Below, one piece after another: positions 1 through 61,450 of a stretch of 61,450 nucleotides of DNA. A model generated the notes under the pieces. The model was given only the letters and a program-made list of their open reading frames with translations, made no database searches and had not been told where the DNA came from. Source of the DNA: Betaproteobacteria bacterium. Its GTDB lineage: Bacteria > Pseudomonadota > Gammaproteobacteria > Burkholderiales > SG8-41. Numbering within the stretch: position 1 is the first letter of the stretch; the number at the start of each line of letters is the position of its first letter. The position numbers and the translations under genes are program-made. The DNA is taken from NCBI GenBank assembly GCA_016202605.1, contig JACQOJ010000145.1, forward strand, positions 1 to 61,450, written 5' to 3'.

Positions 1-86
1 AGGCCTGGCTTGGGCCGGGTGCCGGCGAGCAGCGCGGTCAGCTTCTGAAATGGATAGCTTTGCAGTCGGTCGAGGATCGGATTCAC
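1..86 (-). CDS. dapC: N-terminal fragment of succinyldiaminopimelate transaminase (truncated by window edge)
   Basis: Not in ORF track. The minus strand from GTG at 86 reads (M)NPILDRLQSYPFQKLTALLAGTRPKPG, resembling the betaproteobacterial DapC N-terminus (MNP.L..L.PYPF.KL). The position near smc also fits. Confidence 0.7.
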   Translation of the reverse strand, partial: MNPILDRLQSYPFQKLTALLAGTRPKPG

Positions 87-218
87 GGGTGGGGTTCTTC
101 TTGGCGCCGCGCGGGCTTTCGCTGACGGTGCGCGCCGTTCAAAAACGGCAGATTATAGAGGCGTTCGCAGGGGATTGCAGGGTCGCCCCGGGCTGAAAGG
201 CGCTGACAAGGAGCCATT

Positions 219-641
219 TCAGCGCATGGGACTCGCAACCGGCAACGCGCCGGGATCCGGGCTCGCCCCCGGTCCCGGCTGCCAGCCGGGCATCACGTAT
301 TCGGCCACAATGGTGGTGAATATTCCTCCGCGCACGTGGAACCGGGCCGTCAATCGCATGAAGCGTGGCCGCGTCGCCTCGACCAGATCGTCGAGGATAC
401 GGTTGGTCACCGCTTCGTGGAACGCGCCCTCGTTGCGGTAGGTCCAGATATAGAGCTTGAGACTCTTCAATTCCACGCAACGGCGGTCCGGCACGTAGTC
501 GAGCACCAGGGTCGCGAAATCCGGCTGCCCGGTCTTGGGGCACAGGCAAGTAAACTCCGGTATTTCCATGTGAATCCGGTAGTCTCGCCGGGGTGTGGGA
601 TTGGCGAACACCTGCAGTCGTTTGGGGGGCCGGCTCGGCAT
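219..641 (-). CDS. queF: NADPH-dependent preQ0 reductase (unimodular QueF)
   Basis: [16 protein letters not shown] catalytic motif and ELKSLKLY QueF motif; 140 aa. Confidence 0.95.
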
Positions 642-716
642 TATCTTGAAGATGCAAATCGGTTAGAATGCGCAGCAGATTTCGTCGAATTATAACCTTA
701 CCCACAGCAGAAAAAA

Positions 717-3700
717 TTGCGTCTCAGCCAGATCAATCTCGCCGGATTCAAGTCCTTCGTAGATCCCACGCGTATTCCCGTTCCAGGACAGTTGGTCGGC
801 ATCGTCGGCCCCAACGGCTGCGGCAAGTCGAACGTGATCGACGCCGTGCGCTGGGTGCTGGGCGAAACCTCCGCGCGCCATCTGCGGGGAGAGACCATGC
901 AGGACGTGCTCTTCAACGGGTCAGGTGAGCGCCAGATGGTCAATCGCGCGAGTGTCGAGCTCATTTTCGACAACAGCCTGGGCAAGGCCGGCGGCCAGTG
1001 GTCGAAATACGCCGAAATCTCGATCAAGCGCGTTTTGCAGCGGGACGGCGAGTCGTCGTACTACATCAACAACATGCACGTGCGTCGGCGCGACGTCGCC
1101 GACATTTTCCTCGGCACCGGGCTGGGCAGCCGGGCCTACGCGATCGTCGAGCAGGGCATGATCTCGCGCGTCATCGAGGCGAAACCCGAGGAGCTGCGCG
1201 TTTTCCTGGAGGAGGCTGCGGGCGTTTCCCGCTACCGCGAGCGCCGGCGCGAGACCGAGCTCAGGCTGAAGGACACGCGCGAAAATCTGACGCGCGTGGA
1301 TGATATCCGCCAGGAGCTCGACAAGCAGATCGAGCATCTCCAGGCGCAGGCCGAGGTCGCCAGGCGCTATCACGCGCTGCAAGGCGAGATGCAGACGGCC
1401 CAGAACCTGCTTTGGCTCACCCGGAAGCAGGAAGCGACGGCCGCGCGCAACCGTCACGGCCGCGAGATCGAGCGCCTGGGAATTGAACTGGAGGCCGAAA
1501 CGGCAAAGCTGCGCGAAACCGAGCGGCGGCTGGAGGAAATGCGCTCGCAGCACTATCGCACAAGCGACGAAATGCATGCCGCGCAGGGCGCTCTATACGA
1601 AGCGAATGCGGAGGTGGCGCGGCTGGAACAGCAGATTGCGCATGTGCGTGAAAGCCGGCAGCGCGTCGAGCATCAGCTTGCGAGCCTGGAATCGCAACTC
1701 GAGCACAGCGAAGGGCAACTTGCCGCCGCGCAGGGGAGTCTGGGAGAGTGGCAGGAGGAGAGGGCCCGCGCGCAGCAACAGGCGGAAGCGGACGCTGCGC
1801 TCGTCAGCCGGGAGATGGAGAAGCTGCCGGTGGCGGAGGAAGCCTACCGCGCCACCAACAATCGACGCGACGAACTGCAGCGCGGTCTCGCGCGCGCCGA
1901 GCAGGCCTTGCAGGTCGAGCAGACCAAGCTCGCGCATGCGCAGCGACTGATCGAGCAGCTCGGGCAGCGCCGGGAGCGATTGCTCGAAGAACAGGCGTCC
2001 TTGCAGATTCCGGACACGGCGGCGATGGAAGAGCTGCGCCAGGAAATGGAAAAGCTCGATCGGACGCTCAGCGAGCAGCGCGAGGCGCTCATTCAGAAGG
2101 AACAATTGCTGCCGCAGCTCGAGCAGGACCTGCGCGATGAGAACGAGGCGCTTGACGCAGCTACTCAGCGCCTGACCGGAATCGAGGCCCGCATTGGCGC
2201 CTTGCAGCAGCTTCAGGATCGTCTGGCCCGCGGAGCCGAGATGCAGGAGTGGCTCGCGGCGCGCGAACTCGACCGGGCGCCGCGGGTATGGCAGGGAATC
2301 GCGATCGAGGCGGGCTGGGAAGACGCGCTGGAGGCCGTGTTGCGGGAGCGGCTGAACGGCATTGCGCTCGACCGCATCGATAAGTTGGCGGCCTGGCTGG
2401 GTGATTCCCCGCCGGGGAAAATGACGGTGATCGACGCCAGCGCCGAAGCGCCCGCCGGCAATCGCGATGCCGGGGCGTGGAGCGAGCCGCTCATACGCTA
2501 TGTCACCTGCCGTGACAGCCGGCTGCACGCGGTGCTCGCCGAATGGCTCCACGACGTATATGTCGTCGGTGATGCGGTCGCGGGACTCGAAATGCGTGAC
2601 CGGCTGCCGGAGGGGGCGATTCTCGTGTCGCGGGAGGGCCATGTTTTCACCCGCTACAGCGTCAGCTTCCATGCGCCCGACTCCGAATTGCACGGCGTGC
2701 TGTCCCGGCAGCGCGAAATCGAGCAGCTGCAGGGCGCGATTGGCGCCGGGCAGGCGGTGTCCGCGAACCACAGGGCGTCGGTCGCGGCTCGCGAGGCGGA
2801 CATCGAGGCGCTCAAGTCTGAACTGAGCGCATTGCGCCAAATGGTGGATGAGACCCAGCGCAATCATCATGGTCTGCAGATGGAAGCCTTGCGCTTGTCC
2901 GAGCAGGCACAGCGGCTGACCCAGCGCGGTGACCAGATCACCGCGGAGTTGCGCGAAATTGCGGAGCAAATCGGGTCCGAGACCGGACAGCAGCGCGTGT
3001 CACAGGTGAATCGCTCGGCGCTTGAGGCCGAAGCGAGGGACTTCAGGGTCCAGCTCGATATGGCAAATGACTTGTATCGCCGCGCTGAATCCGTCCTCAG
3101 TCTGCAGCGCGAGGCGCTGCAAAAGGCGCAACGCGAATACCAGGAGGCGTCGTTCAGATTGAGAACATCAGAGTTAAAAATCAGCGAGATACAAAACTCA
3201 ATTAAAGTATTTTATGAGAGCATTTCGAACCTGAAAATCAGCCTTGAGGCACATCGGGGGGAACTCGCCGGCTACGACGAGAAGCCGTGGCAGACGCAAC
3301 TGCAGGAAGCGTTGGCGCGCCGGCTGGGGTGCGAACAGGCGCTTGCCCGGGCGCGCGATGCGCTGGAAGGAATGGAATCGCGCCTGAGGGAGGTGGAGCA
3401 GGAGCGGCTGACTTGCGAACAGAAACTCGGTCCGCTGCGCGACCGCATCGCCGAAATCAGGCTCCGCGAACAGGAGGCGCGTCTCACCGAAGAGCAGTTC
3501 GCCCGCCAGCTCGCCGAGGCTGGCGCACGCGAGGAGGAACTGAAGGCATCCCTGGAAAAGGGCATGCGCTCGGGTGCGCTGCAAAACGAGATCAACCGGC
3601 TCGGCGACGAGATCGAGGCACTGGGGGCCGTCAATCTCGCCGCACTCGAGGAATTGCAGGCGGGACAGGAGCGCAAGAACTATCTGGACGCCCAGTCGCG

Positions 3701-4244
3701 GGATCTCACCGAGGCGATGGCTACCCTCGAGGATGCGATCCGTCGCATTGACCGCGAGACGCGCGAGCGCCTGCAACAGACATTCGATGATGTAAACCGG
3801 CATTTCGGCGAGCTGTTCCCGGCGCTGTTCGGGGGCGGTTTCGCGAAGCTGGTGCTGACCGGGGAGGAGATCCTGGACAGCGGCGTGCAGGTGATCGCCC
3901 AGCCGCCGGGCAAAAAGAACACTTCCATTCATCTGCTTTCCGGAGGCGAGAAGGCGCTCACCGCGCTGGCGCTGGTGTTCTCGATGTTTCAGCTCAATCC
4001 CGCGCCGTTCTGTCTGCTCGATGAGGTCGACGCGCCGCTGGACGATCACAACACCGAGCGGTTCTGCGAACTGGTGATGAAGATGTCCGGGCATTCCCAG
4101 TTCCTGTTCATCAGTCACAACAAGATCACCATGGAGATTGCCAACCAACTGCTCGGCATCACGATGCAGGAGCCGGGGGTATCACGGGTAGTGGCGGTCG
4201 ATATCGAAGAGGCGATGAAGCTGACCGAAGAAGCGGCCGCCTGA
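717..4244 (+). CDS. smc: Chromosome segregation protein SMC
   Basis: GFKSF, Walker A GPNGCGKSN, long coiled coils with hinge, LSGGEK signature, Walker B LLDEVDAPLD. TTG start. Confidence 0.97.
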   Translation: MRLSQINLAGFKSFVDPTRIPVPGQLVGIVGPNGCGKSNVIDAVRWVLGETSARHLRGETMQDVLFNGSGERQMVNRASVELIFDNSLGKAGGQWSKYAEISIKRVLQRDGESSYYINNMHVRRRDVADIFLGTGLGSRAYAIVEQGMISRVIEAKPEELRVFLEEAAGVSRYRERRRETELRLKDTRENLTRVDDIRQELDKQIEHLQAQAEVARRYHALQGEMQTAQNLLWLTRKQEATAARNRHGREIERLGIELEAETAKLRETERRLEEMRSQHYRTSDEMHAAQGALYEANAEVARLEQQIAHVRESRQRVEHQLASLESQLEHSEGQLAAAQGSLGEWQEERARAQQQAEADAALVSREMEKLPVAEEAYRATNNRRDELQRGLARAEQALQVEQTKLAHAQRLIEQLGQRRERLLEEQASLQIPDTAAMEELRQEMEKLDRTLSEQREALIQKEQLLPQLEQDLRDENEALDAATQRLTGIEARIGALQQLQDRLARGAEMQEWLAARELDRAPRVWQGIAIEAGWEDALEAVLRERLNGIALDRIDKLAAWLGDSPPGKMTVIDASAEAPAGNRDAGAWSEPLIRYVTCRDSRLHAVLAEWLHDVYVVGDAVAGLEMRDRLPEGAILVSREGHVFTRYSVSFHAPDSELHGVLSRQREIEQLQGAIGAGQAVSANHRASVAAREADIEALKSELSALRQMVDETQRNHHGLQMEALRLSEQAQRLTQRGDQITAELREIAEQIGSETGQQRVSQVNRSALEAEARDFRVQLDMANDLYRRAESVLSLQREALQKAQREYQEASFRLRTSELKISEIQNSIKVFYESISNLKISLEAHRGELAGYDEKPWQTQLQEALARRLGCEQALARARDALEGMESRLREVEQERLTCEQKLGPLRDRIAEIRLREQEARLTEEQFARQLAEAGAREEELKASLEKGMRSGALQNEINRLGDEIEALGAVNLAALEELQAGQERKNYLDAQSRDLTEAMATLEDAIRRIDRETRERLQQTFDDVNRHFGELFPALFGGGFAKLVLTGEEILDSGVQVIAQPPGKKNTSIHLLSGGEKALTALALVFSMFQLNPAPFCLLDEVDAPLDDHNTERFCELVMKMSGHSQFLFISHNKITMEIANQLLGITMQEPGVSRVVAVDIEEAMKLTEEAAA

Positions 4245-4258
4245 AGGAGGGCTCCGTC

Positions 4259-7434
<3,176 letters not shown>

Positions 7435-7438
7435 CGCC

Positions 7439-8320
7439 ATGGGAAGAGTAACCAAAGCCGTGTTTCCGGTGGCGGGCATGGGGACGCGTTTCCTGCCCGC
7501 GACGAAGGCGAGTCCCAAGGAAATGATGCCGATCGTGGACAAGCCGCTGATCCAGTATGCGGTTGAGGAAGCCGTCGCCGCAGGGATGACCGAAATGATC
7601 TTCGTGACCGGCCGCAACAAGCGGGCTATAGAGGACCATTTCGATACGGCGTACGAACTGGAAACCGAGCTGAAGCAGCGCGACAACCAGGAGATGCTGC
7701 AGATGATACGCGGCATCATTCCGCGGCGCGTCTCTTGCGTTTACATCCGGCAGCCCAAAGCGCTCGGTTTGGGTCACGCGATCCTGTGCGCACGGCGCGT
7801 GGTGGGCGACGATCCTTTCGCCGTGGTGCTGGCGGATGATCTGATAGACGGCGAGCCATCCGCACTACAGCAGATGGCGGCGGTATTCAAGAAGCGCTCG
7901 ACCTCGATCGTCGCGGTCACCAACGTGCCGCGGAAGGAAACGCGCCAGTACGGGATCGTGAAAATCGATCCCGGGTCCGCGGCGCCGCATCGTATTACGG
8001 GCATCGTCGAAAAGCCCGCCCCCGGTGCCGCGCCTTCGACTCTGGGCGTCGTGGGCCGCTATATTCTCACGTCCCGGATATTTCACCATCTGCTGCGAGT
8101 CAGGCCGGGGGCCGGGGGCGAGATTCAGTTGACCGACGGTATCGCTGCGCTCATTCGCGAGGAGGATGTGCTGGCGTACGAGTTTGCGGGCACCCGCTAC
8201 GATTGCGGCAGTAAGCTCGGATACCTGAAAGCCAATCTGGCCTATGCGCTGAAACACCCGGAAGTGGCGAACGATTTATGCAACTATCTGAAAAATATGG
8301 ACTGGCGGCATCCACGGTAG
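7439..8320 (+). CDS. galU: UTP--glucose-1-phosphate uridylyltransferase
   Basis: [35 protein letters not shown] and YDCGSKLG motifs. Confidence 0.95.
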
Positions 8321-8380
8321 ACAGACTCGTCGGTGTATAACCATGTGCTAATATTCCATCGGGCACACAAGGAGGCTGCA

Positions 8381-8749
8381 ATGGCTGACAAGCTGATGAT
8401 CGTGATGGTCAATACTGACCCGCGGAATGGCGCGGAACTCGGCGCGCCGTTTTTCCAGGCGACGGTTGCCGCGGCGATGGATTACAAGGTTGAAGTGATC
8501 TTGACAGCGCGCGCCGGCGAACTGGCAATGCGGGGAGTCGCCGAGAAGCTGTACGTCAAGGAAGGTTCTCCCAAGAGCGTCTACGATTTCATCAAGGACG
8601 CGCATGAAGCGGGCGTGCATTTCAAGGTGTGCACGCCGACGCTCGATCTCTGGGGCAACGACCTGATACCGGAAATCGAAGAGACGGTCGGCGGCGCCTA
8701 CGTCATCGAGCAGGCGATGGACGACAATGTCGTGACGTTCACGTATTGA
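8381..8749 (+). CDS. DsrE/DsrF-like (peroxiredoxin-like, sulfur-relay fold) protein, 122 aa
   Basis: AAGGAGG SD before ATG at 8381. The PFFQATVAAAMDYKVEVIL and EAGVHFKVC(single Cys) pattern is typical of DsrE-like proteins. Confidence 0.75.
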   Translation: MADKLMIVMVNTDPRNGAELGAPFFQATVAAAMDYKVEVILTARAGELAMRGVAEKLYVKEGSPKSVYDFIKDAHEAGVHFKVCTPTLDLWGNDLIPEIEETVGGAYVIEQAMDDNVVTFTY

Positions 8750-9307
8750 GTGACAATTTCCGCAGACAAGGCCTGGCGCATTCTGGAATCGGCAGAACGG
8801 GTCTGTTCGGCCGTTGCCGTGTCGGAGGCGGTTGCCCGCATCGCGCAGGAAGTGAGCGCCCAACTGAAGGACCGCATGCCGCTGGTCCTGGGGGTCATGC
8901 GCGGAAGCGTGGTATTCGCCGGGCATCTGCTGCCGCTTCTGCGATTTCCGCTCGAGTTCGACTACCTTGACGTCACGCGTTACGGAGACAAGACGCAAGG
9001 CGGCGCGACGACCTGGCGCGTGAGCCCGGGCACGCAGGTGCGCGGAAGGGTAGTGCTGGTCATCGACGACATTCTGGACGAGGGCGAAACGCTCGCGGAG
9101 ATTCGCGACAAGATGCTGGCCGCGGGCGTGAAAGCGTTCTACAGCGCGGTTTTTGCGGACAAGGACATCGGCCGCGTCAAGCCGATCAGCGCCGATTTCG
9201 TCGGCGTCAGGCTGCCCAGGCGTTACGTCTTCGGGTTCGGGATGGATGTGGGCGGAGCCTGGCGCAATCTCCCCGAGGTCTACGCACTCAGGGACGGCGA
9301 AGAGTGA
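8750..9307 (+). CDS. hpt: Hypoxanthine(-guanine) phosphoribosyltransferase
   Basis: PRPP-binding VLVIDDILDEGETL and YVFGFGMD...WRNLP motifs. GTG start. Confidence 0.9.
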   Translation: MTISADKAWRILESAERVCSAVAVSEAVARIAQEVSAQLKDRMPLVLGVMRGSVVFAGHLLPLLRFPLEFDYLDVTRYGDKTQGGATTWRVSPGTQVRGRVVLVIDDILDEGETLAEIRDKMLAAGVKAFYSAVFADKDIGRVKPISADFVGVRLPRRYVFGFGMDVGGAWRNLPEVYALRDGEE

Positions 9308-9314
9308 GTTCGCC

Positions 9315-10061
9315 ATGTTAGCCATCATCGGCGGCAGCGGTCTCACTCAGCTCTCGAGCCTGGAGGTCACGCGGCGCAAGGTCGTGCGCACGCCATATGG
9401 CGAGCCGTCAGGAGCGTTGACTTTCGGAACGATCCGCAATACCGAGGTGATATTTCTGGCGCGTCACGGCTACGGCCATACCATTCCGCCTCACGAAGTG
9501 AACTATCGGGCCAACACCTGGGCGTTGCACTCCGAAGAAGCGAGCGATGTGGTGTCCGTCGCTTCCGTCGGTGGAATACGCCCGGACCTGGTGCCCGGAA
9601 CCCTGGTCGTTCCCGATCAGATCATCGATTACACGGACGGCCGCAAGTCGACTTTTTTCAGTACTACCGACCGCAGCGTCACGCATATCGACTTCACGTT
9701 TCCTTATTGTGAACAACTGCGCCGGCGGTTGCTCAAGGCCGCGGCAACGGCCGGCGAGCACATGGCGGCCGGAGGGACCTATGCCGCGACGCAGGGACCG
9801 CGGCTCGAAACCGCGGCGGAAATCAACCGGGTTGAACGCGACGGCGCCGACATGGTCGGCATGACGGGGATGCCGGAAGCGGCGCTGGCGCGTGAAATCG
9901 GGCTCTGCTACGCGGCGATCGCGGTGGTGGTCAACCACGCCGCCGGACGCGGTGCGAGCGCCACCGGGATCCGGCTCACGGATATCCTTGCCGTATCGCA
10001 AAATGCCATGGCGCGTGTGCGCAATATTCTCGATCACCTGGTGACGCTCGATGGCGATTAG
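9315..10061 (+). CDS. S-methyl-5'-thioinosine phosphorylase (MTAP/PNP family)
   Basis: [39 protein letters not shown] and VGMTGMPEA motifs. VVNHAAG (Asn) suggests 6-oxopurine preference. Start re-assigned to ATG 9315. Confidence 0.85.
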
Positions 10062-10584
10062 GGCGGTGCTGAGAATGGGTGACCCGCGGCTGCTCGAACC
10101 GGCGCGCCCGGTCGCGCGTTGCGATACTCCGGAACTGCATGAACTGATTGCGGACATGCGCGATACGATGGCGGCGCTCAACGGCGCCGGCCTTGCGGCA
10201 CCGCAAATCGGCGTCGGGTTGCAGCTCGTCATTTTCGGGGTCGATCACAATCCACGCTATCCCGAGGCCGAACCGGTGCCGTACACGGTGTTGATCAATC
10301 CGATCCTCACGCCGATCGGGGAAGAGACGGAGGACGGGTGGGAGGGATGTCTGTCGCTCCCCGGCATGCGCGGGCTGGTGCCCCGTTACCGCAATCTGCG
10401 CTACCGGGGGCTCGATCCGCACGGCGACGCGATCGATCGCGCGGTGAGCGGCTTTCACTCGCGCGTGGTTCAGCACGAGTGCGACCATCTTACGGGCATA
10501 CTTTACCCGATGCGCATCCGTGATCTGCGTGACTTCGGATTCGTGGAAGAGCTTTTTCCGGGTCAGGACGTCGCGGACGACTGA
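10051..10584 (+). CDS. def: Peptide deformylase
   Basis: [15 protein letters not shown] and QHECDHL motifs. Confidence 0.95.
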
Positions 10585-10586
10585 GA

Positions 10587-10621
10587 CGCGGGGTCGCAAT
10601 CCGTCCGCCCGTCACCCCGCG
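10587..10621. terminator. Hairpin between convergent def and glnD
   Basis: CGCGGGGT...ACCCCGCG inverted repeat; no clear U-tract. Confidence 0.35.
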
Positions 10622-10633
10622 ATCACAGTCGCT

Positions 10634-13222
10634 TTACGTCCGCAGTTGCTCGAGCAGCTCGCTTTCGAATCGGACGACGGTCTTGGCATCGTTGAGCGCC
10701 GCGCCGGTGATCAGAAATACGTCCTCGGCGCGCGAGCCCAGCGTGTTGATCCGGGCGGTGTGCAGGTTGATGTCATACGCCGTCAACACCCGCGCGATGC
10801 GGGACAGCAGTCCCGGTCGGTCGCCCGCGATCACCGACAACACCTTGTAGGTTCCCCTCTCGTCCGGCTGAATATTGACTTCGGGGGAGATCGGAAAATG
10901 CCGCAACTGCCGGCTGAGCCGGGGCCTGGTGAGCGGCGGAAGCGGCGCTTTGCGAATCAATCGCTCGGCAAGCTCGAATTCGACATAGCTGATCAGGTCC
11001 CGGTATCGCGGTCGCCGGTTATGGGGGTCGTGCACCTGGAAACTGTCGAGAGCGTACCCGTGCCTGGTGGTATAGATCTTGGCTTCGAAGATGTCGTAAT
11101 TCATGTTTTCGAAGAAGCTGCAGATACGCGCGAACAGCTCCTTCTGGTCCGGGACATAGACCATGACCTGCAATCCTTCCCCCGCGGGCGACAGCCGCGC
11201 CTTGATCACGGGCTTCTGCGTATCGACCCGGTAATAGAGCAGGCGCGTGTGCCACGCGATTTCCTGCGGGTCGTGCCGGAGAAAATACGCGGTGTCGAGC
11301 TCTTTCCAGAGTTTTTCATGCGCTTTCTCGGGCAGCGCGTAGAGCCGGAGTTTGGCGAGCGCCTCGGACTGGCGCACCTGCACGCTGCTCGCGAGAGTGG
11401 GCTGCCCGCCTTTGAGGAGCCCGCGTGTGGCGTGGAAGAGGTCCTCGAGGAGCTTGCCCTTCCAGGCGTTCCACACTTTCGGGCTGGTGCCGCGGATATC
11501 GGCGACCGTGAGCAGATAGAGCGCCGCGAGCCTGCGTTCATCACCTGCCAGATCGGCGAACGCCCGGATGACATCGGGATCGGAGAGATCCTGTTTCTGG
11601 GCGGTCAGGGACATGGCGAGGTGATGCTCGACCAGCCACGCGACGAGATCCGTATCTTCCCGTGACAGGACGTGGGCTTCGCAAAACCGTCGCGCGTCGA
11701 TCTTGCCGAGCCGCGAGTGGTCCCCGCCGCGCCCTTTTGCGATGTCGTGGAACAGGCCGGCGACGTAAAGCACCTCGGGGCGCGCGAAATCGCTCATCAA
11801 CCGGCTGCACAGAGGAAACTCGTGGGCCAGCTCGGGAATTGAAAAACGCCGCAGGTTACGGATCACCCGCAGGATGTGTTCGTCAACCGTGTAGACATGG
11901 TAGAGGTCGTGCTGCATCTGACCGACGATGCGGCCGAAAGCGGGCAGATAGCGTCCCAGGATGCCGTACTGGTTCATGCGCCGCAGCGCGCGTTCCACGT
12001 GGGTGGAGCTCCTCAGGGTCCGCATGAAAAGCGCCCGATTGGCAGGATCGCGGCGGAACGCGGGATTGATGTGTCGCCGGGCACGCCAGAGCGCGCGCAG
12101 CGTGATCGCGCTCATGCCCTTCAGCTCGTGATGTTCCTGCAGCAGCGTAAAGCTCTCGAGGATTGCTTTGGGCTCGCGCTCGAACAACCGCTCCTCAGAT
12201 GCCTCCAGCAACTCGGCGCGCGTGCCAAAACGCGCATTGATGACGTGATAGTCCCGGTCGCGCCCCGGTGAAATGCGTGCCTTCAGGTTCTGCAGAAGCA
12301 TGATGTTGAGCTGATTCACCGCCTTGGCGGTGCGATAGTAGCGCTGCATGAGCTGCTCGCTGGCCAGGCGGTGGGGGGCGTCGTGCAGATTGAACTGTCG
12401 GGCGAGCGCCGATTGGTGATCGAAGAGCAGGCGGTCCTCTCTTCGCCCCGCGAGATAATGCAGGCGGATGCGCAGCGTCTGCAGGAACAGTTCGTGACGC
12501 TGAATCTCCCGCGCCTCATGCATCGTAATGAGGCCGCGGCGCGCCAGCGCGCCCCAGGTCTTGCCGATATCCGCGGCGCGCGCAATCCACAGGATATTCT
12601 GCAGGTCGCGCAGGCCCCCGGTGCTTTCCTTGATGTTGGGTTCGAGATTGGTCTCCTGGTAGCGCTCGTGCCGCTGCTGCTGTTCGAGCTGTTTGGCCTG
12701 CGAGAAAGCTTCCGGGTCGAGCGCATCGCGGATGGCGTTCGAGAACCTGCGAAACAGACCCCGGTTCCCGGTGATCACCCGCGCTTCGAGCAGACCGGTT
12801 TGCACGGTGACGTCCTGGCTTGCCAGCTCGAGGCATTCGGCGATGGTGCGAACGCTATGGCCCACGTCAAGCCCGATATCCCATAACAGGCCGACGAAAC
12901 ATTCCAGCTTCTGCTGCAAGGGCGGGTCGACCGCCGCCGGCAGCAGGATCAGCAGATCGATGTCGGAATGGGGAAACAGCTGGCCGCGTCCATAACCGCC
13001 GACGGCAAGAAGAGCCAGCCGGGACGAGAGGCCGTGGCTTGACCACACCTGCCGCAGCTTGCGGTCGACGAGCATGCGCTGGCGGCGCAAAAGGTCTCCG
13101 GCAGCGGGTTGCGCAAAAAAAGCCGCGCGCAGGTCTGCGCGCTCCGCGGCGAGCGAGCGTTTCCACTCATTCGCGAGCGGTCGGATCCGCAGCGCGGCGG
13201 TGCCCAATCCCGGTCCGCTCAT
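10634..13222 (-). CDS. glnD: [protein-PII] uridylyltransferase
   Basis: AVGGYGRGQLFPHSDIDL, LEPNIKESTGGLRD, HD domain (YTVDEH, LFHDIAKGRGGDHS) and two ACT domains. ATG 13222 overlaps the map stop (ATGA). Confidence 0.95.
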   Translation of the reverse strand: MSGPGLGTAALRIRPLANEWKRSLAAERADLRAAFFAQPAAGDLLRRQRMLVDRKLRQVWSSHGLSSRLALLAVGGYGRGQLFPHSDIDLLILLPAAVDPPLQQKLECFVGLLWDIGLDVGHSVRTIAECLELASQDVTVQTGLLEARVITGNRGLFRRFSNAIRDALDPEAFSQAKQLEQQQRHERYQETNLEPNIKESTGGLRDLQNILWIARAADIGKTWGALARRGLITMHEAREIQRHELFLQTLRIRLHYLAGRREDRLLFDHQSALARQFNLHDAPHRLASEQLMQRYYRTAKAVNQLNIMLLQNLKARISPGRDRDYHVINARFGTRAELLEASEERLFEREPKAILESFTLLQEHHELKGMSAITLRALWRARRHINPAFRRDPANRALFMRTLRSSTHVERALRRMNQYGILGRYLPAFGRIVGQMQHDLYHVYTVDEHILRVIRNLRRFSIPELAHEFPLCSRLMSDFARPEVLYVAGLFHDIAKGRGGDHSRLGKIDARRFCEAHVLSREDTDLVAWLVEHHLAMSLTAQKQDLSDPDVIRAFADLAGDERRLAALYLLTVADIRGTSPKVWNAWKGKLLEDLFHATRGLLKGGQPTLASSVQVRQSEALAKLRLYALPEKAHEKLWKELDTAYFLRHDPQEIAWHTRLLYYRVDTQKPVIKARLSPAGEGLQVMVYVPDQKELFARICSFFENMNYDIFEAKIYTTRHGYALDSFQVHDPHNRRPRYRDLISYVEFELAERLIRKAPLPPLTRPRLSRQLRHFPISPEVNIQPDERGTYKVLSVIAGDRPGLLSRIARVLTAYDINLHTARINTLGSRAEDVFLITGAALNDAKTVVRFESELLEQLRT

Positions 13223-14028
13223 TCGGGGCGCTTTGCCAGAGCGGGCGCAGCGGGAGCGCCCGCCGAGAGCGTCAGCACTTCGAACCCGTCCGCGGTAACC
13301 AGCACGGTGTGCTCCCATTGAGCCGAGAGACTGTGATCCTTGGTGACGATAGTCCAGCCGTCGGCGAGTTGGCGGATGTCGGGTTTTCCGGCGTTGATCA
13401 TGGGCTCGATCGTGAAGGTCATGCCGGGCTGCAACATGAGACCGGTTCCGGGGCGCCCGTAGTGAAGCACCTGCGGCTCCTCGTGGAATTTAGTACCGAT
13501 TCCATGACCGCAGAACTCACGCACGACGCTGTAGCCATGGCGTTCCGCGTGATCCTGGATCGCATATCCGACGTCGCCGAGGCAGGCTCCGGGCCTGACC
13601 GCAGCAATGCCCAGCCACATGCATTCGCAGGTTGTTTCACACAGCCGCCTTGCCTGAATCGAGGGTTGACCCACGTAAAACATGCGGCTGGTATCCCCGT
13701 GGTAGCCATCCTTGATGACCGTGATATCGATGTTGATGATATCCCCGGCCTTGAGTTTCTTGTCGCCTGGCACGCCGTGACACACCACGTGATTCACCGA
13801 GGTGCAGATCGATCTCGGAAAAGGCTGATAGCCGGGCGGTGCATAATTAAGGGGTGCCGGCGTGGTGCGCTGATGTCCGACCATGTAATCGTGGCACAAT
13901 CGGTCAAGGTCGCCGGTCATAACGCCGGGCTTGACATGAGGCTCGATGAAATCCAGCACTTCGGCGGCAAGGCGGCCCGCAGTGCGCATCTTCTGTATTT
14001 CATCGGGGGACTTTATATTGACGGCCAT
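13219..14028 (-). CDS. map: Methionine aminopeptidase type I
   Basis: CTSVNHVVCHGVP, GYHGDTSRMF, FCGHGIG..FHEEP, FTIEPMIN and SAQWEHT motifs. Start re-assigned to ATG 14028. Confidence 0.96.
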   Translation of the reverse strand: MAVNIKSPDEIQKMRTAGRLAAEVLDFIEPHVKPGVMTGDLDRLCHDYMVGHQRTTPAPLNYAPPGYQPFPRSICTSVNHVVCHGVPGDKKLKAGDIINIDITVIKDGYHGDTSRMFYVGQPSIQARRLCETTCECMWLGIAAVRPGACLGDVGYAIQDHAERHGYSVVREFCGHGIGTKFHEEPQVLHYGRPGTGLMLQPGMTFTIEPMINAGKPDIRQLADGWTIVTKDHSLSAQWEHTVLVTADGFEVLTLSAGAPAAPALAKRPE

Positions 14029-14161
14029 AGGTGTTCCGGATCCCGTGCAGTCCGGAGGAGGTGGTGCCAAGTGCTTGGTTTTTCAAGAAACCGCGATTGT
14101 AGTCCAGAATGCGTGCGGCTGTACGCGGAGGGCGGTCAGCACGCCAGGAACTCGGCCGCTG

Positions 14162-14190
14162 TTGAGAGGAGGGTTTTAGCGTGTTAAAAT
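14162..14190 (+). promoter_or_regulatory. Putative sigma70 promoter for rpsB-tsf
   Basis: TTGAGA-N17-TAAAAT with extended -10 TG. Confidence 0.6.
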
Positions 14191-14243
14191 AAAAAGTTAG
14201 GTCATTTTGCCCGTTCCCTCCCCGGGGCGTGGAAAGCGGCCGA

Positions 14244-14320
14244 ATCGCACACCCGCTTTAAACTTGGGTGCCTGCTGCAGGTGCGGCAGGTGTAAATGGC
14301 GGGTGGAGGCTCAACCCTAC
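14244..14320 (+). ncRNA. rpsB 5' leader (t44/S2 autoregulatory structure)
   Basis: CACCCGC/GCGGGTG outer stem and CCTGCTGC/GCGGCAGG inner stem, with GGGTG and GGAGGC..AACCC segments as in proteobacterial rpsB leaders. Confidence 0.7.
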
Positions 14321-14330
14321 AGGAGTGAAA

Positions 14331-15080
14331 ATGTCAGCCACAATGCGTGAGATGCTCGAAGCGGGGGTTCATTTTGGGCACCAGACGCGGTACTGGAACC
14401 CCGGAATGGCTTCCTACATTTTCGGGCATCGCAACAAGATTCATATCATTAACCTCGAAAAGACCCTCCTGATGTACCAGGAGGCATTGAAGTTCGTGCG
14501 CCAACTTTCCGCCAACAAGGGCACGATTTTATTCGTCGGAACCAAGCGCCAGGCCCGCGAGATCATCAGGGAGGAGGCGCAGCGCTGCGGGGCGCCGTTC
14601 GTGGACCATCGTTGGCTGGGCGGCATGCTGACCAACTACAAGACCGTGAAGCAGTCCATCAAGAGACTGAAGGACATGGAGGCGATGGTTCAGGATGGAT
14701 CGATCGAAAAACTCGCCAAGAAGGAGGCTCTCCATTACCAGCGCGAGATCGCGAAGCTCGAACGCAGTCTCGGCGGAATCAAGGACATGAACGGCTTGCC
14801 CGACGCGATGTTTGTGATCGACGTGGGCTACCAGAAAGGAGCGGTGTCCGAAGCGCGCAAACTCGGAATCCCCATGATCGGGGTGGTGGACACCAACCAC
14901 TCGCCCGAGGGCATCGATTACGTCATTCCGGGTAACGATGATTCCAGCCGCGCGATCCGTCTCTACGCGCGGGGAGTCGCCGATGCGATCCTCGAGGGAC
15001 GCAGCGACAGCATCAAGGAAATCGTGCGCGGCGCTGATGAATTCGTCGAAGTCGACGAGACCGAAGACGCGGATGCATAG
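14331..15080 (+). CDS. rpsB: 30S ribosomal protein S2
   Basis: [26 protein letters not shown] and IPGNDD motifs. AGGAG SD before ATG 14331. Confidence 0.98.
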
Positions 15081-15100
15081 CGGTTGATCGAGTCGCTGTG

Positions 15101-15123
15101 AGGGGCGAGAGCCCCTTTTTTTT
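15101..15123 (+). terminator. Rho-independent terminator/attenuator between rpsB and tsf
   Basis: AGGGGC-GAGA-GCCCCT stem with GNRA loop followed by a T-tract. Confidence 0.8.
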
Positions 15124-15140
15124 AACCAGTGGAGCACGGA

Positions 15141-16058
15141 ATGGCGGAAATCACCGCAGGCATGGTACGGGAATTGCGCGAAAAGACTGACGCGCCGATG
15201 ATGGAATGCAAGAAAGCTCTCGCCGAGGCCGGCGGCGAGATGGCCAAGGCGGAGGAAATTCTGCGCATCAAGCTCGGCAGCAAGGCGAGCAAGGCGGCCT
15301 CGCGCGTGACGGCTGAGGGAATCGTGGCCACGTATATTTCGGATGACTCCAAGATCGGGGCCATCGTGGAAGTGAACTGCGAGACGGACTTTGTCGCGAA
15401 GAACCGGGAGTTCATCGCGTTTGCGGGCGCGTTGGCGAAACTCGTGGCGCTGGAGAAACCGGCTGACCTGGCGGCGCTTTCAGCGGTCAAGCTCGAAGAT
15501 GCATCGGTCGAGGAGGTGCGCAAGGGACTCGTGGGCAGGATCGGCGAGAACATCGCGGTGCGCCGCCTTGCGCGAATCGCGGCAAAGGGAGGACTTGTAA
15601 GCTACGTTCATGGCGGAGCGAAGATCGGCGTCATCGTCGACGTGGTCGGCGGCGACCAGGCGCTGGCCAAGGATCTCGCGATGCATATTGCCGCAAGCAA
15701 GCCCGTCGCGCTCTCCAAGGACGAAGTTCCGGTGTCGGTCGTCCAGAGAGAACGCGATATCGCGGTAGCCAAGGCGGCGGAATCGGGGAAGCCGGCCAAT
15801 ATCGTCGAGAAGATGGTGGACGGCGCGGTGCAGAAATTTCTCAGGGAAGTAACGCTTCTCGGCCAGCCTTTCGTGAAGGACGACAAGCGGACCGTGGAAC
15901 AGTTGCTGAAATCCGCGGGGGCCTCGGTCGCCGCTTTCGTGCTTTATGTCGTGGGCGAAGGACTCAACAGGAAAAAGGACGATTTCGCCGCCGAAGTGAT
16001 GGCGCAGGTCGGGCAAGCAAGACACCAGGAAGAGCGTCGGACTTCTCCACTTTCGTGA
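15141..16058 (+). CDS. tsf: Elongation factor Ts
   Basis: [29 protein letters not shown] and LAMHIAA motifs. Confidence 0.97.
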
Positions 16059-16092
16059 ATCGGCGGTTAGCGGCCCACTGAAAGATACCGAA

Positions 16093-16812
16093 ATGCCAGA
16101 AACTCCCGCCCACAAGCGCATCCTGCTCAAGCTCAGTGGCGAGGCACTGCTGGGTGAGGACAGCTACGGCATCAACCGCGCGACGATCGAGCGCATCGTG
16201 GACGAAATCGCCGAGGTCGTGAATCTGGGCGTTGAAGTGGCGGTCGTAATCGGCGGGGGGAACATCTTTCGCGGCATTGCGCCGGCCGCTGCGCACATGG
16301 ACCGCGCCACGGCGGACTATATGGGCATGCTCGCCACCGTCATGAACGCGCTGGCGCTGCAGGACGCGATGCGCCGCGTCAGCCTGGTGAGCCGCGTCCA
16401 GTCCGCGCTGAATATCGAGCAGGTCGTGGAACCTTACATCCGCGGCAAGGCCATGCGCTACCTGGAGGAGGGCAAGGTCGTGATCTTTGCCGCTGGCACC
16501 GGCAATCCGTTCTTTACCACGGATACGGCCGCAGCGCTCCGCGGGATGGAGATGAACGTGAATCTCGTGCTCAAGGCGACCAAGGTGGATGGGGTATACA
16601 CTGATGACCCGATGACCCATCCGGATGCGATGCGCTACAAGAGCCTGACCTTTGACGAAGCGATCGTAAAGAACCTGAAGGTGATGGATGCGACCGCGCT
16701 CACGCTTTGCCGCGATCAGAAGCTGCCGGTCAACGTTTTCAGCATTTTCAAGCCGAAGGCGCTCAAGCGCGTCGTTCTGGGCGAGGACGAAGGGACGATG
16801 GTTCACGTATAA
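16093..16812 (+). CDS. pyrH: UMP kinase
   Basis: [28 protein letters not shown] and GNPFFTTD motifs. Confidence 0.97.
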
Positions 16813-16823
16813 GACGGAGGTGG

Positions 16824-17384
16824 ATGATGATTGCCGAGGTGAAGAAAACCGCCGAGCAGAAAATGAAGAAAACACTGGAAGCGCTCAAGCACGATCTGGC
16901 CAAGATACGTACCGGACGCGCCCACACGGGACTGCTCGATCATATCACGGTCGATTACTACGGCACTCCGACGCCGGTTCCCCAGGTTGCCAACGTGACT
17001 TTGATCGATGCGCGTACAATCGGCGTCACCCCCTGGGAGAAGAAAATGACGGGAGCCGTCGAGAAAGCGATTCGCGATTCGGATCTGGGGCTCAATCCCG
17101 CGACCCAAGGCGACATCGTGCGTGTTCCCATGCCGGCCCTGACCGAAGAGCGGCGCAAGGAGTTGATCAAGGTCGTTCGCACCGAGGGCGAGAACGCACG
17201 GGTTGCGGTTCGTAACGTGCGGCGCGACGCGATACACCATTTGAAGGAGCTTCTGAAGCAGAAAAAGGTGGCCGAGGACGAGGAGCGCCGTGCCCAGGAC
17301 GACATTCAGAAACTCACCGACCGTCACATCGCCGAGGTGGACAAGATGCTTCAGGTCAAGGAAGCCGATCTGATGGCGATCTAG
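16824..17384 (+). CDS. frr: Ribosome recycling factor
   Basis: [24 protein letters not shown] and RNVRRDA motifs. Start at 16824 or 16827 after GGAGG. Confidence 0.97.
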
Positions 17385-17392
17385 GCCCCAGG

Positions 17393-18172
17393 ATGTTTAC
17401 GAGCTCAACCGAGAAAATTCCGGAAACTGCGCCGATACCGCGGCATATCGCCATCATCATGGATGGCAACGGCCGCTGGGCGAAGCAGCGTTTCCTGCCG
17501 CGCATGGCAGGCCACAAGCGCGGCGTGGAGGCGGTTCGCAACATCGTGCGGGGGTGCGCCGCATGCGGCGTCAGGTATCTGACGCTGTTCGCATTCAGCA
17601 GCGAGAACTGGCGCCGGCCGGCCGATGAGGTCTCCTTTCTCATGCGGCTGTTCGTGATCGCCCTGGAACAGGAAGTGAGCAAGCTGCATGAAAACGGCGT
17701 GCGTTTCCGGGTGATCGGCGATTTGTCGCGCTTCGAGCCAAAGCTCGCGAGCCTGATTCATGCGGCGGAGGAGTTGACCCGGAACAACGATAAATTAACG
17801 CTTACCGTGGCCGCCAACTACGGTGGACGCTGGGACATCGTGCAGGCGACGAACCGCATGCTGCAGGAACGCCCGGAACTTGCCGCCGGCTTCAGCGAAA
17901 GTGATCTGACTCCCTACCTTGCGTTGAGCTACGCCCCGGAACCCGATCTTTTCATCCGCACCGGGGGGGAGAAGCGTGTCAGCAACTTCGTGCTGTGGCA
18001 ACTCGCTTACGCGGAACTCTATTTCACCGATACCCTGTGGCCGGATTTCGACAGCGTGGCGCTGGAGCGGGCGATCATTTCCTACCAGCAGCGCGAGCGC
18101 CGTTTCGGGCGCACGAGCGAGCAGTTGCCGCAGGTGGCCGAACTGGCGAATCAACGCCGCCAGGCGGGCTGA
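17393..18172 (+). CDS. uppS: Undecaprenyl diphosphate synthase
   Basis: [24 protein letters not shown] and [15 protein letters not shown] motifs. Confidence 0.96.
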
Positions 18173-18214
18173 CGCGGCCCGCGGCGAGTTGCAGCCCCGA
18201 TCCGCATCCTGCAG

Positions 18215-19051
18215 ATGCTTACAGCGCGCCTGGCCACCGTCGCCATACTGCTGCCCTTGTTCGTCGGCGGGCTTTTCTGGATGCCCAATTTGTATTGGGG
18301 CATCTTTCTTCTGGCCGGCTTGTTCGTCGCGAGTCTTGAGTGGGGCGGACTCGCCGGATACGGTCGCGCCGGGCGGTTGCTTTTCGCGGGCATCGTAATC
18401 CTTTGCGGCGTCTTGCTGCTGCAGGTCCCGGCGCACGGCACGGATTTCACGAATCGGGGATCGGTGTTGGTGCTTTCGATGTTTGCACTTTCCGCGGCGT
18501 TCTGGTTGTCGTTCGCGCCGCTTTGGCTCATTCGAAAGTGGCGCGTAAGAAATTCGCTGTTCATGGCCATGGCGGGAGGCGTGGTGCTCCTGCCGGCATG
18601 GCTCGCGATGACCCTGCTGCAAGCGGATCCGATGCGACTTCTGCTTCTCATGGGCGTCGTCTGGATTGCGGACAGCGCGGCGTTTGTGGTCGGGCGGAGG
18701 CTCGGCCGCCATCGGCTGGCGCCCACGATCAGCCCTGGCAAGACCTGGGAGGGGGTCGCCGGCGCGTGCGCGGCGGTTGCGATGTATTATGTTGTCCTCT
18801 GGGGCGCGTTCGGCTCCCGGCTGCCGCTGCCGGCCGGATTGGACGGTGCAGTGGTGTTTTCGGTCATAACTGTCATGAGTATAGAGGGTGATCTGTTTGA
18901 GTCCTGGATCAAGCGGCAGGCGGGTGTCAAGGACAGCGGGAATCTGCTGCCGGGACACGGTGGCATACTCGACCGGATCGACGGACTGACGTCGAGCATG
19001 CCGCTTGCCGCCCTGATCTTGTCTGACACGGGATTTCACGGGATTGGCTGA
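18215..19051 (+). CDS. cdsA: Phosphatidate cytidylyltransferase
   Basis: Multi-TM protein with ISPGKTWEG and [28 protein letters not shown] motifs. Confidence 0.95.
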
Positions 19052-20292
19052 TGATGGATGGTGCGCGCACGCTTACCGTACTCGGCGCGACCGGCAGCGT
19101 CGGCGTCAACACGCTGGACGTGGTCGCGCGGCACCCCGGCAAGTTCAGGATCGCGGCGCTCACGGCGCGGAATCGGACCGATCTCCTGTTCGAGCAATGC
19201 CTGAGATTCCAGCCGGAAATTGCAGTGATGCTGGAGCCCCAGGCCGCCGCGGACCTCGATCGGCGTCTCAGGAAAGCCGGACAGGAGTGCAGGGTATTGC
19301 AGGGCGTGGAAGCGCTGGAGCAGGCCGCGAGCCTGCCGCAGGTCGATACGGTGATGGCCGCGATCGTCGGCATCGCCGGGCTGCGTCCAACATTGGCGGC
19401 CGCGCGCGCCGGGAAGAAAGTGCTGCTGGCCAACAAGGAGGCGCTGGTCACCGCGGGTGCAATTCTGGTGGAAGCGGTGCGGGAAGGCGGTGCGATGCTG
19501 CTGCCGATCGACAGCGAACACAACGCGATCTTCCAGTCTCTGCCGCGGGGATGCGGGACCGGGCTCGATCGCGCGGGCGTGCGGCGCGTTCTGCTGACTG
19601 CTTCCGGGGGACCATTCCGGAAGACGCCGCTGCATCGGCTCGAACACGTCACTGCCGAGCAGGCGTGCGCCCATCCCAATTGGGTCATGGGGCGCAAGAT
19701 CTCCGTGGACTCGGCGACGATGATGAACAAGGGACTGGAAGTGATCGAGGCACGCTGGCTGTTCGGGGCCGGCGAAACGCGGATCGAGGTCGTCATTCAT
19801 CCGGAAAGCATCGTTCATTCATTGGTCGAATACGTCGACGGATCCGTGATCGCCCAGCTCGGTAACCCCGATATGCGGACACCGATCGCGTTCGCGCTGG
19901 GTTACCCTGAACGCATCGCGGCGGGCGTGGAATTCCTGGATCTCGCGCGTGTCGGCGCCCTGCACTTCGAGCGTCCCGATCTTCAGCGCTTCCCCTGCCT
20001 GCGGCTGGCTTATTCCGCGCTGGTCGCCGGGGGCAGCGCGCCTGCGGTCCTGAACGCGGCTAACGAAATCGCGGTCGAGAATTTCCTTGCCGGCAGATTG
20101 AAATTCACGCAGATCCCCCGGTTGATCGAGGCCGTGCTGGAACAGTTTCCGGCGCGACCGTTGGTTCGTCTTGACGACGTTCTTGAAGCCGATCGGGAGG
20201 CCCGTGCGCGCGCTACGCAGTGGTTGAACGCGTTGCAGAAACAAGGCGCGGACGTCGCGCGCGCGGGTTGCGCGCCGCGGATGACCTCGTGA
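19051..20292 (+). CDS. dxr: 1-deoxy-D-xylulose-5-phosphate reductoisomerase
   Basis: [41 protein letters not shown] and NAANE motifs. Confidence 0.96.
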
Positions 20293-20302
20293 GTGCCGCT
20301 GA

Positions 20303-21670
20303 ATGAACTTCTTGATCACCGTAGCGGCCTTCGCTGCCGCCCTGGGTTGCCTGATCGTGGTCCACGAGCTTGGCCACTATCTCGTAGCGCGCCTCTGCAA
20401 TGTCAAGGTGCTGCGGTTTTCGGTCGGATTTGGCCGGCCATTGTGGCGCGGACGGTTTGGCGGAGACCGCACCGAGTGGGTGATCGCGGCGTTCCCCCTC
20501 GGGGGCTACGTCAAGATGGTCGACGAGCGCGAGGGGCAGGTGGCAGAGGAGGATCTTCCGCGGGCCTTCAATCGCCAGTCGGTCTATCGGCGCCTGGCGA
20601 TCGTCGTCGCGGGCCCTGCAGCGAATTTCATCCTGGCGATCTTCTTTTACTGGGTTCTTTTCGTGCACGGCGTGCCCGGCACCAAGCCCGTGCTCGGCCC
20701 CGTGGCATCGGGCACGCCTGCCGCGAGCGCGGGTTTTGCGACGGGCGAACTCATCGTGAAAATCGGCGACGAGCCGGTAGCGACCTGGCAGGATGCGCGC
20801 TGGATGCTGCTGCAACACGCGGTTCGCAAGGCGAAGACCCCGATTGAGGTGCGCAACGACAAGGGCGCCATCAGCAGGCGCACGCTCGACATGTCCGCAT
20901 TGAGCGCCAGCGACCTGGACAGCGATTTTCTCAAGGTCCTCGGTTTCGTCCATTACCGTCCGGCGCTCAAGCCCGTGATCGGAAGTGTTCTCAACGGCGG
21001 CGCGGCCGAGCGGGCCGGACTCAAGGCCGGGGACGAAATCGCCATGATCAACAACCAGCCTGTCACGAGCTGGGACCAAATGGTCAGCATGGTACGCAGC
21101 CATCCGGATCAAACGCTGGTGTTCGAAGTGAAGCGCGCCGGGGTGCTGCTGCCCGCGATGGCGATCACTCCCGTTGCAACCGCCGAAAACGGACAGACGG
21201 TGGGCAAGATCGGCGCAGCGCCTCTGATCGACCGGGGCATGATGGCAGGACTTGTGACCGAAGTGCGGTACGGTCCGCTGGAAAGCCTGGGCAAGGCGTT
21301 GCACAAGACCTGGGACACGTCGGTCTTCAGCCTGAAAATGCTGGGCAAGATGATCGTCGGGGACGTCTCGCTGAAGAATTTGAGCGGGCCTATCACGATC
21401 GCGGATTACGCCGGACAAACGGCGCAAAGCGGATGGATTTCCTACCTGCTTTTCCTCGCGCTGATAAGCATCAGTCTCGGCGTGCTCAATCTGCTGCCGA
21501 TACCCTTATTGGATGGCGGGCATTTAATGTATTATATGCTCGAAATTTTCAAGGGCAGCCCAGTGTCGGATCGGGCCATGGAGATTGGCCAGCACATCGG
21601 CATGGCGCTGCTTTTCATTTTGATGGCGTTTGCGCTTTATAACGACATAAACCGTCTGATAAGCGGCTGA
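20303..21670 (+). CDS. rseP: RIP metalloprotease RseP
   Basis: HELGH zinc motif, two PDZ domains, NLLPIPLLDGG. Confidence 0.96.
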   Translation: MNFLITVAAFAAALGCLIVVHELGHYLVARLCNVKVLRFSVGFGRPLWRGRFGGDRTEWVIAAFPLGGYVKMVDEREGQVAEEDLPRAFNRQSVYRRLAIVVAGPAANFILAIFFYWVLFVHGVPGTKPVLGPVASGTPAASAGFATGELIVKIGDEPVATWQDARWMLLQHAVRKAKTPIEVRNDKGAISRRTLDMSALSASDLDSDFLKVLGFVHYRPALKPVIGSVLNGGAAERAGLKAGDEIAMINNQPVTSWDQMVSMVRSHPDQTLVFEVKRAGVLLPAMAITPVATAENGQTVGKIGAAPLIDRGMMAGLVTEVRYGPLESLGKALHKTWDTSVFSLKMLGKMIVGDVSLKNLSGPITIADYAGQTAQSGWISYLLFLALISISLGVLNLLPIPLLDGGHLMYYMLEIFKGSPVSDRAMEIGQHIGMALLFILMAFALYNDINRLISG

Positions 21671-21673
21671 TTG

Positions 21674-23941
21674 ATGCGTTTTATTCGCCTGATCCTGTTG
21701 GTGCTGACCCTGTCTGCGATCCCGGCTGAGGCGATCGAGCCGTTCGTCATCAAGGATATCCGGGTCGAGGGCATACAGCGCACCGAAGCCGGCACCGTGT
21801 TCAGCTATCTGCCGGTGAAGGTGGGCGATACCATGACCGACGAAAAGGCGGCGCAGGCGATACGCGCGTTGTTTGCGACCGGCTTCTTCAGGGACGTGGC
21901 CCTCGAGGTCGAAAACGGCGTTTTGGTCGTGGTCGTGCAGGAACGGCCTTCCGTCGCCCAGATCGATTTCGCGGGGATGCGGGAGTTCGACAAGGAACAG
22001 GTGCTCAAAGCCCTGCGCCAGATCGGACTCGCCGAAGGACGCATATTCGACAAAGGCCTGCTGGATCGCGCGGAGCAGGAACTCAAGCGGCAGTATCTGA
22101 GCCGCGGCATGTACTCCGTGAACGTAAGCACGACGGTGACGCCGCTCGAGCGCAACCGCGTGGCGGTCAATTTCAGCATCGAGGAAGGCGAGGTCTCCAA
22201 GATCAGGCAGATCAGCATCATCGGCGCCAGCGCGTTTCGGGAAAGCGAATTGCTGGGGCTGTTCGTGCTGCGCACGCCGGGGTTGCTGACCTGGTTCAGC
22301 AAGCACGATCAATACTCGCGCCAGAAGCTTTCGGCCGATCTGGAAACCCTGCGGTCGCATTACCTGGACCGCGGCCATCTCGAGTTCAGCATCGATTCCA
22401 CCCAGGTCTCGATCACGCCGGACAAGAAGGACATCTATATCACGATCAGTATCACGGAAGGGCCGAAGTACGCTGTTTCCGACATCAAGGTGGCGGGCGA
22501 GAAACTCATTCCGGAAGAGGAAGTGCGCAAGCTCATCAAGGTCAAGCCCGGGGACACATTTTCCCGGGCGCTCCTGACCGAGTCGACCAAGCTGATCGGC
22601 GACCGGCTCGGGAACGACGGATACGCGTTTGCGAACGTCAACGCGATTCCGGAAACGGACAAACAGAAACGGCAGGTCGCGTTCACCTTCTTCATCGATC
22701 CGGGCCGTCGCGTCTACGTGCGGCGCATCAACATTGCGGGCAACAACCGCACGCGGGATGAAGTGATCCGGCGCGAGATGCGCCAGCTCGAGGGGGCGTG
22801 GTTCTCCGGCGATAAAGTCAATTTGTCGCGCCGGCGCATCGACAAACTCGGCTACTTTACCGAAGTCAACATCGAGACGCCCGCAGTCCCGGGCGCGACC
22901 GACCAGGTGGATGTCAACGTGTCGGTCGTCGAAAAACCGACCGGCGTTGTTCTCCTCGGCGCCGGTTTCGGCAGCGGCGACGGCGTGATCCTGTCGGGCT
23001 CCGTGGCGCAGCAGAACATCTTCGGATCCGGCAAGCACGTCTCGGCCCAGATAAACAGCAGCAAGATAAACACCACTTACGCGTTGTCCTACACCGACCC
23101 GTACTTCACGGTTGACGGGGTAAGCCAGGGATTCGACGTCTATCTGCGCGAGGTCGACGCAGTGGGAAGCGGCCTCGGTTTCTATCAGACCAAGACCGTC
23201 GGCGGCACCATCCGTCTGGGGGTGCCGATTTCCGAAATCGACACCGTCAATTACGGGCTGGGCTACGAGGACACGAAGATCACGACCTTCCCGGAAAGTC
23301 CGCTGCTCTACAAGGATTACGTCGCGACCTTCGGCGACCAGAACCAGACGCTGCTGGGCTCGATAGGGTGGGCGCGTGACGGACGCGACAGCCTTATCTA
23401 TCCGACTTCAGGGACGCTGCACAAGGCGCATACGGAAATCGGCCTGCCCGGCGGCACGCTCAAATACTACAAGGCTTCATACCAGTATCAGCGCTATTTC
23501 CCGGTGACGCGCCAGTATACGGTGATGGTGAACGGCGAAATCGGATACGGCGACGGCTACGGCGGAAAACCGCTCCCGTTCTTCAGAAACTTCTTTGCCG
23601 GCGGCGTGAGTTCGGTTCGCGGATACAAGGCGTTCACAGTAGGCCCGAAAGACTCCAACGGTGACCCGCGCGGGGGCAGCCGTAGGCTTGTCGGCAACGC
23701 TGAGCTATTATTTCCGTTCCCCGGGCTGGAAAAGGACCGGTCGGTCAGGATGAGCGCCTTCGTGGATGCGGGAATGGTAGGCGATACGTACAGCCCGGGT
23801 GAGTTCCGTTATTCGACCGGGGTGGGCGTATTGTGGGTATCACCCCTGGGTCCGCTCAAGATCAGCGTCGCGCTGCCTATCGCGGACGAACCGGGAGACA
23901 GGAAACAGCCGTTCCAGTTTACGATCGGCGGGGTATTTTAG
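21674..23941 (+). CDS. bamA: Outer membrane protein assembly factor BamA
   Basis: Signal peptide, POTRA repeats (IRVEGIQR, ALFATGFF), VRGY motif, C-terminal Phe. Start at TTG 21671 or ATG 21674. Confidence 0.96.
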   Translation: MRFIRLILLVLTLSAIPAEAIEPFVIKDIRVEGIQRTEAGTVFSYLPVKVGDTMTDEKAAQAIRALFATGFFRDVALEVENGVLVVVVQERPSVAQIDFAGMREFDKEQVLKALRQIGLAEGRIFDKGLLDRAEQELKRQYLSRGMYSVNVSTTVTPLERNRVAVNFSIEEGEVSKIRQISIIGASAFRESELLGLFVLRTPGLLTWFSKHDQYSRQKLSADLETLRSHYLDRGHLEFSIDSTQVSITPDKKDIYITISITEGPKYAVSDIKVAGEKLIPEEEVRKLIKVKPGDTFSRALLTESTKLIGDRLGNDGYAFANVNAIPETDKQKRQVAFTFFIDPGRRVYVRRINIAGNNRTRDEVIRREMRQLEGAWFSGDKVNLSRRRIDKLGYFTEVNIETPAVPGATDQVDVNVSVVEKPTGVVLLGAGFGSGDGVILSGSVAQQNIFGSGKHVSAQINSSKINTTYALSYTDPYFTVDGVSQGFDVYLREVDAVGSGLGFYQTKTVGGTIRLGVPISEIDTVNYGLGYEDTKITTFPESPLLYKDYVATFGDQNQTLLGSIGWARDGRDSLIYPTSGTLHKAHTEIGLPGGTLKYYKASYQYQRYFPVTRQYTVMVNGEIGYGDGYGGKPLPFFRNFFAGGVSSVRGYKAFTVGPKDSNGDPRGGSRRLVGNAELLFPFPGLEKDRSVRMSAFVDAGMVGDTYSPGEFRYSTGVGVLWVSPLGPLKISVALPIADEPGDRKQPFQFTIGGVF

Positions 23942-24005
23942 TCCGGCGCGCCGTGGCCCCGTCGGGCCGGGCGCACGGCGACCGGTTAATCGCAAGGAGA
24001 TTACA

Positions 24006-24509
24006 TTGAGGCACTGTTACTCGACTCTGGCTGCCTTGGCGCTGTCGATCGGCATCGCGGCAGTCGAGGCGGCGGATCTGAAAATCGGATTCGTCGACGC
24101 CGAACGCATCAATCGCGAGTCGGTGCCCGCCGAGCGGGCAAGCAAGCAGCTGGAAAAGGAGTTCGCGCCGCGGGCACAGGAACTTCAGCGCAGGGAAGGC
24201 CAGATCAAGTCTCTGCAGGGGCAGCTCGAGAAGGAAGCGATGACCATGAGCGAAAGCGAACGGCGCAGCAAGGAACAGGAGCTTGCCCGGATGAGCCTCG
24301 ATTTCCAGCGCATGCAGCGTGAGTACCGCGAGGACCTCAACCTGCGCCGCAATCAGGAGCTGGCGGCGCTTTTCGAGCGCGCCAATCGTGTCATCAAGCA
24401 GATCGCGGAGGCCGAAAAATTCGACCTCATCGTGCAGGAAGCCGTCTACCGCAGCCCGCGCATCGACATCACGGACCGGGTCCTGAAGGCGCTGGCAGAG
24501 GGAAAATAG
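24006..24509 (+). CDS. skp: Periplasmic chaperone Skp/OmpH
   Basis: AAGGAG SD then TTG 24006. Signal peptide, KIGFVD, coiled coil, FDLIV...DITDRVL. Confidence 0.92.
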   Translation: MRHCYSTLAALALSIGIAAVEAADLKIGFVDAERINRESVPAERASKQLEKEFAPRAQELQRREGQIKSLQGQLEKEAMTMSESERRSKEQELARMSLDFQRMQREYREDLNLRRNQELAALFERANRVIKQIAEAEKFDLIVQEAVYRSPRIDITDRVLKALAEGK

Positions 24510-24595
24510 GCGTGGCGCGCGGCGCGTAATCCCGGTGCCGCGGCGCCGCCTCCCGCACGACCGTTGCAACCGGTGCGTGCCACTTTTATTTGCTC

Positions 24596-25648
24596 ATGAA
24601 GCGCAGCGAGTCCAAGTCCTACACCCTGCGAGAAATCGTGGAGCGCTTCGGCGGGGAGGTTATCGGCGACTCCGGCACCGCGGTCGGGCAGGTTGCCACG
24701 CTTGAGAAGGGGCAGCCGGGCACGATCGCATTCCTCGCGAACGAGCGATACCTGCCACAGGCCAGGACAACGCGCGCCGGTGCGGTCATCCTGGCTGCGT
24801 CGATGCGTGATGCCACCGATCTGCCGAGGATTGCGTGCGATAATCCGTACGCCTATTTCGCGCGTGTCTCCGATCTGCTGAATCCCCCGCGTCAGCCCGT
24901 TCCCGGCATTCATGAAACAGCCGTGACCGATGCTACGGCCCGCATCGCGGAAGACGCGGAGATCGGGCCGCTTTCGGCGGTGGGCCGAAACGCGAGAATC
25001 GGGCCGGGCTGTGCGGTCGGACCCGGATGCATGATCGGTGACAATGTGGTGCTTGGGAAAGGGGTGCTGCTCCACGCCAACGTAACGATTTACCATGACT
25101 GCGTGATCGGCGAGCGGGTGATCCTGCATTCCGGCGTGATCATCGGCGCTGATGGTTTCGGCCTCGCGATGGGGGAAGGGGAATGGATCAAGATCCCGCA
25201 AATCGGCCGGGTGGTGATCGGCGATAACGTCGAGGTCGGCGCCAATACCACGATAGACCGCGGCGCGATCGACGATACCGTCATCGAGGAAGGGGTAAAA
25301 CTCGACAATCAGATCCAGATCGCACATAACGTCCGCGTGGGCGCCCATACCGCCATCGCGGCCTGTGCCGGAATTGCGGGCAGCGCGAAGGTCGGCCGTC
25401 ATTGCCGGATCGGTGGGGCATCAGGGATCGCCGGGCATATCGTCATAGCGGATCACGTCGAGATTTCGGCGCACACATTGATCACGAAATCGATCGAGAA
25501 ACCCGGGACCTATACCGGAGCATACCCCTTCGACGCCAACCGGGAGTGGCGCCGGAATGCCGCCCAACTGCGTCGCCTCGACGAACTGGCAGCTCGCGTT
25601 CGCACGCTCGAACGGAAACTCGCGGCTCTGGAAAGGAGCAAATCTTGA
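24596..25648 (+). CDS. lpxD: UDP-3-O-acylglucosamine N-acyltransferase
   Basis: NPYAYFAR, hexapeptide repeats, [16 protein letters not shown] and [12 protein letters not shown] motifs. Confidence 0.96.
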
Positions 25649-26103
25649 ATAGCATGGACATACACGAGATCCTCCATTATCTGCCCCATCGCTATCCGTT
25701 TCTGCTGATCGACAGGGTATTGTCCTGCGAGTCGGGGAAGAAACTCGTGGCCATCAAGAACGTGACGATAAATGAGCCGTTTTTCGCGGGGCACTTTCCC
25801 CATCACCCGGTCATGCCGGGCGTGCTCATCATCGAAGCGCTGGCGCAGGCCGCCGCGATCCTCTCGTTCAAGACCATCGGGGCGCGGGGGGATGACCAGT
25901 CGGTGTACTACTTTGCGGGAATCGACCGGGCACGATTCAAGAAACCGGTGACGGCGGGCGACACGTTGCAGCTCGAGGTCGCGCTGCAGCGATACATACG
26001 CGGCATCTGGAAGTTCTGGGCCGAGGCGAGGGTTGGCGACAGCCTCGTTGCCGAGGCGGAACTCATGTGCACGGTTCGCTCCCTCAATGGCGCGAAAGAC
26101 TGA
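25645..26103 (+). CDS. fabZ: 3-hydroxyacyl-ACP dehydratase
   Basis: [26 protein letters not shown] and [11 protein letters not shown] motifs. Start at TTG 25645 or ATG 25654. Confidence 0.96.
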
Positions 26104-26147
26104 GCGTGGGCCGGCGGCCGTCCCCATACGAGGATCGCGGGGCCAGA

Positions 26148-26921
26148 GTGAAAGTTCATGCTACCGCGATCGTCGATCCCGGCGCCAGGATTGCGCCGGA
26201 TGTGCAAATCGGTCCCTATGCAATCGTTGGCCCGGACGTCGAAATCGGCCCCGGCTGCCGCGTCGGATCCCATGCGGTGATCAACGGGCACACCCGTATC
26301 GGGGCCAACAACCGAATCTACCAGTTCGTTTCTTTGGGAGAAGCGCCGCAGGACAAGAAGTATGCCGGCGAGCAGACGCGCCTCGAAATCGGCGACAACA
26401 ACACCATACGCGAGTTCTGCACTTTCAACCGTGGTACGGCGCAGGATGCCGGAGTCACGAGAGTCGGGGACGACAACTGGATCATGGCGTACGTCCACCT
26501 GGCGCACGACTGCCAGGTCGGCAATCACACGGTTTTCGCCAATAACGCTCAGCTTGCCGGCCACGTGCACGTCGGGGACCACGTGATACTCGGGGGCTTC
26601 ACCGTGGTGCATCAGTTCTGTCGCATCGGAGCGCACAGCATTACCGGGATGGGCTCGATCGTGCTTCAGGACATACCCCCCTATGTAACCGCGTCCGGAA
26701 ATTCGGCCAGGCCATACGGACTCAATGCTGAGGGACTCAGGCGGCGCGGGTTTGCGGCCGGCACCGTCACGAAACTGAGGCGTGCCTACAAGACTCTTTA
26801 TAAGTCCGGCTTGACCCTCATGCAGGCGAAACAGGAACTCGAGCGTCAACTCGTGACGTGCCCCGAGATCCGCGCGCTGCTTGATTTCCTTGCCGTTTCG
26901 ACGCGCGGCATCATCCGGTAA
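26148..26921 (+). CDS. lpxA: Acyl-ACP--UDP-GlcNAc O-acyltransferase
   Basis: Hexapeptide repeats, PQDKKY, IREFCTFNRGT, HLAHDC and LAGHV motifs. GTG start at 26148. Confidence 0.96.
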   Translation: MKVHATAIVDPGARIAPDVQIGPYAIVGPDVEIGPGCRVGSHAVINGHTRIGANNRIYQFVSLGEAPQDKKYAGEQTRLEIGDNNTIREFCTFNRGTAQDAGVTRVGDDNWIMAYVHLAHDCQVGNHTVFANNAQLAGHVHVGDHVILGGFTVVHQFCRIGAHSITGMGSIVLQDIPPYVTASGNSARPYGLNAEGLRRRGFAAGTVTKLRRAYKTLYKSGLTLMQAKQELERQLVTCPEIRALLDFLAVSTRGIIR

Positions 26922-26923
26922 CC

Positions 26924-28093
26924 ATGAGCGAGAGGTCAGCTGCGACGATAACGATCGGAATCGTCGCAGGAGAGGCGTCAGGAGACCTGCTGGGTGCGCA
27001 CCTGATGCGGTCACTGGTTGCGCATATGCCCCACGTGAGTTTCGCAGGCATCGGGGGTCCGGAAATGCGGGCAGCGGGCATGCAGGTCCTGTTTCCCATG
27101 GAAAGACTCGCAGTGCGCGGCTACGTTGAAGTCCTCCGCCACTATTTCGAGATCACAGGCATCCGACGCCGGCTCGCACGGCATTTTCTTCGAGAACGCC
27201 CGGCATGCTTCATCGGCATCGATGCCCCCGATTTCAATCTGGACCTCGAACGCAGGTTGAAGGACGCAGGAATTCCGACCGTTCACTACGTGAGCCCCGC
27301 AATCTGGGCATGGCGCGGGCGGCGCATTCGCGAGATCAAGCGCGCGGTGAGCAAGATGCTCACCTTGTTTCCCTTCGAGGCGCGTCTTTACCAGGAGGCA
27401 CAGGTGCCGGTCGCCTACGTCGGGCATCCCCTGGCCGACATCTTGTGGGATTTCCCGGGCAGGCAGGCGATCAGGGAGCGGCTGCATCTGCCGGCCGGCG
27501 CACGCGTGGTGGCGCTGCTTCCCGGCAGCAGGGTCAGCGAGCTGGAGCAGATGGCCGATCTTTTTCTCGCTGCAGCGCGCAAGGTTGCGGAGGCCGTTCC
27601 AGGCACGAGATTCGTTGCGCCGCTCGTGAATCGTGAAACGCAGGAGCTTTTCGAGGCAGCCCTTGACCGGGTCCGCGGCGAAAAACCCGCTGTCACGGTT
27701 CTGCGGGGCCGGGCCCACGAGGCCATGGCTGCCGCTGACGTCGTCCTTGTCGCCTCCGGTACCGCCACCCTCGAGGCGGCGTTGCTCAAACGACCGATGG
27801 TGATTACGTACCGGATGCCGCGCATCTCGTGGTGGATCATGAACAGACTTCGCTACCAGCCATATGCCGGCCTGCCTAACATCCTCGCGGGCGAATTCAT
27901 CGTTCCGGAGCTGCTGCAACAGCAGGCCACGCCGGATAATCTTGCCCACGCAATATTGAACCTCCTGTTTGACGACGCGCAGCGCGAGCGGCTCGAAGCA
28001 CGGTTCGGTCGGATACTCTCGGAACTCAGGCAGAACACCGCTCAGAAGGTGGTCGAGGCGGTACGTTCCACGCTGGGCGGAGGCGCGGCATGA
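26924..28093 (+). CDS. lpxB: Lipid-A-disaccharide synthase
   Basis: [32 protein letters not shown] and SGTATLE motifs. Confidence 0.96.
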
Positions 28094-28680
28094 GTGAAGG
28101 AGTCCGGACCTGTGGTGTCGACGAAGCAGGTCGCGGACCGCTGGCAGGGCCGGTGTATGCTGCGGCGGTCATTCTCGGCGACGACGCCATCGATGGACTG
28201 GCCGATTCGAAAAAGCTTTCGCCCGGGAGACGTGAGGCACTGGCGGCGCAGATCATGGCGCGCGCCGTGGCGTGGTCGGTGGCGAGCGCGAGCGTGGATG
28301 AGATCGACACCACCAATATCCTGCGTGCGAGCCTGCTGGCCATGCGTCGTGCCGTAAACGGGCTTGCGGTAGCACCCCGGCAGGTGTTGGTGGACGGCGT
28401 GCATTGTCCGGAAATCGACTATCCCGTGCTGGCCGTCATCGGTGGCGATGCGAGTGTTGCTGCGATTTCCGCGGCGTCGATCCTCGCCAAGGTCGCGCGC
28501 GATGCGGAAATGCTGAGGCTTCACAATCGCTATCCGCAGTACGGATTCGACGCGCACAAGGGATATCCCACGGCCGGGCATTTGGCCGCATTGCGTTTGC
28601 ATGGGGTATCCCCGGCGCATCGGCGCAGCTTCGCACCGGTGAAGCGGATCCTCGATTCACGGGCGCCCGAGGCGGGCTGA
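28090..28680 (+). CDS. rnhB: Ribonuclease HII
   Basis: [30 protein letters not shown] and HKGYPT motifs. Confidence 0.96.
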
Positions 28681-28727
28681 GGCCGACCGGGGTCGCACGA
28701 GGGCGCACGACGGAAGAGCCATGAAAA

Positions 28728-28861
28728 TTGCATGTCATGGTTTACGTCGGGGTGGTGATGGCCTTGATCTTCGCATACGTGTTTTTTTCCCGTTTGCGGT
28801 GGCGGTCAACCTGGCTCCCGGTCTTGCACATATGGCCGTCGCGGCAGCGGGGTCCGTGTAG
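28728..28861 (+). pseudogene. Possible frameshifted remnant of a CopD/COG5615-like membrane protein C-terminus
   Basis: One frame reads HVMVYVGVVMALIFAYVFF. After the T7 run (28782-28788) another frame reads PFAVAVNLAPGLAHMAVAAAGSV*. From memory these resemble the last two helices of that family. Confidence 0.35.
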
Positions 28862-28863
28862 CG

Positions 28864-29811
28864 TCAGGAAATTTCAGCCAGCAGCTGGGCGAGCTTGCTC
28901 GATTCCAGTCGCGGACTCACGAGATGACGGCGCGCGGCGCATTGGGCGCCGAGCAGCCGGTAGAAGACCAGGTCGGATTCGGCACGCCAGAGCAGCCGCG
29001 CCAGGGCCTTTTCGTTGCCGACCGGATAGAAGCCTGCGTAATCGCGGCCAAGCATTCCGATGTTTCCCGGGATTCGCGATGCGATCACCGGCACGCCGGC
29101 AGACAACGCCTCGGATACCACGTTCGCGCCGCCTTCCATGCGGGAACTGATGACCATCAGGCGCGCACGCGCCAGCCTGCGCAGGGCAATCCAGTGCGGC
29201 AGATTGCCGAGCCAGCGATAGCGGGGTTCACGCGCCATCCAATCCCGCGCTTCGCATTCCATTTCCCCGCTCATCGCGCCGCCCATGTGCACGATGTGAA
29301 TGCGGCTCTTTTCCGGCAAGTAGGCCGCTGCGGCGGCCGCCCGGAAAGGGTCTTTCTCGGCGCGCAGGTGGCCGCTCACCACCACCTCGAAGCGGTGTTT
29401 GAGCGACGGCCGCCTCGGAATCCGGGGCACCGACTGGTAGATGACACGGGTCTTCGCCCGTAACGCGGGGGAGAGCTCTCTTGGCGCCATGTCCTGCAGC
29501 ACGATCATGCGGTCCGCCATCCGCATCGATTCGCGGGCGCTGTCATCGACACGGATGTCGTGGTAGAGATCGGTTCCAGTGAGCGCCAGTATCAACGGAC
29601 GGGCGGGCAGTACGCGCTTGAAATGCTTCAGTGAATCGTGACTGCGGCGGGCATGCAGGGCGATCACGAGATCCGCGGGCGCGCCGTCCCACGACACTTG
29701 CACCGTTACCCGGTGACCCAGTGCCCGCAGCAGGCCTGTCCAGCGCATGGCGGTGTTGCGATTGCCGTGGCGGGAGCGCGCCGCCGCGGGAGTTACGATT
29801 ACAATGTTCAC
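28864..29811 (-). CDS. senB: SenB-like selenosugar synthase (TIGR04348-type GT-B glycosyltransferase)
   Basis: IVTP..SRHGNRNTA.RW, IALHARRS, LTGTDLY, GHLR.EKDP and SRMEGGANVVSEA motifs. GTG start at 29811. Confidence 0.85.
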   Translation of the reverse strand: MNIVIVTPAAARSRHGNRNTAMRWTGLLRALGHRVTVQVSWDGAPADLVIALHARRSHDSLKHFKRVLPARPLILALTGTDLYHDIRVDDSARESMRMADRMIVLQDMAPRELSPALRAKTRVIYQSVPRIPRRPSLKHRFEVVVSGHLRAEKDPFRAAAAAAYLPEKSRIHIVHMGGAMSGEMECEARDWMAREPRYRWLGNLPHWIALRRLARARLMVISSRMEGGANVVSEALSAGVPVIASRIPGNIGMLGRDYAGFYPVGNEKALARLLWRAESDLVFYRLLGAQCAARRHLVSPRLESSKLAQLLAEIS

Positions 29812-29866
29812 GTCCGACGATCCGGGATAAACTGCGATCGAACTATAGCAAAAACGCGCGCCGACG
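29812..29866. promoter_or_regulatory. 55-bp divergent promoter region of senB/senA
   Basis: Minus strand carries TGCTATAGT (extended -10-like) and plus strand carries TAAACT. The spacer is so short that the promoters must overlap. Confidence 0.4.
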
Positions 29867-31222
29867 ATGTCAACGCATGTTATCGACACCATCGCCATAC
29901 GCGACATGCTGCTTGCAGCGCGTACTCGCACGTTATCGTTGTGCGCTGATCTGGAGGGTGAACGCCTGCTGGGACCCAGGCTCTCGATCGTCAACCCGCC
30001 GCTGTGGGAAATCGGCCATGTCGGCTGGTTCCAGGAGCATTGGTGCTTGCGCTACCGCACGGACGGGCGGCTCGCGCCGTCCGTCCTCTCCAACGCGGAC
30101 GATCTCTACAACTCCGCCGCGGTCCCGCACGATACGCGTTGGGATTTGCCGCTGCCGGATTTTGACGCAACGCTCGCCTATCTCCGGCGGGTACTCGACG
30201 GCGTGCTGGAGCGAATTGAACTGGAGGGTGCCACGGAGCACATGGCCTACTTCGCGCAACTCGCCGCGTTTCACGAGGAAATGCATTGCGAGGCATTCAC
30301 CTATACCCGGCAGACCCTGGGCTATCCGGCCCCGCGCACTTCGGATGCGCCGACTTCCGCGCAGGCCGGCGCGTGGCCCGGAGACGTCGAGATCTCCGGT
30401 GGTGTTTTCAGGCTGGGTGCGACGCAGACCGACGGTTTTGTCTTCGACAATGAAAAGTGGGCGCATGAGGTCGAGGTGGGCGCATTTCGCATGGCGCGTG
30501 CCCCGGTGAGCAATGCGGAGTTTGCCGCATTCGTCGAAGACCACGGATATCGGCGGCGGGAACTGTGGAGCACTGCGGGCTGGGAGTGGCGCAAGCGGAC
30601 GGGGGCGCAAGCCCCGGTGTACTGGATCGGAAAAGACGGCGCCTGGTTCTACCGGCACTACGATGAAGTTATTCCGGTCGCGCCCCGCATGCCGGTGATA
30701 CACCTCAACTGGTTCGAGGCGGAAGCGTATTGCCGCTGGGCTGGGCGCAGGCTGCCGACCGAGGCGGAGTGGGAGTTCGCCGCCGCAACTATGCCGGGAT
30801 CTTTCGGTGCCAAGAGGCGCTACCCATGGGGCGACGCGGCGCCGTCACCCGCTCTGGCGAACCTCTACGGGGCAACCGGAGGGTGCGTGGACGTGGCGGC
30901 ATTTCCGTTGGGCGACAGCGGATGGGGCTGCCGGCAGATGTTCGGAAACGTGTGGGAGTGGACCGCCGATTGGTTTGAGCCGTATCCGGGATTCGTGCGC
31001 GATCCGTACAAGGAATATTCGGAACCCTGGTTCGGGGATCACAAGGTGCTGCGCGGAGGGTGCCACGCGACGCGCCCCGTCCTCCTCCGTAACACATGGC
31101 GCAACTTCTACACCCCGGATCGGCGCGACGTATTCGCCGGTTTTCGCACCTGCGCGCCTTTCGATGGAAACGCGCGAGCCCTTTCGCGGCATGTTTCCGC
31201 GCGCGAGCCGTCCGCGCCGTGA
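29867..31222 (+). CDS. senA: SenA-like non-heme iron selenoneine synthase (EgtB family; DinB + FGE-sulfatase domains)
   Basis: NPPLWEIGHVGWFQE, iron-binding FHEEMHCE (HxxxHxE), YTRQTLGYP, FDNEK, RLPTEAEWE, GNVWEWT, VLRGG and RNFY...FAGFR motifs. Adjacent to a senB-like gene. Confidence 0.82.
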   Translation: MSTHVIDTIAIRDMLLAARTRTLSLCADLEGERLLGPRLSIVNPPLWEIGHVGWFQEHWCLRYRTDGRLAPSVLSNADDLYNSAAVPHDTRWDLPLPDFDATLAYLRRVLDGVLERIELEGATEHMAYFAQLAAFHEEMHCEAFTYTRQTLGYPAPRTSDAPTSAQAGAWPGDVEISGGVFRLGATQTDGFVFDNEKWAHEVEVGAFRMARAPVSNAEFAAFVEDHGYRRRELWSTAGWEWRKRTGAQAPVYWIGKDGAWFYRHYDEVIPVAPRMPVIHLNWFEAEAYCRWAGRRLPTEAEWEFAAATMPGSFGAKRRYPWGDAAPSPALANLYGATGGCVDVAAFPLGDSGWGCRQMFGNVWEWTADWFEPYPGFVRDPYKEYSEPWFGDHKVLRGGCHATRPVLLRNTWRNFYTPDRRDVFAGFRTCAPFDGNARALSRHVSAREPSAP

Positions 31223-32043
31223 AACTCATTACGTCGCGTGCCAATGCCGTTTTCCGGGCGCTCGCGCGACTCAAGGAATCGCCGCGTCACCGTCGCACCG
31301 AGCACGCCACCGTGATCGACGGTGCGCATCTCGTTTCCGCCTACCTTGAGAGACTCGGCCATCCGCAAGCGGTGGTGGTGACGGCTGCGGCCGCGGAATC
31401 GCCTGAAATCAGGGCACTGCTCAAGCGTGTGGCGCCGCTCAATCCGATCATGCTGAGCGAGGCATTGTTTCGGGAGGTCTCACCGGTCGCCGCTCCGGCG
31501 GGAATTCTCGCGGCGATAGAGATTCCTGCCGCCCGCGCGCCGCTGCGCGAAGCCGAGTGCTGCCTGCTGGTGGAGGATATACAGGATCCGGGAAACTTGG
31601 GCTCGATCCTGCGTTCCGCGGCGGCGGCGGGCGTCGAGCAGGTGCTGTTATCCAAGGGCTGCGCCGATGTATGGTCACCGCGCGTCCTGCGCGCGGGAAT
31701 GGGCGCGCATTTTCTCCTGAATCTCGCAGAGCGCGTCGACTTGTCCGCATTCGCCAGCGAGTATCGGGGCCGGATCGTGGCAACGGCCGCAAATGCATCG
31801 AATTGTATTTTCGATGTGGATCTCACGCAGCGGACGGCGTTCGCGGTCGGCAATGAAGGAGCAGGATTGTCGGGCGGCCTCTTGCGTGCTGCTCACGTGG
31901 TGGCCGCAATTCCCATGCGGGACGGTGCGGAATCGATCAATGTAGGCGCGGCAACCGCGGTGTGTCTGTTCGAGCGCGTCAGACAGATACGATCGACCGC
32001 CGGGACGGAAGCGGCGGACCGCCCCCCGCGCCGCTCGTCGTAA
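31219..32043 (+). CDS. TrmH/SpoU-family RNA methyltransferase
   Basis: IQDPGNLGSILRSA, VLRAGMGAHF, VGNEGAGL and ESINVG motifs. GTG start overlaps the senA stop (GTGA). Confidence 0.92.
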   Translation: MKLITSRANAVFRALARLKESPRHRRTEHATVIDGAHLVSAYLERLGHPQAVVVTAAAAESPEIRALLKRVAPLNPIMLSEALFREVSPVAAPAGILAAIEIPAARAPLREAECCLLVEDIQDPGNLGSILRSAAAAGVEQVLLSKGCADVWSPRVLRAGMGAHFLLNLAERVDLSAFASEYRGRIVATAANASNCIFDVDLTQRTAFAVGNEGAGLSGGLLRAAHVVAAIPMRDGAESINVGAATAVCLFERVRQIRSTAGTEAADRPPRRSS

Positions 32044-32044
32044 G

Positions 32045-32869
32045 TCAATAAATCCGCCGCACGAGCTTCGCTTCGTGCAGGATGGTGGTCGCCAGTTCCT
32101 CCACCGACTTGCTGGTCGCGTCGAGAAAGGGGATCCCTTCCTGGCGCATCAGGCCTTCGGCTTCACGCACTTCGAACTCGCAGTTCGCCAGGTTCGCGTA
32201 CATGCTTCCGGGGCGGCGCTCGTTGCGGATCTGTTGCAGCCGCGCCGGCCGGATCGTGAGGCCGTAGAGACGCTTGCGCAGGGGGCGCAGCTGCGCCGGC
32301 AGCCGCATGGTGCTGAAGTCTTCCGGAATGAAAGGGTAGTTCGCGGCGCGGACGCCGTACTGCATCGCGAGATAGAGGCAGGTGGGCGTTTTGCCGCATC
32401 GGGACACTCCCACCAGAATGACGTCGGCTTCGTTCAAATCGCGGTTTGAGACGCCGTCATCGTGGGCGAGCGCGTAGTTGACGGAATCGATGCGGTGATA
32501 GTAGTTGACCAGATCGCTGACGCTGTGACTGCGCCCGATTGCGTGCGATGCTCTGACCCCGAGTTCCTTCTCCAGCGGCGAAATAAAGATTTCGAAACAG
32601 TCCAGAAAAAGCGCCTCCGCCCTGCTCACGACATCGGCGATTTCGCTGTTCACCAGGGTGCTGATGACGATCGGACGCGCGGCATCCTTGCGGGCATGCT
32701 CGTTGATCTGACTGACCACCTGACGGGCTTTTTCTACCGAGTCCACAAACGGCAGCGTGACTTCCTGGAAACGGACGGTGTCGAATTGCGTGAGCAGGCT
32801 GTGGCCCAGCATTTCGGCCGTGATGCCGGTGCGGTCCGAAACGAAGAACGCGGTGCGTTTGTCGGTCAT
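32045..32869 (-). CDS. ppsR: PEP synthase regulatory protein (kinase/pyrophosphorylase, DUF299)
   Basis: [33 protein letters not shown] and SVEELA motifs. Confidence 0.93.
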
Positions 32870-33148
32870 GAATTACGGCGGTGCGCGGTACCGCTAAAAT
32901 ATACCGTTTTAAAACCGCGCACAAATTCCGGGCCTGCCGCAAGGCGCGCAAGCACGTCGGCATCCGCGGCCGGGCACAGTCCGCTCGCCCGAACTCGCAG
33001 AATGGCCGATGAATGAGGGCAGCGAGAGCCCGTCGCTCGCTCCGGACGCGGCGGTCGAAACCCGGCTTTGCCCGGCCAGGGAGGTGATATCCCGTATGGC
33101 CCGTTGACGGGAGCGGTTCGACCGGGCGGCTGCGCTTCCCCAAATGCG

Positions 33149-33177
33149 TTGGACGGGAAGTGGATTTGCGATAAAAT
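33149..33177 (+). promoter_or_regulatory. Putative sigma70 promoter for pyrG-kdsA-eno
   Basis: TTGGAC-N17-TAAAAT, ending 23 nt before the pyrG ATG. Confidence 0.55.
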
Positions 33178-33179
33178 AG

Positions 33180-34877
<1,698 letters not shown>

Positions 34878-34955
34878 GGCGGCGTCCGTGATGGATTCCC
34901 TCCACGCTACGCCCTCGGTTGCCAGCGCGCCGCGGAACGGGTTGCGGCGGGCGTC

Positions 34956-37110
<2,155 letters not shown>

Positions 37111-37113
<3 letters not shown>

Positions 37114-37138
37114 AGCGTAAGGGGTGAAGCGTGAGGCA
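37111..37138 (+). repeat. Tandem 7-nt repeat array beginning at the eno stop codon
   Basis: TGAAGCG TAAGGGG TGAAGCG TGAGGCA. Confidence 0.7.
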
Positions 37139-37252
37139 CGGAGCGCGATTCGCACCCCCTCGGAGTATGCGGCGACATCCCGGTCCGACGGTGTACCGGG
37201 AGGGCGGTGCCGCGACTCGCGCCGCAGACACCGCGTATTGCGCCGTCCGTCG

Positions 37253-37561
37253 ATGAAAATACTGGCTGCGGTGCTGGTCGCGCTCATCGCCCTCATCCAA
37301 TATCCGCTGTGGGTCGGCAAAGGAAGCCGGATGCGGGTCTGGGAGGTCGATCGGCAGATTCGCGCACAGCGTGAGGTCAATCAGAAACTGCGGGTGCGCA
37401 ACGGAGCGCTTGACGCCGAGGTTCGCGATTTGAAGCAGGGCCTCGAAGCGATAGAGGAGCGGGCGCGCAGCGAGCTCGGGATGGTCAGGCGCGACGAGAT
37501 CTTCTTCCAGCTGCTGGAGGAGGGCGGCAAGACGGGCCCCGTCCAATCCGGTTCGAGGTGA
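37253..37561 (+). CDS. ftsB: Cell division protein FtsB
   Basis: TM helix, [32 protein letters not shown]. Start re-assigned to ATG 37253. Confidence 0.94.
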
Positions 37562-37704
37562 ATGTCGGACGCCGAATGCGGTCCGCCCGCCGCCGATGAT
37601 ACCGGCAGCGTCGATGTGCGATACTTGCGCGGCCGTGAAACGGGGCCGGCCCGACATTCCGGAAAACGCTTCCTTTTTCCTCACTGCTGCCTGAGACGAT
37701 AACG

Positions 37705-38616
37705 ATGTCCGCAATACTTCTCGACGGTGCTGGCGTCGCCCGCCAGGTATACGCCACGCTGGCGCCACGGATAGCCGCGCTGCAGCGGCGCGGCGTGCGG
37801 CCGGGGCTTGCCGCGGTACTGGCGGGGGACGACCCGGCTTCGCGATCCTACATCCGGAATAAAGTCAGAGCTTGCGCGGCGGCGGGACTGCATTCCGAAG
37901 TGCGCGACCTGCCGGCCGATTGCGCGGAAGGCGCCGTTCTGGGGATCATCGATGAACTGAACCGGAGTTCGAATATCCACGGCATCATCGTCCAACTGCC
38001 GCTACCGCGCCACTTGAACGGGAACCGCATCGTGCAATCGATCCGCATCGAGAAGGACGTCGACGGATTCAGTTGGCACAATCTGGGAGCGTTGGTGGAG
38101 GGACATCCGGCGCTCGTGCCGTGCACGCCCCTCGGCGTCATCTTCATGCTCGACCATGCGGGGATCGCAATCGAAGGCCGGCACGCCGTGGTCATCGGGC
38201 GCAGCAATATCGTCGGCAAGCCGCTGGCGCTTCTGCTCATTTCACGCGGCGCGACCGTGACGGTATGCAATTCCCGGACGCCGGATATCGGAACGCACAC
38301 CGGCATGGCCGACATCGTGATCGCCGCTGCCGGAAGACCGCGGCTCGTCCGCGCCGATATGATCAGAGAAGGCGCGGCCGTCATCGACGTGGGGATCAAT
38401 CGGCTCCCCGGCGGCAAGCTGGTGGGTGATGTTGACTTCGAAGGCGCAAGAGCGCGGGCCGGGTGGATTTCACCGGTGCCGGGAGGGGTCGGACCGATGA
38501 CGGTGGCGATGCTGATCTCCAACACCGTAAGCGCGGCGGAGCGCCAGGCGGCGCGCTCCGCGGACAGCCGACGCGAGAATGGCGACGCCCCGGATGACTT
38601 GACTGGCACCGCTTGA
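37705..38616 (+). CDS. folD: Methylenetetrahydrofolate dehydrogenase/cyclohydrolase
   Basis: YIRNK, HGIIVQLPLP, KDVDG, PCTP, GRSNIVGKP, IDVGIN and VPGGVGPMT motifs. Confidence 0.95.
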   Translation: MSAILLDGAGVARQVYATLAPRIAALQRRGVRPGLAAVLAGDDPASRSYIRNKVRACAAAGLHSEVRDLPADCAEGAVLGIIDELNRSSNIHGIIVQLPLPRHLNGNRIVQSIRIEKDVDGFSWHNLGALVEGHPALVPCTPLGVIFMLDHAGIAIEGRHAVVIGRSNIVGKPLALLLISRGATVTVCNSRTPDIGTHTGMADIVIAAAGRPRLVRADMIREGAAVIDVGINRLPGGKLVGDVDFEGARARAGWISPVPGGVGPMTVAMLISNTVSAAERQAARSADSRRENGDAPDDLTGTA

Positions 38617-38718
38617 ATGGAGCGCGCATCGCGTCACGATGCGACGGAAGAAGCACACGCGGTGACAGAGCCGGCAAGGCGGGCGACGGCGCGCATGCCG
38701 GCCGCGGCATTCCAGGCG

Positions 38719-38850
38719 TCAACAATAAAACGAGTTGGAGAAATTGATGAGCAACTCGGGGCTCAGGTAACCTTTGAATCCGAGATAGGTGATGATCACC
38801 GCAAGCGCGGCAAGCAGCATCCACACGATTATCTTTTGAAGCTGGGTCAT
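38719..38850 (-). CDS. 43-aa single-TM microprotein ending in Cys
   Basis: Below the ORF-track cutoff. Hand translation gives MTQLQKIIVWMLLAALAVIITYLGFKGYLSPELLINFSNSFYC*, a clean ATG..TGA frame in an otherwise empty gap. Confidence 0.65.
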   Translation of the reverse strand: MTQLQKIIVWMLLAALAVIITYLGFKGYLSPELLINFSNSFYC

Positions 38851-39012
38851 GGTGTGTCGACCCGAATCCATCGCGCTCCTGTCGCCCGGACGTACGCCGG
38901 CCGATGTCGGGCGGATTATGGCACAAAATCATCGCGACGGGCGGCACGACACTGCTGCAGGCGCGTTGCCGCCTGGCCGGTGGGCGGCGGCATAACCATA
39001 GAACGCATCGCT

Positions 39013-39042
39013 GTGAAACGCGCGGGGCCGCATTGGTATAAT
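39013..39042 (+). promoter_or_regulatory. Putative sigma70 promoter for the large oxidoreductase
   Basis: GTGAAA-N18-TATAAT with extended -10 (TGGTATAAT). Confidence 0.55.
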
Positions 39043-39074
39043 TCCGTGTTTTTACCGTTTCCAGTTCAGGCATT

Positions 39075-42000
39075 TTGACTGCGACCACCGTTCCGGTTCC
39101 CGCGTCGGGCTTGGCGTTCGATGATCTGTACCGCCGTGAGGGACTGATCCTTCTCGACCGGCAGTTTCTTGGGCATCTCGAGCGACACGACCTCGAATTG
39201 CTCGAGCGGCTGCGCGCGGCCCGCGAAAATCCCGCCGCGCTTTCATCGGGGCAGGAGTCGGAACTGCTGCTGGCGCTTGCGCCGCACCTTGATGAATTTG
39301 TCGCGCACCTGTTCGACATCGAGCACGAGGTACGTGCGCTCACGGCGGCCCACCATGAGCGCGCGGTTCTCTACAGCGTCAAGCGCCTGTTCGTGCAACG
39401 CAAGGCGATGCACAGGATCAAGGCGGAAGAGGCGGAGCGGACCGACGGCGAGGACCTTGCGGCTGACCTCGAAACGAGGTTCGGCGAGCCGCTGACCGAA
39501 CTGTCGTTCGCGCGCCACGTTTCCATGTGGCAGGAGGACGAGGGAACGCATGCCGCGGGACTTGACGTGGCGCTGCGCTACGCCGCCTGGGCTGCGTTCT
39601 CCGCAGCCGGTCGTCGCAAGCATCGCGATGGCGTGCTTTTCAAGGCGCCGCATAAACTGGACCCGCTGCGCCTGGTGCCGGTGATTGCGGACCAGGCGCA
39701 AGGCTACACCCGTTACCGCCTGGGGGCCGAGCACCTGCGCCGCCGGGAGGGGTTCAAGCTCACCGACCCGGGCATGGATCTCACCGGCGCGCTCGATCAG
39801 GCGCACTATTGCATCTGGTGCCACGAGCAGGGCAAGGATTCGTGCTCGAAGGGGCTGAAAGAGAAGGGAGCGGCCGGCCGCGGGAGCGCTTCGTTCAAGA
39901 AGTCCCGGTTCGGCGTCACTCTCGCCGGTTGCCCCCTGGAGGAGAAGATTTCCGAGTTCCACAAGGCCAAGGCCGAGGGATACGCCATCGGGGCGCTCGC
40001 CATCATCGCGGTCGACAATCCTCTTGCGGCAGTGACCGGCCACCGCATCTGTAACGACTGCATGAAGTCGTGCATCTACCAGAAGCAGGAGCCCGTCGAT
40101 ATCCCGCAGGCCGAAACCCGAACGCTGAAGGATGTTCTTGAACTGCCGTGGGGTTTCGAGATCTACGGCCTGCTCACGCGCTGGAATCCGCTCAACCTGC
40201 GCACGCCGTATCCTAAAGCGCCGACCGCGAAGCGGGTGCTGATCGCCGGCATGGGACCCGCAGGATTCTCCCTTGCGCATTTCCTGATGAACGATGGCCA
40301 CTTCGTGGCCGGCATCGACGGGCTCAAGATCGAACCATTGCCGCCGCGGATTTCCGGTGTGGACGCACGGGGCAGGCGCGGGGCATTCGAGCCGATCCGC
40401 GACGTGCGAGAACTCTACGAAGAACTTGACGAGCGGGTCATGGCGGGATTCGGCGGGGTGGCCGAGTACGGCATCACCGTGCGGTGGGACAAGAATTTCC
40501 TGAAGATCGTGCGGCTGCTGCTGGAGCGCAGGCGGGAATTCGTGCTGTTCGGCGGGATCCGCTTTGGCGGTACGCTGACGGTCGACGAAGCCTTCGCGAT
40601 CGGTTTCGACCACGTGGCGCTTGCGGTCGGCGCAGGCCGACCCACCATGCTCGACATGCCCGATGGTCTTGCGCGCGGCGTGCGGGCCGCCTCGGATTTC
40701 CTGATGGGCCTGCAGCTGACCGGCGCGGCAAAGGCGGACTCGATCGCGAACATGCAGCTCAGGCTGCCGGTGGTGGTAATCGGAGGCGGCCTGACCGCCA
40801 TCGACACCGCCACAGAGTCGCTTGCCTACTATCCGCTGCAGGTTGAGAAATTTCTGCAGCGCTACGAACTGCTTGCGCGCAAGCATGGCGAAGCCGCCGC
40901 GCGCATCGCATGGACCGAAGAAGAGCGGAAAATCGCCGACGAATTTCTGGCGCACGCGCGCGCGATCCGGACGGAACTCCAGTCCGCCTCCGCGGAGGGA
41001 CGCGCGCCCGGCGTGCTGGAATTGCTGCAAAGCTGGGGCGGCGTGACCATCGCTTACCGCAAACGGTTGATCGACAGCCCGTCCTACACGCTGAATCACG
41101 AAGAAGTGCGGAAAGCGCTGGAAGAAGGTATTCGCTTCGCCGAGGGACTGGCTCCGCTCAGGATCGAAGTGGACGAGTACGGGCATGTCCGTGCGGTGAA
41201 AATGTCGGTGCAAGCCCGGAGCGCAGACGGCAACTGGATTGAAACGGGCCAAATCACACTGCCGGCACGGACCGTCCTGATCGCGGCCGGCACGCAGCCC
41301 AATACCGTGCTTGCGCGCGAGGATGCCGCCAACTTCAAGCTCGACGGGCGCTACTTCCAGGCAGTGGACGAAGCGGGCAGGCCCGCCCCGGCCGAGAAGG
41401 CGATATCGAAACCGAACGACGTCAGGGTGCTGCTTGCAAAGCGCGATGACGGACGTTACATGAGCTACTTTGGTGACGTGCACCCGTCGTTCTTCGGCAA
41501 CGTCGTGAAAGCGATCGGGAGCGCGAAACAGGGCTATCCCGTCGTGAGCAATGTGCTCGCGAACGTGAAACCGGCGTCGGAGATGAACGACGAACAGTTC
41601 GGCGCGCACCTCAACGACGAACTGCGCGTAACCGTGCACCGGGTCGAACGCCTGACGCCGATGATCGTGGAAGTCGTGGTGCGCGCGCCGCTCGCCGCCC
41701 GCCGCTTTCGCCCCGGGCAGTTCTACCGTCTGCAGAACTACGATGCCGTTGCCCCCCGAGTCGAAGGCTCGCGGCTCGCCATGGAAGGGATTGCCCTGAC
41801 CGGGGCATGGGTCGATGTCGAACGGGGCCTCATCTCGACCGTCGTGCTGGAAATGGGCGGGGCAAGCGACCTGTGCATACTGCTCAGACCAGGCGAGCCG
41901 GTGGTGTTGATGGGGCCGACCGGTACGCCGACCGAAATTCCTTCCGGTGAGACGGTTGTGCTGGCGGGCGGCGGTCTGGGCAATGCAGTGCTGTTCTCGA

Positions 42001-42605
42001 TCGGTCAGGCGATGCGCCGGGCGCGATGCCGGGTGCTGTATTTCGCCGGGTACAAGCACATGACCGATCGCTACAAGATCGCGGAAATCGAAGCCGCGGC
42101 GGACGTGGTGGTGTGGTGCTGCGACGAAGAGCCGGGGTTCACGCCCGACCGGCCACAGGACAAGGCCTTTGTGGGCAATATCGTGCAGGGCATGCATGCG
42201 TACGCAAGCGGGGCGCTGAACGGCCAGCCGATTCCCTTCAGGGACGCCGAGCGCATCATCGCCATCGGTTCGGACCGCATGATGGGCGCGGTGGCGCGCG
42301 CGCGGCACGACCTGTTGAAGCCCTTCCTCAAGCCGCATCACCTGGCCATCGGATCCATCAACTCACCGATGCAGTGCATGATGAAGGAAATCTGCGCCCA
42401 ATGCCTGCAGCCCCATGTCGATCCGCGGACCGGCAAGACGAGCTATGTCTTCTCGTGCTTCAACCAGGATCAGCCCCTGGACTGCGTCGACTGGAATGCG
42501 CTCGAGGCGCGTCTCAAGCAAAACTCGACCCAGGAGAAGCTCACCGCCGAATGGATCGACCACTGTCTGGTCAAGCTCGGCGCGCGCGAGGTGCAGCGAA
42601 TATGA
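39075..42605 (+). CDS. Fused flavin/FeS oxidoreductase: GltD/NfnB/PreT-like module + PyrK/NfnA(FNR)-like module
   Basis: N-terminal module: CIWC..DSC..GCP and GHRICNDCMKSC FeS motifs, AGMGPAG FAD motif, VIGGGLTAID NADP motif. C-terminal module: FRPGQFYRL, GPTG, AGGGLG, and CMMKEICAQC..FSC ([2Fe-2S]-type). TTG start. Confidence 0.85.
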   Translation: MTATTVPVPASGLAFDDLYRREGLILLDRQFLGHLERHDLELLERLRAARENPAALSSGQESELLLALAPHLDEFVAHLFDIEHEVRALTAAHHERAVLYSVKRLFVQRKAMHRIKAEEAERTDGEDLAADLETRFGEPLTELSFARHVSMWQEDEGTHAAGLDVALRYAAWAAFSAAGRRKHRDGVLFKAPHKLDPLRLVPVIADQAQGYTRYRLGAEHLRRREGFKLTDPGMDLTGALDQAHYCIWCHEQGKDSCSKGLKEKGAAGRGSASFKKSRFGVTLAGCPLEEKISEFHKAKAEGYAIGALAIIAVDNPLAAVTGHRICNDCMKSCIYQKQEPVDIPQAETRTLKDVLELPWGFEIYGLLTRWNPLNLRTPYPKAPTAKRVLIAGMGPAGFSLAHFLMNDGHFVAGIDGLKIEPLPPRISGVDARGRRGAFEPIRDVRELYEELDERVMAGFGGVAEYGITVRWDKNFLKIVRLLLERRREFVLFGGIRFGGTLTVDEAFAIGFDHVALAVGAGRPTMLDMPDGLARGVRAASDFLMGLQLTGAAKADSIANMQLRLPVVVIGGGLTAIDTATESLAYYPLQVEKFLQRYELLARKHGEAAARIAWTEEERKIADEFLAHARAIRTELQSASAEGRAPGVLELLQSWGGVTIAYRKRLIDSPSYTLNHEEVRKALEEGIRFAEGLAPLRIEVDEYGHVRAVKMSVQARSADGNWIETGQITLPARTVLIAAGTQPNTVLAREDAANFKLDGRYFQAVDEAGRPAPAEKAISKPNDVRVLLAKRDDGRYMSYFGDVHPSFFGNVVKAIGSAKQGYPVVSNVLANVKPASEMNDEQFGAHLNDELRVTVHRVERLTPMIVEVVVRAPLAARRFRPGQFYRLQNYDAVAPRVEGSRLAMEGIALTGAWVDVERGLISTVVLEMGGASDLCILLRPGEPVVLMGPTGTPTEIPSGETVVLAGGGLGNAVLFSIGQAMRRARCRVLYFAGYKHMTDRYKIAEIEAAADVVVWCCDEEPGFTPDRPQDKAFVGNIVQGMHAYASGALNGQPIPFRDAERIIAIGSDRMMGAVARARHDLLKPFLKPHHLAIGSINSPMQCMMKEICAQCLQPHVDPRTGKTSYVFSCFNQDQPLDCVDWNALEARLKQNSTQEKLTAEWIDHCLVKLGAREVQRI

Positions 42606-42732
42606 TCGACATGGCGCCAAGACTGGACCGGGTTCCTGCTGCGGACTTCGTCCGGGACAGACCGGGTACGACCATCTCCGAGCCGGCGCGCGTACTGCGC
42701 GCCGCGTGTAGTCGATAAAACGAGGGAAACTG

Positions 42733-44061
42733 TCAGTCGCGCCCGATTTCGCGCAGCGCGGCGCCGATGGTTCCCACGAGTTCATCGATCTGCTGCCTGC
42801 TGATGATGAGCGGCGGGGACAGCGCGATGATGTCGCCCGTCGTCCGGACCAGCACGCCCTTCTCGTAGCAGCGCAGGAAGGCCTGGAAGGCGCGGCTCGC
42901 GGGGGCTCCGGGCCTGGGCTCGAGCTCGATGCCCGCGACCAATCCCATGTTGCGGATATCGATGACGTGGGGCATCTCGCGCAGAGAATGCACCGCATCT
43001 TCGAAATAAGACGCCAATTCCCGCGCCCGTCCGAACAATTGCTCCTCCTCGAACACATCCAGGCTCGCCTCGGCTGCCGCCGTGGCCAGGGGGTGTCCAG
43101 AGTAAGTGTAGCCATGGAAGAGCTCGATCACCGCTGACGGTGCGGAATCGACGACGGCATCGTAGATCCCGCGCCGGACGATAACCGCGCCCATGGGCAC
43201 CGCGCCGTTGGTGATCCCCTTGGCGACGGTAATCATGTCGGGCAGGACTCCGACGGCCTCGGCGGCAAAACAGGGCCCGGTACGTCCAAACCCCGTGATG
43301 ACCTCGTCGAAGATGAGCAGCAGCCCGTGCCGGTCGCAAATCGCGCGCAGCCGCTCGAGATAGCCCTTGGGAGGGATCAGCACGCCGGTCGATCCCGCCA
43401 TCGGCTCGACGATGACGGCGGCGATATTGGAAGCGTCGTGCAAGGCGATTATCCGTTGTTCGAGTTCGTCGGCGAGATGCGCGCCCCAGCCGGGTTGACC
43501 GCGGCTGAAGGCGTTCTCCTGCGGATTGTGGGTATGCGCGAGGTGGTCGACGCGGAACAACATGTTCCCGAAGACCTTCCGGTTGGCCGGTATGCCGCCG
43601 ACCGACATGCCCCCGAATCCTGCGCCGTGATAACCGCGCTCGCGGCCGACCAGGACCGTGCGGTGACCCTCGCCGCGCGCCCGGTGATAGGCGAGGGCGA
43701 TCTTGAGCGCGCTGTCCACCGCCTCCGAGCCGGAATTGGCGAAGAAGACGTGGTCAAGATCGCCCGGAGCGAGCTTCGCGACCCGCTCGGCGACCCGAAA
43801 CGCGCCCGGATGCCCCATCTGGAATGCGGGACTGTAATCCATGGTTTCCGCCTGCCTCTTGATCGCTTCAACGATTTTCGGGCGGCAATGTCCGGCGTTG
43901 ACACACCACAGGCCGGCTGTGCCGTCCAGCACCTTGCGTCCATCTTCGGTGAGGTAATGCATGTCCGCGGCGCCCACGAACATGCGCGGGGCCGCCTTGA
44001 ACTGGCGGTTGGCGGTGAAGGGCATCCAGTAAGCGTCGAGATCGTAATCTCCCGGGTTCAT
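42733..44061 (-). CDS. Omega-amino acid:pyruvate (beta-alanine-type) aminotransferase, class III PLP enzyme
   Basis: WMPFTANRQFK, DGTAGLWCVNAGH, SGSEAVD, FDEVITGFGRTG, AKGITNG and FHGYTYSGHP motifs. Confidence 0.9.
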   Translation of the reverse strand: MNPGDYDLDAYWMPFTANRQFKAAPRMFVGAADMHYLTEDGRKVLDGTAGLWCVNAGHCRPKIVEAIKRQAETMDYSPAFQMGHPGAFRVAERVAKLAPGDLDHVFFANSGSEAVDSALKIALAYHRARGEGHRTVLVGRERGYHGAGFGGMSVGGIPANRKVFGNMLFRVDHLAHTHNPQENAFSRGQPGWGAHLADELEQRIIALHDASNIAAVIVEPMAGSTGVLIPPKGYLERLRAICDRHGLLLIFDEVITGFGRTGPCFAAEAVGVLPDMITVAKGITNGAVPMGAVIVRRGIYDAVVDSAPSAVIELFHGYTYSGHPLATAAAEASLDVFEEEQLFGRARELASYFEDAVHSLREMPHVIDIRNMGLVAGIELEPRPGAPASRAFQAFLRCYEKGVLVRTTGDIIALSPPLIISRQQIDELVGTIGAALREIGRD

Positions 44062-44188
44062 GACGAAGTCCTCATTTGAGATGGAGTGCGGAACCGAACG
44101 CTATTTTGCCAGCATGGGGACCTGCAGTCATCCGCGAGGTCGCGGCGTTGGCGTCATTCCAGGCGCTGCGTGCTAACATCGCGGCAGC

Positions 44189-45031
44189 ATGACACGACAC
44201 ATCGTGTGCCTCACGTTCGACTTCGACGCCATGTCGGGCTGGATCGCGCGCGGAATGACCTCACCGACCCCGGTCTCGCGCGGCGAGTTCGGTCCCGACG
44301 TGGCGCTGCCGCGCATCCTGGCCCTCCTCGGAAAATACGGCATCGAGTCGTCCTGGTACGTCCCGGGGCACACCCTCGAAACCTATCCTGACGAGTGCCG
44401 GAGGGTTTTCGACGCCGGCCACGAGATCGGGCATCACGGCTGGACGCATCGCCCGCCGGCGAGCCTGTCCGCCGGGCAGGAAGAAGAAGAACTCGTCCGC
44501 GCCAACGAGCAGATCAGGAAACTCACGGGCCGATACGCGCGTGGCTACCGTTCCCCTTCGTGGGATCTTTCCTCCCACTCGGTCCCGTTGCTCCTCAAGC
44601 ACGGTTTCGTGTACGACAGCACCATGATGGCGGACGATTACACCCCTTACTACGTGCGCCAGGGTGACGTTATCGAGCTCGAGAAGCCGGCTGCCTTCGG
44701 CAATTTGACCGGGCTGCTCGAAATGCCCATAAGCTGGACGCTGGACGACTTCCCGCATTTCGAGTTCATACGCACGCCTACCTGGATCCTGCAGGGATTG
44801 ATGAACGCGAACAACGTCGCCGCCAACTGGGTCGACGATTTTATGTACCTCAAGAGCAATCTGGACTGGGGTGTCGTCACCTACACTTTCCACCCGTTCG
44901 TGATCGGTCGGGGTCACCGCATGATGGCTTTGGAGAAGCTGGTTCGGGCGCTCAAGGACAACGGCGCGGTGTTCGCGAAAGTGGAAGACGCCGCCGCGGA
45001 GTACATGCGGCGCCCGCCTCGAGGCAAATAG
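44189..45031 (+). CDS. Polysaccharide deacetylase (CE4) family protein, PuuE/H. pylori PgdA-like subgroup
   Basis: TFDFD, HEIGHHGWTH, GYRSPSW, YDST, LDDFPHF and FHPFVIGR motifs. No signal peptide. Confidence 0.85.
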   Translation: MTRHIVCLTFDFDAMSGWIARGMTSPTPVSRGEFGPDVALPRILALLGKYGIESSWYVPGHTLETYPDECRRVFDAGHEIGHHGWTHRPPASLSAGQEEEELVRANEQIRKLTGRYARGYRSPSWDLSSHSVPLLLKHGFVYDSTMMADDYTPYYVRQGDVIELEKPAAFGNLTGLLEMPISWTLDDFPHFEFIRTPTWILQGLMNANNVAANWVDDFMYLKSNLDWGVVTYTFHPFVIGRGHRMMALEKLVRALKDNGAVFAKVEDAAAEYMRRPPRGK

Positions 45032-45047
45032 CCGCTGGGGTCGCGCG

Positions 45048-46565
45048 GTGATCGGCCGCCTCGCATTCCTGTGTCTGTTTCCCGTATGCGTCTGGGCCCA
45101 GGATACTTTCGGGATCGGGTCCAAGCGCTTCACCGAATCATATATTCTCGGAGAAATAGTCGCCCAGACCATTAGCGCGGCAGGCGAGGCGCGCGCAGTC
45201 CACTGGCAGGGGATGGGCAATACGGCGATTCTTTTCGCCGCGCTGAAAAGCGGGGCCATCCACGCCTATCCGGAATACACCGGCACCATCGCCTTCGAGC
45301 TTCTCGGGCTGACCGGCGTGCCGGATCTCCAGGCACTCGACGCTGAGCTGGCCCGGCATGGTCTCGCAGCGGGTATCCCATTCGGATTTGACAATACCTA
45401 CGCACTCGCGATCACCACCCGACAAGCGGCCACTCTCGGGGTCACGACAATCTCTGACCTTGTGTCCCATTCCGGGCTCAAGTTCGGCCTGTCGCAGGAA
45501 TTCCTGAACCGCAGGGACGGGTGGCCAGCCCTGCGGAAAGCCTACGGCCTGACCGCGGTTCCGCGCGGACTTGACCACGGTCTCGCCTATGAAGCCCTTG
45601 CCGCGGGGCATATCGACGTGCTGGACGTCTATTCGACGGATGCCAAGATAGGGCGCTACCGGCTCAAGGTGCTCGTGGATGATCGGCGGTTTTTCCCGGC
45701 ATACGATGCCCTGATCCTGTATCGCCGGGAGGTCCCGCAGCGCTTTCCGCGCTCATGGGAGGCGCTCAAGCGCCTCGAAGGCCGCATTTCCGCGGGACAG
45801 ATGATTGCAATGAACGACGCCGCGGAACTTGCGGCGGTCCCGTTTTCAAAAGTGGCTGCCGACTTTCTGGCCGCACCGCAAGGGACTCGCCGGCCGGTGC
45901 CGCCGGACAGTCGGCGATCCTTCGCCGCGGCGCTGTCTGGCGACGATTTCTGGCCGCTCACCGCGCAGCATTTCATGCTGGTGTTCGTCGCGCTTGGGCT
46001 CAGCACGGCGATCGGCGTTCCTCTGGGTATCTGGGCCGAGCGCAGACCGGCCGTGCGATGGTGGATCCTCGGCGCGGTGGGCGTGCTGCAGACCGTCCCG
46101 GCGCTGGCGCTGCTGGCATTCCTGATCGCGACTCTGGACCGCATCGGCACGCTGCCGGCCGTCATTGCGTTGTTCCTGTACGGCCTGCTGCCGATCGTGC
46201 GCAACACGGAAGCGGGGCTTGCTGAGGTCTCTCCGGTGCTCAAGGAGTCCGCGGCCGCGCTCGGTCTGCCAGCCCGGGTGCGGTTGACGCTGATCGAAAT
46301 TCCGCTTGCGGCACGCACCATTCTGGCCGGCGTCAAGACCTCGGCGGTCATCAACGTCGGCACCGCGACCATAGCGGCGTTCATCGGTGCCGGCGGTTAC
46401 GGCGAGCGCATCGTTGCCGGACTCGCCGTTAACGATCACGCGCTGTTGCTTGCCGGCGCCGTACCCGCGGCGTGCATGGCGCTGCTTATCGAGGGAAGTT
46501 TTGCCGCAATCGACCGCTGGGCGATTCCACGGTTTCCTGGGCGAGGGCGGCGCGCCCCGGGTTAG
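45048..46565 (+). CDS. Betaine/osmoprotectant-type ABC transporter, substrate-binding domain fused to permease
   Basis: Signal peptide, then GSKRFTESYILGE, YPEYTGT, NTYAL and DVYSTD (OpuAC/OsmF-like), then TM helices with LQTVPALAL, EAA-like ESAAALG and IGAGGYG. Confidence 0.88.
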   Translation: MIGRLAFLCLFPVCVWAQDTFGIGSKRFTESYILGEIVAQTISAAGEARAVHWQGMGNTAILFAALKSGAIHAYPEYTGTIAFELLGLTGVPDLQALDAELARHGLAAGIPFGFDNTYALAITTRQAATLGVTTISDLVSHSGLKFGLSQEFLNRRDGWPALRKAYGLTAVPRGLDHGLAYEALAAGHIDVLDVYSTDAKIGRYRLKVLVDDRRFFPAYDALILYRREVPQRFPRSWEALKRLEGRISAGQMIAMNDAAELAAVPFSKVAADFLAAPQGTRRPVPPDSRRSFAAALSGDDFWPLTAQHFMLVFVALGLSTAIGVPLGIWAERRPAVRWWILGAVGVLQTVPALALLAFLIATLDRIGTLPAVIALFLYGLLPIVRNTEAGLAEVSPVLKESAAALGLPARVRLTLIEIPLAARTILAGVKTSAVINVGTATIAAFIGAGGYGERIVAGLAVNDHALLLAGAVPAACMALLIEGSFAAIDRWAIPRFPGRGRRAPG

Positions 46566-46684
46566 GCCCCGATGCTCCCGCGGCGGCGGTCCGGCCCCTT
46601 CCGGTGACGCTCCATGGCGCAGGGGCGGGACAGGCCGCCGCACGGCGAACCGATTCGTGCCGGCCGCAGGCCGCGGCTCCGGGT

Positions 46685-46711
46685 GAACTATTTTTGCGCT
46701 GTCCTGTCAGT
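46685..46711 (+). promoter_or_regulatory. Putative sigmaE-dependent (autoregulatory) promoter of rpoE
   Basis: GAACTA-N16-TCAGT resembles the GAACTT-N16-TCnaa ECF consensus. A separate TATACT -10-like box lies at 46758-46763. Confidence 0.5.
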
Positions 46712-46830
46712 GGATTAACGATCGGTCTTCGCGCTCCACCGAAACGGGCGGGCCGGGTATACTGTACGCTTTGTCCGACCGGCAAAGCCGCTCGACTTGG
46801 ATAACAAAATCAAGGTCAGGGATGGGTTCG

Positions 46831-47430
46831 ATGAGCGATCGCGAGGTCGATCAGCAATTGGTCGAGCGCGCGCAGCGCGGCGACAAGCATGCCTTCGAGT
46901 TGCTGGTGATCAAGTACCAGCGCAAGCTCGGGCGGTTGCTATCGCGCTTCATCCGTGATTCGACCGAGGTCGAGGACGTTACCCAGGAGGCGTTCGTCAA
47001 GGCCTATCGCGCTTTGCCGACATTCCGGGGTGACAGCGCGTTCTATACGTGGCTGTACCGGATTGGCATCAACACCGCGAAGAATTATCTGGTGGCGATG
47101 GGGCGGCGGGCGCCGACGACCACGGAGGTTCAAAGTGACGAGGCGGAGAATTTCGAGGACGGAGACCAGCTGCGTGATCTGAACACCCCGGAAAACCAGC
47201 TGATGAGCCGCCAGGTCGCGGAGACGGTGAACCAAACGCTGGAAGAGTTGCCAGAGGAATTGCGGACGGCGATCACGTTGCGCGAGATCGAAGGTCTCAG
47301 CTACGAGGACATCGCGAACATCATGAATTGCCCGATCGGCACGGTGCGGTCGAGGATTTTCCGGGCACGCGAGGCGATAGCCGAGAAATTGAGGCCGCTG
47401 CTCGGTACGCGCAAGGACAGGAGATGGTGA
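46831..47430 (+). CDS. rpoE: ECF sigma factor RpoE
   Basis: DQQLVERAQRGD, FRGDSAFYTWLYRIGINTAKN and PIGTVRSRIFRARE motifs. Start at 46822 or 46831. Confidence 0.97.
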   Translation: MSDREVDQQLVERAQRGDKHAFELLVIKYQRKLGRLLSRFIRDSTEVEDVTQEAFVKAYRALPTFRGDSAFYTWLYRIGINTAKNYLVAMGRRAPTTTEVQSDEAENFEDGDQLRDLNTPENQLMSRQVAETVNQTLEELPEELRTAITLREIEGLSYEDIANIMNCPIGTVRSRIFRAREAIAEKLRPLLGTRKDRRW

Positions 47431-47431
47431 C

Positions 47432-47959
47432 ATGGACAGGATATCGGCGTTGATGGACGGCGAACTCGACGAAGGGCAGGCGCGCCGGGAAATCGGCCGG
47501 CTCCGCGAGGATGCCGAATTGCGCGAGCGCTGGGAAAGTTTTCATCTGATCGGGGATGCGATGCGCGGTGAACGCCTGTTGTCGCCCGCCATGATGCAGC
47601 GTCTGGCCGAACGACTCGCCCACGAACCGATTGTTCTGGCGCCGCGTCGCGGCACGGCGAGGAAGATTGCCGCTTATGCTCTGTCAGCCGCGGCGTCGAT
47701 TTCCGCGGTGGCGCTGGTCGGCTGGGTCGCGCTTGGCACGAACGACGTGGGCACCGCGCGTGAAGTCGTCCGTGCTCCCGCTCCAACACTGGTCGTTCCG
47801 GTGCCGGCGCCCGCGCCGCAGGTTGCGAACGTTCCGAACGACGGGAACATGAACGAGTACATCCTCGCGCATCAAGGCTTCTCGCCAAGCACGGCCCTTC
47901 AGGGCGTGGTGCCGTACATTCGCAGCGTGTCATCCAGACAGCCGGCGCACAACCGCTGA
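47432..47959 (+). CDS. rseA: Anti-sigmaE factor RseA/MucA
   Basis: ISALMDGEL, W..FHLIGDAMR, TM helix, YILAHQ; directly follows rpoE. Confidence 0.9.
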   Translation: MDRISALMDGELDEGQARREIGRLREDAELRERWESFHLIGDAMRGERLLSPAMMQRLAERLAHEPIVLAPRRGTARKIAAYALSAAASISAVALVGWVALGTNDVGTAREVVRAPAPTLVVPVPAPAPQVANVPNDGNMNEYILAHQGFSPSTALQGVVPYIRSVSSRQPAHNR

Positions 47960-47972
47960 TTCCGGCAGCCGT

Positions 47973-48956
47973 ATGAAAGTGATCTGGGCGGCCATTTTTC
48001 TCGGGTTGTCGGCCGCCAACCCCGCGCTGGCGGATGGCGTGGATCCGGAGCAGGGACTGAGCTGGCTGAGGAAGATGATCGACGCATCCAATCAGATCAA
48101 CTACCGCGGGACCTTCGTCTACCAGAACCGCCACACATCCGAGACTTCGCGCATCGTCCATTACGTGAATCCGGCCGGCGGCGTTTTCGAGAAACTCGAA
48201 GCGCTCGACGGCCCTGCGCGCGAGGTGATCAGGACCAACGACCAGGTCACCTGCTATCTGCCCGCGACCAAGACCGTTCTCATTGAACAGCGCAACGCGC
48301 GACTGCTGCCGGCGCTTCTGCCTGAGAGCCTCAGCGGAATCACGGGAAGCTACATCGTAAGTACGGGCGGCCGCGACCGGGTTGCGGGTCATGAATGCCA
48401 GGTCGTCACCCTGGAACCGAAAGACAGCCTGCGTTACGGGCGTCAATTCTGCGTGGAGACCCGATCCGGTTTGCCGTTGAGGGTCCGCACCTACAGCGAA
48501 AAAAAGGATCACGTGGAGTTGTTTGCGTTCACGCAACTGGCGATCGGTGGCGGTTTCAATCGCGACCGGGTCAAGTCGAAATACGCGGCGAAGAGCAGGA
48601 ATTGGCGCGTCGACCGCTCGGCGCTGGATACCAACGAACGGCAGGTCGACACCGGATGGATAGTGAATAATCAGCCTCCGGGTTTCAGGAAGCTGACCGA
48701 GGTGAGGCGTTCGATTGCCGGGCGCGCCGGCGCCGTAGCGCAGATCGTGTTTTCGGATGGTCTGGCGGCCATCTCGGTGTTCATCGAGCCCATGCCGAAA
48801 GAGCGCCCGGTCCAGGCTCTGACTCACAATGGCGCCGTGAATATCTATACGCTCTCGCTTGCCGACCACATGGTGACGGTGCTGGGAGAGGCTCCCGCGG
48901 CTACCGTGATGCAGATCGCGAATTCACTGGAACTCAGGACCGCCGCCGCCAGGTAA
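47973..48956 (+). CDS. rseB: Periplasmic regulator RseB/MucB
   Basis: Signal peptide, NYRGTFVY, LDGPAREVIR, FSDGLAAISVFIEP and VLGEAP motifs. Confidence 0.92.
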   Translation: MKVIWAAIFLGLSAANPALADGVDPEQGLSWLRKMIDASNQINYRGTFVYQNRHTSETSRIVHYVNPAGGVFEKLEALDGPAREVIRTNDQVTCYLPATKTVLIEQRNARLLPALLPESLSGITGSYIVSTGGRDRVAGHECQVVTLEPKDSLRYGRQFCVETRSGLPLRVRTYSEKKDHVELFAFTQLAIGGGFNRDRVKSKYAAKSRNWRVDRSALDTNERQVDTGWIVNNQPPGFRKLTEVRRSIAGRAGAVAQIVFSDGLAAISVFIEPMPKERPVQALTHNGAVNIYTLSLADHMVTVLGEAPAATVMQIANSLELRTAAAR

Positions 48957-49010
48957 GGGTGTGGCAAACGCAATTTCCGAAAAAATTCCCGCAGTCAAGA
49001 GGTTAGTTGG

Positions 49011-50387
49011 ATGCTAAGACGATTGGTTTTTGCAGTGTGCTTCGTGCTGTCCGTTTCGGCCGCGGCGCAGCTTCCCGATTTCACGGAACTCGTGGAAAAA
49101 CAAGGGCCGGCCGTAGTCAACATCAGCACGACTCAGTCGGTCAGGAACCCCCTGATTCCGCAGATCCCGAATCTCCAGGAGGATGATCCGTTCTACGAAT
49201 TTTTCCGCCGTTTCATCCCCAGTCCGGGACCGCGCGAGTTCCAGTCGCAGTCGCTCGGCTCGGGCTTCATCATCAGCACGGAGGGCTACATTCTGACCAA
49301 CGCGCACGTGGTGGATGCCGCCGACGAGGTGACCGTCAAGCTGAACGACAAGCGGGAATTCAAGGCGAAGGTGATCGGCGCCGACCGCCGCACTGACGTC
49401 GCGCTGCTCAAGATTGACGCGAGCGGGCTGCAAGCGGTGCGGTTTGGCGATCCCAACCGGCTCAAGGTCGGCGAATGGGTGGTGGCCATCGGCTCGCCGT
49501 TCGGTTTCGAGAATACCGTGACCGCGGGCATCGTCAGCGCCAAGGGGCGTTCGCTGCCACAGGAGAACTTCGTGCCGTTCATTCAGACGGATGTCGCGGT
49601 CAATCCCGGCAACTCGGGAGGGCCGCTGTTCAATCTGAAGGGCGACGTGGTCGGCATCAATTCACAGATTTACAGCCGTACCGGCGGATTCATGGGCCTG
49701 TCGTTTGCCATTCCGATCGATGTCGCCAACGACATTGCGCAACAGTTGCGGTCCACGGGCAAGGTCACGCGCGGGCGCATCGGCGTGGTCATTCAACCGA
49801 TTACCAAGGAGCTCGCGGAGTCGTTCGGTCTGCCGAAACCCGCCGGTGCGCTCGTGAATTCGGTGGAGAAGGGCGGACCCGCGGACAAGGCGGGCATCGA
49901 GTCGGGGGACGTCATTCTGAGGTTCGACGGCAAACCGGTGAATTCCTCGGAGGATTTGCCGCGCATCGTCGGTAATACGCGTCCCGGCGCCCGGGTCGCG
50001 GTCCAGGTCTGGCGCAACAAGGCGTCGCGCGAGGCGCAGGTAGTCGTGGCCGAGCTGCAGGACGACCGTGCGACGCGGCAGTCGCGGCGCGGCGGCAAGC
50101 CCCCCGCGACGAGTCAATACGGGATGGCGCTGGCGGACTTGACCGAGGCGCAGCGCAGGGAGCTGAAGGTCGAGGGCGGCGTGCTGGTGGAAAACTCCCA
50201 GGGCGCCGCGGCCCGGGCCGGGATCCGCCGCGGCGATGTCATTCTTGCGGTTAACAATCAGGACGTGAAATCCGTCGATCAATTCCGCGAGCTCATGAAC
50301 CAGTTCGACAAGGGCCGTATCGTGGCGCTCCTCGTCCGGCGTGGTTCCAACTCGCTGTATATCCCGTTCAGAGTCGATGGCAACTGA
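49011..50387 (+). CDS. degP: DegP/DegQ/MucD serine protease with two PDZ domains
   Basis: [20 protein letters not shown] and NPGNSGGPL catalytic triad motifs. Confidence 0.93.
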
Positions 50388-50474
50388 CGCCTTGCCGCGG
50401 CTCAAGCGCAAGCGTCGCCAATTTACTGCATTGCCGGCGGAAATCCGATAAAATACAACGTTTTCACCGGCGAC

Positions 50475-50500
50475 AAGGGCGCTGCACAGCGCCCTTTTCT
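50475..50500 (+). terminator. Terminator-like hairpin immediately upstream of the lepA start codon
   Basis: AAGGGCGCT-GCAC-AGCGCCCTT followed by TTCT and then ATG 50501. Confidence 0.6.
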
Positions 50501-52291
50501 ATGCAACGGATCCGCAACTTTTCCATCATCGCCCACATCGATCACGGCAAGTCGACGCTCGCCGATCGTTTCATTCAGTTATGCGGCGGGTTGTCCGATC
50601 GCGAAATGGGAGAGCAGGTCCTGGATTCGATGGACCTGGAGCGGGAGCGTGGAATCACGATCAAGGCGCAGACGGCAGCGCTCGAGTATCGGGCACGCGA
50701 TGGGCGCACGTATTCCCTGAACCTGATCGATACGCCGGGGCATGTGGATTTCTCCTATGAGGTCTCGCGCTCGCTCGCCGCGTGTGAGGGCGCCTTGCTG
50801 GTGGTCGATGCCTCGCAGGGTGTCGAGGCACAAACGGTGGCCAACTGCTACACGGCGATCGAACAGGGTGTTGAAGTGGTTCCGGTGCTCAACAAGATGG
50901 ATCTTCCGCAGGCCGACCCTGAACGCGTGATCGCCGACATCGAGGAAATCATCGGCATCCCGGCGCGGGACGCGCTCAAGGTCAGCGCCAAGACCGGGGA
51001 AGGGGTGTCGGACATCCTCGAGGCGGTCATTCGCCGGATTCCGCCGCCGCGGGGGAATCCGCAGAGCCCCCTGAAAGCGCTGATCATCGACTCCTGGTTC
51101 GACAATTACGTGGGGGTCGTGATGCTGGTGCGCGTGGTCGATGGCGAGCTGCGGCCCAAGGACCGTGTGCTGCTGATGTCGGCGCAGGCGAGCTATCTTT
51201 GCGAGCAGGTGGGAAAGTTCACGCCGAAGTCGAAGTCCCGCGACTGCCTCGGCGCCGGGGAAGTCGGATTTGTCATCGCCGGTATCAAGGAACTCAAGGC
51301 CGCACGCGTCGGGGACACTTTGACACTGGCCGAGCGTCCGGCCGCCGCACCGCTGCCCGGCTTCAAGGAGATCAAACCGCAGGTTTTTGCCGGGCTCTAT
51401 CCGGTGGATTCGAGCGACTACGACGCATTGCGTGACGCGCTCGAAAAGCTCCACCTCAACGATGCCTCGCTCAGGTTCGAACCGGAGTCGTCACAGGCGC
51501 TCGGATTCGGATTCCGCTGCGGCTTCCTCGGGCTGCTGCACATGGACATCGTCCAGGAGCGTCTGGAGCGCGAGTACAACATGGCGCTCATCACGACCGC
51601 GCCGACGGTGGTTTACCAGATTGCGCTGCGCGACGGCTCGGTGGTGGAAATCGAGAATCCATCCCGCCTGCCCGATCCTTCGAAAATCCTTGAAATCCGG
51701 GAGCCGATCATCAAGGCATCGATCCTCGTGCCGCAGGACTACGTGGGCCCGGTGATGACCCTGTGCACGCAGAAGCGCGGCGCCCGGCGCAACATGCAAT
51801 ATCTCGGGAGGCAGGTGATGCTCACGTACGAACTGGCGCTCAATGAAGTGGTGATGGATTTTTTTGACAGACTGAAGTCGGTTTCGCGCGGTTATGCTTC
51901 CCTCGACTACGATTTTCTGGAATATCGGGCCGGGGATCTGGTCAAACTGGACATCCTGATAAACGGCGACCGGGTGGACGCGCTGTCGCTGATCGTGCAT
52001 CGCGACAACGCACAGTACCGGGGACGTGAAATCGCGGCGCGGATGCGCGAATTGATTCCAAGGCAGATGTTCGACGTCGCCGTGCAGGCGGCGATCGGCT
52101 CCCAGATCATCGCGCGCGAAACGGTGAAGGCGCTGCGCAAGAACGTGCTTGCCAAGTGCTACGGAGGCGACATCACGCGCAAGAAAAAGCTGCTGGAAAA
52201 GCAGAAAGCGGGCAAGAAACGCATGAAGCAGGTGGGCAGCGTGGAGATCCCCCAGGAAGCCTTTCTCGCGATCCTTCAGGTTGAAAAATGA
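50501..52291 (+). CDS. lepA: Elongation factor 4 (LepA)
   Basis: [27 protein letters not shown] and [10 protein letters not shown] motifs. Confidence 0.98.
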
Positions 52292-52375
52292 TGGTAACGG
52301 GCAATGGGCGATGAATAAACACGAACGACCTGCCGCAGGCGTAGCCACCCGTCACCCGTCACCCGTCACCCATCA
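52289..52375. repeat. Inverted pair of 7-nt repeat arrays between lepA and lepB
   Basis: Left arm TGATGG TAACGGG CAATGGG CGATGAA from the lepA stop. Right arm CCCGTCA x3 + CCCATCA (52348-52375). Confidence 0.8.
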
Positions 52376-52390
52376 CGAAAAGGACCGGTA

Positions 52391-53194
52391 GTGAACTTCG
52401 CGCTGGTGATGTTTCTGCTGCTGGTGGCCACGGGCGCAATCTGGCTGCTCGACCATTTCGTGCTGAGACGCGCCCGCGATCCGGGTCGCGCCGAGCCGTG
52501 GTGGGTCGAATATCCGAAGAGTTTCTTCCCGGTGATCCTCGTCGTGTTTCTGCTGCGTTCCTTCCTCGTCGAGCCGTTCAAGATTCCCTCGGGCTCGATG
52601 CTGCCGACGCTGCTGGTCGGGGATTTCATCCTGGTCAACAAGTTCACTTACGGCATCCGCCTTCCGATCGTCAACGTCAAGCTGATCGACATCAATCGGC
52701 CCGGGAGAGGGGAGGTCATGGTATTCCGTTATCCGGAAAATCCGTCCCTGGATTACATCAAGCGCGTGGTCGGGCTGCCGGGAGACAGGATCACTTACCG
52801 CAACAAGAGGCTTTCCATAAACGGCGACGAAATCGTCAGTGCTCCGGCCGGCGAGTACAACTACGTCGAGACCGGGCTGAACTTCGTCTCCGCCCTGCGC
52901 TTCATCGAGCGACTGGGCGATCGCCAGCACGCGATCCTGGTGCAGGCCGATACGCCCAGCGTCCAGCTGTCCGGGGTGCGGTTGTTTCCATTCCGCGACA
53001 ATTGTGCCTACAATGATGCCGGGTTTACGTGCACGGTACCGCCGGGGCATTACTTCCTGATGGGCGACAACCGCGACAGCAGCAGCGACAGCCGCTACTG
53101 GGGCTTCGTGCCGGAGGAAAACATCGTCGGCAAGGCGTTTCTCATCTGGTGGAATTTCGACGATTTCAAGCGGATCGGTCGAACGATCAACTGA
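52391..53194 (+). CDS. lepB: Signal peptidase I
   Basis: EPFKIPSGSMLPTL, DYIKRVVGLPGD and MGDNRDSSSDSRYWGFVP motifs. Confidence 0.97.
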   Translation: MNFALVMFLLLVATGAIWLLDHFVLRRARDPGRAEPWWVEYPKSFFPVILVVFLLRSFLVEPFKIPSGSMLPTLLVGDFILVNKFTYGIRLPIVNVKLIDINRPGRGEVMVFRYPENPSLDYIKRVVGLPGDRITYRNKRLSINGDEIVSAPAGEYNYVETGLNFVSALRFIERLGDRQHAILVQADTPSVQLSGVRLFPFRDNCAYNDAGFTCTVPPGHYFLMGDNRDSSSDSRYWGFVPEENIVGKAFLIWWNFDDFKRIGRTIN

Positions 53195-53205
53195 GGGGAA
53201 GGATC

Positions 53206-53568
53206 ATGCGCAAGCAGCGAGGTTTGACCATGACGGGTTTCATCACCTGGGCGGTGGTGTTCATCTTCGTGGCATTGTTCGGCTTCAAGGTGGGCCCCGC
53301 GTACGTGGAGTATTACGCGATTGAAAAACAGCTCACGATTATCGCCAACGACCCGGAAATCCTGCGCACCCCTACGCGAGGCGCAGTGGAAACCGCATAC
53401 GCCCGCCGCACGTCGATCGAGGACATCCGGGCGGTGGGGCCTTCCGATCTGCTGATTGAGAAGGACGGCGACAAGCTGGTGATCAGTGCCGACTATTCGG
53501 TTCGCGTTCCCCTGGTTGGCAACATGAGTGCCTGCCTGGATTTTCATGCGACTTCGGACAAGAAGTAA
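53206..53568 (+). CDS. DUF4845-type membrane protein with pilin-like N-terminus
   Basis: MRKQRGLTM followed by a hydrophobic helix; C-terminal Y.VRVPLVGN...LDF; conserved lepB-X-rnc slot. Confidence 0.8.
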   Translation: MRKQRGLTMTGFITWAVVFIFVALFGFKVGPAYVEYYAIEKQLTIIANDPEILRTPTRGAVETAYARRTSIEDIRAVGPSDLLIEKDGDKLVISADYSVRVPLVGNMSACLDFHATSDKK

Positions 53569-53592
53569 CGGGGGATTGCGTCGTTACAGGTA

Positions 53593-54264
53593 ATGGATTT
53601 CGAGGGATTCCATTCTCTCCTCGGCTACCGGTTCCACGATCCCGACCTGCTGCGCCGGGCGTTGACTCACCGCAGCCGAAGCAGCGCCCACAACGAACGT
53701 CTCGAGTATCTCGGCGACAGCGCGTTGAACTGTGTTGTCGCGCTGGAGCTCTATCACAGGTTCCCGCAGCTTACGGAAGGCGAATTGTCGCGGCTGCGCG
53801 CAAACCTCGTCAATCAGCAGTCCCTCTTTGGTGTCGCCCGCCGATGCGGATTCGGCGAGCAGATCCTGCTGGGTGAGGGCGAGATCAGGAGCGGGGGGGC
53901 GCGCCGGCCGTCCATTCTTGCCGACGCCGTCGAGGCGGTCGTCGGGGCCGCGTTGCTCGACGGTGGATTCGAAGCCGCCCGCAACGTGGTGCGTACGCTG
54001 TTTGCCGGCGAACTGGCGACGGTCGATCCGCGAACCACCGGCAAGGACCCGAAGACGCTGCTGCAGGAATATCTTCAAGGCCGGCGCATGCCCTTGCCTG
54101 AGTACACGATAGTGCAAACGCGCGGTGAGGCGCACGAGCACGTGTTTCAGGTCGAATGCGTGATTCCCGATCTCAACATCCGGTCACTGGGCGAGGGAAG
54201 CAGCCGGCGCAACGCCGAGCAGAACGCGGCGCGTAAGGCGTACGAACTTGCAGTCCGCGAGTAA
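53593..54264 (+). CDS. rnc: Ribonuclease III
   Basis: ALTHRS, NERLEYLGD, LADAVEA and dsRBD DPKTLLQEYLQ motifs. Confidence 0.97.
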   Translation: MDFEGFHSLLGYRFHDPDLLRRALTHRSRSSAHNERLEYLGDSALNCVVALELYHRFPQLTEGELSRLRANLVNQQSLFGVARRCGFGEQILLGEGEIRSGGARRPSILADAVEAVVGAALLDGGFEAARNVVRTLFAGELATVDPRTTGKDPKTLLQEYLQGRRMPLPEYTIVQTRGEAHEHVFQVECVIPDLNIRSLGEGSSRRNAEQNAARKAYELAVRE

Positions 54265-55156
54265 GCCCGCTCACCGGGCGGGATACGTGGCGATCGTCGG
54301 GCGGCCCAACGTCGGGAAGTCCACCCTGCTCAACAGGCTCGTGGGGCAGAAGATAAGCATTACCTCCCGCAAACCCCAGACTACGCGGCAGCGGATTACC
54401 GGCATCCTCACTCGAGAGGACGCGCAACTCGTCTTCCTCGACACCCCGGGCTTCCAGACCCGGCACAGGACGGCGCTTCACCGCCTCATGAGCCGCAGCG
54501 TGACCCGCAGCCTGCATGAAGTCGATGTGGTGCTGCTGGTGCTCGAGGCGCCGAAACTCGATGACCGCGACGCAGCGCTCCTGCGGTTGTTGCCGGCAGG
54601 GAAGCCGCTGGTCGTGGCCGTGAACAAAATCGACCGATTGCGCGACAAGACCCGGCTGCTGCCCTTCATCAGGCAGTTGCACGACCGCTCCGGGGGCGCG
54701 GCGATCGTCCCGGTTTCCGCGCAGACGGGGTCGGGGCTGGATGACCTGTTGAACGCGGTCGTGCCCCTGCTGCCGGTTGCGCTGCGGCTTTTCGACGAGG
54801 ACGACATCACCAGCCTGAGCGAGCGCTTTCTTGCAGCGGAGCTGATTCGGGAAAAGCTGTTCCGCCTGCTCGGCGACGAGTTGCCGTACGCCATGGCCGT
54901 CAATATCGAGCGCTTCGAGCACCATGGCACCCTGCGCCGGATCTACGCGGAAATCGTCGTCGACAGGAACAGCCACAAGCCGATGGTGATCGGGAAAAAC
55001 GGGGAAAAGCTCAAGACGGTCGCCTCCCGGGCCCGGGCCGACATGGAGGCCCTTTTCGGCGGCAAGGTTTTCCTCGAGGTATGGGTGAAGGTGAGAAAAG
55101 GATGGGCGGACGACGAAAGAACGTTGCGGCGCATGGGATACGAGGCGGCGGGATGA
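54248..55156 (+). CDS. era: GTPase Era
   Basis: GRPNVGKSTL, DTPG, NKID, ELPY and KH-domain VIGKNG motifs. TTG start inside rnc, so the start is uncertain. Confidence 0.95.
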   Translation: MQSASKPAHRAGYVAIVGRPNVGKSTLLNRLVGQKISITSRKPQTTRQRITGILTREDAQLVFLDTPGFQTRHRTALHRLMSRSVTRSLHEVDVVLLVLEAPKLDDRDAALLRLLPAGKPLVVAVNKIDRLRDKTRLLPFIRQLHDRSGGAAIVPVSAQTGSGLDDLLNAVVPLLPVALRLFDEDDITSLSERFLAAELIREKLFRLLGDELPYAMAVNIERFEHHGTLRRIYAEIVVDRNSHKPMVIGKNGEKLKTVASRARADMEALFGGKVFLEVWVKVRKGWADDERTLRRMGYEAAG

Positions 55157-55262
55157 CTTGCGGAGACGGAAAACCGCGCACTGCGGGGCTACGCCGGCGC
55201 GACGCCCTTTTTCCCGAGCGCCGCCGGTCATGCCGCGCGCTTCGCGAAGGGGCGGGGCGGGG

Positions 55263-55994
55263 ATGAAGGGGGGCGGCGCATCGCGCCAGGACGGGCAACC
55301 CGGATTCGTGTTGCACAGCCATGCCTTTCGCGAGAGCAGCCTGATCGTGGAAACCTTCACCCGCGATTGCGGGCGGGTGGCCCTGGTGGCGCGGGCCGCG
55401 CGACGGCCCAAATCGGTGCTGAGGGGCGTGCTGCGCGCGTTCCAGCCGCTGTTGCTCTCGTGGGCCGGGAAGAGCGAGCTGCGCACGCTTCACAAGGCGG
55501 AATGGCAGGGCGCTTACGCGCCGCTCAAGGGCCTGTCGCTCATCTGCGGCTTCTATCTCAACGAGTTGCTGCTGAAACTCCTGCCCCGCGATGATCCCCA
55601 TGACCGGCTGTATGCGGCGTACCAATCCACGCTCGAGGCGCTGGCCGCGGGCCGCGAACACGAGGCCGCGCTGCGGCGTTTCGAAAAGAGCCTGCTCGAC
55701 GAACTGGGCTACGGGCTGATTCTCGACCGTGACGCCGAAACCGGCGCCCCCATCGTCGAAGAGCAGCGTTATACCTATGTCATCGAGCGCGGTCCGGTCC
55801 TGCGGTGCGGTGAGGACATTCAAAACGGGGTAGAATTGACCGGCCAGACGCTGATCGATCTGCAATTCGACAATTATTCAAGCGCCGTCACCCAGCAGCA
55901 GAGCAAGGCACTGATGCGCGCGCTGATCAATCACTGCCTCGGCAGGCAGGCACTGTACACGCGGCAGTTGCTGCGGGACCTTCAGGCATTATGA
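55263..55994 (+). CDS. recO: DNA repair protein RecO
   Basis: [27 protein letters not shown] and LRRFE..LL.ELGY motifs. Start re-assigned to ATG 55263. Confidence 0.93.
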
Positions 55995-56713
55995 TTCTGC
56001 TGGGCGTCAACATCGACCACGTGGCCACGCTCCGCCAGGCGCGCGGGACGCGCTATCCAAGCCCGGTTGAAGCGGCGCTCGCCGCCGAGACGGCAGGCGC
56101 GGACTACATTACGCTGCACCTGCGTGAAGACCGCAGGCATGTCCAGGAGCGGGACGTCGAAGCGTTGCGGCACACACTCAAGACGTACATGAACCTGGAG
56201 GCGGCGGTCACGGACGAAATGATCACGTTCGCGCGGCGCGTCAGACCCCGCGACGTCTGTCTGGTGCCGGAAAAGCGTTCAGAACTGACGACCGAAGGCG
56301 GTCTCGACGTCAAGGGCCACTTCGAGCGGATCAGGCAGGCGGTTCATGATCTCGCGGCGGACAGGATACGCGTCTCGCTGTTTATCGATGCCGATCCCCT
56401 GCAGATAGATGCTGCACGCGAAACCGGTGCTCCGGTTATTGAACTGCACACCGGGCGTTACGCCGACGCGGAAGCGGGAAGCGCGCAGGAGAAGGAGCTG
56501 GAAAAGATCCGCGCCGCCGCCGAATATGCCGCGAAAAAAGGGCTGCATGTCAACGCCGGGCATGGCCTCAATTACCACAACGTCCGGGCGGTCGCGGGCA
56601 TCCCCCGAATCCGCGAACTCAACATCGGGCATGCGATCGTCGCGCACGCGCTGATGGTCGGGTTTGCACAGGCGGTGCGCGAGATGAAGGCCCTCATGAA
56701 TTCCGCACGATGA
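55991..56713 (+). CDS. pdxJ: Pyridoxine 5'-phosphate synthase
   Basis: [38 protein letters not shown] and ELNIGH motifs. Confidence 0.97.
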
Positions 56714-57087
56714 TCTACGGCATTGGCATCGACGTGATCGAGCCCCGGCGCGTGGCTCGACTGATGGAAAAGTACGGGGACCGGTTCGCAAAGCGGGTGC
56801 TGACGCCGCTCGAATGGCCGGCCTATGTCGGGGCTGCGCGGCCGGTGCTGTTCATCGCCAATCGCTTTGCCGCGAAGGAAGCGTTTTCCAAGGCGATGGG
56901 AACCGGCTTCCGTTACCCGGTGACGCTGCAATGCATCAGCGTGGTGCAGAACCGGGCGGGAAAACCGGGCTTCGCATTTCATCCCAGCCTCGAACGGCTG
57001 GTGGCGGACCGCGGCATCGTCGGTCACCACGTGACGATCAGCGACGAAGCCAGTCTTGCCTGCGCATGCGTCGTGCTCGAGACATGA
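56710..57087 (+). CDS. acpS: Holo-ACP synthase
   Basis: [23 protein letters not shown] and GKP motifs. Confidence 0.95.
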
Positions 57088-58151
57088 GCGACAAGACGAC
57101 CCCGCTCGGCCCGGTCATGCTCGACATCGAAGGCCCCGAACTTACGGCCGGCGACCGGCGTCGTCTGCTTCATCCGACGGCCGGGGGCATGATCCTGTTC
57201 ACGCGGAACTACGAGTCTCCGGAACAGCTTGCGCGCCTGACATCGGAGGTCCATGCGCTGCGTCATCCGGCGTTGCTCATCGCCGTCGACCATGAAGGCG
57301 GAAGAGTGCAGCGCTTCCGGCAGGGCTTTACGGCGATACCTCCCATGCGCGAGCTGGGCAGGATCTGGGACGTGGATTCGCATCGCGCCGGACGACTCGC
57401 TCACGACGTGGGACTGGTGCTTGCCGCCGAGTTGCGGGCGCATGGGGTCGATTTCAGTTTCGCCCCCGTCCTCGATGTCGACCATGGCGTGAGCGGAGTG
57501 ATCGGGGACCGGGCGTTTCACTCCGATCCGAAGGTCATCGCGGAGCTTGCGCGCGCGCTCGCCAGGGGATTCAGGCTGGGGGGCATGGGTGCCGTGGGGA
57601 AGCACTTTCCCGGTCATGGCCATGTGCCCGCCGATTCCCACCTTGAGGTTCCGGTGGACGACCGTCCGTTCACCGAGATCGAGGAGCACGATCTGGTGCC
57701 GTTCCGCCGCCTGATCCGCGATGGCCTGGCGGGCATCATGCCCGCGCACGTGATCTACCCCCGCGTGGACCGTCGCCCTGCGGGTTTCTCCGCGACGTGG
57801 CTGAAAAAGATCCTGCGCGGCGATCTCGGGTTCGACGGTGTCGTCTTCAGCGACGACCTCAGCATGGAGGGGGCAAAGGTGGCAGGCGGGGTCGTCGAGC
57901 GGGCTGAGGCTGCTTTGGAGGCCGGGTGCGACATGCTGCTTCTGTGCAACGACCCGGACGGAGTGGACCGGCTGCTCGGCGGTCTTGACCACGCGATGTC
58001 TCCGGTCAGCCTGGCGCGGCTCGCCCGGATGCATGGCAGGCAGCCGGTCCGCGACATGGTCAAGCTGAGGGGGGACACGAATTACATGAACGCGTTACAT
58101 GCGATCTCCGGCATCGGCATGAAAAGCGGAGACCTGCCCCTCGGCCGATGA
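57084..58151 (+). CDS. nagZ: Beta-N-acetylhexosaminidase (GH3)
   Basis: ILFTRN, AVDHEGGRVQR, KHFPGHG..ADSH and FSDDLSM motifs. ATG 57084 overlaps the acpS stop. Confidence 0.95.
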   Translation: MSDKTTPLGPVMLDIEGPELTAGDRRRLLHPTAGGMILFTRNYESPEQLARLTSEVHALRHPALLIAVDHEGGRVQRFRQGFTAIPPMRELGRIWDVDSHRAGRLAHDVGLVLAAELRAHGVDFSFAPVLDVDHGVSGVIGDRAFHSDPKVIAELARALARGFRLGGMGAVGKHFPGHGHVPADSHLEVPVDDRPFTEIEEHDLVPFRRLIRDGLAGIMPAHVIYPRVDRRPAGFSATWLKKILRGDLGFDGVVFSDDLSMEGAKVAGGVVERAEAALEAGCDMLLLCNDPDGVDRLLGGLDHAMSPVSLARLARMHGRQPVRDMVKLRGDTNYMNALHAISGIGMKSGDLPLGR

Positions 58152-58255
58152 CGCCGTGGCCGTTCACCGTCATCGCTTTCCGGGCAAGTCCGCGCCGGCG
58201 GCGGCTCTGGCGGCTACCGTGGTCTGCGCGTTGATCGAACCGCCGCGCGCCCGGC

Positions 58256-58909
58256 ATGCAGATGGCCGGTGATGCGGGGAGGTTTTCGACCGCGTGCCGC
58301 CGCTGCCGGCGTCTGGCGCGGCACCTGGAGGCCGTGCGCGCCGATTTTCCGGAGTACCATGCGCGGCCGGTGGCGCCGTTCGGAGATGCGCGGCCGCGCC
58401 TGCTCATCGTCGGACTCGCGCCCGGGATGCACGGCGCCAACCGCACCGGCCGGCCGTTCACGGGGGACCATGCCGGAATCCTTCTTTACGATACCCTGCA
58501 CCGATTCGGATTCGCGAACCGGGCGCAAGCGACCGGGTGCGACGACGGATTGCGCCTGAGCGGATGCCGTATTACCAACGCGGTGAAATGCCTCCCTCCG
58601 GAAAACAAACCGAGGACCGACGAAATCAGGCGCTGCAACGCCTATCTCCGCCGGGAGATCGCCGGGCTTCCGGCCGCTGCGGTAATCCTCGCCCTGGGCA
58701 GTATTGCGCACCGGGCGGTACTGATGGCGCTGGATCTGAGTCCCGCGAGTTTCGTGTTCGGCCACGGCGCACGCCACGCGCTTCCCGACGGGCGCGTGCT
58801 CTACGATAGCTATCACTGCAGTCGTTATAATACGCAGACGAGACGTCTTACACCCGATATGTTCCGGGACGTTTTCTCCGCGATCTCCCGGTGTTTCGCG
58901 GCCTGCTGA
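58256..58909 (+). CDS. Uracil-DNA glycosylase, family 5-like ([4Fe-4S])
   Basis: CRRCRRL, GLAPG.HGANRTGRPFTGD, TNAVKCLPPENKP..EI..C and SYHCS.YNTQT motifs. Confidence 0.88.
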   Translation: MQMAGDAGRFSTACRRCRRLARHLEAVRADFPEYHARPVAPFGDARPRLLIVGLAPGMHGANRTGRPFTGDHAGILLYDTLHRFGFANRAQATGCDDGLRLSGCRITNAVKCLPPENKPRTDEIRRCNAYLRREIAGLPAAAVILALGSIAHRAVLMALDLSPASFVFGHGARHALPDGRVLYDSYHCSRYNTQTRRLTPDMFRDVFSAISRCFAAC

Positions 58910-58956
58910 ACGCGTTTGAACGGCCCCGGGCGCGAGCCAGGCGATAGCGGTTCACC

Positions 58957-60759
58957 ATGACGATTCCCGGGGAAATCCTTGACAGTCTGCCGCACCTGCC
59001 CGGCGTCTACCGCATGCTGAATGCCGCAGACGAGGTGTTGTACGTGGGCAAGGCGCTGGACCTCAAAAAGCGTGTTGCTTCCTATTTCCAGAAAAGCGGC
59101 GGGGTCTCCCCCCGGGTGCAACTGATGGTTTCCCAGGTTGCGTCGATTCAAACCACGGTCACCCGCTCCGAGGCGGAAGCGTTGTTGCTCGAAAATAATT
59201 TAATAAAAACATTAAGTCCACGCTACAACATACTGTTTAGAGACGATAAATCATATCCGTACCTGGTGCTTACGGCACACCGATTTCCGCGTCTGGGATT
59301 CCATCGCGGCAGTCTCGAAAGGCCGCATCGCTACTTCGGTCCGTTCCCGAATGCGGGTGCGGTGCGGGAAAGCATCCAGTTGCTCCAGAAAGTTTTCCGC
59401 ATTCGCACATGCGAGGACACCGTATTCGGCAATCGCTCGCGGCCGTGCCTGCTGCACCAGATCCGGCGCTGTACCGCGCCCTGTGTCGGCCTGGTGACGG
59501 AGACGGAGTATGGCGAGGACGTGAACGGGGCCGAGCTCTTCCTCACCGGCAAGCAGGACGAGGTGATCGAGCGCCTCATCGCGCGCATGGACAGCGCGGC
59601 GGCAAGCATGCGTTACGAGGAGGCGGCCATCCACCGTGACCGGGTCGCAGCCCTGCGGAAAGTGCGCGAAAAACAGTTCGTGAGCAGCGATACGGAGCGC
59701 GATACCGACGTCATCGCCTGCGCTCGTGCGGGGAACGTCACCTGCGTCAACCTGGTGATGATTCGCGGCGGGCAGCACCTCGGGGACAGGAACTTCCTTC
59801 CGCGCAACGCCGATGAGTGTGCCGGCGAGCAGGTGATCGAGGCGTTCATGGGCCAGCATTATCTGCGGCACGCCATCCCGCCGCAGATCGTCATCGGCGC
59901 CACAACGGATGTAAAACCGCTGGAGGACATTCTGAGCGAGCAGGCCCGGCATCGCGTGCGCGTGGTGTGCGCTCCCGCCGGAACGCGTCGCGTCTGGCTT
60001 GAAATGGCGACCAAGAACGCGCGGTTGGGGGCGGCCCAGGCGTTGGGTCTCCAGGCGAATCGCGAGGCGCGTCTCGCGGCCCTGCAGCAGGCCCTGGAAC
60101 TGCCGGACACCGCCCGGCGCATCGAATGCTTCGACGTGAGCCACACGATGGGCGAAGCGACGGTGGGGTCGTGCGTCGTGCATGACCGCGCCGCCCTGCA
60201 GAAGGGTGAATACCGGCGTTACAACATTACCGATGTCGCTCCCGGCGACGATTACGGGGCGATGCGGCAGACGCTCATGCGCCGCTATCGCAGGCTCGTG
60301 TCGGGCGAAGGCAGGCTTCCCGACCTCGTGCTGATCGACGGCGGAAAAGGGCAGCTCGCGGTCGCGCAGGAGACATTCGCCGAGCTGGGCCTGAACGACG
60401 TGGCCCTGGTCGCGGTCGCAAAAGGGGAGGACAGGAAACCGGGGCTCGAGCAGTTGCTCGTGGCCGGAAGGCATGAACCCCTGCGGCTGTCCGGGGAGCA
60501 CCCGGGGCTGCACCTGATCCAGGAGATTCGCGACGAAGCGCACCGCTTTGCAATCGAAGGCCATCGCGCGCGGCGCGGCAAGACGCGGTCGAGTTCTCCT
60601 TTGGAGAGCATCGCGGGCGTCGGGGCGAAACGGCGCCAGAGGCTGCTCGCGCGTTTCGGCGGGCTGCGCGGCCTCCTGTCGGCGAGCATCGACGAACTTG
60701 CGCAGGTGGAGGGGATCAGCCGCGCGCTGGCCGAGAGGATTTACCGTGAGTTGCACTGA
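58957..60759 (+). CDS. uvrC: Excinuclease ABC subunit C
   Basis: GIY-YIG PGVYRM..LYVGKA, RIECFDVSH, IDGGKGQ, IRDEAHRFA and C-terminal HhH motifs. Confidence 0.97.
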   Translation: MTIPGEILDSLPHLPGVYRMLNAADEVLYVGKALDLKKRVASYFQKSGGVSPRVQLMVSQVASIQTTVTRSEAEALLLENNLIKTLSPRYNILFRDDKSYPYLVLTAHRFPRLGFHRGSLERPHRYFGPFPNAGAVRESIQLLQKVFRIRTCEDTVFGNRSRPCLLHQIRRCTAPCVGLVTETEYGEDVNGAELFLTGKQDEVIERLIARMDSAAASMRYEEAAIHRDRVAALRKVREKQFVSSDTERDTDVIACARAGNVTCVNLVMIRGGQHLGDRNFLPRNADECAGEQVIEAFMGQHYLRHAIPPQIVIGATTDVKPLEDILSEQARHRVRVVCAPAGTRRVWLEMATKNARLGAAQALGLQANREARLAALQQALELPDTARRIECFDVSHTMGEATVGSCVVHDRAALQKGEYRRYNITDVAPGDDYGAMRQTLMRRYRRLVSGEGRLPDLVLIDGGKGQLAVAQETFAELGLNDVALVAVAKGEDRKPGLEQLLVAGRHEPLRLSGEHPGLHLIQEIRDEAHRFAIEGHRARRGKTRSSSPLESIAGVGAKRRQRLLARFGGLRGLLSASIDELAQVEGISRALAERIYRELH

Positions 60760-60884
60760 AGAGGTGAGGGCTGACGCCGCTTCGCTACTGACGACTGACG
60801 GCAGCAAACCGCACTCCAACCACGGCCGACGGCCGGATCTGTCGTCACACGTCACCTCGTCAGTCGTCACTTTATCAGTCGTCA
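60757..60884. repeat. Inverted pair of degenerate 7-8-nt repeat arrays between uvrC and pgsA
   Basis: Left arm TGAAGAGG TGAGGGC TGACGCC ... TGACGAC TGACGGC. Right arm GTCGTCA CACGTCA CCTCGTCA GTCGTCA CTTTATCA GTCGTCA (60841-60884). Confidence 0.75.
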
Positions 60885-60919
60885 CCCCTTTTCCCGCCGC
60901 CGATAGGCGATAATCGCCG

Positions 60920-61450
60920 ATGCCATTCAATCTGCCCAATCTCCTGACCTGGCTCAGGATCATCCTGATCCCGCTGTTCGTCGGCATCTTCTACTTCGAA
61001 AAAAGCTGGGTTTCCGTACCGAATCAGAATCTGGTCGCGACAATCATCTTTACCGCTGCCGCGATCACCGACTGGCTCGATGGGTGGCTTGCGCGCAAGC
61101 TCAACCAGACTTCGGCATTCGGCGCTTTTCTCGACCCGGTGGCGGACAAGTTGATGGTCGCCGCGGCGTTGATTGTGCTAATCCAGCTCGGGCGCGTGGA
61201 TGCGATCATCGCCCTCATCATCATCGGCCGGGAAATCACGATCTCGGCACTCCGTGAGTGGATGGCGAAGATCGGCGCGTCCCGCAGCGTGGCGGTGTCC
61301 TTTCTCGGAAAGATCAAGACCATATCGCAGATGGTGGCGATCCCGTTGCTGCTCTACGACGATGCGATCGGAATTTTCAGCCCCCACATTGTCGGCACAT
61401 GGCTCATCTGGATGGCGGCAGTCCTGACGCTGGTATCGATGGCCTATTAC
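60920..61450 (+). CDS. pgsA: CDP-diacylglycerol--glycerol-3-phosphate 3-phosphatidyltransferase (truncated by window end)
   Basis: Not in ORF track because no stop occurs in the window. ATG 60920 reads MPFNLPNLLTWLRI...TDWLDGWLAR.LNQTSAFGAFLDPVADK (CDP-alcohol phosphotransferase motif); uvrC-pgsA synteny. Confidence 0.95.
   Translation, partial: MPFNLPNLLTWLRIILIPLFVGIFYFEKSWVSVPNQNLVATIIFTAAAITDWLDGWLARKLNQTSAFGAFLDPVADKLMVAAALIVLIQLGRVDAIIALIIIGREITISALREWMAKIGASRSVAVSFLGKIKTISQMVAIPLLLYDDAIGIFSPHIVGTWLIWMAAVLTLVSMAYY

Follow-up and report, generated by a model that had tools for sequence, protein, structure and literature searches.

The two divergent genes at positions 28,864 to 31,222 of the window, by which we mean the whole 61,450-nucleotide stretch analyzed here, very probably belong to the bacterial pathway already known for selenoneine, a selenium antioxidant, here in dispersed form, with its partner genes located elsewhere in the genome and with a layout that is common in the lineage rather than indicative of new chemistry. 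What could be shown directly comprises the identities of the genes, their active-site residues, the presence of egtD and of selA, selB and tRNA-Sec, and the conservation of the layout. The mechanistic weight of the finding is small, as both enzymes are named by existing curated models and the known parts of the pathway are accounted for. The window corresponds to contig C123 (61 kb) of the MAG G000, an assembly of 2.8 Mb in 156 contigs with a completeness of 73.66%, a contamination of 2.5% and 18 tRNAs found.

Genes senB (28864..29811, minus strand, 315 codons with a GTG start) and senA (29867..31222, plus strand, 451 aa) lie head to head, and the spacer between their starts, delimited by reading the sequence, is 55 bp long (29812..29866). 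On the senB side, the housekeeping gene rnhB (RNase HII; 28090..28680, plus strand; NF000596, 271.8 bits, cut-off 251) is convergent with senB, and is preceded by lpxB (26924..28093, plus strand), a synteny marker named from its translation and from its lpxD-fabZ-lpxA context; the adjacency of lpxB and rnhB is kept in the loci of relatives. On the senA side follows a housekeeping gene for a SpoU-family RNA 2'-O-methyltransferase, RlmB/TrmH-like (31219..32043, plus strand; PF00588 at 112.5 bits, PF22435 at 29.4 bits), the candidate GTG start of which would overlap the senA stop codon (GTGA at 31219-31222). The next gene is ppsR (32045..32869, minus strand; NF049928, 411.5 bits, cut-off 350), used as the downstream synteny marker. 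The initial annotation had described the flanks as rnhB and a TrmH gene; the former holds, but "TrmH" proved to be a loose label for this SpoU-family protein, whose top NCBIfam match is RlmB with 88.4 bits, under the cut-off of 160. An Rfam scan of positions 28000-32200 (E <= 0.1) matched nothing. Moreover, scanning positions 28600-32100 returned no sigma-70-like promoter site, in the spacer or elsewhere, against a shuffle mean of 0.6, and six terminator-like sites against a shuffle mean of 2.7, none of them interpretable at a gene end.

The pairing of a SenB-type glycosyltransferase with an EgtB-family iron enzyme, as first read from the letters, is borne out by the profile searches, in which both genes passed the equivalog cut-offs of their own models. 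The selenosugar synthase gene, senB, which codes for a Se-glycosyltransferase with GT-B fold, is contained in an ORF at 28864..29994 on the minus strand, and matches TIGR04348 with 418.6 bits (E 1.2e-125, cut-off 300) along positions 1-309 of its 310-position profile, or with 419.1 bits in the genome-wide search; the runner-up glycosyltransferase family on the same ORF reaches 101 bits. As the TIGR04348 match opens at ORF residue 64, with a GTG codon (29811-29809) immediately before it, senB was set at 28864-29811. Over its full length, the protein scores about 223 bits against the solved SenB chains 8k5u, 8jjn and 8fbx. In a phmmer alignment to the V. paradoxus chain 8jjn_C, residues N20, T23, H58, R61, T83, T85, D86, Q131, R155, K158, E231 and E239 (V. 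paradoxus numbering) are conserved. According to the accessible part of PMC10891094, N20, H58, R61, T83, T85, R155 and K158 serve selenophosphate binding and Se-P cleavage, the latter by K158, and T23, Q131, E231 and E239 bind the sugar and UDP. Hence, the selenophosphate pocket is identical throughout, while two residues of the sugar pocket deviate, namely V157, replaced by E, and H235, replaced by N, so that the sugar-donor motif EGGAHV reads EGGANV with E231 and E239 retained. When ten SenB sequences of the clade were aligned, N occupied the H235 site in all ten and E was nearly invariant at the V157 site. As this alignment takes in one genome with selD adjoining senB, the two substitutions appear to be a trait of the clade, unconnected to the loss of senC. 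SenB mutants in H235 are still partly active, as stated in the same source (PMC10891094).

Gene senA, predicted to encode a non-haem-iron selenoxide (selenoneine) synthase with DinB_2 and FGE-sulfatase domains, matches the SenA model NF041186 with 519.6 bits (E 6e-156, cut-off 420), and remains under the cut-off of 360 of the type I EgtB model TIGR03440, with 336.6 bits. Its HxxxHxE motif is HEEMHCE. Aligned to V. paradoxus SenA (8ryz_A, 8k5i), the protein conserves the triad H71/H167/H171, the catalytic Y363, and N395, which are the facial triad and further residues described for SenA in the accessible part of PMC11237966. At the site of EgtB Arg87 it has a His (in VPHDTRW) and at that of Asp416 a Tyr, in agreement with the signature given in the available text of 10.1101/2022.04.13.486033, where His and Phe/Tyr replace these two residues in all SenA proteins.

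Similarity to solved structures could be taken to favor another assignment, in which the iron enzyme would be OvsA-like, or another NHISS, and would selenylate the C5 of histidine (the ovoselenol route) or some other imidazole. Indeed, the best PDB scores of senA are to the OvsA chains 8ux5 (309.1 bits) and 8u41 (299.7 bits), ahead of V. paradoxus SenA (283 bits) and of the type I EgtB structure 4x8b (265 bits). However, chain 8ux5 differs from 8u41 in bearing Y, N and F instead of M, Q and A, and according to the portion of PMC11030361 at hand these positions of 8ux5 are those of an engineered variant, OvsA-YNF, with SenA-like behavior. Furthermore, the lower score to V. paradoxus SenA stems from the absence of a loop in that protein, by which the alignment is broken into two segments. 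The composite motifs given in the same article are Y...N(F/Y)(F/Y) for hercynine binding in SenA, and M401/Q430/A431 for histidine binding in OvsA; the window enzyme carries Y...NFY and not M...QAY, that is, Y, N and F stand in place of the missing OvsA residues. The score to NF041186 well over its cut-off, the presence of egtD in the genome, and the fact that the sole methyltransferase nearby is the RNA-type SpoU enzyme, with none of the OvsM type seen near the pair, also argue against an OvsA-like function, to which we assign almost no probability. Assignment of the gene to SenA is therefore retained below.

The pair had also been described as inserted into a housekeeping locus, which stands only in the sense of an old event. 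Among five genomes of the order that are SenB-negative, rnhB is directly followed by the same methyltransferase gene in two (G033 and G036) and by ppsR in a third (G027); in the remaining two, neither gene is found within 1.5 kb. The direct adjacency of rnhB and the methyltransferase gene in such genomes implies that the sen pair interrupts an older arrangement. Horizontal insertion in recent times can be set aside, given a GC content of 0.641-0.647 at the sen locus, unremarkable beside the 0.591-0.650 found across the window, and a layout common to several genera, in this family and beyond it. For the same two reasons, the insertion is, to judge from composition and gene order, an old event.

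The pair could be a decaying or silent relic, or the selenosugar made by SenB might be used for something besides selenoneine. Seven related loci (L051, L073, L076, L094, L097, L098 and L104) have senB at the same site with no senA, suggesting that SenB can persist without an adjacent SenA. Against decay, both reading frames are intact with complete catalytic residues, the pair shows 65-77% protein identity across many species with its position kept, which indicates purifying selection, and egtD occurs alongside in 23 of the 24 family genomes. On this evidence, a relic or another use of the selenosugar is very unlikely.

Selenoneine synthesis would also need genes outside the pair. It had been stated at the outset that the window holds neither senC nor egtD, and that selenophosphate and hercynine would have to be supplied from elsewhere. 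In agreement with this, no match to the SelD and EgtD profiles was found on C123 (61 kb), and the genome profile search located egtD on contig C144 (407.9 bits, cut-off 290.9), where it stands alone between an MFS-like and a PBP-like ORF, both named from their translations. In addition, contig C48 carries selA (587.5 bits) and selB (443.6 bits) together with tRNA-Sec (C48:2582-2676), and an organism with these three genes needs selenophosphate. The search of the genome was thus successful for egtD, selA and selB but not for selD/senC: within the 73.66%-complete assembly, no SelD match exceeded the profile cut-off, and tblastn with the SelD proteins of two relatives gave no match at E <= 1e-3. 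Two weaker hits to the SelD model were discarded. The first, C109:7342-8004 (51.6 bits, below cut-off), looks like thiL, lying downstream of ribH and nusB; the second, on C74, reaches 19.7 bits, also below cut-off.

Among the relatives, SelD over cut-off was found in all eight congeners, each time with one in-frame TGA and on a contig different from that of senB; in the four congeners examined for it, the TGA falls in GGG-U-GCK, the catalytic Cys/Sec position. Within a set of 41 genomes searched, SelD occurs in 26 of the 29 that are SenB-positive, and the three without it are 74%, 76% and 79% complete. Moreover, in three of four congeners examined (G001, G002 and G006), the neighbors of selD, a GDSL-esterase-like ORF and an ABC ATPase gene, map to positions 142-1419 of contig C111 of the source assembly, which terminates 141 bp past them. 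This synteny is not universal, as in the fourth congener (G008) the neighbors of selD map to contigs C133 and C17. An exact search with 36 bases from the 5' end of C111 gave no match in the metagenome contigs, and hence no bridging contig. The position of the neighboring genes at the very end of C111 points to an assembly gap off that end as the location of selD, which is the simplest reading, the presence of the gene being deduced from its relatives.

The initial annotation had proposed, as another explanation of the same absence, that the organism truly lacks selD and follows a variant route, in which SenB would use another Se or S donor, or ergothioneine would be made via a thiosugar. The assembly is in fact devoid of a recognizable selD, and also of an EgtB over cut-off, so that a sulfur role of SenA would fill a gap. 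Nevertheless, an assembly that is just 73.66% complete, the requirement of selA, selB and tRNA-Sec for selenophosphate, the occurrence of selD in eight of eight congeners together with the interruption of synteny where C111 ends, and the intact selenophosphate pocket of SenB all speak against such a route, as does the finding that 105 of 107 SenB-positive genomes in our order-level sample have SelD, the exceptions being this MAG and a genome (G129) in which senB is cut by the contig end. Chemistry reported in the available text of 10.1101/2022.04.13.486033 points in the same direction: SenA accepts thioglucose only very poorly, the sulfoxide formed from it fails to eliminate to ergothioneine, and SenC does not form thiophosphate from sulfide. 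The variant route was accordingly abandoned as extremely improbable, in favor of selenophosphate supply by an unlinked SelD.

Another observation concerns the fate of hercynine in the family. EgtD over cut-off is present in 23 of 24 family relatives, and true EgtB (>360 bits) in only four of them (G014, G018, G019 and G023). High-scoring EgtB fragments were seen in two congeners (G004 and G006), and none of the proteins of the source assembly, 73.66% complete, exceeds the EgtB cut-off. A second match to the EgtB model in that assembly (C149:40283-40834, 98.8 bits) was set aside, since it covers the FGE domain alone. The finding that most high-quality genomes of the family have EgtD and lack EgtB suggests that hercynine would be made mainly for selenoneine. 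If so, EgtD would seem to be retained for selenoneine rather than ergothioneine synthesis throughout this family of uncultured Betaproteobacteria from groundwater and soil. Because most of these high-quality genomes have EgtD, SenA, SenB and SelD with no EgtB over cut-off, EgtD might even feed SenA only. This broader proposal, according to which selenoneine would be the sole hercynine-derived antioxidant of the family, with SelD itself a selenoprotein and the SenB of the clade (E for V157, N for H235) perhaps preferring another UDP-sugar than the characterized enzyme does, is conceivable, and we put it forward tentatively, at somewhat less than even chances. The unpublished genome G014 is counted in the congener and family tallies (the 41-genome set and the 24 family relatives), and its removal shifts each of them by one.

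The divergent, senC-less arrangement is not unusual. Within the family, the gene order lpxB-rnhB-senB-senA-methyltransferase, with senB and senA divergent, is kept in eleven loci of nine genomes, one of these loci (L018) coming from the unpublished genome G014. Beyond it, we surveyed the 80 best senB loci out of 571 confirmed relatives in a collection of species-representative genomes, a selection skewed to close kin, with source records naming uncultured Betaproteobacteria/Burkholderiales MAGs. The rnhB-senB-senA-methyltransferase layout recurs in most of these 80 closest loci of the 571. Counted over the same best 80 of 571, senA is divergent and directly upstream of senB in 66, and 62 of these 66 are without SelD in the fetched flanks; housekeeping genes stand on both sides in 37 and on one side in a further 18, with many loci cut by contig ends; and SelD is near senB in only six.

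A wider sample of the order, with 301 evenly drawn genomes, for which at least 90% completeness was demanded of all but the source genome, gave a similar picture; 298 of the 301 reach 90% completeness with no more than 5% contamination. SenB over cut-off was detected in 107 genomes. Where the position of SelD was listed (75 genomes; it was unlisted for 30 SenB-positive genomes), SelD lies within 6 kb of senB in 27 and elsewhere in 48, the latter including two genomes with a second, unlisted SelD match as well as the unpublished genome G049. This genome is part of all tallies of the 301-genome sample, and leaving it out changes each count by one; the conclusions are independent of both G014 and G049. 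Altogether, with egtD and probably also selD placed elsewhere and the layout being common, which is the outcome that had been named in advance as speaking against a novel system, the locus reads as the known pathway merely dispersed.

Published counts are compatible with such dispersal. In the available text of 10.1101/2022.04.13.486033, 2,353 TIGR04348 sequences stand beside 827 three-gene cassettes; PMC13674229 reports, in its accessible part, frequencies of 8.1% for senB and 6.3% for senC among NHISS neighborhoods; and the ovoselenol paper (PMC11030361) mentions, in the portion at hand, some strains with chromosomally separated genes. In the literature searched, we found no description of the layout at the rnhB/methyltransferase housekeeping site. 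Searches based on the three-gene cassette would undercount selenoneine producers, since 48 of the 75 SenB-positive genomes with a listed SelD position in the order sample have selD at a distance from senB. The cassette was defined in the accessible part of 10.1101/2022.04.13.486033 as the occurrence, inside 5 kb, of selD and tigr04348 together with a homologue of egtB, and here no selD/senC occurs within 5 kb of senB; by its gene content, the locus is outside the cassette so defined, though it would work like one.

Based on the characterized Variovorax paradoxus enzymes, from which we infer the activities of SenA and SenB, the following route can be proposed. Selenophosphate would be provided by a general, selenocysteine-containing SelD, whose gene is missing from the assembly and which would also serve selA, selB and tRNA-Sec. 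SenB would use it, together with a UDP-sugar, to form a 1-seleno-sugar. SenA, by means of its non-haem iron, would then couple the selenosugar to C2 of hercynine, obtained from the stand-alone, unlinked EgtD encoded on C144, and the resulting selenoxide would eliminate spontaneously to selenoneine.

Three known systems can be compared with this locus. Type I EgtB (TIGR03440; 4x8b) has the same DinB and FGE fold and the same iron triad as the window SenA, but the latter scores below the EgtB cut-off and has His and Tyr at the sites of the thiol-binding Arg87 and Asp416 of EgtB. The ovs genes (ovsA and ovsM with senB/senC), as described for ovoselenol in the available text of PMC11030361, encode an NHISS enzyme, OvsA, that is close kin of the window enzyme and comparable in overall sequence scores, yet OvsA has M, Q and A where the window enzyme has the Y, N and F of the SenA motif. 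The third system is the sen cluster (senA-senB-senC) of V. paradoxus, which makes selenoneine. Unlike that cluster, the window has no senC beside the pair, so that an unlinked, selenocysteine-type SelD must supply selenophosphate; its senA and senB are divergent instead of co-directional; the pair is lodged between rnhB and the SpoU methyltransferase gene; and its SenB has E for V157 and N for H235 (EGGANV versus EGGAHV). The likeness lies in orthologous SenA and SenB proteins with all the named catalytic and substrate-binding residues, and in an unlinked EgtD as the source of hercynine, as proposed for most clusters in the accessible part of 10.1101/2022.04.13.486033.

At the 3′ end of senA, the TGA stop codon overlaps with a GTG codon, probably the one from which the SpoU-family RNA methyltransferase gene is translated, to give the sequence GTGA (window positions 31219-31222). 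Comparison of gene neighbourhoods showed that the spacing between these two genes is likewise tight in the loci of relatives. As read from the sequence, such an overlap suggests that senA is co-transcribed, or translationally coupled, with a housekeeping RNA methyltransferase.

The same comparison revealed seven senB loci with no adjoining senA (L051, L073, L076, L094, L097, L098 and L104, from Sulfurimicrobium, Nitrosomonadales, Hydrogenophilaceae, Thiobacillus and other betaproteobacterial MAGs), in which senB occupies the same site as in the window, adjoining the SpoU methyltransferase gene and mostly with rnhB nearby. These genomes either encode SenA at some other locus or put the selenosugar to another use. 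A layout different from that of the window was found in four loci from Polynucleobacter and other MAGs (L107, L109, L112 and L115), where a compact senB-egtD-selD order is followed by a distant SenA-like gene, the product of which shares just 32-34% identity with the window SenA. Moreover, the record titles of seven senB loci from MAGs (L052, L063, L064, L069, L091, L093 and L113) carry unlikely organism labels, namely Bordetella parapertussis, Streptomycetaceae, Streptomyces, Enterobacteriaceae and Rubrobacteraceae. All seven keep the betaproteobacterial senB gene order at least in part, from the complete ppsR-to-lpxB set (L052, L063 and L093) to the divergent senA alone (L091), and the labels are probably labelling or binning errors.

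Regarding the supply of hercynine, egtD is a solitary gene in the window's own MAG (G000, contig C144, 3668-4639; locus L003), and neither EgtB, EgtA, EgtC nor EgtE was seen beside it at that locus. In the family's high-quality genomes, EgtD as a rule occurs with no true EgtB alongside it in the genome.

The unlinked SelD of this family (the eight congeners G001-G008 and family relatives; loci L122-L125) is a selenoprotein, with TGA at the Sec position of the GGG-U-GCK motif. The SelD adjoining senB in genome G031 has Cys at that position. Two further SelD-model matches scored lower (about 290-299 bits) and lie inside very long open frames of 777 and 851 aa, in G005 (contig C60, 4154-5071) and G028 (contig C21, 33906-34829, 1.3 kb from senB), respectively; these are possibly fused SelD forms.

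Finally, the window SenB (28864-29811, minus strand) was compared with the characterized Variovorax paradoxus enzyme, in which V157 is described as touching the N-acetyl group of UDP-GlcNAc (PMC10891094). The equivalent residue in the 313-aa query sequence from the window is E150, a glutamate common to the clade, while N228 takes the place of H235, the clade motif being EGGANV versus EGGAHV. Judging from these two substitutions, SenB of this clade may differ from that of V. paradoxus in its sugar-donor preference.
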